Virus record (IMG/VR): IMGVR_UViG_2778261058_000017 | Span: 1 to 6,000 of that record | Length of the DNA stretch: 6,000 nt | Source: a virus | Taxonomy: Duplodnaviria; Heunggongvirae; Uroviricota; Caudoviricetes | Strand: one strand, 5' to 3' | Shown here: positions 1-6,000 of the stretch, piece by piece | How positions within the stretch are numbered: the stretch's first letter is position 1 | Layout of the letters: each line of letters begins with the position of its first letter | The notes under the pieces: model-generated | Told to the model about the DNA's origin: nothing | What the model saw: only the letters and a program-made list of their open reading frames with translations | Database searches by the model: none | Program-made: the position numbers and the translations under genes

Positions 1-235
1 AACACCCTCAGACATTATCAATTTTAGATATAGTATGTCCTTGGCGTAGATTTCTCAAGAGTGTAAACAAGGGGGGAGACTTATGCTGGAAACTTGGGAA
101 AAAGCGACTGTTATTTTGTTCAGTAAACACCATGTAAACACACTGCCAACTGGCAACCATTCAATACTCACACCATCGAACGGACTTCAGCTGACCGCGA
201 CCTGTTTCTTCATTCTCGGATAGCGGCATTCATCT

Positions 236-823
236 TTATGCTGGTTTTGCTGGCCAAGTGATGTCAGGTGCTTTCGATGTATCGACCTCCTGAAGTGCTT
301 TAATGTACCAAATCCACGCAATCAGACTCGTCTTATCTTCGTCGCTAATGATTCCCAATTGCAGTTCAGTTGTCCAGAAACTGATCTTTTCCTTAGCTTT
401 TACCAATAGAATAGCTTTTTGCTTATCAGCCACTTCAACATCAGCTGCATACTTAGCATTTGGGTCTGATACCCACTTTTTCCCATCCCATTTCTGGAAC
501 GGATCAGAAGGAGCAATATTGGTATAGCCATTATTAATAGGACCAATATAGTCGATAGTATGAGGCATACCGTCAGTAGTTGAATAAACTGTCTTACCTC
601 GATGGTCTTCTTTCAAGACCCATCCTCCATTTTCGAATACAGCAACCTTTCCTGTTAGTTCATTACCCGGATCAATATCGGTAGAATTACCCGGCATACT
701 GACGCCAATATTAATATATTCGTCTGACCATCCTATATATTCAAAAGTTACTATATCGTAGTAATAGCAGCGGATTTCACCCGGTTCCGTTGCCAGTCCA
801 TTTTCATCAAAAACAGGTTTCAT
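236..823 (-). CDS. Phage tail fibre assembly protein (lambda Tfa family)
   Basis: 195-aa ORF. Translation carries blocks I recall from lambda Tfa: EDHRGKTVY, YQKWNG-type FQKWDGKKWV, and C-terminal VDTSKAPDITWPAKP (lambda: VDTSTAPDIEWP). Start ATG 821-823 overlaps the stop of the upstream tail-fibre ORF (TAATG), the usual tail fibre to tfa coupling. Confidence 0.88.
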   Translation of the reverse strand: MKPVFDENGLATEPGEIRCYYYDIVTFEYIGWSDEYINIGVSMPGNSTDIDPGNELTGKVAVFENGGWVLKEDHRGKTVYSTTDGMPHTIDYIGPINNGYTNIAPSDPFQKWDGKKWVSDPNAKYAADVEVADKQKAILLVKAKEKISFWTTELQLGIISDEDKTSLIAWIWYIKALQEVDTSKAPDITWPAKPA

Positions 824-1635
824 TATTTAGCCCTTACTAAAAAGTTAAATGTGATATTGCGGGGACGTGTTTCGTTGCCTCCAGGATTTTGGAATGCAGG
901 TAAAGCTCCCCCTATCGGCTGACTGATTCCGTTGGTATATAAAGGAGCTGCATTCGATATTGTACCAAACACTACATTGCTACCATTTCCGCTTGTCCCT
1001 AAAAATTTATGCTCATGCATTTTGAAGTCATCTGCTTGTGCAGAAAGTAAGGTTCGCCCTCTATCCACCCCGCGCCCATCATCCCAGATACGAATAAAAT
1101 CACCCCGTGCGTCAGGTAATGCTAGCGCCGGAAACACTTTCGCCAGCACAGGGTAATCAGTGGCAGAGAATTTCGCGCCGTTGAACTTCAAAAACACCAT
1201 ACTGGACCAACTGTCGATTACAGTATTTGGCATTGCGGCGGACGGCCAGAAGAACGGAACACCAATAGCTGGAGCACCTTCTCCCAAACCAAGATTTTCG
1301 AGAGCCGTTTTCACCGTGCCATCCGATTTGATATCACCAAACGGATTCTTGCGGCTTAACAGCAGCGCGCGAAGTGCGGTACCAAAGGCAGCACCTTTTA
1401 GCTCCGCAAGACGTTCTGACCAGTCATGCGCCAGCGCGTTGTCTTCCGCCGTGTAATACGCAGCACATTTGGCGTTATCACCGTCAGTGAACAGATCCAG
1501 AACAAACGGGCCAAACAGGGTGTTAATTCCCCAGAAAATGTTATCCGGCGTGCGCCACTGATCGCCCACTTCCTTCAGTTCATGGGCTGGTTTGTTCCGC
1601 AGTTCGACCAGCGCCTGGCAATATTTATTACTCAT
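823..1635 (-). CDS. Chimeric ORF: N-terminal fragment of phage Dam-like N6-adenine methyltransferase (about aa 1-85) fused in frame to a phage tail-fibre C-terminal domain
   Basis: Likely start is ATG 1633-1635 (MSNKYCQ...), overlapping the stop of the upstream gene as TAATG, with a GGGGG Shine-Dalgarno-like run upstream; the GTG at 1668 in the ORF track is probably an over-extension. N-terminus has the W-x-TP ... NAK ... Y-T-x-ED ... W pattern of phage Dam-family methyltransferases but breaks off at GAAFG, exactly where the catalytic NPPY motif would follow. The remainder ends in [19 protein letters not shown], resembling the conserved C-terminus of P2/Mu/lambdoid tail fibres, and is coupled to the downstream tfa. 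Family assignments are from recalled motifs. Confidence 0.72.
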
Positions 1636-2123
1636 TAAGCCCCCACGTAATTCCCTGACAGATACCACTCATCACCCGGTACAGCGCGCTTGCTGCTTTT
1701 CCGTAAACACCGCTCACGACGCGCAAGAAAATTGTTTCGCTCTGGCTGGGAGTGGCTTTCACGGAATGCCGCCATCCACACCGTTGCAGCACGACGGTAT
1801 AAGCCCCTGGACTCCAGTTCTTCCGCCTGGCGGGTCAGGCACAAAATCACCCGCGGGTCGTTAGTGCCGACATAGAAATTGCGCACAGGTCTGGTTTCAC
1901 GAACTGGTTGTGGTTCCGGCTCCTGCGCTCTCTCAGTCAGGCGCGGGAAATGTCTGCGTGTATCTCCTTCACAACGGTGAGCCACACGCCCACTCTGACG
2001 TAACTTGCTTGCTGACTGCAGAACGCGCTGCCGTGAGTAACCTGCAAAAGCATCCGCAATGTCTCCGGAAGTACAGCCCGGATGGGCTTCAATGAATTTC
2101 TGAACGTCATTCAAAAGACTCAT
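1635..2123 (-). CDS. PerC/ANR-like domain protein (putative transcriptional regulator), prophage-encoded
   Basis: Open frame of 162 aa from ATG 2121-2123 (or 164 aa from the GTG at 2127-2129, which overlaps the O-like stop as GTGA). The C-terminal segment [21 protein letters not shown]...ARRERCL matches the recalled PerC/Pch/ANR signature (E-x-R-G-L-W/Y-R-R-A-A ... R-x-x-C). The N-terminal 60 aa could be a small helical DNA-binding domain. Stop overlaps the next start (TAATG). Confidence 0.65.
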
Positions 2124-2125
2124 GC

Positions 2126-3067
2126 TCACCCCCTGAATCCTGCCGGGATCTGGCTGTAGTCCACGTTGTCGTAACTGGCTTTGAAGTACGGGTCCTCGCG
2201 TTTTTCGGTGTACGTGCTGACGGACGGCGATAAGCGCAGGGAAAGCTCATCCCATTTTTCCCGCAGCTTCGACGGGCTGAGCACGTTACGGCACCAGAAC
2301 GGATCGCGACTGACGCGGCTGTACATCTCGCAGATTTGTTTATGAGTACGACCATCCTGCACACACATCAGGCGAATTTCGTTTGCCCAGGCTGTCCAGT
2401 TCGGTTCTTTGGGACGAACCACCTCGCCGTCACATTCGGCGGCATGCTCGTACAGGGCGATGATTTTTTTCCAGAGCCACTGTGCGCAGGTCAAATCATC
2501 CTGCGTCCCCCACTGGCGCTTTTTAGGGCTGAATACAACCGCATCAGGATGGCGAGTTAAAAAATCCTGTTCAGCCTTCTGCGTGTCCGGTTGCGAAGCG
2601 TCCGGACGAGAAGTTTTTTTATCTGACGGATCATGTTTTGATTTTACTGACGGATCCCCGCCAGATTCTGACGGGTGAAAACCCGCTTTTTTGCCAGATT
2701 TCGACGCATCAAATTTTGACGGGTCAGATTTTGATGCGTCAGATTTTGACGGGTCAGAATCTGACAGTTGAGAAAAAGCCGCAGCCTGAAGCTTCGCAAC
2801 GTTAAGCTGATAAACATTCGACGCATTGCGGTTACCCTGGCGACGCGCCTTACGCGTTAACCAGCCTTCTGCTTCCAGCCGTGCGATAGCCGTTCTGACG
2901 GTACTCATCCCCGCGCCAATCTGGCGGGCAATGGTTTCAATTGATGGCCAGCACACACCTTCGTCATTACTGAAATCAGCCAGGCGTGCCATAATTGCCA
3001 CGCTGGATAATTTCATGCCTGACGCTGCGCAACCATCCCATACATAGCCGGTTAATTTAGTGCTCAT
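2126..3067 (-). CDS. Phage replication initiator (lambda O-like), N-terminal winged-HTH DNA-binding domain, carrying internal iterons
   Basis: 313-aa ORF with ATG at 3065-3067 preceded by GAGG. The N-terminal about 90 aa look like the HTH domain typical of phage/plasmid replication initiators (SSVAIMARLADFSNDEGVCWPSIETIARQIGAGMSTVRTAIARLEAEGWL). The central low-complexity segment SDSDPSKSDASKSDPSKFDASKS is encoded by tandem 15-bp DNA repeats, as in lambda where ori lies inside O. Confidence 0.82.
   Translation of the reverse strand: MSTKLTGYVWDGCAASGMKLSSVAIMARLADFSNDEGVCWPSIETIARQIGAGMSTVRTAIARLEAEGWLTRKARRQGNRNASNVYQLNVAKLQAAAFSQLSDSDPSKSDASKSDPSKFDASKSGKKAGFHPSESGGDPSVKSKHDPSDKKTSRPDASQPDTQKAEQDFLTRHPDAVVFSPKKRQWGTQDDLTCAQWLWKKIIALYEHAAECDGEVVRPKEPNWTAWANEIRLMCVQDGRTHKQICEMYSRVSRDPFWCRNVLSPSKLREKWDELSLRLSPSVSTYTEKREDPYFKASYDNVDYSQIPAGFRG
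2621..2770. repeat. Putative replication origin iterons: about 8 copies of a 15-bp repeat (consensus near AGATTTTGACGGGTC) inside the O-like gene
   Basis: Five contiguous 15-bp units at 2695-2709, 2710-2724, 2725-2739, 2740-2754 and 2755-2769, plus three dispersed copies at 2621-2632, 2641-2656 and 2662-2677, all sharing the core TGACGG (TGATGC/CGACGC variants). DNA-level identity exceeds what the encoded Ser/Asp/Lys linker would need. Confidence 0.6.
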
Positions 3068-3076
3068 GACCGACCT

Positions 3077-3415
3077 CTATTTCCCTGAATTTACGACGAA
3101 ACTGTTCGAGCGGACTGAAGCATTCATGCTCATAGCCTTCGCGGAGGTAGATAACCCGTTGTGTTTCCGGCTCCCAACGAATGACTCTGACGGGTACTCC
3201 GTAGTGATCTTTGAACCAGCGGTTAACTTGTCGCAAAGGACTGTCTCCTTTTGCCGGTTAAAATCACCCACAGCCCACTCTGCAAAGCTGTGGGTTACAA
3301 TTACCCTGCCACCTGGTACATTCACTGCATAGCAATACTCCACCTTCGCTTTTCCACCCGGTACAGGAAGCGCAATCAGTTGCGAGCGACGGTAGTGTGT
3401 TGTTAAACTATTCAT
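3077..3415 (-). CDS. Hypothetical early-region protein, probably disrupted by a frameshift (intact form about 119 aa ending at 3062)
   Basis: 112-aa ORF with ATG 3413-3415 overlapping the upstream stop (ATGA). A second minus-strand frame is open from 3257 to 3062 and encodes a protein-like sequence ([60 protein letters not shown]) whose stop overlaps the O-like start. The two frames can be joined by a 1-nt indel at the T4/A4 homopolymer at 3249-3252. No family recognised. Confidence 0.5.
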
Positions 3416-3963
3416 GCGTTAGTTTCTCCACAGTCACGACACGCCACGGCGCCCGGAGCTGCACACTCGCGGGCGTCATTACTTTCTGAAATGCAAAAAA
3501 TTTTGTAGACCAGTGCTGCATGCTCCTGCAGCTTCGAAATTGAGAGGTACAGCTCGTCGTTAATTGCTGTCTTCTCATGCGGTTCCACTACACCGTCTTC
3601 AATTGCTGAACGAATCTGTTTTGAATAACTGCCGATCTGTTCAATGACCTCCAGCAGGCGTTGGTTGATATCGGCGTTGTCCACATCCTCGACATCAGGA
3701 AGAGACACAAAGACGCCATTTGCAGACTGCGCCACAGCGTCAGCAATGAAGTGAGTTCCACCAGCACGTTGCAAAATCATTGCCCATCCCAGCGGGAAAA
3801 TCTGATCGCCATCGGCACGAAGGCGGTTAAATAATGCGTTCTCTGTTACATCCAGCCAGTCAGCAGCTTCAGCGTACCCCCCCGGCAACGCTGCGATAGT
3901 TTTTCTGACAGCTTTCACGTACCACTCAGGCTGTTTTTCTACTTTCCAGTGATGCTTACCCAC
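3412..3963 (-). CDS. Phage regulatory protein in the CII position (resembles the 186-CII/CP76-type family), putative
   Basis: 183-aa ORF with GTG start at 3961-3963 preceded by AGGAGG at 6-nt spacing; overlaps the Cro-like gene by 8 nt. The N-terminal region has an HTH-like segment ([22 protein letters not shown]). Position immediately downstream of cro and size both fit long CII-type regulators. Family call is from recalled features and is tentative. Confidence 0.6.
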
Positions 3964-4216
3964 GGTTCACCTCCTGTTCCTGTGGTTTAAACCCATTCTG
4001 GTTTTGGCTAGATTGAAAACGTGCCGGATAAAGAATCTGCATTTCGCTGACTTCACCCTTAAAAAAATTGGCTAAACGTTCTGCAAGCTCGATAGATGGA
4101 ATCTGCTCCAGCCTCTCAATACGACTCAACGTCGCTGGATTGACTTGAACACCCGCAGCAACATGCTGCAAAGTGAAACCATGCGCCTTACGCACATTTC
4201 GTAATGGTGATTGCAT
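3956..4216 (-). CDS. Cro-like HTH (XRE-family) transcriptional regulator
   Basis: 86-aa ORF with ATG 4214-4216 preceded by GGAGG (complement of 4222-4226). HTH segment FTLQHVAAGVQVNPATLSRIERLEQIPSIELAERLANFF. Divergent from the CI-like repressor across a 97-bp operator region. Confidence 0.8.
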   Translation of the reverse strand: MQSPLRNVRKAHGFTLQHVAAGVQVNPATLSRIERLEQIPSIELAERLANFFKGEVSEMQILYPARFQSSQNQNGFKPQEQEVNRG

Positions 4217-4313
4217 ATGTCCTCCAAATATTGCGCGTTATGCATGTTATTTCACGCAATTATTTTGCGCAAGTTGATTTGCTTATCACGCAATAAAGAA
4301 ATGTAATAAACGC
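4217..4313. promoter_or_regulatory. Divergent promoter/operator region (OR-like) between the Cro-like and CI-like genes
   Basis: Two similarly built 29-bp sites: TTGCGCG-N15-CACGCAA (4231-4259) and TTGCGCA-N15-CACGCAA (4265-4293), with half-sites 22 bp apart. Candidate leftward promoter: -35 TTGCGC (complement of 4267-4272) and -10 TAACAT (complement of 4244-4249). Candidate promoter for the repressor: -35 TTGCTT 4279-4284 and -10 TGTAAT 4302-4307, ending 6 nt before the ATG, and no Shine-Dalgarno sequence, suggesting a leaderless mRNA as for lambda cI from PRM. Confidence 0.65.
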
Positions 4314-5006
4314 ATGAACATAGGAAACCGAGTCAGACAACTTCGCCAAGCGAAGAACATGAAAATCGCCGATCTCGCTGAAGCAATAGGAGTAGATGCG
4401 GCGAACATCTCGCGCTTAGAAACGGGTAAGCAAAAACAATTTACCGAACAAACACTGAGTAATATTGCCAAGAGCTTAGGTGTTGATATTGCTGATCTCT
4501 TTACCTCTGCCCACAAAAGTAATACTGTATATAAAAACAGTAATAATGAGGATGTTGCGCAGGTGAAGGATGTGTTCCGTATTGAAATGCTGGATATCAG
4601 TGCCAGTGCGGGAAATGGCCTTATCCAGGGCGGTGATGTCATTGATGTGATTCATGCCATCGAATACAGAACTGATAATGCTGTATCAATGTTCGGCGGA
4701 CGACCAGCCAATCACATCAAAGTTATCAACGTTCGTGGGGACAGTATGTGTCCAACCATTGAGCCAGGAGATCTCATCTTCGTTGATGTCAGCATCAATC
4801 AGTTTGATGGTGATGGTATATATGTCTTTGGTTTTGATGACAAAATATACGTTAAAAGACTTCAAATGATTCCTGACAAACTGCTGGTGATTTCTGATAA
4901 CCAGATTTACCGTGAATGGGGAATTACTAGCGAAAACGAACACCGATTCATGGTCTTTGGAAAGGTCTTAATCAGTCAGTCGCAAACCCTTAAGAGACAT
5001 AATTAA
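4314..5006 (+). CDS. CI-like prophage repressor: N-terminal HTH (XRE) plus C-terminal LexA-type S24 peptidase autocleavage domain
   Basis: 230-aa ORF. N-terminal HTH (IADLAEAIGVDAANISRLETG). Putative Ala99-Gly100 cleavage site (SASAGNG). Ser144 in GDSM and Lys181 in YVKRL, with the Ser-Lys spacing of 37 that I recall for LexA. Confidence 0.92.
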   Translation: MNIGNRVRQLRQAKNMKIADLAEAIGVDAANISRLETGKQKQFTEQTLSNIAKSLGVDIADLFTSAHKSNTVYKNSNNEDVAQVKDVFRIEMLDISASAGNGLIQGGDVIDVIHAIEYRTDNAVSMFGGRPANHIKVINVRGDSMCPTIEPGDLIFVDVSINQFDGDGIYVFGFDDKIYVKRLQMIPDKLLVISDNQIYREWGITSENEHRFMVFGKVLISQSQTLKRHN

Positions 5007-5026
5007 CCTCAATATCCCATCCATCG

Positions 5027-5047
5027 GCCACCGAAAGGTGGCTTTTT
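5027..5047 (+). terminator. Rho-independent terminator downstream of the CI-like gene
   Basis: Perfect 6-bp stem GCCACC (5027-5032), loop GAAA, GGTGGC (5037-5042), followed by TTTTT (5043-5047), 20 nt after the repressor stop. Confidence 0.7.
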
Positions 5048-5063
5048 ATTACCTATAAAGTTA

Positions 5064-5097
5064 CATATCTCGCAAATATTACTTGCATATCTCGCAA
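5064..5097. promoter_or_regulatory. Putative secondary (OL-like) operator: direct repeat of CATATCTCGCAA, 22 bp apart
   Basis: Identical 12-mers at 5064-5075 and 5086-5097. The 10-bp core TATCTCGCAA matches the OR half-site TATCACGCAA (4284-4293) at 9 of 10 positions. A possible promoter overlaps (-35 TTGCAT 5083-5088, -10 TATCTT 5106-5111). Confidence 0.4.
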
Positions 5098-5260
5098 TTT
5101 AATTTTATCTTTTGTTCCAGACCAACTACAGGATTACAACAAAATCTGGTTGCAACACGGTGCATGTGTCGTAAGCAGTCAGTAAATGTCAAAAACGAAC
5201 AGGCAGGACGCCCACGAAGTAGCCGCCTGGGGCATATGAAGTCTAGGGTGATTCGTTAGC

Positions 5261-5286
5261 AACAAAAAAGCGCCCTACAGGACGCT
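5261..5286 (-). terminator. Hairpin plus T-run: candidate intrinsic terminator on the minus strand (alternatively a boxB-like hairpin of a plus-strand antitermination site)
   Basis: Stem AGCGCCC (5269-5275), loop TACA, GGACGCT (5280-5286), with one mismatch. On the minus strand it is followed by TTTTTTGTT (complement of 5261-5269). On the plus strand it lies 2 nt upstream of the boxA-like element. Confidence 0.4.
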
Positions 5287-5288
5287 TA

Positions 5289-5301
5289 GCTCTTTAACAA
5301 T
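5289..5301 (+). promoter_or_regulatory. boxA-like element GCTCTTTAACAAT (NusB/NusE-binding type antitermination signal)
   Basis: 13-nt run matching the recalled E. coli rrn leader boxA (TGCTCTTTAACAATTTATCA) and the boxA consensus GCTCTT(T)A. It sits in the plus-strand leader about 45 nt upstream of the small ORF at 5346, i.e. in the position of nutL relative to cI in lambda. Confidence 0.5.
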
Positions 5302-5345
5302 CTGGTCCCCATCAACAAGTAACTGATAACTTGAGGAGGTGTGAA

Positions 5346-5552
5346 ATGCACAAAACAGAACCCAAAATCGTCGCGCCCGGATACACAAATGAGGAAATTT
5401 ACGAGTGGATGGCAAAGAAGCTGGCAGCTATAAACCAGCTTCGTGAAGTGCTGTCTTATCGACAGGAAACAATAGACTCCTTAAAAAAACTGGATCAGGA
5501 AATCACGGTTTTATCACAGGATGTTACTTTAGATATTGTGCAGACAAATTAG
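5346..5552 (+). CDS. Small hypothetical protein (68 aa), predicted helical; first gene downstream of the cI-distal operator/boxA leader
   Basis: ATG at 5346 preceded by a strong GAGGAGG (5333-5339) at 6-nt spacing; the TTG at 5331 in the ORF track is unlikely to be the start. Not Arg-rich, so not an N-like antiterminator. Its 3' end overlaps the convergent minus-strand gene by 29 nt. Confidence 0.55.
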   Translation: MHKTEPKIVAPGYTNEEIYEWMAKKLAAINQLREVLSYRQETIDSLKKLDQEITVLSQDVTLDIVQTN

Positions 5553-6000
5553 GATCCCATTCATTTTCGTCAAAATCATCAAAGTGATGAATTTGTGATC
5601 TCCAGTCTCGATAATCTAAAAATTTCTGGGCGGTTACGCTTATTTTATCAAGTGTGAGTTCATCCTGAATTGAAAGAAGAAGTTCATCAAATTTCATCTC
5701 ATTAATCTGTTTTGGCATCCAGTGATGCTTCATCAGAATAAGGTGAACCAGAGCCTTTTTCCCATTCAACTGATTATAGGGAGTGCCGAATTTCTTCCGG
5801 TGCTCATGTAAGACAAGGTCCAGAAGAGTAAGTAATGTTGCCCTTGATTCCACTTTGCTTATTTCGACTGATGACACTACCCCACTGATTTCAATGCCCC
5901 GATACTTTCCAACATTTTCACAGTGGGATTTGTACAGCGTGTATGTTAGCGCCAGTGATATAAGACGGTAATTCACCATTTGGATTGTCCGCTCCACCCA
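5524..6000 (-). CDS. Hypothetical protein, AT-rich accessory (moron-like) gene; 5' end probably beyond the window
   Basis: Open frame from the window edge to the TAA stop at 5524-5526, at least 158 codons. The GTG at 5997 and the ATG at 5977-5979 are possible but unconvincing starts. Lower GC than the replication genes, by eye. Oriented against the putative early-left transcript. No family recognised. Confidence 0.6.
   Translation of the reverse strand, partial: WVERTIQMVNYRLISLALTYTLYKSHCENVGKYRGIEISGVVSSVEISKVESRATLLTLLDLVLHEHRKKFGTPYNQLNGKKALVHLILMKHHWMPKQINEMKFDELLLSIQDELTLDKISVTAQKFLDYRDWRSQIHHFDDFDENEWDPNLSAQYLK

Follow-up and report, generated by a model that had tools for sequence, protein, structure and literature searches.

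A methyltransferase-tail-fibre fusion gene probably left by a large internal deletion in an SfII-like Escherichia coli prophage

The window analysed here, a stretch of 6,000 nucleotides of viral DNA (positions 1 to 6,000 of IMG/VR record IMGVR_UViG_2778261058_000017), carries an open reading frame in which the N-terminal part of a phage N6-adenine methyltransferase is continued by the C-terminal part of a tail-fibre protein (Table 1). This ORF very probably arose through a large internal deletion in a temperate, SfII-like E. coli prophage situated beside the pao genes. The fusion is an ordinary scar of prophage decay, although an independent event in another prophage struck the same breakpoint in the tail-fibre gene. 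Taken alone, the locus has little weight; it provides a clean, base-resolved example of a temperate phage on its way to a cryptic remnant.

Table 1. Features of the window that bear on the fusion gene (positions in the window)
Feature	Position	Strand	Remarks
Tail-fibre assembly (chaperone) gene tfa	236..823	-	Pfam Caudo_TAP, 3.5e-28; start overlaps fusion stop (TAATG)
Chimeric ORF, 270 aa	823..1635	-	Methyltransferase aa 1-85 plus tail-fibre aa 68-252, in frame; ATG at 1635
3' part of 252-aa tail-fibre gene, codons 68-252	823..1381	-	Constant linker, crossover site and variable receptor-binding part
Single Pin-type crossover (pix-like) site, TTCTCCCAAACCAAGATTTTCGAGAG	1278..1303		Within tail-fibre part; match to inverted-repeat arms beside pinE
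Deletion junction, TA dinucleotide common to both parents (2-bp microhomology)	1380..1381		From direct alignment
5' stub of phage N6-adenine methyltransferase gene	1380..1635	-	nt 1-256 of 654; ends ...AAFG; NPPY onward missing
yfdN-like PerC-family gene	1635..2129	-	Stop overlaps fusion ATG (TAATG)
Rest of early-right operon: cro-like, CII/YmfL-like, 112-aa ORF, DUF4222, O-like replication gene	2126..4216	-	
CI-like repressor, HTH and S24 LexA-like peptidase domains	4314..5006	+	Divergent from operon; 98.3% identity to SfII immunity region

Composition of the fusion gene and position of the junction

The two halves of the gene were matched separately, and each flank showed about 99-100% nucleotide identity to a different intact gene: nt 1-256 of the fusion gene differ from an intact phage N6-adenine methyltransferase gene at 2 of 256 positions, and nt 255-813 align without a mismatch to the intact 252-aa tail-fibre gene of E. 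coli D9. The methyltransferase-like and fibre-like stretches share a single TA, and the joined sequence in the gene sense reads TTTGGTA/CCGCAC (the slash marks the joint). The earlier note had placed the switch at about nt 1380 (plus or minus 30), right where the NPPY motif should begin; alignment with the intact relatives defined both endpoints, brought the switch to 1380-1381, and bore out its relation to the motif, as the intact gene reads ...KGAAFG-NPPYSRAS... and the fusion breaks exactly before motif IV. The catalytic motif IV, (N/D)PPY, is accordingly absent from the fusion.

On the tail-fibre side, window positions 1-1381 are 100% identical to E. coli D9, where the counterpart consists of the 3' two thirds of the intact tail-fibre gene and tfa, lying behind ymfQ and the baseplate genes at the thrW-pao locus. 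On the other side, window positions 1380-5940 are 99% identical to prophages with an intact 217-aa methyltransferase gene followed by a full late region. Since the flanks match two different genes at 99-100% identity, and intact relatives have these genes 24.5 kb from each other, the fusion is not due to chance.

The predicted product is identical to NCBI WP_244568275.1, annotated by PGAP as a methyltransferase ('phage N-6-adenine-methyltransferase'). This name results from a partial N-terminal match barely above the TIGR01712 cut-off (profile positions 1-63 of 165, 99.4 bits; cut-off, 97.05), whereas the methyltransferase of an intact relative covers positions 1-165 of 165 with 255.6 bits. 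In Pfam, Dam (PF05869) was matched only at aa 18-75 of the 270-aa ORF (profile positions 3-60 of 169), together with a weak tail Collar match at aa 147-181, and neither of the two N6-adenine methyltransferase profiles (PF05869, TIGR01712) was matched in full. With neither motif IV nor the C-terminal two thirds, the chimera would have no methyltransferase activity, and its annotation is a trap. The earlier note had reasoned that an end-to-end alignment with a single protein family would speak for a natural domain architecture. Among the 120 matches listed of 7,930, query coverage was 84% at most, those at 72-84% were tail-fibre proteins, and no full-length homologue of the 270-aa fusion was present.

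The ORF was said to be in frame and translationally coupled on both sides, and this reading held: TAATG stop/start overlaps link the yfdN-like gene to the fusion (1637-1633) and the fusion to tfa (825-821). The O-like replication gene contains iterons (2695-2758), and no terminator-like site was detected on the minus strand from 4180 to 236 by a simple scan. From this arrangement, the early-right operon (2126..4216) would carry the fusion. The CI-like LexA-type repressor would keep this operon off in the lysogen, and the chimera would presumably be made only on derepression.

Extent of the deletion and state of the prophage

In phage SfII, dam (32072-32725) and the tail-fibre gene (16977-17627) are separate genes, and the same arrangement is found in E. 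coli VTB97584v. The interval between the two endpoints measures 24,541 bp in the intact prophage of VTB97584v and 26,326 bp in SfII, which is about 60% of the phage, so that the large deletion proposed in the earlier note is given a size. The interval contains genes for a LexA-family protein, RusA, KilA-N, DUF968, Q, lysis, HNH and terminase, followed by portal, protease, capsid, head-tail joining, sheath, tube, tape measure and baseplate; the first 67 codons of the tail-fibre gene were also lost. The late regulator, lysis, packaging, head and tail genes that were expected between the two halves are thus seen in the intact relatives and are absent from the source contig.

The source contig (GCA_002229985.1, NLNZ01000027.1; 0 mismatches to the window) has the order rep - yfdN - fusion - tfa - acetyltransferase - MaoC - 517-aa gene - ... 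- LysR' - paoD - paoC. Both of its prophage flanks are collinear with the intact phage, the intervening genes are missing, and no late gene is present on it, as befits the defective prophage that had been proposed. Since the 3' half of the methyltransferase gene was not found downstream on this contig, the event was a deletion and not an insertion. As no packaging, head or tail genes are present on the contig, particle formation would presumably be impossible. The earlier description of the genome as lambdoid is appropriate for the early genes; as a whole, the element is an SfII/SfV-type mosaic with a Mu-like contractile tail and not a classical lambda.

The prophage is embedded in the chromosome: its right arm is followed by LysR', paoD and paoC, and D9 has the same arrangement. 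In D9, thrW and a truncated integrase gene are situated at the opposite prophage end. The source contig covers the prophage without its integrase end; its position beside pao is that of thrW-integrated relatives, and integration at thrW is probable from D9 and the pao flank. The junction was carried by an NCBI draft and by the Logan assembly of SRR3989737, which are 100% identical over 11.3 kb; it is known from one isolate lineage only, and independent confirmation is weak. Exact-pattern scans for the junction gave no match in GTDB representative genomes, JGI metagenomes or IMG/VR, and it was present in none of the complete E. coli genomes, 360 of which have a joint of the K-12 type.

Comparison with related elements

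Shigella phage SfII (NC_021857 / KC736978; serotype-converting and temperate; genome paper, PMC3772137) has 98.3% nucleotide identity to window positions 1380-5257, a range that spans cI, cro, cII, the O-like gene, the yfdN-like gene and dam. The methyltransferase N-terminus is identical in SfII and the window, and the two agree in gene order, O-antigen-modifying cargo following tfa in both. SfII differs in being complete (41,475 bp) and retaining the 26,326 bp absent from the window prophage, in a fibre tip that diverges past the pix site, and in its cargo, which is gtrABII and an acyltransferase in SfII and a PglD-like acetyltransferase, a MaoC-like dehydratase and a 517-aa protein in the window prophage.

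In CPS-53/KplE1 of E. coli K-12, the same two gene families are joined as yfdM'-'yfdL by loss of the whole late region, in the order tfa - 'tail fibre - methyltransferase' - yfdN - O-like gene. KplE1 has been described as a 10.2-kb defective prophage at argW (PMC2951348), and K-12 yfdM is listed in RefSeq as a methyltransferase pseudogene, 'missing C-terminus'. However, the K-12 joint connects methyltransferase nt 267 to fibre T22 through the microhomology TAC, whereas the window joint connects nt 256 to T68 through TA; the former is out of frame and keeps the NPPY codons, and the latter is in frame and has lost them. The elements also differ in locus (argW in K-12, the pao side in the window prophage), in the variable fibre tip past the pix site, and in the immunity region, which is lost in K-12 and complete in the window. 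With breakpoints 11 nt and about 137 nt apart, and with a different locus and different alleles, the window junction does not appear to be the same event by descent as yfdM'-'yfdL.

Origin of the fusion and alternative explanations

Illegitimate recombination at the 2-bp microhomology TA would have joined methyltransferase nt 256 to fibre nt ~200-202 and removed approximately 24.5 kb (26.3 kb in SfII coordinates). By luck the joint is in frame. The former TAATG overlaps are preserved, on the upstream side with yfdN and on the downstream side with tfa, and the fibre tip and the chaperone gene have come to lie last in the early-right operon (cro, cII, O, yfdN). Scars of the same kind are found in relatives, namely K-12 yfdM'-'yfdL, four more in-frame fusions to the tail-fibre gene and a TerL'-'ymfQ joint. 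An origin in steps, in which a first deletion left longer parts of the two genes and a second, small one across its scar gave the present joint, is unlikely for this locus. Stepwise decay does occur, because prfC-locus strains have prophages with identical right arms and different, partly nested junctions. A variant would start from a K-12 type yfdM'-'yfdL junction: K-12 retains 11 nt more of the methyltransferase gene and ~137 nt more of the fibre gene, and removal of these 148 bp would also bring its joint in frame. This 148-bp deletion was nevertheless ruled out by the locus (argW versus beside pao) and the flanking alleles. Relative to the window, the K-12 stub has 8/256 mismatches, compared with 2/256 for the intact methyltransferase gene, the fibre constant region has 8/104 in K-12, 0/104 in D9 and 2/104 in SfII, and the K-12 type joint occurs together with this right arm in no complete E. 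coli genome. Steps within the pao-side prophage itself are possible and would be indistinguishable from a single step.

That the ORF encodes a genuine two-domain protein under selection, with a methyltransferase N-domain and a receptor-binding tip serving, for example, early expression of the fibre tip and Tfa, is very improbable. The intact frame and the coupling on both sides would suit such a protein, as would the in-frame state of the comparable fusions obtained from protein clusters and a phenotype given in a preprint for the comparable K-12 stub YfdM (10.1101/413146); but in-frame joints are expected from a search by protein clusters, and the K-12 joint is itself out of frame. Moreover, no full-length homologue was found outside one isolate lineage among the matches listed, the halves are near-identical to separate intact genes with the switch at one dinucleotide, and both the catalytic motif and the fibre N-terminus are absent. 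Because these two parts are missing, the fusion has most likely become a neutral and inert leftover of prophage decay, although, in view of the preprint phenotype, its inertness is something that we only infer. An assembly chimera is hardly credible: the joint is present only in draft or short-read assemblies, maybe from one isolate, but it was returned identically by two assembly pipelines, the parents share only 2 bp at the joint, far under any assembler overlap, and the contig keeps its collinearity on both sides, with D9 over 9.4 kb and with intact prophages over 4.6 kb.

Recurrent endpoints in the tail-fibre gene

Six independent fusions, found via protein clusters by an approach that favours in-frame events in this stretch, end within the first ~250 nt of the tail-fibre gene. 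Three of them end at T22 (K-12 methyltransferase, capsid and portal; microhomologies TAC, TTAC and TACC), and two end on the same TA at T68, namely the window fusion and a TerL fusion from a different prophage clade with a different fibre allele. The prophages with T22 and T68 fusions occupy three chromosomal loci, and the left partners are the methyltransferase, terminase, portal and capsid genes. Both sites read TTACC, and the left partners of both T68 fusions read GGTA/AYCC. The clustering has P ~8e-5 under a uniform null without microhomology content. Recurrence of the same fibre breakpoint in an unrelated event is not predicted by plain random illegitimate recombination.

It is a rather doubtful proposition that the 5' end of the fibre gene holds two preferred deletion endpoints (TTACC; codons T22 and T68), used independently at least five times. 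Equally questionable is the corresponding account of the window joint, in which an activity that prefers certain sites would determine the breakpoint, with a nuclease, topoisomerase or recombinase at TTACC in the fibre 5' region as candidates, and microhomology joining would follow. The concentration of the six endpoints, the motifs common to the sites and their partners, and the P value argue for it, but the search was biased to in-frame events and the null model ignores microhomology content. Furthermore, neither site is like the Pin crossover site, the real pix site lying intact 77 nt downstream; no stable hairpin was found at T22 or T68 (z +0.8 and +1.0); the microhomology is 2-4 bp, as in ordinary illegitimate recombination; and no candidate enzyme was found.

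Several more specific explanations were rejected. A mobile 5-kb 'right arm' inserting at GGTAAYCC targets would leave the 3' remainder of the methyltransferase or TerL gene after the arm, and none was found. Derivation of the window junction from the TerL::T68 junction, or the reverse, is opposed by different right-arm haplotype clades, joint-adjacent alleles and loci. A natural fibre variant without aa 25-67, which would give GGTA/CC joints via 4-5 bp of homology, was not found among the homologues listed or in IMG/VR. By eye, IS608-type TTAC cleavage does not fit, as the T68 joints need the C from the fibre side, unlike cleavage after TTAC; for RusA-type cleavage 5' of CC, also compared by eye, the CC that follows the joint is what ACC codons would give anyway. 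Pin-mediated recombination was discarded from the 77-nt distance between the junction and the intact pix site and from the dissimilarity of T22 and T68 to a pix half-site (partly by eye).

The repeated use of two fibre-gene endpoints hints at non-random decay. If the endpoints are truly preferred, a site-preferring break-and-join activity of host or phage origin might act there, or alternatively selection might favour retention of the fibre tip, of Tfa and of the cargo that modifies the O antigen, with loss of the virion genes; with either cause, decay of the SfII-like prophage family would be partly directed and not random. Closely related E. coli strains with the same prophage arm and different scars form a natural series for the tempo and mechanism of prophage decay.

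Tail-fibre part and crossover site

As in fibres of the e14 StfE / Mu S / SfII gp23 type, the tail-fibre part has a constant linker that contains a crossover site, followed by a variable tip, and tfa lies directly downstream. The N-terminal part (aa 1-67), which follows ymfQ and the baseplate genes in the intact type, is deleted, and the fusion begins at fibre T68. Without these 67 aa, and with all virion genes gone, the chimera could probably not mount on a baseplate. Compared with the Pin/Gin/Cin invertible fibre segments (e14, Mu, P1), the source contig has one site only and lacks an inverted partner (none in window 1-1700), a second tip/tfa set and an invertase gene; the deletion joint, upstream of the crossover site, is unrelated to it. 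In a close relative, an invertible segment beside pinE is flanked by inverted-repeat arms, and the crossover site matches these arms. It is precisely here that variable tips are exchanged, as in the Pin/Gin/Cin type, and K-12 homology ends exactly at 1278. Residues 38-130 of the tail-fibre part match the T4 gp37 fibre tip (2xgf; E 9e-7).

Structure of the fusion gene

The window was matched to an E. coli draft contig (GCA_002229985.1, NLNZ01000027.1) with 0 mismatches, and its genes are listed in the table below. The product of the fusion ORF is WP_244568275.1 at NCBI, recorded as "phage N-6-adenine-methyltransferase". By DNA alignment, nt 1-256 of the ORF differed at 2 positions from the intact gene for a 217-aa phage methyltransferase, nt 255-813 were aligned with the intact 252-aa tail-fibre gene of E. 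coli D9 with 0 mismatches, and the two parent matches overlapped by one TA. The intact enzyme reads ...KGAAFG-NPPYSRAS..., and the fusion breaks exactly at catalytic motif IV, its tail-fibre side beginning at residue T68. The Pfam Dam match (PF05869) was limited to fusion residues 18-75 (profile positions 3-60 of 169), and a weak Pfam tail Collar match was found at residues 147-181. The yfdN-like stop overlaps the fusion ATG, and the fusion stop overlaps the tfa ATG, both as TAATG. The two genes were joined in frame by an illegitimate, microhomology-level (2 bp) deletion; the earlier note had guessed a breakpoint at the start of NPPY and an in-frame joint coupled on both sides, and both were borne out, the breakpoint by alignment with intact relatives, which the note had proposed for defining the endpoints.

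Genes and sites in the window
Feature	Position	Strand	Remark
CI-like repressor gene	4314-5006	+	Divergent from minus-strand ORFs; S24 autocleavage domain
cI-cro intergenic region	4217-4313
cro-like HTH gene	3956-4216	-
CII/YmfL-like gene	3412-3963	-
112-aa ORF	3077-3415	-
DUF4222 ORF	3057-3236	-
O-like replication gene	2126-3067	-
Direct repeats	2695-2758		Inside O-like replication gene
PerC/YfdN-like gene	1635-2129	-
Fusion ORF, 270 aa	823-1635	-
TA at the joint	1380-1381
Pin-type crossover site	1278-1303		Inside retained fibre part
Tail-fibre assembly gene tfa	236-823	-

The direct repeats (about four copies of a 15-nt unit, CAGATTTTGACGGGT) encode a SDSDPSKSDASKSDPSKFDASK stretch and resemble origin iterons such as those in lambda O. 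Repeated TCACGCAAT and TTGCGCAA-like elements in the cI-cro intergenic region look like operators; no consensus sigma-70 promoter was found there by simple scan.

Protein search and distribution

A single natural family, rather than a fusion, would be expected to give end-to-end matches. A search of 5.8 billion proteins gave 7,930 hits, and no end-to-end homologue was present among the best 120, in which query coverage was 84% or less; among the matches listed, those with 72-84% coverage were tail-fibre proteins, with alignments that run on into the stub with low identity. TIGR01712 was matched at positions 1-63 of 165 with 99.4 bits, just over the cut-off of 97.05, and the truncated fusion therefore passes as an equivalog. 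The exact 270-aa protein was found only in the NCBI draft and in the Logan assembly of SRR3989737, which match at 100% identity along 11.3 kb and probably share one source isolate. The joint was absent from complete E. coli genomes, GTDB representative genomes, JGI metagenomes and IMG/VR. Dozens of 252-254-aa tail-fibre proteins homologous to window 823-1381 are named "integrase [Escherichia coli]" in NCBI/UniRef, which looks like a propagated misannotation.

Extent of the deletion and surroundings of the prophage

Numerous E. coli prophages align with window 1380-5940 with an identity of about 99%; in these the methyltransferase gene is complete and is followed by genes for a LexA-family protein, RusA, KilA-N, DUF968, Q, holin/lysozyme/spanin, HNH, TerS, TerL, portal, protease, capsid, connectors, sheath, tube, tape measure, DNA-circularisation protein, baseplate proteins and YmfQ, and then by the tail fibre and tfa. 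The breakpoints are 24,541 bp apart in strain VTB97584v, a distance that takes in the late regulator, lysis, packaging, head and tail genes whose loss had been proposed, and 26,326 bp apart in the 41,475-bp genome of SfII (PMC3772137), the closest sequenced phage (98.3% identity over window 1380-5257). Beyond the fusion, the source contig carries tfa, genes for a PglD-like acetyltransferase and a MaoC-like dehydratase, a 517-aa gene, two small genes, a LysR pseudogene and paoD/paoC; late genes are missing from its gene list, and the 3' part of the methyltransferase gene was not found downstream of the fusion. The defective-prophage reading is upheld, and the earlier note was correct overall in both observation and interpretation.

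At the thrW-pao locus of E. coli D9 the right arm is 100% identical over 1,381 nt and the fibre gene is intact, while the early region has been lost through an IS3-bounded deletion; with the same right arm and different losses, D9 and the source strain thus carry one kind of prophage in two different states of decay. The cargo after tfa (contig positions 6003-9461, downstream of window position 1) comprises the acetyltransferase (PglD/NeuD-like), dehydratase and 517-aa genes, the last without a Pfam match. It sits where SfII and CPS-53 have the gtrABC O-antigen glucosylation genes, and may represent a different module for modifying surface polysaccharide.

Predicted expression and function

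The fusion and tfa now close the early-right operon, which the CI-like S24 repressor gene faces, and a simple scan of the minus strand from 4180 to 236 found no terminator-like site; transcription of the chimera would be expected only on derepression. The chimera is predicted to be unable to methylate DNA, because only TIGR01712 positions 1-63 of 165 remain and NPPY is gone, and it would be unable to mount on a baseplate, because the first 67 fibre residues and all virion genes are gone. The retained fibre part resembles a receptor-binding tip, its residues 38-130 matching the T4 gp37 tip (2xgf, E 9e-7). It contains one Pin-type crossover site (TTCTCCCAAACCAAGATTTTCGAGAG), which matches the inverted repeats around an invertible segment beside pinE in a relative. 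Homology to the K-12 yfdL and SfII fibres ends exactly at this site, so the variable tip and tfa were swapped there at some time. A search of window 1-1700 gave no inverted partner site, and the source contig has no invertase gene.

Comparison with the K-12 prophage CPS-53/KplE1

KplE1 is a 10.2-kb defective prophage at argW of E. coli K-12 (PMC2951348), with the same gene order as the window: tfa, 'yfdL (fibre), yfdM' (methyltransferase "missing C-terminus"), yfdN and a truncated O-like gene. Its joint is out of frame, keeps NPPY and retains 148 bp more than the window joint. Derivation of the window joint from the K-12 joint by a secondary 148-bp deletion is argued against by locus, alleles, immunity region and linkage. 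The two prophages sit at different loci; the K-12 stub has 8/256 mismatches to the window, as against 2/256 for the intact methyltransferase gene, and the constant region has 8/104 in K-12, 0/104 in D9 and 2/104 in SfII. The immunity region is lost in K-12 and complete in the window, and the K-12 joint, present in 360 complete genomes, was never linked to the window's right arm. The fusion is a deletion scar in a cryptic prophage, of a known kind with an annotated parallel in K-12, and is by itself of low interest.

According to a preprint that treats the K-12 stub YfdM as a Dam methylase (10.1101/413146), propagation of the T1-like phage SW1 requires this stub. YfdM (K-12 sequence L001, 6240-6506) consists of the first 89 residues of the 217-residue enzyme and two more encoded across the joint, and ends just after NPPY, so the Dam-methylase reading needs checking. 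The reported phenotype is a caveat on calling the fusion "inert".

Recurrent endpoints in the tail-fibre gene

Proteins clustered with the window fibre allele include four more in-frame fusions (P0001, P0125, P0127 and P0134), listed below with the window and K-12 joints.

Fusions ending in the tail-fibre gene
Fusion	Left partner	Fibre residue	Microhomology	Locus or clade
This window	methyltransferase nt 256	T68	TA	pao side (thrW clade)
P0001	TerL	T68	TA	prfC
K-12 yfdM'-'yfdL	methyltransferase nt 267	T22	TAC	argW
P0127	capsid	T22	TTAC	prfC
P0125	portal aa 18	T22	TACC	prfC
P0134	TerL aa 58	D84	TGA	thrW clade by SNPs

Besides window 1380-1381, endpoint sites were noted at 10352-10357 of the relative L008, in the relatives L011, L014 and L015, and at about 6240-6300 of L001. 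Six independent fusions have their endpoints within the first 253 nt of the tail-fibre gene, three of them at T22 (K-12 included, within 1-2 nt) and two at the same TA at T68. The TerL::T68 joint lies in a different right-arm haplotype clade from the window joint, with that clade's own allele directly adjoining it, and at a different chromosomal locus, and so arose independently. In both T68 fusions the left partner reads GGTA|AYCC, across Gly-Asn-Pro codons, and the T22 and T68 sites both read TTACC. Under a uniform null the clustering gave P ~8e-5, a rough value, since this null ignores microhomology content and the fusions were found in a way favouring in-frame events. No hairpin was found at T22 or T68, no resemblance of these sites to half-sites of the Pin-type crossover site, and no fibre variant supplying longer homology at the joints. 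The recurrence is a lead rather than a finding, and the only part that might surprise a specialist.

The right arms (4.95 kb) of the three prfC-locus variants are identical, and strains of this lineage with identical right arms show three deletion states (portal::T22, capsid::T22 and TerL::T68), so decay in the prfC lineage has been recent and repeated. These prophages at yjjG-prfC (L008, L011 and L014) form a second lineage that shares the 5-kb right arm; upstream in L008 and L011 lies a P4-type integrase gene and/or a 1,275-aa SIR2_2 gene. Other scars were found in LH10-b-1 at the thrW locus (L010, 9281), where TerL (about nt 798) is joined to the 3' end of ymfQ, in ML35, where ymfQ' adjoins replication protein P, and in EC05, where a DNA-circularisation gene fragment adjoins ymfQ.

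Follow-up and report, generated by a model that had tools for sequence, protein, structure and literature searches.

What accounts for an unbroken run of closely overlapping genes that leads, on a single strand, from the early regulators of a phage directly into its tail-fibre genes? The window, by which we mean the whole stretch of 6,000 nucleotides analysed here (positions 1 to 6,000 of IMG/VR record IMGVR_UViG_2778261058_000017), holds such an array on its minus strand between positions 4216 and 236. An earlier note on this DNA had read the array as one long operon crossing a deletion junction, in which derepression of a PR-like promoter would co-express early regulators, the replication initiator, a PerC-like protein and a tail-fibre chimera together with Tfa. 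Judged by its gene content and homologies, the window is a decayed Escherichia coli prophage in which a deletion placed tightly packed early genes beside the last tail-fibre genes. It is best explained as coming from a lambdoid prophage of the e14 / CPS-53 (KpLE1) type whose middle has been lost, and as comprising the immunity and early-right region of that prophage. Fusion of early genes to tail-fibre genes is ordinary, being already known, with evidence of joint transcription, from the E. coli K-12 prophages CPS-53 and e14. The overlaps themselves are not new either, and by our comparisons the sole novelty of the window is an in-frame deletion joint at 1380/1381.

Gene content and packing of the array

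The features on which the analysis turns are as follows, with L001 denoting an apparently intact prophage that is closely related to the window.

4314..5006, plus strand: CI-like repressor, 230 aa (Pfam Peptidase_S24 6e-19, HTH_3/HTH_26)
4217..4313, no strand assigned: divergent promoter/operator region (sequence reading and repeat search)
3956..4216, minus strand: Cro-like HTH_3 protein, 86 aa, first gene of the array (Pfam HTH_3 5e-10; same position in L001)
3412..3963, minus strand: YmfL / CII(CP76)-like regulator, 183 aa (NCBIfam phage_reg_YmfL 9e-50; Pfam Phage_CP76; phrog_101)
3077..3415, minus strand: ymfM-like ORF, 112 codons (phrog_1170, 112/112; phrog_20047, first 63 aa only)
3057..3236, minus strand: DUF4222 gene, 59 aa (PGAP calls in L001, L007 and L008; phrog_1343, more distantly phrog_285 and phrog_1153)
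2126..3067, minus strand: O-like replication initiator (rep), 313 aa (phrog_391 3e-135, full length; Pfam HTH_36)
2694..2764, no strand assigned: five iterons spaced by 15 bp inside rep, presumed origin (pattern search and repeat families)
1635..2129, minus strand: PerC-family protein (YfdN homologue), 164 aa from GTG 2129 or 162 aa from ATG 2123 (Pfam PerC 1e-9; phrog_1324)
823..1635, minus strand: in-frame Dam::tail-fibre chimera, 270 aa (Pfam Dam, residues 29-86; Collar, residues 158-192)
1380..1381, no strand assigned: deletion joint with shared TA (BLAST coordinates and four-way alignment)
236..823, minus strand: Tfa tail-fibre assembly chaperone, 195 aa (Pfam Caudo_TAP 3.5e-28; phrog_105)
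1..235, minus strand: spacer that separates tfa from the following same-strand gene (NeuD/PglD-type acetyltransferase, starting just outside the window past position 1)

Profile matches from Pfam, phrog and NCBIfam agree with the gene identities that the earlier note had proposed, namely a cro-like HTH gene, CII/YmfL, the initiator, PerC/YfdN (annotated as yfdN in relatives), the Dam::tail-fibre chimera and Tfa. The eight ORFs of the array are all intact, as are the motifs of the repressor. The immunity module is of lambdoid form: repeated operator motifs separate the divergent genes of an S24 CI-type repressor and a small Cro-type HTH protein. The initiator combines an N-terminal winged helix with a C-terminal domain, and its gene matches phrog_391 over the full length and contains the iterons. 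The Q-type antiterminator that ends a lambdoid module is missing from the window, and the module is thus truncated. Q, the lysis genes and the morphogenesis genes are absent from both the window and its source contig; in L001 they are present.

Read directly from the sequence, the six start/stop junctions lie where the earlier note had placed them. The cro-like gene and ymfL overlap by 8 nt at 3956-3963, the GTG start of ymfL at 3963 being preceded by AGGAGG with a 6-nt spacer. The ATGA overlap of ymfL and the ymfM-like ORF at 3412-3415 is conserved in a 73%-identical relative (L007). The ymfM-like ORF ends with its stop codon at 3077-3079 and rep begins with the ATG at 3065-3067; the gap that had been claimed here is present, though it measures 9 nt and not 10. 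Between rep and the PerC gene there is a GTGA overlap if the latter starts at GTG 2129, or a 2-nt gap if it starts at ATG 2123, which has the better Shine-Dalgarno spacing. TAATG joins the PerC gene to the chimera at 1633-1637, where the chimera starts at ATG 1635 and not at the longer GTG 1668 of the automated ORF list, and joins the chimera to tfa at 821-825. A GGAG/GAGG/GGGG-type motif precedes each downstream start by 4-10 nt and falls within the preceding gene.

We rejected ymfM as the only gene between ymfL and rep, because the substitution pattern favours the DUF4222 gene where the two overlap. This gene, whose TTG start follows AAGGAG at a 7-nt spacing, occupies a different frame within the 3' portion of the ymfM-like ORF, leaving only the first ~60 codons of that ORF outside the overlap, and itself overlaps the start of rep by 11 nt. 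Substitutions relative to L007 fall at DUF4222 codon positions 1/2/3 in the ratio 10/7/28, and amino-acid identity is 44/55 in the DUF4222 frame versus 23/52 in the ymfM frame, a pattern that favours DUF4222 as the frame under selection in the overlap. Translation of ymfM across 3236-3077 appears doubtful, and ribosome coverage of 3412-3237 would therefore depend on a real short N-terminal part. The region of this ORF (3040-3430) is 97.7% identical at the nucleotide level to e14 ymfM.

The packing has a simple source. Positions 1380-5940 of the window are 99% identical to L001, which continues from dam to Q, holin and lysozyme, and whose operon from PR comprises cro, ymfL, ymfM/DUF4222, rep, perC, dam, a LexA-like gene, rusA, kilA-N, DUF968 and Q. 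Its annotated junction spacings are -8, -11, -4, -1, -4, -4, +19, +7 and +14 nt, besides an annotated gap of +175 nt between ymfL and DUF4222, where PGAP leaves the ymfM ORF uncalled. Five of the junction geometries of the window are annotated identically in L001, and the 1-nt stf/tfa overlap is likewise annotated in E. coli D9. From these correspondences we read five of the overlaps as inherited unchanged from the early-right operon of the intact relative, in which translationally coupled junctions are the normal state by its annotated coordinates, and the sixth as inherited from the late operon of a tail-gene cluster. Such tight packing is normal for phage operons and no oddity of the window.

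The deletion joint and the chimera

That a deletion junction lies within the array, as the earlier note had supposed, is borne out by a switch of homology at 1380/1381, confirmed in a four-way alignment (TTTGGTA/CCGCAC on the gene strand). L001 matches the dam side at 99% identity and E. coli D9 the stf side at 100%; in D9 the match takes in positions 1-1381 as a whole, tfa included, and corresponds to where stf and tfa close a baseplate/tail cluster, again at 100%. The chimera consists of Dam methylase residues 1-85 (1635-1381) followed by the last 185 residues (1380-823) of a tail fibre that is 252 aa long. Its residues 1-84 match phrog_111, its residues 96-270 match the tail-fibre families phrog_3100 and phrog_523, and the catalytic NPPY motif of Dam is lost.

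At first we assumed this joint to be the yfdM/yfdL joint of K-12 CPS-53, but alignment ruled this out. The K-12 joint retains 12 more nt of dam (through NPPY) and 135 more nt of stf, which makes 146 extra nt if the shared TA is counted only once. It also breaks the frame: its dam frame stops 6 codons past the joint, whereas that of the window continues in frame. Among complete genomes the K-12 joint occurs in 360 and the window joint in none. The exact chimera is found in only 3 contigs and in 0/5426 complete E. coli genomes, and the 29-nt joint sequence has no exact match among GTDB representative genomes. By exact protein match the source is contig NLNZ01000027.1 of assembly GCA_002229985.1, and Logan run SRR3989737.

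The earlier note had spoken of a rewiring of late structural genes into the early operon. Tail-fibre genes are indeed joined to the early array, but the wording claims too much: the late genes left are a tail-fibre tip without its N-terminal 67 residues and its chaperone, and the locus holds no Q, lysis, head or tail genes. Most likely, the chimera and Tfa arose through decay and do not represent a designed rewiring. Past the downstream end of tfa, the source contig continues with the acetyltransferase gene, a MaoC gene, hypothetical genes, a LysR fragment and paoD, which is the flank of a thrW-linked remnant in E. coli D9; the other prophage end lies off the contig.

Transcription of the array

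The absence of a terminator between 4216 and 236 held up under two kinds of scan. On the minus strand of the array, a consensus scan returned a single match, a weak hairpin of 3 G-C pairs at 4196-4180 inside cro, and an RNAfold-based scan returned only weak intra-ORF hairpins, none followed by a proper U-tract. An attenuator role for the cro hairpin was considered and rejected: in the apparently intact relative the early operon opens with this very sequence, and transcription has to pass it to get to rep and Q. The window does have two canonical terminators, neither of them within the array: one follows the repressor gene at 5026-5043 (plus strand), and the other is at 5287-5268 (minus strand). 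No terminator-like site was found on the minus strand of the 1..235 spacer, which contains two promoter-like sites (58-30 and 41-14); the end of tfa is AT-rich (41% G+C) and may be open to silencing by H-NS, and Rho-dependent termination and RNA processing may likewise affect the transcript.

Upstream of cro, the candidate PR has a -35 element TTGCGC (4272-4267), a 17-nt spacer and a -10 element TAACAT (4249-4244), with a predicted start near 4237. With 8/12 matches it fell below the 9/12 threshold of the consensus promoter scanner, which missed it, and its assignment comes from reading the sequence. Repeated CGCAAT / TTGCGC(A/G) motifs at 4228-4236, 4252-4260, 4262-4270 and 4286-4294 may serve as operators. 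The S24 domain of the divergent repressor comes with the cleavage site Ala99-Gly100, the catalytic Ser144 (GDSM) and Lys181 (KR), so SOS-type derepression is plausible.

A further promoter probably lies inside rep. The iterons at 2694-2764 are exact or near-exact copies of four K-12 boxes for SrsR (YgfI), TCAGATTTTGC, and binding of SrsR to them is predicted; a search with the box pattern gave 11 matches versus 2.8 expected. (An Rfam 'mir-5880' match at 2692-2766 scored 30.7 bits against a gathering score of 97, and we read it as an artefact of the iteron repeats.) In K-12 the boxes TCAGATTTTGC were footprinted upstream of yfdO and activate yfdONMLK (PMC9181523, Table 1). This set of genes (yfdO-yfdN-yfdM'-'yfdL-yfdK) has been treated as one operon crossing the dam'/'stf joint, on the evidence of a Northern band of <2.9 kb seen with a yfdK probe and of RT-qPCR in which yfdO and yfdK respond together to SrsR (PMC9181523). 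The K-12 evidence concerns the internal-promoter transcript, as CPS-53 lacks PR, cro, ymfL and ymfM. Since the boxes are present unchanged inside rep, an independent, SrsR-activated minus-strand promoter just downstream of the iterons is likely here too. With such a promoter, the single-operon reading from PR, though plausible and not new, is probably incomplete.

The explanation that we favour overall, and hold to be fairly probable, is a deleted lambdoid prophage in which read-through of the array from PR is combined with the internal promoter. In the apparently intact relative the tail fibre and tfa stand at the far end of the Q-dependent late operon. An illegitimate deletion using 2 nt of shared sequence removed everything from dam codon 86 to codon 68 of the tail-fibre gene, leaving a joint that is in frame by chance and, being so, can let ribosomes run gapless from cro to the stop of tfa. 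Upon SOS induction, RecA-stimulated self-cleavage would inactivate the S24-type repressor, and RNA polymerase starting near 4237 would read through the whole array; read-through is favoured because there is no intrinsic terminator and continuous translation would leave almost no naked RNA for Rho. The second promoter, by the iterons, would probably drive the C-terminal region of rep, perC, the chimera and tfa, as in yfdONMLK. What the sequence shows directly is the anatomy, the homologies and the lack of terminators; transcript structure, SOS control and internal-promoter activity in the source strain we infer.

The strongest competitor, to which we give perhaps a minor share of the probability, posits at least two transcription units: the PR transcript fades or stops early through Rho, RNase processing or silencing, and perC, the chimera and tfa are expressed outside SOS control, essentially from an internal, SrsR-dependent stationary-phase promoter next to the iterons, as in K-12. 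The SrsR boxes match the footprinted K-12 ones in both sequence and spacing, K-12 expresses yfdONMLK without any PR, and the earlier note itself had named independent promoters as the outcome that would count against a single operon. Yet no terminator separates PR from the iterons, an intact phage must reach rep, Q and the genes between them from PR through the same sequence, and the distal remnants of e14 are co-induced with its proximal genes. We consider it unlikely that the array is a silent fossil, its repressor stable or non-inducible or the region silenced by H-NS, with the overlaps merely reflecting a recent deletion. The rarity of the joint is compatible with this, as are flanks 99-100% identical to intact or other copies, which leave little time for decay; however, the intactness of all eight ORFs and of the repressor motifs speaks against it, as does the expression of the homologous K-12 remnants.

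More doubtful still is a different history for the joint, in which a secondary deletion of 146 nt from an out-of-frame joint of the K-12 type was kept for its restored frame, the tail-fibre tip and Tfa forming a domesticated module of benefit to the host. Were this true, the secondary deletion would have re-established coupled translation into tfa and shielding of the RNA from Rho, and the module would be under SOS and SrsR control, likened to yfdK, which reportedly has a role in peroxide survival. The least probable reading treats the overlap chain as an artefact of ORF calling: the ymfM/DUF4222 region does hold two overlapping ORFs on which annotation pipelines differ, but every other gene strongly matches a family, and the independent annotation of relatives gives identical coordinates.

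Comparison with lambda, e14 and CPS-53

Like the canonical PR operon of lambda (cro-cII-O-P-...-Q), the window pairs a divergent S24 repressor with Cro around repeated operators, places a CII-like regulator behind cro and has its origin iterons inside the initiator gene; in the intact relative, Q also ends the operon. Unlike in lambda, cro and ymfL overlap by 8 nt and there is therefore no intergenic space for a nutR/tR1-type element; furthermore, no N-like gene was recognised in the window, and Q and the late promoter are deleted.

The e14 prophage (cohE-croE-ymfL-ymfM-oweE...stfP-tfaP), which integrates in icd, shares the ymfL-ymfM/DUF4222-rep N-terminal segment with 95.3% identity over window positions 2834-3991, and it too has early/late fusions made by deletion on one strand: rep'::terL', portal'::baseplate J', then ymfQ, stf and tfa. 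Its repressor and cro alleles differ (croE is of the YdaS type, and there is no nucleotide match beyond 3991), its deletion joints, such as rep'::terminase' (oweE), do not occur in the window, whose rep is intact, and it has kept more of the tail genes, along with pinE and an invertible tail-fibre segment. Breakpoints of the e14 type within rep are found in 283 genomes versus 361 for those of the CPS-53 type. For the e14 genes ymfL, ymfM, ymfR, ymfQ and tfaP, early genes and tail remnants alike, log2 changes of 4.0-4.8 are reported in step with SOS genes (PMC10012262), and ymfM has been described as a late SOS-induced gene under a CI-like repressor (PMC11002266); excision or replication may, through copy number, contribute to the co-induction.

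The closest counterpart is CPS-53, whose yfdONMLK has the same one-strand order of the C-terminal part of rep, PerC, a Dam N-fragment/tail-fibre C-fragment and Tfa, with 97.7% nucleotide identity over window positions 1380-2834 and the same iterons/SrsR boxes. Judging from this alignment, the arrangement in the window is a variant of yfdM'/'yfdL and not new. The distal stf tip and tfa belong to a different cassette (window Tfa and YfdK are 29% identical over 108 aa), and the chromosomal flank differs: that of the window is the pao/thrW side and that of CPS-53 argW-dsdC, the tfa-side flank of the source contig showing no argW integration with intS, yfdGHI and torI. A second deletion in CPS-53 removed the repressor, cro, ymfL, ymfM and the N-terminus of rep, all of which the window keeps. 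On its own the window is of little importance. It illustrates how internal deletions in decaying cryptic prophages place leftover late genes under early, repressor-controlled promoters, and it indicates that the K-12 SrsR boxes, there in a so-called intergenic region, are origin iterons inside a replication gene. As a less-decayed sister of CPS-53, with repressor, cro, ymfL and ymfM still present and rep complete, it is useful as a reference for reconstructing the erosion of both CPS-53 and e14.

Gene content and junctions of the array

Gene identities were assigned from the ORF list in conjunction with Pfam, PHROGs and NCBIfam, yielding the following features:

3956-4216, minus strand: Cro-like HTH gene, first in minus-strand order
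3412-3963, minus strand: YmfL/CII(CP76)-like regulator
3077-3415, minus strand: ymfM-like ORF, 112 codons
3057-3236, minus strand: DUF4222 gene, out of frame inside the ymfM-like ORF
2126-3067, minus strand: O-like replication initiator (rep)
1635-2129, minus strand: PerC/YfdN-family gene
823-1635, minus strand: Dam::tail-fibre chimera, 270 codons
236-823, minus strand: tail-fibre assembly gene (tfa)
4314-5006, divergent from the array: CI-like repressor with an S24 peptidase domain
5331-5552, plus strand: 73-codon ORF, phrog_1744
5524-5997, minus strand: ECs1072-family gene with its own canonical terminator (5287-5268)

The ECs1072-family gene and its terminator form an opposite-strand insert within the early-left region (5268-5997), with the gene overlapping the 3' end of the phrog_1744 ORF by 29 nt.

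Every junction of the array was read on the gene strand. The cro-like gene and ymfL overlap by 8 nt (3956-3963), ymfL and ymfM share ATGA (3412-3415), and the rep ATG lies 9 nt past the end of the ymfM frame (the earlier note had a gap of 10 nt), with its start overlapped by the DUF4222 frame by 11 nt. The rep and perC genes share GTGA, or are separated by 2 nt with ATG 2123 as the perC start; of the two candidate starts, ATG 2123 has the better-spaced Shine-Dalgarno motif. TAATG is common to perC and the chimera (1633-1637) and again to the chimera and tfa (821-825); a small correction is that the chimera starts at ATG 1635. For every start, a purine-rich Shine-Dalgarno motif lies inside the upstream gene. 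A consensus scan of 236-4216 returned one minus-strand terminator-like match, a weak hairpin of three G-C pairs inside cro, and in a separate scan based on folding, no stable hairpin of the array was followed by a real U-tract; the window's two canonical terminators lie outside it, after the repressor and ECs1072-family genes. Accordingly, the earlier observation of an overlapping start/stop chain from the cro-like gene to tfa with no visible terminator is correct.

PGAP calls DUF4222 rather than ymfM, and the source-contig gene calls give a 112-aa product at the same place. When the window is compared with one relative of 73% identity, the overlap shows 10, 7 and 28 substitutions at DUF4222 codon positions 1, 2 and 3, and the DUF4222 frame keeps 44/55 amino acids identical versus 23/52 for the ymfM frame. 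Hence DUF4222 is the frame under selection, and the only one with a signature of purifying selection there. Neither sequence has a stop codon interrupting the ymfM frame, and both keep the ATGA that it shares with ymfL; if the first 60 or so ymfM codons are translated, the array has no long untranslated stretch. The published ORF of the e14 division inhibitor ymfM (SfiC) holds nearly the entire DUF4222 ORF in another frame (window 3057-3415), and the pBAD-ymfM clone with which filamentation was shown would therefore also contain 53 of the 59 DUF4222 codons, including the start. It may deserve checking whether ymfM or DUF4222 is responsible for this phenotype.

Origin of the array and its deletion joint

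The region 1380-5940 is ~99% identical to prophages of many E. coli genomes, in which the operon runs through full-length dam to a LexA-like gene, rusA, kilA-N and DUF968, then antiterminator Q, holin and lysozyme, and in which annotation gives the same geometry for each of the five proximal junctions. Over 1-1381 there is 100% identity to the end of an E. coli D9 cluster of tape-measure, baseplate and tail-fibre genes adjoining thrW; this cluster has the same 1-nt stf/tfa overlap, and its downstream flank, from the acetyltransferase to paoD, is that of the window's source contig. The array thus consists of two stretches of ordinary, densely packed phage operon united by one deletion. The sole new junction is the deletion joint itself.

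Homology changes over at 1380/1381, with TA shared between both sides, and the resulting fusion is in frame. Of Dam it retains residues 1-85, with the NPPY catalytic motif gone, and of the 252-residue tail fibre the C-terminal 185 residues. The chimera cannot be a working methylase; nor can it be an attached tail fibre, because the fibre's N-terminal 67 residues are missing and no other tail genes are present at the locus. The joint also generates a GGTACC (KpnI) site. None of 5426 complete E. coli genomes has this joint, and a large assembly index yields just three contigs with it.

At the same chromosomal flank, the thrW region of D9 shows the complementary form of decay, having no early region: its tape-measure, baseplate (one gene with an IS66 insertion), stf and tfa genes come after an integrase fragment and an IS3 element.

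Probable transcription across the array

A candidate PR (TTGCGC, 17 nt, TAACAT; 4272-4244) is set among four repeated CGCAAT-type motifs. The CI-like repressor has the Ala-Gly site, GDSM serine and KR lysine, and by analogy with its family would be SOS-inducible.

Published work on K-12 (Int J Mol Sci 2022;23:6055, PMC9181523) handles yfdONMLK as one operon, with a yfdK probe detecting a Northern band shorter than 23S rRNA; yfdO and yfdK RNA respond jointly to SrsR, a regulator with four TCAGATTTTGC binding boxes. The roughly 2.5 kb from the end of yfdO to the end of yfdK in K-12 is consistent with that band. These boxes are unchanged in the window (2694-2764), where they are plainly 15-bp-spaced origin iterons inside an intact rep. 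In K-12 the SrsR (YgfI) boxes were assigned to the intergenic stretch between yfdO and yfdP; here they are inside an intact phage replication gene and encode a repetitive SDPSKSDASKSDPSKFDASKS linker.

The promoter that the boxes serve in K-12 must sit in sequence common to the window, so the distal genes are likely to have an internal start that is independent of SOS. Such a start is one of the outcomes named in the earlier note as telling against a single operon, and that model is probably incomplete. Read-through from PR to tfa is likely, with the internal promoter acting in addition. Read-through may possibly extend into moron-like genes beyond the array.

The window lacks a terminator after tfa (1-235), and the next same-strand genes encode a NeuD/PglD-type sugar acetyltransferase and a MaoC dehydratase (L004, a contig with the downstream genes, 5768-7100); promoter-like sites precede the acetyltransferase gene at window 58-30 and 41-14.

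Relationship to CPS-53 and e14

In e14, the log2 changes of ymfL, ymfM, ymfR, ymfQ and tfaP range from 4.0 to 4.8, alongside SOS genes (PMC10012262), and ymfM follows the pattern of a late SOS gene controlled by the CI-like repressor (PMC11002266). With these and the yfdONMLK findings, the idea that leftover late genes come under early control after deletion is already on record. The interpretation in the earlier note is reasonable, yet neither novel nor complete.

The two K-12 remnants carry the two halves of rep, with the same breakpoint within 2 nt (window 2833-2835; about 3295 in the e14 region, L008; about 7705 in the CPS-53 region, L003), about 70 nt upstream of the origin iterons. The e14 side matches 2834-3991 and has the N-terminal 78 codons followed by a terminase fragment (oweE); the CPS-53 side matches 1380-2834, with the joint of the C-terminal part (yfdO) lying 18 nt before the yfdP ATG. 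The e14 and CPS-53 joints occur in 283 and 361 complete genomes, respectively. The shared break could reflect a hotspot or a single ancestral event.

Like the window, e14 (95.3% identity across 2834-3991) has early genes fused through deletions to late remnants on one strand. CPS-53/KpLE1 shares 97.7% identity across 1380-2834 and the order yfdO (rep C-terminal part), yfdN, yfdM (dam'), yfdL ('stf) and yfdK (tfa). However, its dam'/'stf joint, found in 360 of 5426 complete E. coli genomes, is out of frame, unlike that of the window, and retains an extra 12 nt of dam and an extra 135 nt of the fibre gene. The two joints (window 1380-1381; L003 6104-6251) are near each other, yet the chromosomal flanks of the remnants differ. 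The window joint may have arisen independently, or a joint of the K-12 type may have lost a further 146 nt in a secondary deletion. As a whole, the array is an ordinary result of the decay of a prophage and represents a new allele of an arrangement known from K-12.

Follow-up and report, generated by a model that had tools for sequence, protein, structure and literature searches.

A candidate replication origin of palindromic iterons within the O-like initiator gene of an SfIV/SfII-type lambdoid prophage

Introduction

An origin of replication that lies inside the initiator gene, and that combines dyad-symmetric iterons, variable in number, with an A+T-rich tract, is textbook biology for phage lambda (PMC7466680). 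There are four iterons in lambda and six in the Stx phages, the larger number adding 13 residues to the linker of the initiator protein (PMC7466680). The Stx-phage origins are of the same type as that of lambda (ori-lambda). An intragenic origin is also found in the Bacillus phage SPP1, whose oriL is inside gene 38, the gene for the replisome organizer G38P.

SfIV is an isolated and viable phage (PMC3851460) in whose genome an O-like initiator is the sole annotated replication gene, and the annotation includes no P-, DnaB- or DnaC-like loader or helicase gene. The paper describing the SfIV genome does not mention an origin (PMC3851460). In the searchable literature we found no origin described for SfII, SfIV, CPS-53 or e14-type elements, and no binding or origin-activity experiment for this phage group or its initiator family; the literature on origins that was found concerned lambda, the Stx phages or unrelated systems only.

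Here we describe the analysis of 6,000 nucleotides of viral DNA (referred to throughout as the window) that carry an initiator gene of this type. The analysis followed up an original prediction, made from the letters of the DNA, that an array of 15-bp repeats within the O-like gene was a probable prophage replication origin.

Results

Genetic context of the O-like initiator gene

The genes of the window are those of the early region of a lambdoid prophage:

4314-5006, plus strand: cI-like S24 repressor gene
3956-4216, minus strand: cro-like gene
3412-3963, minus strand: YmfL / CII-like gene
3057-3415, minus strand: small ORFs
2126-3067, minus strand: O-like initiator gene, 313 aa
1635-2129, minus strand: PerC-family gene
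823-1668, minus strand: chimeric ORF with the N-terminus of a Dam methylase and the C-terminus of a tail fiber
236-823, minus strand: tail-fiber assembly gene

The gene order of cI, cro, cII-like gene and initiator places the repeat site within the rightward early transcript. The chimeric Dam methylase/tail-fiber ORF is the mark of a deletion, and the prophage is therefore defective. Despite this, the initiator gene and its candidate origin are intact, as are the repressor and the early operon, although, the prophage being defective, the origin may have ceased to support productive growth here. None of the complete E. coli genomes covers more than 76% of the window, and the closest genome match to the N-terminal domain of the initiator was in Shigella flexneri.

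The O-like initiator protein

The initiator matched phrog_391 (“replication initiation O-like”) from end to end, with residues 1-313 aligned to positions 1-298 of the 298 in the profile (E = 3.2e-135), and its residues 23-70 matched Pfam HTH_36 (E = 4e-11). These matches agree with the originally predicted location of the array inside an O-like gene. Other Pfam matches of the initiator were to GntR, HTH_29 and PaaX and, weakly, to DnaD_N, RP-C and MarR, and there was no Pfam match to the lambda-O family (Phage_rep_O). By these profile comparisons, the protein is classed as an HTH_36-type “replication initiation O-like” protein (PHROG 391) that is outside the lambda O family. The gene is 98-99% identical to its counterpart in phages SfIV, SfII, PhiR29 and others, in which it has been annotated as “DNA replication protein O”, “primosomal protein” or “replication protein”.

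In the AlphaFold2 model the N-terminal domain of the initiator is a winged helix, the C-terminal domain is helical and confidently predicted, and the residues between them (102-161) have pLDDT values of 27-38. The N-terminal domain corresponds to this feature:

2762-3067, minus strand: N-terminal winged-helix DNA-binding domain (codons 1-102, AlphaFold2 model), the presumed binder of the iterons

The modeled domain has helices at residues 3-16, 20-31, 43-50, 54-66 and 90-102 and strands at residues 70-74 and 84-88. Its best Foldseek matches were weak (E ~4e-3) and were to MarR/ArsR-type winged-helix proteins, families whose members are typically dimers on palindromic sites. The linker is predicted to be disordered, and little constraint at the protein level would therefore be expected within it. 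The C-terminal domain had no family in Pfam or NCBIfam and no significant structural match. Directly downstream of the initiator there is no P-, DnaC- or DnaB-like gene, its place being taken by the PerC-family gene.

A tandem array of 13-bp palindromes

Tandem Repeats Finder identified the stretch 2695-2758 as 4.3 copies of a 15-bp period (81% matches) or 2.1 copies of a 30-bp period (88%), and a repeat search found five units in register, spaced 15/15/15, plus many inverted-repeat pairs. Together with the pattern search described below, these results bore out that the predicted array is real. The common core that had been assigned to it, TGACGG, held only in part. This hexamer is found 11 times in the window versus 2.55 expected, a count reached in 0/200 shuffles, and within the repeat region exact plus-strand copies are at 2624, 2648, 2669, 2717 and 2747. 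These account for all three dispersed copies but for only two of the five phased units, the remaining three having variants (CGACGC at 2702, TGATGC at 2732 and TGACAG at 2762). The unit that is conserved is not TGACGG but the 13-bp palindrome GTCARA-W-TYTGAC (GTCARAWTYTGAC), and the CGG or TGC portion represents a variable spacer between successive palindromes.

A search with the pattern GYCAGAWTYTGA, allowing up to one mismatch, identified six distinct sites (starts 2660, 2693, 2709, 2723, 2738 and 2753). All six were within 2660-2765 and zero were elsewhere in the 6 kb, compared to an expectation of 0.25, and 0/200 shuffles reached this count. Five of the six palindromes are at exact 15-bp spacing. 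The iterons are as follows:

2753-2765: iteron 1, GTCAGAATCTGAC, a perfect 13-bp palindrome with 0 mismatches on both strands
2738-2750: iteron 2, GTCAGATTTTGAC, identified by the pattern match and as an inverted repeat
2723-2735: iteron 3, GTCAGATTTTGAT, identified by the pattern match and the repeat search
2708-2720: iteron 4, ATCAAATTTTGAC, identified by a pattern match on the minus strand (2709-2720)
2693-2705: iteron 5, GCCAGATTTCGAC, a degenerate copy with 1 mismatch
2660-2672: iteron 6, GCCAGATTCTGAC, an isolated copy 33 bp from iteron 5

In the complete SfIV genome (39.8 kb) the palindrome cluster is the top-scoring tandem repeat and, with the exception of one 1-mismatch match at 24163, it is confined to the O-like gene. 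In the window, the iterons span codons 101-135 of the 313 in the initiator gene, and the units, read on the minus strand, encode the pentapeptides SDPSK, SDASK, SDPSK and FDASK. These codons are inside the segment of the AlphaFold2 model with pLDDT <50 (residues 102-161), consistent with the earlier proposal that the repeats encode a linker between two domains.

The A+T-rich segment beside the iterons

Two further features adjoin the array:

2608-2657: A+T-rich conserved core, a candidate unwinding element, holding the stability minimum of the gene at lengths of 30, 40 and 50 bp
2585-2607: G+C-rich dyad GTCCGG(N11)CCGGAC at a module junction, picked up by the repeat search as a direct repeat and with synonymous sites still constrained

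The original prediction had been made with the reservation that no strongly A+T-rich flank could be seen. A nearest-neighbor stability profile, for which lambda was the positive control, did identify an A+T-rich flank at 2608-2648. This stretch is 71% A+T, and no other 40 bp in the gene are as unstable (z = 3.4 against the gene itself and 1.8 versus the whole window). The segment is positioned just downstream of the iterons, on their 3' side in the direction of the gene. In the lambda control, the profile found the A+T-rich region known to follow iteron 4 directly (78% A+T; within-gene z = 3.0), and in phage mEp460_4F5 the same profile picked the block after that phage's own iterons (71% A+T, z = 3.2). 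An order of iterons followed by the least stable DNA is common to the window, lambda and mEp460_4F5. The reservation was correct only in part, in that the flank of the window is present but is modest and somewhat weaker than that of lambda.

The core at 2608-2657 has two copies of the half-site-like CCGTCAG (the TGACGG at 2624 and 2648) and has GATC at 2629 and 2653. A core of ~60 nt was found to be nearly invariant across genera (59 loci), with the consensus TTTTsACCCGyCAGAATCTGGsGGGGATCCGTCAGTAAAtTCAA...GAtCCAyCAG...AAAA, in which there are two GATC sites.

Conservation of the array among relatives

Homologues were sampled with the N-terminal domain alone (residues 1-98) as the query, so that the repeats had no influence on which loci were chosen. 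The sample comprised 68 distinct Enterobacterales loci, from Shigella to Proteus, Providencia, Yersinia and Pantoea, with N-terminal domains 69-100% identical. In 68/68 loci there were 3-9 iterons, strictly 15 bp apart, that started directly after the N-terminal domain, and 255 of the iteron spacings counted over these loci were 15 bp. Most of the loci also had an isolated copy 33 or 48 nt past the tandem array. The sequence logo of 367 copies was dyad-symmetric, and the three nucleotides between palindromes were variable. More distant HTH_36 relatives (34-41% identity) had arrays of their own, which were different but at the same position and with periods of 18-27 bp; these were carried by relatives L076, L078, L079 and L080, while L077 had none and L082 had two copies only.

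Synonymous difference was measured as the difference in codons among identical residues in a codon alignment of the 68 loci, which gave these regional values:

Codons 2-97, N-terminal domain: synonymous difference 0.574, amino-acid identity 0.80
Codons 98-161, linker: synonymous difference 0.151, amino-acid identity 0.60
Codons 162-185, after the linker: synonymous difference 0.496, amino-acid identity 0.50

The lowest synonymous difference, 0.05-0.06, was at codons 138-151, within the A+T-rich core. Sliding-window values for the N-terminal domain (0.44-0.68) and for the sequence further downstream (0.43-0.63) contrasted with the 0.05-0.28 of the interval between, which delimits the following feature:

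2585-2776: full DNA-constrained zone by sliding-window synonymous difference (codons ~98-161), the proposed origin

Individual columns of the linker were almost fixed for one codon (Ser TCA in 68/68, 64/64 and 67/68; Val GTA in 67/67; Asp GAT in 68/68; Phe TTT in 66/66), and in columns of the N-terminal domain every synonymous codon was in use. The amino-acid changes within the repeats were each due to a single nucleotide and altered the chemistry radically: Ser became Phe, Tyr or Pro, and Lys became Glu or Asn. The original prediction had considered the case of homologues in which the protein linker is kept and the repeats in the DNA are lost. The opposite was seen in these relatives, in which the synonymous sites are kept and the peptide drifts.

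Exchange of the N-terminal domain and repeats as one cassette

Comparison of mEp460_4F5 to the window by blastn gave matches at 1380-2622 (96.6%) and 3062-3536 (90.2%), with nothing matching between them. The interval between the matches is represented by this feature:

2623-3061, minus strand: exchangeable cassette of N-terminal domain, iterons and A+T-rich core (blastn versus mEp460_4F5)

In mEp460_4F5 its replacement consists of an unrelated N-terminal domain, five 23-bp palindromic repeats and an A+T-rich block of 3 x 12 bp. Citrobacter phage phiNP has the same N-terminal domain and repeats as the window (83% identity) and another C-terminal domain, of the PF09524 type. The segment 2589-2622 is common to the phiNP-type and mEp460_4F5-type genes, and the constrained zone ends at the G+C-rich dyad (2585-2607), which is the module junction. 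The N-terminal domain and the iterons have been swapped as one cassette in mEp460_4F5 and have been retained together in phiNP. Since the N-terminal domain is the sole thing that changes together with the repeats, we infer that it is most likely their binder.

Within the alignment of relatives, the motifs STVRTAI, in the predicted recognition helix, and GNRNxSN, in the wing, were in 16/17 of the diverse relatives displayed. In L069, the most diverged relative (69% identical), both motifs were changed and the ends of the iterons were altered too. This co-variation of recognition residues with iteron sequence is anecdotal, being from that single lineage.

Alternative explanations for the repeats

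We considered whether the repeats could be a matter of the peptide only, that is, a Ser/Asp/Lys/Pro low-complexity linker driven by slippage and encoded by DNA that is itself without function. SDPSK-like pentapeptides in a disordered linker, and the range of 3-9 units among relatives, are what such slippage would give. This explanation is nonetheless extremely improbable, as the synonymous sites are ~4x more conserved than those of the folded domain although the peptide is conserved less well, and the most conserved part of the zone is the non-repeated core at 2608-2682. Random synonymous recoding of the same peptide produced a mean of 0.53 sites and a maximum of 4, versus the 6 observed (0/5000 trials), and the serine codons of the linker are TCT, TCA and TCG only, while serine in the remainder of the gene is most often encoded by AGC and AGT. 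A messenger RNA structure, or a gene overlapping in another frame, is a very improbable source of the constraint. The single-stranded DNA has a predicted fold of -34.9 kcal/mol (z = -4.7), but folding follows trivially from the palindromes, whose copy number is variable and whose motif is strand-symmetric. Similarly, other reading frames across the repeats have ORFs of 55 and 60 aa, but no alternative frame was open in all loci (the best, which is antisense, was open in 24/59) and variable positions come in blocks of 3 nt, not at every third base. A scan of the whole window for Rfam elements gave only a weak match, to mir-5880, which we rejected as it is a eukaryotic microRNA family, is due to the palindromes and scored 30.7 bits versus a gathering score of 97. 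Based on the low synonymous difference, the recoding result, the absence of a consistent alternative frame and the predicted disorder of the linker, these data indicate that the constraint at ~2585-2776 acts on the nucleic acid and not on the protein.

It is also conceivable that this is a real DNA site whose main role is other than origin firing, such as autoregulation or copy control of the initiator by handcuffing, an array for another protein of the phage or the host, or a conserved recombination joint that favors the exchange of modules. The exact end of the zone at the module junction (2589-2622), a place of known lambdoid recombination, would suit such a role, and the two conserved GATC sites, 24 bp apart, could be targets of SeqA or Dam. 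We regard a role of this kind as unlikely to be the main one. Recombination in the recent past would have lowered divergence throughout, whereas here specific positions are invariant and the 3-nt spacers and the amino acids vary freely, and a different binding protein is difficult to reconcile with the swapping of the repeats along with the DNA-binding domain of the initiator while the neighboring genes are unchanged. In addition, the order of iterons and then an A+T-rich segment is as it is in lambda. A regulatory role is compatible with that of an origin, and the two are not mutually exclusive.

Several other elements were sought. Matches to the DnaA box (TTWTNCACA, up to 1 mismatch) numbered 18 versus 14 expected and none were clustered at the repeats, which gives no sign that DnaA takes part, and there was no sigma-70-like promoter at 2400-3300. 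A terminator-like hairpin at 2672-2685, antisense to the gene, was rejected as it was not conserved in relatives. Matches to plasmid records looked like prophages in large replicons or were to circular records of 37-64 kb, one of which (37.7 kb) had phage genes and no replicon type. These matches do not serve as separate proof of a replicon function.

Discussion

The conservation at the level of the DNA, the exchange of the cassette and the position within the linker lend support to the earlier reading of the array as a probable prophage origin. In our assessment, the candidate zone at ~2585-2776 is likely to act in cis as the replication origin of a lambdoid prophage of the SfIV/SfII type, with the initiator binding to the repeats and replication starting there.

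We propose that the winged-helix N-terminal domain of the initiator, probably as a dimer, would bind the six 13-bp palindromic iterons. By analogy with lambda, the resulting nucleoprotein complex and rightward early transcription through the gene would open the 71% A+T core at 2608-2657, after which the C-terminal domain would recruit host helicase or other replication proteins. This recruitment is the least certain step, because there is no phage P-, DnaB- or DnaC-like gene and the C-terminal domain is without a family or a structural neighbor.

The geometry of the array is unusual for a winged-helix dimer, as the iterons are spaced 15 bp from center to center and their half-sites are 7-8 bp apart. 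A period of 15 bp is ~1.4 helical turns between successive sites, and consequently this is not a simple same-face array of the kind usually drawn for lambda. With palindromes that nearly abut, successive dimers may spiral round the DNA instead of occupying one face. Initiation may also take place without a phage-encoded helicase loader, in which case the C-terminal domain would engage host proteins directly. Through the two invariant GATC sites, firing may be linked to the Dam methylase gene that is just downstream in these phages, and to sequestration by SeqA. That all of these hold jointly, giving an initiation complex unlike that of lambda with spiraling dimers, no phage loader and GATC-coupled firing, is a speculation that we offer tentatively and consider doubtful as a whole.

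If the candidate is the origin, then a likely origin has been mapped to the base for temperate phages and cryptic prophages that are widespread in the Enterobacterales. Among them are SfII and SfIV, phages that convert the serotype of Shigella, together with elements related to CPS-53 and e14 of E. coli. Where a linker is disordered and poorly conserved, low synonymous variation cleanly marks a cis element hidden within a gene, and this signature could be used across initiator families. The intact initiator gene and candidate origin in a defective prophage suggest that derepression of such a cryptic prophage could over-replicate the local chromosome. The Lamassu defense system has been reported to sense palindromic structure at the lambda origin (bioRxiv 10.1101/2025.04.02.646746), and the palindromic repeats of the proposed origin are the same kind of structure as that reported target.

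The locus resembles lambda in several respects. Both origins, that of lambda and the candidate described here, are in the middle of the initiator gene, with the iterons at codons 117-145 of 299 in lambda and at codons 101-135 of 313 here. The iterons are inverted repeats in both, and in both the least stable segment, A+T-rich in lambda and more modestly so here, is immediately downstream in the direction of the gene. As in lambda and the Stx phages, the number of iterons sets the length of the linker, with a range here of 3-9. The lambda order of cI, cro, cII-like gene and initiator, with the site inside the rightward early transcript, is shared as well.

There are also clear differences to lambda. 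The N-terminal domain is of the HTH_36 type and has no match to Pfam Phage_rep_O, and the C-terminal domain has no Pfam family or significant structural match. The iterons are 13 bp at a 15-bp period, whereas those of lambda are 18-19 bp and are spaced at 20, 24 and 23 bp, so that the original prediction was right to describe the period as unlike that of lambda. The A+T content of the flank is 71% here and 78% in lambda, and the gene after the initiator is of the PerC family, without a P-like gene. The 15-bp packing and the missing loader gene, in particular, stand in contrast to the lambda model.

The closest comparison is with mEp460_4F5, in which the flanking genes and the C-terminal domain of the initiator are 90-97% identical to those of the window and the genomic position is the same. 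Both have the arrangement of N-terminal domain, palindromic iterons, A+T-rich segment and shared junction. They differ in that the N-terminal domains are unrelated, in that mEp460_4F5 has five iterons of 23 bp (CATCAGGTCAyTTTGACCyGATG) at a 23-bp period, which is about two helical turns, and in that its A+T-rich part is made of a 12-bp repeat in three copies.

A more distant likeness is to SPP1 and the iteron-type plasmids, which have initiator-binding repeats in or beside their own initiator gene and modular initiators with a DNA-binding N-terminus and a helicase-recruiting C-terminus. In SPP1 the protein families and hosts are different, and the phage has its own loader and helicase (G39P and G40P).

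Based on these comparisons, the site most likely works like ori-lambda but outside the lambda O/P system, as its initiator is from another family, its iterons are of another size and spacing, and there is no loader gene. It would thus most likely be an element of a known, lambda-like kind, distinguished by the family of its initiator and by the closer packing of its binding sites.

Sequence elements within the proposed origin

Three short elements lie within the zone proposed as the replication origin.

2629, GATC site where the A+T-rich core is most conserved
2653, second GATC site in the same part of the core, 24 bp from the first
2672-2685, + strand, hairpin followed by a T-run (CGGGTGAAAACCCG CTTTTTT), antisense to the initiator gene and between iterons 5 and 6

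Both GATC sites coincide with codon pairs of the initiator gene. The site at 2629 arises where an Asp GAT codon, seen in all 68 of 68 loci, precedes a CCN codon for Pro, and that at 2653 arises likewise from GAT (59/68 loci) plus CCN. In phages of this group a gene for a Dam-type methylase is found just downstream of the initiator. Origin firing may be tied to methylation or to SeqA via the two GATC sites. The hairpin, on the other strand from the initiator gene, is probably incidental since its stem was not conserved among the relatives.

Very many of the initiator copies among the protein database matches (P0001-P0014 and P0121-P0130) were annotated as partial, starting or stopping near the repeat region, which suggests that the iteron array is a frequent break point of short-read assemblies.

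Neighboring genes and state of the prophage

Three ORFs of the window other than the initiator gene are of note.

3057-3236, - strand, DUF4222 ORF, 59 aa
3077-3415, - strand, "ymfM-like" ORF, 112 aa
823-1668, - strand, chimeric ORF with a Dam methylase N-terminus (PF05869 at residues 29-86) and a tail-fibre collar C-terminus

In the window the DUF4222 ORF overlaps the 3' half of the ymfM-like ORF in a different frame. In 68 loci, that of the phage mEp460_4F5 among them, it is conserved immediately before the start of the initiator gene, with identity down to 31%, whereas the ymfM-like ORF was found in only 45. Of the two, the 59-aa DUF4222 ORF is probably the real gene.

In the intact relatives homology to the window begins at 1380, within the chimeric ORF. 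The genes usually located between the methylase and tail-fibre genes have been lost by deletion and the prophage is therefore defective; its immunity and replication region is nevertheless intact.

Comparison with other phages and prophages

At 1501-1737 of two E. coli chromosomal loci (L053 and L073), a 455-aa ORF starts with residues 1-79 of the initiator N-terminal domain (99% identical) and runs on into unrelated, putatively terminase-like, sequence. This ORF presumably resembles the ymfN fusion of e14; if it is that fusion, e14 holds a decapitated copy of the initiator without the repeats.

No helicase, helicase loader or primase is annotated in the whole genome record of the isolated phage SfIV, in which the O-like gp41 is the only annotated replication gene and is followed by PerC-like and LexA-like regulators.

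At the junction between modules, one further element ends the zone under DNA-level constraint.

2585-2607, G+C-rich dyad, GTCCGG(N11)CCGGAC

Lambda has a palindrome, GTCAGAGAATTCTGGC, after its A+T-rich tract (3160-3185 of the lambda locus), whose half-sites are similar to the iteron of the window (GTCAGAATCTGGC, gene strand), a likeness that may be coincidence.

Follow-up and report, generated by a model that had tools for sequence, protein, structure and literature searches.

The DNA examined here very likely carries the repressor/Cro immunity switch of a lambdoid prophage of the SfII/mEp460 type. The conservation of this region among related loci points to an essentially lambda-like switch with compact 15-bp operators. 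We file the region as a lambdoid switch because the cI and cro genes are divergent, the repressor combines HTH and S24 domains, a single operator type occurs at both OR and OL and overlaps the predicted early promoters, and the repressor gene has the hallmarks of a leaderless mRNA. A preliminary description of the window (the whole 6,000-nucleotide stretch of DNA that was analyzed) had proposed an OR-like operator architecture built from two 29-bp sites. Our analysis upholds an OR-like region of divergent operators and promoters flanked by CI-like and Cro-like genes, but not the 29-bp sites, in which two helical turns would separate the half-sites. In all likelihood, the 29-bp motifs are the strong outer halves of adjacent elements that happen to sit 22 bp apart.

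A literature search on the operators of this SfII-type immunity region found no published description. The SfII-type switch is an ordinary lambdoid switch of an uncharacterized immunity type, and the conceptual gain from describing it is small, as it adds one more lambda-like switch whose repressor mRNA probably lacks a leader. This immunity type is nevertheless common, being present also in the serotype-converting phage SfII and in several Stx2a phages. The operator consensus TTGCG-N5-CGCAA and the accompanying site map, both predicted, provide targets for footprinting. They should also be useful for predicting immunity or superinfection groups and for understanding the ease of prophage induction.

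The immunity region and its genes

Positions 3900 to 5200 share 99.3% DNA identity with the cI-cro-cII immunity region of Shigella phage SfII and approximately 91% identity with phage mEp460 and with several Stx2a-converting phages. DNA matching the cro-cI-OL stretch was found in 2,568 of 5,426 complete E. coli genomes, and 1,040 of those 2,568 genomes carry at least 80% of the stretch. The cI and cro genes diverge from a 97-bp spacer, and this layout is common to SfII, mEp460, and the 231 loci that we compared (see below). We also considered e14 of K-12 as a close relative, but rejected it as heteroimmune, with an unrelated repressor, cro, and operators.

The cI-like repressor gene (4314..5006, plus strand) encodes a protein of 230 amino acids with an N-terminal XRE HTH domain (Pfam HTH_3, E 1e-11) and a C-terminal S24 autopeptidase domain (Peptidase_S24, E 6e-19). 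The protein is assigned by PHROG as a transcriptional repressor / CI-like repressor and is 100% identical to one encoded on a Shigella flexneri chromosome, and its gene has a counterpart in SfII that carries the annotation cI. In a PDB sequence search, CI matched only weakly and at the level of domains, and no close relative with a solved structure was found. The N-terminal domain weakly matches the 434 repressor DNA-binding domain (1per, E 0.008) and the designed 434-type protein dh434 (1sq8, E 4e-4), and the C-terminal part aligns with UmuD, including the GDSM and VKrLQ motifs. The residues relevant to self-cleavage are Ala99-Gly100 (read from the translation), Ser144 of GDSM, and Lys181 of VKRL. 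Because the UmuD-aligned motifs are preceded by Ala99-Gly100, CI looks like a RecA-inducible lambdoid repressor, and we predict that it undergoes self-cleavage.

On the opposite strand, the cro-like gene (3956..4216, minus strand) is an open reading frame for an 86-amino-acid protein with an XRE-type HTH domain (Pfam HTH_3, E 5e-10), and cro homologues occupy the equivalent position in all related loci. The canonical GGAGG previously described upstream of cro is indeed present (4225..4221, minus strand). It is separated from the ATG at 4216 by a 4-nt spacer and is kept in relatives, where the plus strand reads CCTCC or CCCCC. The recognition helices of the two proteins are alike (ANISRLETGKQ in CI and ATLSRIERLEQ in Cro), and Cro is predicted to bind, probably, at the operators of CI.

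Adjacent to cro is a gene for YmfL (3412..3963, minus strand), a phage 186-CII-like protein (PF06892, Phage_CP76, E 1.5e-13) for which the PHROG annotation is “CII-like transcriptional activator.” Further along the window are a YmfM-like open reading frame, an O-like replication gene, and a PerC-like gene, and there is no N-like gene in the window. When the whole window was searched against Rfam with E values up to 1 allowed, the sole match was a spurious microRNA hit inside the O-like gene.

Comparative set and operator scoring

Loci encoding relatives of CI were collected from species-representative genomes (8 loci, 66% to 100% amino acid identity) and from viral contigs. The resulting set comprises 231 sequences with a CI homologue, among which there are 95 distinct upstream sequences and 27 lineages. 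Lineages were separated by differences at more than 8 of the 103 positions, and each is represented by one sequence. The length of the cro-cI spacer is essentially fixed, and the sequences could therefore be aligned without gaps. Column information is given on a scale of 0 to 9, where 9 is close to the 2-bit maximum.

Candidate operators were scored with a symmetric PWM built from the compact OR and OL sites. Some of these training sites come from the clade that includes the window, and the PWM scores of sites in that clade are therefore circular. Across 97.8 kb of related loci, scores of at least 10 concentrate at six recurrent positions, and just 4 hits fall elsewhere. The training sites do not include two of these six positions, namely -133, inside cro, and -56, at the middle operator. 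The four top hits in the window, to be read with the circularity just mentioned, start at 5083, 4231, 4279, and 5061.

Predicted compact operators between cro and cI

The conserved unit among the 231 loci and 27 lineages is a 15-bp pseudo-palindrome, TTGCG-N5-CGCAA. High-information columns among the 27 lineages correspond to TTGCG (4231–4235), GCAT (4242–4245), TTGCGCAAGT (4265–4274), TTGC (4279–4282), CGCAA (4289–4293), and TGTAAT (4302–4307), and the TTA of a minus-strand -10 element is invariant as well. When tallied by half-site, the outer and inner halves of the left operator (A′) are present in 26 and 22 lineages, respectively, and the inner and outer halves of the right operator (D′) in 24 and 26. 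The half-site at 4253–4259 (half-site B) is present in 3.

Operator A′ (OR1-like; TTGCGCGTTATGCAT, 4231..4245, PWM 18.1) covers the predicted start of PR together with the edge of its -10 element. Its halves form the arrangement TTGCGCG-T-TATGCAT, where TTGCG and GCAT are invariant in the 27 lineages, and the left site of distant relatives, TTGCGTATTACGCAT, is a good compact palindrome. Likewise, the halves of operator D′ (OR3-like; TTGCTTATCACGCAA, 4279..4293, PWM 18.0) form the arrangement TTGCTTA-T-CACGCAA with invariant TTGC and CGCAA. The first 6 nt of D′ constitute the predicted PRM -35 element, and the geometry matches that of PL, with the operator followed by 8 nt and then the -10 element.

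Between these two operators is the invariant TTGCGCAAGT (4265..4274), in which all 10 columns score 9 among the 27 lineages. Its palindromic core, TTGCGCAA (4265–4272), reads as a half-site on both strands, and on the minus strand it supplies TTGCGC (4272..4267), the predicted -35 element of PR. The core in other lineages is half of a middle operator, located at the equivalent of 4258–4272 (PWM up to 13.8) or 4265–4279 (PWM up to 14.8). Most lineages have a third, middle OR site (PWM 5 to 14), whereas the clade of the window has half-sites only.

A weaker operator-like 15-mer, minus-strand GTGCGTAAGGCGCAT (4181..4195), overlaps cro codons 8 to 12 and is the fifth-best PWM hit in the window, with a score of 8.4. 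Equivalents of this cro-internal site score 10 to 20 in 22 of the 27 lineages. These scores greatly exceed those obtained by synonymous-codon resampling, with p values of 0.002 to 0.05 in most lineages and 0.055 for the window type.

As predicted from this conservation, the binding unit of CI is probably the compact 15-bp pseudo-palindrome. We favor this unit because the partners GCAT and TTGC are conserved, because half-site B is missing in 24 of the 27 lineages, and because the OL sites are 15 bp long. It is also compatible with the 434/SinR-type HTH domain of CI.

A predicted second operator cluster downstream of cI

The cI gene is followed by an intrinsic terminator (5026..5048, plus strand) composed of the stem GGCCACC/GGTGGCT and a T-run, and it corresponds to an annotated terminator in SfII. 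Two 15-bp TTGCNNNNNNYGCAW sites are found downstream of cI in 24 of the 27 lineages. The first of these in the window is OL1 (TTACATATCTCGCAA, 5061..5075, PWM 12.4), which is likewise present in 24 of 27 lineages and whose equivalent in a Shigella flexneri locus (L004) is TTGCATATCACGCAA. The second is OL2 (TTGCATATCTCGCAA, 5083..5097), the best PWM hit in the window with a score of 19.6, which overlaps the predicted PL -35 element. The distance between the starts of OL1 and OL2 is 22 bp in the window and 22 to 24 bp in relatives, and the internal 15-bp spacing is constant.

The assignment of 5061–5111 as OL/PL is supported by a comparison with e14. The cI, cro, and operators (TGTACC motifs) of e14 are unrelated to those of the window, but the layout is the same, and the e14 operator motif recurs just after the repressor terminator. 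The predicted PL has the -35 element TTGCAT (5083–5088, plus strand), a 17-bp spacer, and the -10 element TATCTT (5106–5111), from which a start near 5118 would be expected. A conserved structured element was also observed in the predicted PL leader.

Predicted promoters and their likely regulation

Our promoter calls rest on conserved hexamers and geometry and are weak matches to the consensus (7 to 8 of 12 positions), and a sigma-70 consensus scan of 4100–5300 returned no promoter at threshold. The predicted PRM (plus strand) consists of the -35 element TTGCTT (4279–4284), a 17-bp spacer, and the -10 element TGTAAT (4302..4307), with a start near 4314. The predicted PR (minus strand) consists of the -35 element described above, a 17-bp spacer, and the -10 element TAACAT (4244..4249; TAAYAT in the family, at conserved positions), with a start at approximately 4236 to 4239. 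From such a start, the cro mRNA would have a normal leader of about 20 nt that bears the GGAGG.

The -35 hexamer of each of the three predicted promoters is formed by the initial six bases of a whole operator or of one operator half, and a repressor bound at these positions would exclude RNA polymerase. We propose that a CI dimer, whose XRE HTH is joined to a LexA/UmuD-like S24 domain, would bind the compact TTGCG-N5-CGCAA pseudo-palindromes. Binding at 4231–4245 would cover the predicted PR start, and the core at 4265–4272 would overlap the predicted PR -35 element. The sites at 5061–5075 and 5083–5097, beyond the cI terminator, would cover the predicted leftward early promoter PL. Occupancy of 4279–4293 would block the predicted PRM -35 element, and the placement of D′ argues for negative autoregulation of cI; positive autoregulation is not evident. 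SOS-induced self-cleavage of CI would then derepress PR and PL.

A probably leaderless repressor mRNA

The earlier proposal that the cI mRNA is leaderless agrees well with the conservation of the region. The TGTAAT hexamer at 4302–4307 is separated from the cI ATG at 4314 by 6 nt (AAACGC), as had been noted. The hexamer is invariant among the 27 lineages. Of the 95 distinct upstream sequences, 92 place it 6 nt and 3 place it 7 nt before the ATG, even as the spacer bases vary among relatives. The start codon is ATG in the window and in all 230 related loci. There is no GGAG-like run in 4295–4313, consistent with the reported lack of a Shine-Dalgarno sequence, and no Shine-Dalgarno sequence precedes cI in any relative examined (95 distinct upstream sequences).

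The start codon itself is tightly bracketed. No in-frame ATG, GTG, or TTG occurs between the upstream stop codon (TGA, 4275–4277) and 4314, and the reading frame therefore cannot start upstream of 4314. A start further downstream is also impossible because the HTH domain begins at residue 3 to 7. These features suggest that the cI mRNA produced from TGTAAT is probably leaderless, with transcription beginning at the A of the ATG at 4314 or at an adjacent base. A second, establishment-type promoter may produce a leadered cI transcript. The lambda cI transcript from PRM is leaderless (PMC10491246), and 5′ RACE and N-terminal sequencing showed that the mRNA of the CI-like gene paaR2 in prophage CP-933P lacks a leader as well (PMC8630535).

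An orphan half-site in the SfII/mEp460 clade

Half-site B (CACGCAA, 4253..4259), the right half of the first proposed 29-bp site, scores above threshold in only three lineages, namely the SfII/window, mEp460, and Citrobacter types. Its columns have low information among the 27 lineages of the family, but inside the clade its ACGCAA is kept while the flanking bases vary. The half-site is the exact mirror image of 4265–4271 about position 4262. We considered whether these two half-sites together form a reversed palindrome (CGCAA-N5-TTGCG, centered at 4262), but this was rejected, since its polarity is opposite to that of every conserved site. We treat half-site B as a clade-specific auxiliary half-site.

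An extension of the compact-operator explanation, which does not oppose it, is that the SfII/mEp460 clade alone has a mirror-symmetric OR of four elements. In this arrangement, additional, cooperatively recruited CI or Cro dimers would bind the orphan half-sites, each through one good half (in registers 4245–4259 and 4265–4279), in place of a middle operator. Several observations are consistent with such an OR: the mirror symmetry about 4262 is exact, and both middle-operator registers score below 0 in this clade (PWM -7.4 and -2.6), which therefore lacks a full middle operator. The clade has instead two perfect orphan half-sites exactly 22 bp from the outer halves, and ACGCAA is kept within it despite being located in a promoter spacer. 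Furthermore, no cro-internal site in the family is weaker than that of the clade (8.4, and 2.1 for the mEp460 type). CP-933P provides a precedent: it has four inverted repeats, and in two of them one conserved half is missing (PMC8630535).

We nevertheless consider the four-element OR unlikely. A single clade represents one evolutionary event, which makes statistics impossible, and the L160 lineage has neither a middle operator nor half-site B, so compensation for a lost middle operator is not required. Sites that abut 14 bp apart would place their dimers on different faces of the helix. Moreover, the 13-bp tandem similarity between 4247–4259 and 4260–4272 suggests a simple origin by duplication. 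The corresponding functional proposal, that the middle operator of the clade has been replaced by two mirror-symmetric orphan half-sites 7 bp inside the outer operators and that repressor or Cro consequently occupies OR in a non-lambda manner, is more doubtful still. If true, this could mean, for instance, that a second dimer docks through one half-site beside each of the outer dimers, or that a tetramer engages three of its DNA-binding domains per side.

The 29-bp motifs

Less probable again, and in our judgment very unlikely, is the original reading that 4231–4259 and 4265–4293 are two 29-bp operators. A single dimer of CI or Cro would occupy each site with widely separated DNA-binding domains, such that the half-sites are two helical turns from each other. 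The pattern itself is real. Both sites match TTGCGCR-N15-CACGCAA exactly, and the half-site starts are spaced by 22 bp as described (4231 to 4253 and 4265 to 4287). When up to two mismatches are allowed, the 6-kb window has 3 matches compared to 0.14 expected, far above chance, and none of 200 shuffles reaches 3. Likewise, 5 of the 10 YRCGCAA heptamers in the window fall within 4231–4293. The arrangement at the second site is found at the equivalent position in 229 of the 231 loci, and half-site B mirrors 4265–4271 and is kept in the clade amid varying flanks. Relative to other lineages, the clade of the window also has more degenerate inner halves in both A′ and D′.

The family-wide comparison argues against this reading. 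The partner at 4253–4259 is absent from 24 of the 27 lineages, including L160, whose CI recognition helix (residues 23–45) is identical to that of the window, whereas the compact partners GCAT and TTGC are invariant. At the predicted PL operators, which are 15-bp sites, the 29-bp core (TTGCG-N19-CGCAA) is absent from all 231 loci. The left copy of the 29-bp pattern is confined to the clade of the window. The N-terminal domain of CI is a 434/SinR-type XRE HTH, a class whose half-sites are normally one helical turn apart. The conserved spacing at the second site cannot discriminate between the models because the lineages are related and the intergenic region is without indels. Together with the role of the 4265 core as the predicted PR -35 element, this lack of indels explains the spacing. 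We therefore return to the compact 15-bp operators as the preferred reading.

A role for the 22-bp-spaced half-sites as the target of the neighboring CII-like YmfL, with the second site straddling the predicted PRM -35 element, has a negligible probability, although CII of phage 186 reportedly recognizes inverted half-sites that lie on either side of a -35 element, two helical turns from each other. The family assignments of YmfL noted above and the center of the second site (4279), which is at -35 relative to 4314, fit this idea. However, YmfL is 95% identical in e14, whose cI/cro intergenic region has no TTGCG or CGCAA, and this rules out YmfL as the reader of the 22-bp pairs. The TTGCG and CGCAA halves also form the compact PL sites, where no activator site is expected.

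Comparison with known switches

The window resembles lambda in having divergent cI and cro genes with overlapping operators and promoters, an HTH CI protein with an S24 self-cleavage domain, and a second operator cluster at a leftward promoter downstream of cI. In both cases, the operators are pseudo-palindromic with one better half, the PRM -10 element ends 6 nt before a cI ATG that has no Shine-Dalgarno sequence, and cro has a Shine-Dalgarno sequence. The predicted PR and PRM starts are approximately 77 bp apart, and those of lambda are 82 bp apart.

The two systems differ in operator length, which is 17 bp in lambda and 15 bp (TTGCG-N5-CGCAA) here, and sequence similarity to lambda CI and Cro is undetectable beyond the domain families. 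Lambda has three OL sites compared to two here, and three full OR sites compared to two full sites plus two orphan halves in the clade of the window. Furthermore, the promoter-proximal site here covers the predicted PRM -35 element, with its center at approximately -28, and the place of lambda CII is taken by a phage 186-type CII (YmfL).

Phage 434 is similar in its compact operators, whose outer bases are conserved and whose centers are variable, and in the weak match of its repressor to the N-terminal domain of CI, although the sequence identity is too low for a shared specificity to be deduced. Its operators are 14 bp long rather than 15 bp, and the recognition sequence is different, with 434 operators having the form ACAA...TTGT.

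We know of only one element among the protein families of this neighborhood that has a half-site spacing of about 20 bp, namely the phage 186 CII site. The window does encode a homologue of 186 CII beside cro, but the TTGCG half-sites do not travel with YmfL, as demonstrated by the heteroimmune e14. The resemblance of the 186 CII site to the 22-bp spacing is therefore considered coincidental.

The PaaR2/YdaS region of CP-933P (PMC8630535) is a divergent CI-like/Cro-like region of 97 bp, the same length as in the window. As in the arrangement predicted here, the CP-933P repressor transcript starts at the start codon, and the region has several inverted repeats, not all of which retain both conserved halves (PMC8630535). 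However, neither the proteins nor the repeat sequence (GTTTAGTAA) is related to those of the window, and the repeats are four equally spaced elements of 18 bp (PMC8630535). PaaR2 also differs from the CI protein of the window in that it heads a paaR2-paaA2-parE2 toxin-antitoxin operon (PMC8630535).

Extent of the immunity region and a conserved element in the predicted PL leader

Comparison with the heteroimmune e14 prophage of K-12, whose cI, cro, and operators are unrelated, delimits the part of the SfII-type prophage that can be exchanged. Similarity to e14 resumes approximately 25 nucleotides before the start of ymfL, the 186-CII-like gene beside cro (boundary at about position 3985), and on the other side it is picked up again at a conserved element in the predicted PL leader (boundary at about position 5195). 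The stretch between these two points, which holds cro, OR, cI, the terminator, and OL/PL, therefore behaves as a single exchangeable immunity cassette.

The PL leader element spans approximately 63 nucleotides (5194-5257, plus strand). It begins 2 to 4 nucleotides past the predicted PL start in most lineages, and its 25-mer CAGGCAGGACGCCCACGAAGTAGCC is matched exactly in 158 of the 231 related loci, including e14, where it lies on the minus strand (4147-4171 of that locus). The consensus fold has four covarying pairs and consists of two hairpins plus a closing stem. Across the alignment, 98.6% of cells are paired; sliding the partners lowers this to 20-42%. None of 500 shuffles reaches the observed covariation score. 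A comparison of the element with Rfam yielded no match. The element could be a leader RNA that acts in antitermination or stability.

An operator-like site within cro

A full operator-like 15-mer lies within cro codons 8-12 (4181-4195). It matches the weight matrix derived from the predicted 15-bp operators of the family, including some from the window's own clade, and the operator over the predicted PR start is 50 bp away, or about five helical turns. This internal site (TTGCGTAAATCGCAA, matrix scores of 16-20) equals the predicted operators in strength in most lineages; it is weakest in the window's clade (8.4 for the window itself). In most lineages the site also scores far above synonymous-codon resamplings of the same Cro peptide (p = 0.002-0.05). 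Such a sequence may serve as an auxiliary operator for looping or as a roadblock.

Annotation of the mEp460 repressor

In the GenBank record of phage mEp460 (JQ182728), the repressor begins at an internal ATG and has 216 residues (2960-3607 of that locus). The conserved ATG lies 45 nucleotides upstream, and starting there gives 231 residues, compared to 230 for the SfII repressor. The internal ATG was likely chosen because no ribosome-binding site precedes the true start; a leaderless gene would appear just so to an annotator.

Other features of the window

The O-like replication gene (2126-3067, minus strand) contains 4.3 copies of a 15-nucleotide tandem repeat (CAGATTTTGACGGGT, 2695-2758), which encodes an SDPSKSDASKS-type repeat and probably represents origin iterons. 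The sole Rfam match of the window, to a microRNA family, falls within this repeat far below the family threshold and is spurious.

The prophage in the window is a deletion derivative, as seen at 236-1668 (minus strand). The open reading frame at 823-1668 (minus strand) begins with residues 1-85 of the SfII Dam methylase, 100% identical, fused to a further C-terminal segment. This segment has no database match, and from its own sequence and position it looks like a tail-fiber end. Since a tail-fiber assembly gene (Pfam Caudo_TAP) directly follows this fusion, the SfII late genes that lie between these parts are absent here.

Follow-up and report, generated by a model that had tools for sequence, protein, structure and literature searches.

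Positions 5061-5111 of the window (the whole 6,000-nucleotide stretch analysed here) probably form the OL/PL element of a lambdoid prophage with SfII-type immunity, belonging to the SfV / e14 / CPS-53 group (estimated probability, about 0.8). Three comparative lines support this reading: a layout that is conserved among relatives of the repressor, an operator motif that switches with immunity type, and a footprint in the polymorphism of alleles of the region. OL/PL of the SfII immunity module was previously unannotated, and elements of this kind are thoroughly known. The putative promoter leads into a conserved structured leader RNA, and the features of the region are collected in Table 1. Motif statistics, layout, motif switching, polymorphism footprint, repressor domains and synteny were computed; that the repressor binds, does so cooperatively and represses, that the promoter is active, and where transcription starts are predictions.

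The window covers the immunity region and early genes of a prophage that is lambdoid and belongs to the SfV / SfII / e14 / CPS-53 group. Its minus strand carries genes for tail-fibre assembly, a Dam-like ORF joined to a tail-fibre-like C terminus, PerC/YfdN, an O-like replication protein with iterons, a small DUF4222 protein, the CII-family protein YmfL, and Cro. Positions 3900-5257, like the cI region taken separately, are 99.2% identical in DNA to phage SfII, a serotype-converting Shigella phage. The same immunity region is found at ~90% identity in mEp460 and several Stx2-converting phages, and a repressor identical to that of the window is encoded in a Shigella flexneri chromosome. Genomes of E. 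coli align from 1380 onward only, and the Dam-tail fibre junction lies near 1380; the window copy is therefore taken to carry a deletion junction inside the methyltransferase gene, and the prophage is probably defective. Homologues of N, cII and cIII have been reported absent from SfII, SfV and SfIV (PMC3851460). Despite that published absence of cII homologues, ymfL is placed in the CII family by Pfam (Phage_CP76).

The repressor has Pfam matches to HTH_3 (1.2e-11) and Peptidase_S24 (6e-19), and an Ala-Gly cleavage site with Ser and Lys residues could be read by eye. Its gene ends in an intrinsic terminator, which the SfII record annotates as a putative rho-independent terminator, and a hairpin with a T run follows cI in all repressor relatives compared.

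Table 1. Features of the immunity and early-left region (positions in the window; a point marks features without strand)
Feature	Position	Strand	Sequence or composition	Basis or remark
OR site a, putative operator	4231..4245	.	TTGCGCGTTATGCAT	Lies over the -10 and the predicted start of the PR candidate; position kept in five diverged relatives
OR site b, putative operator	4279..4293	.	TTGCTTATCACGCAA	Left arm doubles as the -35 hexamer of the PRM candidate; site conserved in all relatives
cI-like repressor gene	4314..5006	+	230 aa	XRE-type HTH and S24 LexA-like self-cleaving domain
Intrinsic terminator of repressor gene	5026..5048	+	GGCCACC-GAAA-GGTGGCT, then TTTTT	Stem 5026-5043
OL2, distal putative operator	5061..5075	.	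TTACATATCTCGCAA	Motif and comparison of 55 variants
OL1, proximal putative operator	5083..5097	.	TTGCATATCTCGCAA	Left arm is the -35 of the PL candidate
PL candidate	5083..5111	+	-35 TTGCAT (5083-5088), 17-nt spacer, -10 TATCTT (5106-5111)
Conserved structured leader RNA	5195..5258	+	64 nt, predicted three-way junction	Covariation; one copy in window
Leader RNA P1	5195-5199 / 5254-5258	+	ACGAA / TTCGT	Covarying helix
Leader RNA P2	5202-5207 / 5223-5227	+	GGC-A-GG / CCGCC	Nearly invariant
Leader RNA P3	5228-5230 / 5243-5245	+	TGG / CTA	Covarying helix
Putative minus-strand intrinsic terminator	5268..5287	-	AAGCGTCC-TGTA-GGGCGCTT, then TTTTTTGTT	Weak terminator-like Rfam alignments
boxA-like element	5289..5300	+	GCTCTTTAACAA	Directly 3' of hairpin; part of recurring hairpin-boxA module
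First plus-strand gene after leader	5346..5552	+	68-aa ORF	phrog_1744; "hypothetical protein" in E. coli
Convergent ECs1072-family gene	5524..5958	-	144 aa	phrog_5286; moron-like insert between PL and yfdP-int

The original prediction, made from the letters of this DNA, described a repeat occurring twice, 22 bp apart, just past the repressor terminator, with a core one base away from the OR half-site. All of this holds: CATATCTCGCAA occurs exactly at 5064-5075 and 5086-5097, 22 bp from start to start, beyond the terminator stem and its T run, and TATCTCGCAA differs at one base from the half-site TATCACGCAA at 4284-4293. The repeated unit is longer than was described and belongs to a 16-nt family (TTGCWTATCWCGCAAT) with copies at 4279-4294, 5061-5076 and 5083-5098 and an inverted copy at 4230-4245 (4230-4250 in the repeat-finder output), a count that none of 200 shuffles reached. 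When up to two mismatches are allowed, the only further matches to CATATCTCGCAA in the 6 kb are at 4282-4293 (plus strand) and 4231-4242 (minus strand), both between cro and cI (four matches against 0.56 expected; 0 of 200 shuffles reach four). Searched as a degenerate dyad, TTRC-N7-GCAW, the motif has exactly four sites in the window, which are the two OR sites and the two sites after cI listed in Table 1, all in the intergenic regions flanking cI. Their consensus is TTGCR-N5-YGCAW, and OL1 and OL2 lie 22 bp apart from centre to centre, or two helical turns. OL1 and OR site b are identical at 13 of 15 positions and share a common arrangement, in which a 16-nt site is followed after 7 nt by a -10-like hexamer. 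In OL2 of the window, the left arm carries a G-to-A change (TTAC) where the other 54 of 55 variants have TTGC. With this arm unique among the variants and the prophage probably defective, the window copy of OL/PL may be weakened.

Promoters were scored with a weighted matrix of our own, built on approximate base frequencies. It replaced a consensus scan of the window that reported none of PL, PR and PRM, each of which has fewer than 9 of 12 consensus matches. By the weighted score the PL candidate (8.9 bits; consensus match, 7/12) is the best on either strand in 5030-5200 and ranks 16th of all window positions, with a start predicted near 5118. It is close to the minus-strand PR candidate (-35 TTGCGC at 4272-4267, 17 nt, -10 TAACAT at 4249-4244; 9.2 bits, rank 10) and outscores the PRM candidate (TTGCTT, 17 nt, TGTAAT at 4302-4307; 6.8 bits), whose TGTAAT is conserved in all repressor relatives. 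The PRM candidate ends 6 nt before the cI ATG, and no Shine-Dalgarno sequence is present, a layout that fits a leaderless cI mRNA. The lambda cI mRNA transcribed from PRM is leaderless.

In both the PRM and the PL candidates, the left arm of the operator is also the -35 hexamer, and OL/PL appears to be organised much like the PRM side of OR, with a moderately strong promoter. Predicted OL1 extends over the -35 into the spacer, and OL2 lies upstream, so that neither site is over the -10 or the start; this placement is predicted to be enough for repression by occlusion. An equally scoring promoter-like site on the minus strand (5125-5096) overlaps the PL candidate and was discounted because it is not conserved in mEp460-type relatives.

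Relatives of the repressor, from a scan of one genome per species, span five genera at 67-92% identity and include sequences from Citrobacter (92% and 75%), Trabulsiella (68%) and Buttiauxella (67%), along with two decayed remnants. The order of terminator, dyads and promoter is kept in the relatives from Shigella, Citrobacter, Trabulsiella and Buttiauxella. In every intact relative, the cI stop codon is followed by a hairpin and T run, the distal site, 7-8 nt, and a full dyad over a TTGCxx hexamer; the distal site is also a full dyad in all of these except Citrobacter amalonaticus (75%), where it is degenerate. The -10 is TATCTT, after a 17-nt spacer, in Citrobacter braakii/FP75 and in Buttiauxella; it is TATCAT in C. 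amalonaticus and TATGGT in Trabulsiella. The two sites are unlike each other in these relatives, as in Buttiauxella (TTGCGCATTACGCAT and TTGCGCATTTCGCAA), and keep the arms TTGCR / YGCAW. The OR dyads occupy the same two positions in all repressor relatives compared.

The element changes with the repressor type. SfV and SfIV have the same flanking genes and a different cI and cro, and their cI terminator is followed by TTGACA, 16 nt and CATAAT, overlapped by TGTAC-N7-RTACA sites. The OR of these two phages has the same motif, which does not occur in the window. Yet another repressor is found in phage Kati, together with a third type of repeat, placed around TTGCCA-17-TAGATT. Matching of OR to OL between different phages with a best-13-mer matrix discriminated poorly in AT-rich DNA, whereas a count of dyad patterns separated the immunity types. 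The sequences of the SfII, SfV/SfIV and Kati immunity types rejoin within about 20 nt of the -10, just past the promoter, indicating that the exchangeable immunity module ends with the operator-promoter, as it does with OL/PL in lambda.

Variation within the SfII type points the same way. The 125 nt after cI were collected in 55 distinct versions from viral contigs and genomes with almost identical repressors. Departures from the majority base number 0-3 per position in the dyad arms and 0-1 in 5098-5113, which includes the -10; the PL -10 itself is unchanged in all but one allele. By comparison, the centre of OL2 has 9-19 departures, that of OL1 has 7, and the intervening spacer has 8-19. This is the pattern expected as the footprint of a dimeric helix-turn-helix protein reading the arms, together with that of a promoter. 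Conserved layout, immunity switch and allele pattern support the original suggestion of an OL/PL-like cluster over a plus-strand promoter.

That suggestion extended to an early-left operon beginning here. The window ends upstream of the yfdP-int genes, and the downstream order was read from an E. coli prophage that is 99% identical over 1380-5940. On its plus strand, the 68-aa ORF is followed by yfdP, yfdQ, yfdR, yfdT, an excisionase-like gene and the integrase gene, with a convergent ECs1072-family gene between the 68-aa ORF and yfdP. Related prophages continue in the same way, and this synteny to xis and int on the same strand makes early-left operon the right description. The 68-aa ORF has no arginine-rich motif and no Pfam match, and its predicted product is not N-like. 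Neither ORF downstream of the leader gave a PADLOC match, and a defence role for the ECs1072-family gene was not retained on that ground.

Three other explanations of the repeats were weighed. Real repressor sites could be mainly auxiliary operators that loop to OR, ~0.8 kb away, tightening repression of PR and control of PRM, while the early-left transcript starts elsewhere or arises by read-through from cI. Such a role would fit the modest promoter match, missed by the consensus scan, and the position of the sites upstream of or over the -35 and not over the -10 and start; it also has a precedent in lambda, in which OL serves OR by looping. The strong terminator between cI and the sites speaks against this, however, the -10 and promoter spacer are as conserved as the operator arms, and at the corresponding position phages of other immunity types carry a clear TTGACA promoter. 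A looping role would also be compatible with promoter control, and auxiliary operators as the main role are considered improbable. The 7/12 promoter match, the lack of an operator over the -10 or start and the 83-nt gap between the -10 and the leader RNA were counted against the OL/PL reading.

Binding by another phage regulator, either YmfL as a CII-like activator acting through TTGC repeats or Cro alone, is very improbable. Lambda CII recognises TTGC repeats flanking the -35, the arms begin with TTGC, and a CII-family gene is present in the window, but the sites are inverted dyads (TTGC-N7-GCAA) rather than direct TTGC-N6-TTGC repeats, and in OR the same dyads stand at PR and at PRM, the places at which repressor and Cro have to act. 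SfIV and SfV, furthermore, keep an equivalent gene downstream of cro, yet the sites switch with cI and cro. Scarcely credible is a functionless local duplication of 22 bp with a fortuitous likeness to OR. It would account for direct repeats with an exact 12-nt core and for contig L039, which has lost exactly one 22-bp unit, as slippage or recombination between repeats predicts; the motif statistics are against it, as are the persistence of two sites in relatives even where these are unlike each other, as in Buttiauxella, and conservation that follows the arms and not the whole unit. An OL/PL element remains the preferred reading of 5061-5111.

The leader contains a conserved feature, an RNA with a predicted three-way junction. 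An exact 17-mer from it occurs in at least 120 viral contigs, and distant blastn searches placed it in 51 phage records, including those of SfV, SfII, SfIV, ST64B, phiNP, ZF40, mEp237 and SPN3UB. Across 76 distinct copies, 95.6% of cells are paired (73.6% when shuffled), and covariation reaches 0.547, against 0.138 for shuffles and at most 0.11 for slid controls; 0 of 500 shuffles attain the observed value. Compensatory changes occur at seven pairs. P1 takes the forms ACGAA/UUCGU, GCGAA/UUCGC, CCACC/GGUGG, UCAUC/GAUGA and GGAAC/GUUCC, and each of the three variable P3 pairs occurs in all four Watson-Crick combinations. RNAalifold alone recovers P3. The loops are nearly invariant (GGGUGA in the window against a consensus of GGAUGA), and the near-invariance of the loops and P2 is partly due to how the copies were collected. 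The sequence CCCACGAAGUAG is another loop of this RNA. Thermodynamic folding is no better than that of shuffles (z = -0.16 for the RNA alone and +0.89 for the whole leader), so that it is covariation that carries the predicted structure. A strand test gave 10 G-U against 19 A-C cells, and the strand was assigned from the position of the RNA behind promoters. A covariance model (R1) scores 89 bits on the window, with one copy, and 72 bits on the copy in e14 of E. coli K-12, which lies between ymfK and ymfJ, directly behind an SfV-type promoter.

Of 109 distinct upstream contexts of the RNA, 106 have a promoter scoring 8 bits or more no further than 144 nt away, and in about three quarters of those 106 the distance from the end of the -10 to P1 is 13-25 nt. 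An S24-type ORF precedes the RNA on the same strand in 52 contexts, ending 83-196 nt before it. Because the RNA lies behind promoters and S24 ORFs in other contexts, it independently marks this position as the start of an early transcript. It follows PL in the window prophage, SfII, SfV, SfIV, ST64B, phiNP and e14, and over 100 further early-promoter contexts contain it. Most of the phage records have one copy only; in the contexts with an S24 repressor ORF found upstream, the copy is on the PL side. In the SfII immunity type, the gap from -10 to RNA is 83 nt, compared with 13-25 nt in most contexts. Phages of the mEp460 type also have the extra SfII-type leader (5112-5166); beyond it their leader is different and the RNA motif is missing.

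Searches of Rfam with the whole window and with 5100-5350, at E values up to 10, returned nothing for the operators or the leader; the matches obtained were a chance miRNA-like one over the iterons of the replication origin and, on the minus strand, generic look-alikes of terminators. Since Rfam does not hold the HK022 put RNA, absence from Rfam says little about novelty. The core sequence of the leader RNA was not found in a literature search, outside which the put survey of King 2011 lay. On sequence comparison, the RNA is best described as a distinct conserved structured RNA, matched to no described family.

The original prediction had also invoked a boxA leader, and the result here is mixed. 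The element is present as a perfect 12-mer (0.03 chance matches expected within one mismatch), which we take to be the rrn-type boxA core, matched at 12/12. The module to which it belongs is optional, being found in SfIV, PhiR29_1, Kati and several viral contigs and missing from the closely related functional phages SfII and SfV. The order in rrn leaders is boxB and then boxA, and the window likewise has a hairpin immediately upstream of boxA. Unlike the hairpins of rrn and nut leaders, however, that of the window is a better terminator on the opposite strand: on the plus strand its stem has a C-A mismatch (G-U on the minus strand) and no U tract follows, and the minus-strand terminator hairpin recurs beside different minus-strand genes. 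It is predicted to stop transcripts of the convergent ECs1072-type gene. Inspection of the sequence and of the whole-leader fold showed no boxB-like hairpin past boxA, the first ORF downstream encodes no N-type arginine-rich protein, and the phage group is one from which N is reported absent (PMC3851460). As an optional module whose hairpin is a minus-strand terminator, the boxA is weak as evidence for the operon. It may help the PL transcript, and judging by its distribution it cannot be the general solution; the conserved feature of the leader, which should replace the boxA argument, appears to be the RNA at 5195-5258.

Several known systems resemble this arrangement. As in lambda OL/PL, dyads of OR type are repeated beyond the repressor operon and lie over a promoter that reads away from cI, the HTH repressor is LexA-like and self-cleaving, and the operon leads to xis and int. 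Lambda has three OL sites, whereas two of 15 bp each are predicted in the window; its OL1 covers the -10, whereas the proximal site of the window covers the -35 and none covers the -10. Also unlike lambda, the window has no rexAB between cI and OL, with OL about 0.8 kb from OR, and it has no N gene and no nutL with boxB, but a different conserved leader RNA.

The same gene order is found around the "putative operator region" of SfV (GenBank U82619) and the ymfK/ymfT switch of e14, which belong to the same phage group. Both likewise have a promoter and repeats after the repressor gene and then the same leader RNA; they differ from the window in the repeat, TGTAC-N7-RTACA, and in a PL that is a near-consensus TTGACA promoter. 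In these records, only OR is annotated as an operator region, and the element after cI is unannotated. Operators, footprints and start sites of SfII, SfV, SfIV and the e14 region past ymfK were looked for in the literature, and no data on them were found.

HK022, a phage without N, has putL just downstream of PL (PMC9378689). For N-less lambdoids with early-left operons like those of ST64B and phiNP, a 2025 study only supposes a put-like mechanism (PMC12315714). The PL-putL region of HK022 and the putL-like RNA of HK639 resemble the window in belonging to N-less lambdoids with a structured RNA of ~65-75 nt past PL, where it is transcribed just after an early promoter, and in having downstream sequences that vary, with no conserved expression platform. 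The put sites were compared directly, putL and putR being read from the HK022 genome, with numbering checked against PMC9378689, and the HK639 RNA from its annotation. The R1 model gave nothing above noise at HK022 putL, putR or the HK639 putL-like RNA, and blastn gave no link between the leader RNA and put sites, so that homology to an HK022-type put in sequence or structure was not supported by these comparisons. Put RNA, which acts in cis by way of the beta-prime zinc-binding domain to suppress terminators and needs no protein factor, consists of two adjacent stem-loops, whereas the leader RNA is predicted to form a closed three-way junction. They share only the short strings CGAAC..GGC and GGAUGA, and GGAUGA is part of the apical loop and closing pairs of stem II in putL but of a junction strand in the leader RNA.

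Most likely, the leader RNA acts in cis as an antiterminator or in some other way directly on the transcription complex. Antitermination is suggested by its position, the lack of a conserved downstream partner sequence and the absence of N. More specifically, and only tentatively, it might be an undescribed class of cis-acting processive antiterminator that does the job of put with a different fold in N-less lambdoids. It would then carry RNA polymerase through the convergent moron genes and early-left terminators toward xis and int; in SfV, an annotated plus-strand terminator about 470 nt further on is one that it would need to overcome.

In the proposed mechanism, the CI-like repressor would bind OL1 and OL2 as dimers, probably cooperatively, and Cro probably binds as well. 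With repressor on the proximal site, over the -35 of a sigma-70 promoter, RNA polymerase would be kept out, and the lysogen would not express the early-left operon. Once the SOS response has induced the repressor to cleave itself, PL would fire, and its transcript would run through a leader of roughly 230 nt, containing the structured RNA and boxA, to the early-left genes.

With OL/PL placed, the regulatory map is complete for a very common immunity type, found in SfII, several Stx2-converting phages and many E. coli prophages, and the operator consensus is needed for predicting immunity groups and for designing induction or repression experiments. Such an element is useful but expected in a lambdoid phage, and the larger payoff is the leader RNA. 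Locating PL here and in other immunity types makes one conserved RNA the first thing transcribed in the early-left operon of N-less lambdoids. The question of early antitermination in these phages becomes a read-through assay, for which the e14 copy in E. coli K-12 could serve.

The leader RNA is found directly downstream of early promoters in many different immunity types, including that of prophage e14 of E. coli K-12. Rfam contains no entry for it, and it was not detected as put of either phage HK022 or phage HK639. Its position and those of the other features are listed below.

Features of the window and the e14 copy of the leader RNA (window coordinates unless a record is named; L-numbers are compared DNA records)
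Feature	Position	Strand	Remarks
Leader RNA, 64 nt	5195-5258	+	Three-way junction; strong covariation
Leader RNA copy in e14	L219 7107-7184 (E. coli K-12 MG1655 1,202,106-1,202,183)	-	Between ymfK and ymfJ
Hairpin-boxA module	5263-5300		Also in L002, L008, L009, L166, L199 and L216
68-aa ORF	5346-5552	+	29-nt overlap with ECs1072-family gene
ECs1072-family gene	5524-5958	-	Converges with 68-aa ORF
Two 13-nt tandem half-site repeats, TTATTTCACGCAA and TTATTTTGCGCAA	4247-4272		Between both full OR dyads
Direct and inverted repeats, TCAGATTTTGACGGG-type units	2690-2770		Inside O-like replication gene
ORF with Dam methyltransferase-like start and tail-fibre-like end	823-1668	-	Junction near 1380

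Some relatives may possess an alternative leader element, which would be the second of its kind. As compared in records L004-L006, L011, and L012, phages mEp460 and Stx2a_1447 and the Citrobacter relatives share with the SfII-type leader its initial 55 nt (window 5112-5166). They then run on into another, long leader (…ACGGCGTATGGCACATGCGTCGTTAGCGGTCTG…GTTAAAGGG…) that lacks the leader-RNA motif. One contig, L190, carries both the long leader and the motif.

The hairpin-boxA module is placed after the leader RNA and ahead of differing convergent minus-strand genes, and comprises an A-rich run, a hairpin (AAGCGNCC-loop-GGNCGCTT), and boxA ([A/C]GCTCTTTAACAAT). The hairpin is a terminator for the minus strand, and boxA is read on the plus strand; rrn leaders have a similar hairpin-then-boxA order. 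SfII and SfV lack the module. Related phages hold different minus-strand genes at the position of the ECs1072-family gene (SfII_36, mEp460_036/037, and ymfI in e14), which marks the site just 3' of the PL leader as a hotspot where convergent moron-like genes insert. The ECs1072-family gene and the 68-aa ORF both had no match in PADLOC or Pfam.

Upstream of this leader, polymorphism hotspots coincide with the centers of the operators that follow cI and with the inter-operator spacer (window 5066-5070, 5077-5080, and 5091). A single position there can differ in as many as 19 of the 55 variants, and the adjoining repressor gene is almost invariant. Operator affinity tuning or frequent short-patch recombination could account for this pattern. 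Among the 55 natural variants, the window alone has TTAC rather than TTGC as the left arm of its distal operator (5061-5075), and contig L039 is missing exactly one 22-bp operator unit.

OL1-PL and ORb-PRM share an architecture of a 16-nt site, 7 nt, and a hexamer. The PRM candidate (window 4279-4314 region) consists of TTGCTT, 17 nt, and TGTAAT. Its end and the cI ATG are 6 nt apart, and no Shine-Dalgarno sequence precedes that codon, so translation of cI probably uses a leaderless mRNA, as it does in lambda. Within window 4247-4272, the palindrome TTGCGCAA is kept in all relatives and also serves as the PR -35 element; it could act as a third, weak operator dependent on cooperativity.

The repeats within the O-like gene, which encode a DPSKSDASKS repeat at the protein level, are probably origin iterons; they also produced a spurious Rfam match to mir-5880. 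Nearer the start of the window, the early region has been fused to tail-fibre genes by deletion, since the ORF at the junction is a hybrid (its tail-fibre part identified by eye only) and the match between E. coli prophages and the window begins only at 1380. The fusion is much like the yfdM/yfdL remnant of prophage CPS-53 in K-12, and the window prophage is probably defective.

Copies of the leader-RNA core also occur in the Providencia T5-like phages KY363465, NC_041913, and MW057857, and one of these records places the core within a repeat region that is annotated as such. Lambdoid phages are thus not the only carriers of the motif.

Follow-up and report, generated by a model that had tools for sequence, protein, structure and literature searches.

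An rrn-type boxA without N or boxB in the early-left leader of lambdoid prophages, back-to-back with a putative antisense terminator and beside a structured RNA

How does transcription traverse the early-left operon of a lambdoid phage that carries no N gene? Lambdoid phages are known to antiterminate early transcription either through N and nut sites or through put RNA. Neither is present in many of those sequenced, and the way in which their long early-left operons escape Rho and terminators has been raised as a question for phages of the LLS/ST64B type (PMC12315714). Phages of the ST64B/phiNP/LLS type lack N, and a 2025 study guessed at a put-like mechanism for them without identifying the element (PMC12315714). 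A 6,000-nt stretch of viral DNA (hereafter the window; positions 1 to 6,000 of IMG/VR record IMGVR_UViG_2778261058_000017) raises the same question, and an earlier, sequence-only reading of it had singled out a hairpin and an rrn-type boxA as a candidate antitermination site. The locus offers a concrete and testable answer: a canonical host boxA without N, joined to the oppositely oriented terminator of an antisense "moron" gene and placed beside a structured leader RNA of 68 nt. We propose, with a probability of about one half, that the PL leader of this N-less lambdoid (SfII/SfIV/e14-type) prophage contains a two-strand composite module in which an antisense terminator is combined with a boxA that opposes Rho.

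The window covers the immunity and early region of a defective lambdoid prophage of the SfII/SfIV/e14 type, from E. coli or Shigella. Positions 4950-5600 are 98-99% identical to many E. coli chromosomes and form a mosaic of sequences from phage SfII (4950-5257) and phage SfIV (5191-5600). A gene for a cI-type repressor with HTH and S24 peptidase domains (4314-5006; Pfam Peptidase_S24 and HTH_3; PHROG transcriptional repressor) shares 98% identity with the cI region of SfII. The plus-strand location of this gene sets the direction of the early-left (PL) operon, rightwards on that strand; the minus strand carries the cro-like, CII-like, and O-like genes, which are leftward. The repressor gene is followed on the plus strand by its intrinsic terminator (5026-5050; GGCCACCGAAAGGTGGCT then TTTTTAT), which is annotated in SfII, and by OL-type operator repeats that consist of a 15-nt direct repeat (5061-5075 and 5083-5097; 93% identical). 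The predicted PL on the same strand (-35 TTGCAT at 5083-5088, a 17-nt spacer, and -10 TATCTT at 5106-5111) overlaps the operator repeats (5061-5111), and the layout of operators and PL is the same in phage phiNP. The window PL matches the consensus weakly and falls under the threshold of the consensus scanner, and hence it is a predicted promoter; the PL of SfIV scores 11/12.

Two genes downstream of PL face each other. The first PL-sense gene (5346-5552, plus strand) has a Shine-Dalgarno (SD) sequence, GAGGAGG, at 5333-5339 and encodes a 68-aa product that matches phrog_1744 over its full length (E = 5e-34) and is not Arg-rich. The second gene (5524-5958, minus strand) is oriented antisense to the operon. 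It is a homolog of SfIV orf36 according to the SfIV annotation, has the RefSeq product name "ECs1072 family," and matches phrog_5286 (E = 1e-87), with the match beginning at residue 18 of a longer ORF. The 3' UTR of this gene is antisense to the small plus-strand gene. The position given earlier for the boxA agrees with this map: it lies past the cI-like gene, its terminator, and the two operator repeats, and ahead of the first plus-strand ORF at 5346-5552.

Within the O-like replication gene, four to five 15-nt iterons (2695-2769) are a likely origin, and they explain a spurious Rfam match to mir-5880 and a repeated DPSKSDASKS peptide. A 164-aa ORF in the early-right operon (1635-2129, minus strand) has a PerC-family transcriptional activator domain. 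A chimeric ORF (823-1668, minus strand) joins a partial Dam methylase domain (its first 60 positions out of 169) to the C-terminus of a tail fiber, and a tail-fiber assembly gene (236-823) comes after it. A large deletion thus joined the early region to tail genes, and the prophage in the window is defective.

The 13-mer at 5289-5301 on the plus strand, GCTCTTTAACAAT, is identical to the boxA of the rrnB leader. Its core (5289-5299; GCTCTTTAACA) scored 11/11 against GYTCTTTAANA, which is the experimentally grounded consensus of gamma-proteobacterial boxA sequences (PMC5725501), and the full length scored 13/13 against rrnB (rrn sequence, UGCUCUUUAACAA). The resemblance to rrn leaders noted in the sequence-only reading is exact in the MG1655 rrnB leader (...gcggcacTGCTCTTTAACAATttatc; over a wider stretch, GCGGCAC-TGCTCTTTAACAAT-TTATC). 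As was also supposed, a chance occurrence in 6 kb is unlikely. The 13-mer is the sole match within the window, an exact match was absent from all of 200 dinucleotide shuffles, the probability of a 13/13 identity with rrn by chance is ∼0, and even matches with up to two mismatches have an expected count of 0.17. In the literature, we found no prior description of this boxA in SfIV, SfV, or e14 or in lists of Nus targets. Judged by its sequence, GCUCUUUAACA looks like a bona fide and functional boxA on the plus strand.

The module shares with lambdoid nut sites its location at the nutL position, past the repressor gene and OL/PL, but it differs in what accompanies the boxA. No conserved boxB hairpin is present 3' of the boxA, where the sole candidate is a weak A/U hairpin with an 8-nt loop (5318-5335) that was rejected by eye as a boxB, and the sequence 3' of the boxA is unrelated among copies of the module. 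The window has no Arg-rich N-like ORF; likewise, the annotation of the region from 20 to 39.8 kb in the functional phage SfIV, which includes both early operons, has Q but no N. A counterpart in the PR operon is also absent, as no other match to the consensus within one mismatch, and thus no second boxA that could represent nutR, is present in the window. An rrn-like boxA is not in itself unusual in a lambdoid leader. Phage P22 has near-rrn-type boxA sequences in nutL (CGCTCTTTAAC) and nutR (CGCTCTTTACCAATCTGAACC), both with a boxB, and the spacer of P22 nutR resembles the AACAATCTGG that follows the boxA in the window. Phage lambda has boxA CGCTCTTAA, also with a boxB. The unusual part is the absence of boxB and N. 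The sequence-only reading had likewise seen no N-like protein nearby and had raised a mode of antitermination that is rrn-like and depends on host factors only. Since the boxA is canonical, is at the nutL position, and is accompanied by neither an N-like protein nor a boxB, it is a strong candidate for antitermination by host factors acting alone, which would be the best reading of this site.

The hairpin that precedes the boxA (AAGCGCCCTACAGGACGCTT; 5268-5287) was first read on the plus strand as a 7-bp stem. Seven Watson-Crick pairs are indeed present on that strand, where a C.A mismatch breaks the stem (-6.5 kcal/mol). On the minus strand, the stem is an unbroken 8 bp with a U.G pair, has a 4-nt loop and a free energy of -11.0 kcal/mol, and is followed by TTTTGTTGCT, with six U. 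A terminator scan accordingly identified an intrinsic terminator for leftward, antisense transcription (5258-5287, minus strand; 8-bp stem 5287-5268 then the U-tract). Across 20 distinct variants of the hairpin from viral contigs, the minus-strand fold is better in 19 and the plus-strand fold in none; one variant has two C.A/U.G positions, and in the copy from a Klebsiella phage the minus-strand loop is C(UUCG)G. Of the 42 unique contexts downstream of the module, 41 have a minus-strand ORF (80-260 aa, from many unrelated families) that stops 8-222 nt away. The hairpin thus has the features of a minus-strand Rho-independent terminator: a GC-rich stem, a short loop, a U-tract, and a place downstream of a gene. 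A search with the hairpin alone found 90 unique contexts, ∼50 of them without a boxA, and its frequency without boxA marks it as a generic phage intrinsic terminator. What had been entered as a caveat, that the hairpin could be a minus-strand terminator, is now the favored interpretation, and we predict that the hairpin is the intrinsic terminator of the antisense gene at 5524-5958 and not an analog of boxB.

These data bear on the model with which the locus was first explained, in which the hairpin and boxA jointly form a plus-strand antitermination site with the boxB-boxA arrangement of rrn. The order and spacing (hairpin, 1-2 nt, boxA) are like those of rrnB, and the plus-strand hairpin can still form, in a fold that would bring the upstream structured RNA near the boxA. 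But the conserved C.A on the plus strand is a U.G on the minus strand, at two positions in one variant, and the UUCG loop and the U-tract are also on the minus strand. The two parts are moreover separable in both directions, the hairpin being found without boxA elsewhere and the boxA without the hairpin in Providencia phage PR1, and there is no GU-rich, boxC-like sequence after the boxA (CTGGTCCCCATCAAC follows here and TTTATCAGACAATCTGTGTGGGCAC in rrnB). The same-strand hairpin and the boxC of an rrn boxB-boxA-boxC site are therefore both wanting, the hairpin having been selected as minus-strand RNA, and we disfavor the joint plus-strand model as very unlikely.

If the hairpin and boxA are parts of one module, their arrangement should be informative across phages. 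We defined the module as A(4-8)-hairpin-N-GCTCTTTAA(N)AAT and found it with many unrelated flanks in IMG/VR contigs and representative genomes from at least 13 genera of Enterobacterales (Escherichia, Shigella, Enterobacter, Citrobacter, Kosakonia, Raoultella, Buttiauxella, Atlantibacter, Scandinavium, Mangrovibacter, Sodalis, Symbiopectobacterium, and others). Of 49 unique upstream contexts, 46 have a gene for a cI/C2/LexA-type repressor on the same strand as the boxA, at a distance of 158-894 nt, and the reversed orientation was never observed. The repressors are 35-100% identical to references, and thus represent many immunity types. The equivalence to nutL suggested for the window therefore extends to many prophages of different immunity types, in which the same place in the PL leader is kept. 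By these comparisons, the module appears specific to the nutL position.

The pattern of variation within the module is consistent with recognition of the boxA. Retrieval by the hairpin only collects loci independently of the boxA sequence, and it yielded 37 boxA-bearing contexts, 36 of which have GCTCTTTAA (positions 1-9) unchanged and one of which has a core substitution. Conservation of the 13-mer in related prophages had been named as a check on the original idea, and the core withstands it. Loci in the same set vary in the loop, at position -1 (A/C/T), and at position 10 (C/A/T/G), which corresponds to the N of GYTCTTTAANA and is the only base of the core that varies freely. Conservation in this hairpin-anchored set thus follows the recognition code, with the core fixed and the degenerate positions free. 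T5-like Providencia phages provide a separate case. Their boxA, CGCTCTTTAAAAAT, is 9 nt past the upstream structured RNA, has no hairpin, and has only sense-strand pre-early genes downstream, suggesting that it is kept for the sense strand. In one of these phages, vB_PreS_PR1, the structured RNA in the terminal repeat (2000-2095 of the locus analyzed) is ∼10 nt after the predicted promoter of the pre-early operon and is followed by the boxA. The repressor-linked position, the pattern of variation, and the Providencia case together argue against an origin of the motif that is purely accidental or purely due to the minus strand.

A role for the boxA on the minus strand can nevertheless be formulated. 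The 3' end of the antisense mRNA carries AUUGUUAAAGAGC before an Hfq-type terminator and might act as an anti-boxA RNA, pairing with the boxA in rrn leaders or with that of a superinfecting lambdoid phage. The complement of boxA directly 5' of a strong, U-tailed terminator is the architecture of an sRNA derived from a 3' UTR, and many unrelated upstream genes have the same 3' end in common. This alternative is without precedent, however, and we regard it as highly improbable, because the variation fits recognition by protein (NusB/S10) and not uniform base pairing and because phage PR1 has a sense-oriented boxA with no antisense gene.

The conservation of boxA could alternatively reflect recent common ancestry, with the boxA a functionless passenger in a young terminator cassette that is mobile by recombination. 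Strong conservation also extends to the stem (GCGCC/GGACGC) and to AATCTGGATATCC in the flank, identity exceeds 95% among many E. coli copies, and the hairpin by itself is common as a terminator in phages, so part of the conservation of the boxA could stem from recent spread of one cassette. A passenger is nonetheless an unlikely explanation for a core that stays fixed while loops differ in 20 variants and flanks are unrelated, for variable positions that are exactly the degenerate ones of the consensus, for a boxA kept without a hairpin in Providencia phages, for a module restricted to PL leaders in one orientation (46 of 49 contexts and none reversed), and for an identity of 13/13 with rrn that has a probability of ∼0 by chance.

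We suggest that the module is a cassette in which the terminator would insulate PL, OL, and cI and the boxA would give Rho resistance across the antisense gene. On the minus strand, the hairpin and U-tract (5287-5258) would end the transcript of the convergent gene or genes (5524-5958) before it reaches PL/OL and runs on across the repressor gene in the antisense direction. On the plus strand, RNA polymerase from PL would transcribe the boxA, which NusB-S10 would then bind. We infer that, with NusA, NusG, and SuhB, this would lead to an rrn-type, Rho-resistant elongation complex, and that the 68-nt RNA probably acts on the same complex. The PL transcript could then cross 0.45 to ∼0.9 kb that is untranslatable in the PL sense, without N or boxB, and continue into the distal early-left genes, which in SfIV extend through xis and int. 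In that phage, the PL operon covers ∼4.3 kb up to xis and int, with two antisense genes (∼0.9 kb) after the small ORF.

Rho is the assumed obstacle because there is no strong hairpin terminator on the plus strand; in the window and in SfIV, the only intrinsic terminator downstream is a weak candidate (window 5627-5642). Untranslated RNA of this kind is a target of Rho (PMC7665894). A segment inside the antisense gene (5840-5919, plus strand) is C-rich and G-poor (C 33%, G 11%), rut-like, and untranslated in the PL sense. Together with host Nus factors, a boxA can oppose Rho without N (PMC5725501), and ahead of Salmonella CRISPR arrays a boxA naturally does so (PMC7665894). The anti-Rho role predicted here is therefore like the one shown for those arrays (PMC7665894). 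Two counterpoints apply: Nus factors repress as well as antiterminate, as in suhB, and rRNA is intrinsically Rho-resistant, with Nus factors at rrn serving mainly RNA folding and not anti-Rho activity (PMC5725501).

The proposed module resembles the rrn boxA and its Nus complex (NusB-S10-NusA-NusG-SuhB) in several respects. Its 13 nt are identical to the boxA of rrnB, it is close to the predicted promoter in a leader with long untranslated RNA after it, and no phage protein is necessary in the model. Unlike the rrn boxA, it is in a phage early operon, lacks a boxC-like sequence, has an adjacent hairpin that belongs to the other strand, and would protect a stretch that is the antisense of a protein gene and not a structural RNA. 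The need to cross an antisense gene is shared with lambda and P22, in which antisense sieB is right after N/24 in the PL operon; there, the crossing is solved with N. Association of boxA with antisense genes is also evident when leaders are collected by the 68-nt element only. The boxA core is present in 11 of 82 such leaders (∼0.5 expected), and an antisense ORF of at least 100 aa is present in 9 of 10 leaders with boxA versus 12 of 61 without (Fisher p = 3e-5, with related phages counted as independent). The 12 leaders that have an antisense gene and no boxA indicate that the boxA is not required to cross one and that there are other ways to do so.

Nus factors could also act at this boxA in the opposite sense, by occluding or remodeling the ribosome-binding site of the 68-aa ORF and thereby lowering translation and exposing the transcript to Rho termination, so that the site would be an attenuator. 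A boxA less than 50 nt from a start codon is the criterion that found BoxA-mediated repression, in suhB and for a ParE-like toxin (PMC5725501). The boxA in the window is within this distance, with the SD 32 nt downstream and the SD and ATG at 5333-5348, and in this respect resembles that of the suhB 5' UTR, an mRNA leader whose consensus boxA also precedes a start codon by less than 50 nt. Most copies of the module, in contrast, are without a nearby start codon. In 23 of 42 contexts, the module is followed first by the end of a minus-strand gene, and no start codon on the sense strand is close by, so control of one particular ribosome-binding site cannot be the common function of the module. 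An attenuator at the head of an operon with xis and int would also need a mechanism for relief, of which none is visible, and the logic of the operon calls for read-through rather than attenuation. Attenuation after the manner of suhB is thus quite unlikely, and we retain the reading in which boxA opposes Rho.

On the plus strand, the partner of boxA is probably not the hairpin but the 68-nt structured leader RNA upstream of it, which we call the E element (5192-5259). An outer stem of 6 bp (5194-5199/5252-5257) encloses a core, GCCCACGAAGTAGC (5210-5223), and a hairpin of 5 bp (5226-5230/5243-5247). The core, GCCCACGAAGUAGC as RNA, was the search anchor for collecting copies, and it is near-invariant also in anchor-independent matches; conservation extends to the loop GGCAUAUGAAG and to the GAUGA junction. 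In an alignment of 109 distinct copies, 93.9% of cells are paired compared to 20-46% in slid controls, 335 cells are doubly changed, and 10 pairs have compensatory changes. The covariance model scores 85 bits in the window. Folding of the single sequence (5110-5345 and 5185-5310, either strand) gave nonsignificant z-scores, so the structure had to come from comparison. The strand of the element was assigned from gene context because the asymmetry between G.U and C.A is ambiguous: G.U at 19-44 favors plus and C.A at 50-63 favors minus. There is no Rfam family for the element, as judged from a scan of the window at E<=10 and of eight related loci at gathering thresholds; the matches in the window at E<=10 are miRNAs and snoRNAs only and are spurious. 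Inspection by eye led us to reject a terminator-like match on the minus strand (5215-5199), the T-run of which other copies do not conserve, as well as GAUGA/GAAG as a hammerhead-like motif and an IHF site over AACAATCTGGATATCC.

The E element is more widely distributed than the boxA. It is conserved in SfV, SfII, SfIV, phiNP, ST64B, SPN3UB, ZF40, and mEp237, as well as in phages of Yersinia, Pantoea, Klebsiella, and Providencia, and it is present without the boxA module in the e14 prophage of E. coli K-12, in the ymfK-ymfJ spacer. Mosaic breakpoints coincide exactly with its edges. The element is a median of 141 nt past the repressor gene, on the same strand in 50 of 51 cases, and it starts within ∼10 nt of the predicted PL start in most phages (overall, within ∼10-75 nt). 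The upper end of this range is seen in the SfII-like immunity type of the window, where ∼75 nt (5118-5191, plus strand) separate the predicted PL start from the element; this spacer is missing in SfIV, SfV, and phiNP, in which the element starts ∼10 nt past the start site. In the window, the boxA is ∼30 nt downstream of the element. The element is directly upstream in 46 of 72 contexts of the module, and several more have divergent versions. Comparison of these leaders suggests that the boxA is an optional add-on to the element.

The E element may be the main processivity element of these leaders. The genes downstream differ between phages, and the simplest guess is therefore that the element acts co-transcriptionally on RNA polymerase. 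More speculatively, the element, with boxA as an optional partner, could be an unrecognized device for N-independent processive antitermination that is put-like in function and unrelated to put in sequence. Such a device would modify RNA polymerase at the start of the early operon in SfV, SfII, SfIV, ST64B, phiNP, ZF40, K-12 e14, and T5-like Providencia phages; this extension is only tentative. In HK022-type phages, put suppresses terminators independently of factors and is blocked by mutations in the zinc-binding domain of rpoC. Like put of HK022/HK639, the element is a structured RNA of ∼70 nt with two helices that starts within ∼10 nt of the PL start in most phages. The sequences are dissimilar on reading, and the covariance model has no match in the put regions of HK022 or HK639. 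Unlike put, the element is present in a single copy per phage, with no equivalent of putR. One carrier moreover encodes a homolog of N. In that locus (L082, 5790-6200), the element is 245 nt upstream of the gene for a P22 gp24-like N homolog (KMRRHLERS...NIIDEAFG) with no canonical boxA between them, and the element is therefore not simply a substitute for N.

The systems needed to examine these proposals are at hand. The whole module is in the culturable Shigella phage SfIV and the E element is in e14 of K-12, so standard nus, rho, and rpoC genetics are applicable. If the reading of a Rho-opposing boxA is true, the natural targets of boxA, so far few (rrn, suhB, a toxin gene, and CRISPR arrays), would come to include phage operons.

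PL leaders of related phages contain additional RNA structures. Those of the ST64B type (L214, ∼4650-4840; L183; L012, 2060-2260) have an extra RNA of ∼200 nt, with no match in Rfam, that is closed by a long-range helix of ∼17 bp, GGTATCTTCGGGAGGGG ... CCCCGCCCGAAGATACTT. Another group of leaders (L005, 2455-2500, and "type B" leaders such as L066 and L019) has a recurring piece, AAACGTTCCGC(Y)(R)GCC..GGCG, that forms a small GC hairpin with covarying bases and is placed between the 68-nt element, or a remnant of it, and the boxA module or the first gene.

Follow-up and report, generated by a model that had tools for sequence, protein, structure and literature searches.

The window, as we call the whole stretch of 6,000 nucleotides that was analysed, belongs to a lambdoid prophage of the CPS-53 / SfIV / e14 type and covers its early region. 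Genes for a PerC-like protein, an O-type replication protein, a DUF4222 protein, a cII/YmfL-like protein and Cro are located on the minus strand, and a cI-type repressor gene, whose product shows HTH and peptidase S24 domains in a Pfam scan, lies on the plus strand (4314-5006). Many E. coli genomes contain prophages that share 98.5-99% identity with positions 1380-5943, and the whole window in one piece is absent from complete E. coli genomes. Two genes beyond the repressor gene converge: a small plus-strand gene of 68 codons (5346-5552) and a larger minus-strand gene (5524-5943), whose stop codon (5524-5526) is positioned within the small ORF, resulting in a 3' overlap of 29 bp (5524-5552). 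The initial annotation of this DNA had correctly described the convergent, overlapping pair and the conspicuous AT-richness of its surroundings, as documented by a GC content of 0.37-0.43 at 5400-6000 versus 0.50-0.58 in the replication genes (1200-3900).

The larger gene is a member of the ECs1072 family. Its translation from the window matches the NCBIfam model NF033230 ("ECs1072 family phage-associated protein") with 155.4 bits and an E-value of 9e-46 at a curated cutoff of 70, residues 20-158 being aligned with positions 4-142 of the 142 in the profile, and it matches PHROG 5286 with an E-value of 1e-87. The gene of intact loci (product MSGNIYTLYKSH..., WP_000016389.1) comprises 144 codons, with an ATG that corresponds to window position 5958. 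The previous description of an ORF of at least 158 codons that is cut by the window edge has to be revised on both counts. The window is homologous to each of the intact loci up to 5943 (5940-5943 in single alignments), and positions 5944-6000 represent the left terminus of an IS21-family insertion sequence on the plus strand, which differs by one mismatch from an IS21 (istA/istB) interrupting vat in strain UPEC129 and whose istA is expected to the right of the window. IS ends that match the same 57 bases are found beside unrelated genes in 2,702 E. coli records. An IS21-family element is thus located at 5943/5944, 15 bp inside the coding sequence of the large gene. The insertion has replaced the first five codons (MSGNI), the RBS and the upstream region including the promoter, so that codons 6-144 and the stop remain of the full-length gene; the extra codons of the ORF are a read-through into IS sequence that happens to stay open. 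The prophage is otherwise defective as well: the ORF at 823-1668 is a fusion of the N-terminus of a methyltransferase with the C-terminus of a tail-fibre protein, as in CPS-53 of K-12. Within this already defective prophage, the pair most likely survives as a relic.

The small gene is preceded by a strong RBS (GAGGAGG at 5333-5339, six bases 5' of the ATG), as had been noted before. Its product is identical to WP_000549626.1 and is aligned over residues 1-68 of 68 with PHROG 1744 (E-value 4.8e-34); a longer form of 80-87 amino acids, which is found elsewhere, corresponds to PHROG 3501. The assertion that neither protein of the pair matches a family hence stands insofar as the families are uncharacterised, but both proteins belong to catalogued ones. 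The small protein is helical or coiled-coil-like, no Pfam domain was matched in it, and the N-terminus of the partners has a common motif, M-x-K-x-E-P ... [ST]-x-E-[EQ]-[ILV]-x-[EQD]-W, that is followed by a coiled-coil-like stretch. The existence of distant homologues with 18-50% protein identity and a dN/dS of about 0.14 relative to the nearest diverged allele, the E. albertii type, show that the ORF is more than a chance ORF and evolves under purifying selection. The large gene, with a dN/dS of 0.20 relative to the same allele, is under purifying selection. A change from A7 to A8 in a run of adenines shifts the frame of the small ORF in the E. albertii-type allele, the downstream frame being still conserved. 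A function as lambda-N-like antiterminator was rejected for the small protein, which by our own count lacks an arginine-rich motif and has a net charge near -3, and this rejection is strengthened by genuine N-peptide-family proteins that fill the slot in other phages.

The sequence between the repressor gene and the pair provides an overview of the likely regulatory layout, in which promoters are predicted from consensus matches and operator positions. The cI gene ends with a terminator-like hairpin (5026-5043, plus strand) in the terminator scan, and the annotation of SfII gives the corresponding hairpin as a putative rho-independent terminator. The sRNAs svsR and C0293 were considered as parts of the pair and rejected, since they are located in the 3' end of cI (PMC12803456). 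Two operator-like sites, TCTCGCAA at 5068-5075 and 5090-5097, match two TCACGCAA sites between cI and cro. The motif TCNCGCAA is confined to these two places, with four copies in the whole window (those between cI and cro at 4252 and 4286) versus about 1.1 expected by chance. Based on this confinement of the motif, OL/PL is probably located at about 5060-5115 on the plus strand, where a weak promoter candidate (TTGCAT-17-TATCTT, 5083-5111) was found below the threshold of the scan. With OL/PL at this position, the small ORF would represent the first ORF of the early-left transcript, which in intact relatives continues on the plus strand into yfdP through xis and int. The large gene opposes these early-left genes, in agreement with the initial annotation.

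The putative PL leader, and not the gene pair, contains a conserved structured RNA (5194-5257, plus strand). It is composed of an outer stem P1 (5194-5199 with 5252-5257), an invariant 17-base core including GCCCACGAAGTAGCCGC (5210-5226) and a hairpin P2 (5226-5230 with 5243-5247). The exact core is present in at least 120 viral contigs and also in SfII, SfV, ST64B, ZF40, SPN3UB, Yersinia phages and T5-like Providencia phages; the temperate phages examined carry the element downstream of their repressor gene, and a T5-like phage carries it in a terminal repeat. The structure is well supported by covariation: 94% of the alignment cells are paired, 98 cells with double changes contrast with 29 +/- 4 in shuffled alignments (reached in 0 of 500), the pairing score is 0.567 versus at most 0.122 for slid partners, and two helices covary strongly. 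An Rfam search of the element returned no match at E <= 1, and its interpretation as an HK022 put site was rejected at the sequence level, given that the HK022 immunity region lacks the core and the window contains it in a single copy. The leader RNA may be a cis-acting antitermination or leader element, and if so, it would help PL transcription to cross the antisense cargo gene. Homology between heteroimmune phages begins at about 5187-5192, i.e., at the 5' edge of this RNA.

A boxA-like candidate (GCTCTTTAACAA, 5289-5300, plus strand) is identical to 12 of the 13 bases of TGCTCTTTAACAA, the E. coli rrn boxA consensus. Directly beside it, a hairpin with eight pairs and the T-run TTTTGTTGCT (5268-5287, minus strand) is the likely terminator of the ECs1072-family transcript, and a different minus-strand cargo gene of PhiR29_1 ends right beside the same conserved block. 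The terminator scan detected no other minus-strand terminator between 5524 and 5288, so the ECs1072 mRNA probably extends in antisense across the RBS and the whole of the small ORF.

Between the PL leader and yfdP is a slot with differing minus-strand genes among related phages, e.g., a gene for 242 amino acids in PhiR29_1 and one for 63 amino acids in SfII, and its variety extends across 91 viral loci. All prophage contexts examined, also those lacking the small partner, show the ECs1072 homologue in opposite orientation to the phage operon that flanks it. Together with the mobility of the pair documented below, the variable content of the slot bears out the previous proposal of accessory cargo that is oriented against the early-left operon in an immunity-adjacent position. 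Variable occupancy, antisense orientation, a minus-strand terminator and a lower GC content were all found, which places the pair in the class of morons, i.e., accessory cargo presumed to be expressed in the lysogen. Indirect support for expression in the lysogen comes from the one expression record found, a microarray study of the growing O157 Sakai lysogen, in which the ECs1072 transcript changed about two-fold during a growth transition (PMC2241611).

Related prophages were compared in order to see whether the pair forms a unit. All near-identical copies from E. coli and Shigella keep both genes, while the adjoining repressor varies, but these copies are not independent observations and the distant relatives are the informative ones. 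A homologous partner is located convergent to the ECs1072 homologue with a 3' overlap (29-95 bp) in eight such loci, thus answering the question of neighborhood conservation posed by the initial annotation. Large proteins with just 35-52% identity still occur together with a homologous small gene, namely, in L089 (52%; convergent partner of 66 amino acids, overlap of 44 bp), L093 (36%; 67 amino acids, 35 bp), L090 from Xenorhabdus (36%; 87 amino acids, 95 bp) and L086 from Serratia (35%; 80 amino acids, 74 bp). The remaining four loci contain partners of 85 amino acids, with an overlap of 83 bp in L097-L099 from Salmonella and of 92 bp in L100 from Klebsiella. The pair occupies two different slots, one behind an S24 repressor (window, L093 and L090) and the other, in Salmonella, Klebsiella and Serratia prophages (L086 and L097-L100), between a Q-type late antiterminator and the lysis genes. 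This distribution indicates that the pair is a genuine mobile two-gene accessory cassette, which moves as a unit among temperate phages of Enterobacterales.

The position of the small gene relative to promoters recurs in these loci. A predicted, near-consensus promoter of L093 (TTGACA-16-CATAAT) is located directly upstream of the small gene and just past the bidirectional terminator of the repressor gene. In L100 a Q-type antiterminator gene is closely followed by a promoter-like site, a terminator-like hairpin and then the small gene, an arrangement that resembles PR'-tR'. The small gene is the first ORF behind a lytic-direction promoter or an antiterminator gene in most pair loci examined; the exceptions are L090 and L086 with one or two other ORFs upstream.

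The overlap of the long-form pairs contains the palindrome TGGGATCCCA, which encodes Trp-Asp-Pro in both proteins on opposite strands and is intact in L086, L097 and L100. A degenerate copy is present in the window at 5550-5559, reading TAGGATCCCA on the strand of the small gene and TGGGATCCTA on that of ECs1072. The Trp codon of the partner is changed to a TAG stop and the change is synonymous on the ECs1072 strand; the 68-aa form therefore ends exactly at the Trp of the long form.

The association of both genes is not strict. ECs1072 homologues without partner were found in four lineages (L087, L091/L092, L096 and L094/L095), the last of which apparently has a chromosomal, non-phage context, and the partner occurs once without ECs1072 (L101, Arsenophonus). 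The existence of solo homologues in four lineages indicates that an ECs1072 effector is not always in need of an antidote. The possibility that the 68-aa ORF is absent or frameshifted in homologues, which the initial annotation had raised against the relevance of the pair, is thus realised in the E. albertii-type frameshift and the four partnerless lineages, but otherwise the ORF is retained in the eight distant loci.

An exhaustive profile search recovered 76 cluster representatives of the ECs1072 family, mostly of about 143-155 amino acids besides fragments; a word-indexed search had returned few relatives of the large protein. Ten sampled members originate from Salmonella, Citrobacter, Enterobacter, Xenorhabdus, Limnobaculum, Proteus and Pantoea. 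The residues L50, R54, L64, G66, A69, H72 and W134 are near-invariant, W134 being part of the EWDP motif. The AlphaFold2 model of the large protein, which is based on an alignment of 47 sequences, is all-helical and confident (pLDDT 94.3, pTM 0.88). Profile scans of both proteins (Pfam, NCBIfam, PHROGs, PADLOC) led to nothing but the names of uncharacterised families. The Pfam scan of the large protein at E <= 1 revealed no family, SieB included, and no relevant family was matched in a scan of 47 family members. A PDB sequence search with profiles of both families yielded nothing meaningful, and the comparison of the model with PDB structures showed no significant match and no toxin or antitoxin fold. 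HD/HDOD and HEPN domains were rejected for the large protein, as they appeared in weak fold hits only and the catalytic motifs (H..HD..D, Rx4-6H) are not conserved. According to its sequence and predicted structure, the ECs1072 protein would be a soluble, all-helical protein of about 145 amino acids with no recognisable relatives in the libraries searched. The entries NF033230, PHROG 5286, PHROG 1744 and PHROG 3501 name no function and, as far as found, do not list these families as partners, and a search of the literature on ECs1072 and WP_000016389 and of the DefensePredictor supplements retrieved no functional study.

A role in defence was proposed in the initial annotation. Neither protein matches the defence models of PADLOC-DB v2.0.0 at E <= 1, and there is no counterpart of the pair among the defence and exclusion families of PADLOC and Pfam. 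Guilt by association was rejected as an argument, because 0 of 13 alternative cargo proteins of the slot match PADLOC. Among the other occupants of the slot are ParD, a BssS-family protein, a ClpX-type zinc-finger protein and an N-peptide antiterminator. As the other occupants are uncharacterised or unrelated to defence, defence is a plausible guess that our tests neither support nor exclude.

The layout of the pair allows us to propose a mechanism, namely, a lysogen-expressed ECs1072 effector with a small counteracting partner of the lytic phase, which we favor tentatively and regard as somewhat short of an even chance. The ECs1072 gene is transcribed against the lytic operon, presumably from its own upstream region, and its protein would accordingly be made in the lysogen. 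The small gene would be expressed solely when the phage goes lytic, as suggested by its position behind lytic-direction promoters or antiterminator genes. Since both genes converge and overlap, their transcripts are expected to be mutually antisense. The ECs1072 protein would exert a function in the lysogen that is useful to its host and harmful to phage development, most likely superinfection exclusion or abortive infection. Upon induction, lytic transcription would collide with transcription of ECs1072 and pair against its mRNA, thereby silencing the gene, and the small protein would neutralise the pre-existing ECs1072 protein, which would render the phage self-immune against its own cargo.

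Known systems show such a design in part. In the sieB/esc/sas system of P22 and lambda, RNA and a small protein of the superinfecting or induced phage relieve its own exclusion (PMC12197685, review). ECs1072 resembles it as an accessory gene of the early-left region that is presumably expressed in the lysogen. One Salmonella homologue (L091) is located between kilR and the repressor region against the operon, which is the place of sieB in Rac. However, SieB is a membrane protein, whereas the ECs1072 sequence contains no hydrophobic membrane segments, and Pfam provides no matches that would indicate a sequence or family relationship between them. The proposed counteracting protein is moreover encoded by a separate convergent gene and not, like esc, as an internal in-frame product. 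The BstA/aba system of prophage BTP1 may be comparable as single-effector prophage cargo near the repressor locus with a built-in element that spares the phage's own lytic cycle (PMC8585504). ECs1072 differs from BstA as an effector of 144 amino acids without a match in PADLOC, which includes known defence families, and its proposed antidote would consist of a protein and antisense transcription, whereas aba is a DNA element.

The lambda rexAB genes, which are co-transcribed with cI in the same direction, share the slot adjoining cI and the (here presumed) expression during lysogeny. They differ from the pair, whose members are separated from cI by a terminator, the small gene following the putative PL and the large gene being antisense, and there is no homology; membership of the SieB or RexAB families is not indicated by any Pfam family at E <= 1. 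Convergent type I toxin-antitoxin pairs with a 3' overlap, such as txpA/RatA and bsrG/SR4, are known from Bacillus prophages. They are likewise prophage cargo with convergent transcription, whose overlapping 3' ends enable the RNAs to pair. Here, by contrast, both partners are conserved soluble-looking proteins and the antisense partner is an mRNA: the small hydrophobic toxin and non-coding antisense RNA of type I systems are lacking in the pair, both ORFs of which are charged and conserved at the amino-acid level. The same applies to type II systems, since co-transcription from the same strand was found neither in the window with its 29-bp overlap nor in any of the eight pair loci, and there is no Pfam domain or significant fold match that would correspond to an HTH, RHH or AbrB antitoxin or to a toxin of known fold.

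The comparison permits a more far-reaching proposal, i.e., that the pair represents an unrecognised, widespread prophage defence or exclusion system with a new fold, an antisense effector, an antidote encoded first behind the lytic promoter and a dual-coding WDP palindrome, which we consider rather doubtful. The best surviving alternative to the effector with a counteracting partner is that both genes are functionally independent neighbors, the small one an ordinary first early or late gene and ECs1072 a gene for lysogenic conversion or regulation, which might modulate host physiology, for instance; their overlap would merely reflect the compaction of a jointly travelling cassette. The ECs1072 homologues without partner (L087, L091/L092, L094/L095, L096), the single solitary partner (L101) and non-defence cargo such as BssS-family proteins in the slot are in accordance with this explanation. 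Yet both genes are still linked, convergent and overlapping at 35% identity and in two unrelated slots, and the overlap dual-codes a conserved motif, a layout that chance neighbors would not retain, which makes independence unlikely.

The polarity of the pair might also be reversed, with an active or toxic, host-directed small protein of the lytic phase and a lysogen-expressed ECs1072 that inhibits it upon leaky expression from PL or PR' or upon entry of superinfecting relatives. The expression logic would be the same as that of a lysogen-expressed effector, and an ECs1072 transcript that is probably antisense to the small ORF and its RBS could well silence leaky expression in the lysogen. But ECs1072 is the more widespread of the two (76 representatives) and stands alone even in a non-phage context, where an immunity protein without target is unexpected, and many alleles have a shortened or frameshifted small protein but retain ECs1072; we accordingly regard a reversal as distinctly unlikely. 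A toxin-antitoxin addiction module, in which ECs1072 would be the toxin and either the small protein or the antisense RNA the antitoxin, is very improbable: a cassette of two genes with one small partner, a ParD antitoxin elsewhere in the same slot and the resemblance of convergent 3'-overlapping transcripts to some type I systems speak for it, but the classical operon that the earlier wording "toxin-antitoxin-like" would imply is disfavored because the genes converge without co-transcription, the small one follows lytic promoters and is expected to be off in the lysogen, ECs1072 homologues persist without partner, and neither a DNA-binding antitoxin domain nor a known toxin domain or a small hydrophobic peptide is present.

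If the model of a lysogen-expressed effector and a lytic-phase antidote is true, it would add a compact effector-plus-self-immunity design to prophage-encoded exclusion, with WP_000016389.1 and WP_000549626.1 as a directly testable pair. The message of the window itself, a defective prophage whose cargo gene was knocked out by an insertion sequence, is more modest. The leader RNA, for its part, is a candidate for a cis-acting element that regulates early transcription in many temperate and some T5-like phages. The allele of the large gene is present in 420 of 5,426 complete E. coli genomes (~8%), and relatives of ECs1072 are distributed across Enterobacterales and are found, e.g., in Shigella serotype-converting phages such as SfIV.

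The inferred early-left leader contains a conserved structured RNA (5194-5257, plus strand) whose core (GCCCACGAAGTAGCCGC, 5210-5226) is invariant and whose two helices show covariation. It was found in at least 120 viral contigs and also in a range of diverse phages, T5-like phages among them, and a search of Rfam with this element returned no match. We regard it as a candidate for an antitermination or leader RNA that acts in cis. An assignment as HK022 put was rejected at the sequence level. A boxA-like sequence, GCTCTTTAACAA, is located downstream at 5289-5300 on the same strand and agrees with the rrn-type boxA consensus. It directly follows a hairpin (5268-5287), which is the order known from rrn leaders, where a hairpin precedes boxA. 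The boxA-like element may belong to a nut-like site.

The palindrome TGGGATCCCA of the convergent gene pair is located at 4391-4400 in the Serratia locus L086 and is also present in the Salmonella and Klebsiella loci (L097, L100); the window has a degenerate copy at 5550-5559. In the long-form pairs, which have a longer small partner, the palindrome is read as Trp-Asp-Pro from either strand, namely within EWDP or DWDP in the large protein and within FPWDPSP in its partner. The window has the TAG stop of the partner in place of this Trp codon. An A7 run of the small ORF (5486-5492; equivalent site in L088) is changed to A8, with a resulting frameshift, both in the E. albertii-type allele and in a number of assemblies from E. 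coli. The conserved C-terminus of these alleles is still encoded by the frame downstream, and the frameshift could represent slippage, recent decay or a sequencing error.

The ECs1072-family gene of the window is disrupted by an IS21-family element, which is inserted 15 bp inside the coding sequence and whose left end occupies 5944-6000. None of the collection's complete E. coli genomes has this junction. In the intact locus L001, the minus strand harbors a conserved 5' leader motif (6965-7060) that is also present upstream of the ECs1072 homologues in L089, L093 and the partner-less L096. The motif reads GCCTG-N11-14-CAGGC-N3-4-GTGGTATCTTGG, and a second hairpin lies downstream of it. It also seems to be located upstream of other minus-strand cargo genes of the slot, the variable site between the early-left leader and yfdP; there, translated ORFs show it as "PAFNHIRRGG" or "ACLFTTSGS". 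The GCCTG...GTGGTATCTTGG leader may be an expression module common to the cargo genes. Between the ECs1072 gene and yfdP, beyond the right edge of the window, L001 exhibits a full-length but sub-threshold match to the sRNA family STnc100 (7070-7292, plus strand; 38.4 bits versus a gathering score of 47, E = 5e-5), at a position that PGAP annotates as a frameshifted hypothetical protein.

Units of the type GTCAGA(T/A)TTTGA, both repeated and inverted, lie at 2640-2800 within the O-type replication gene; they encode SDPSKSDASKS repeats and are probably origin iterons. These repeats also account for a spurious Rfam match to mir-5880 (30.7 bits versus a gathering score of 97, E = 0.003).

In a minus-strand ORF at 823-1668, the N-terminal part of a phage N6-adenine methyltransferase is joined to the C-terminal part of a tail fibre; a tail-fibre assembly gene comes next (236-823, minus strand). 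The fusion resembles yfdM/yfdL of CPS-53 in K-12. The deletion joint within the fusion ORF shows that the prophage of the window is defective. The 163-aa E. coli protein P0004, which combines the first ~118 residues of ECs1072 with a tail-fibre-assembly C-terminus (PF02413), is a further deletion fusion from another defective prophage.
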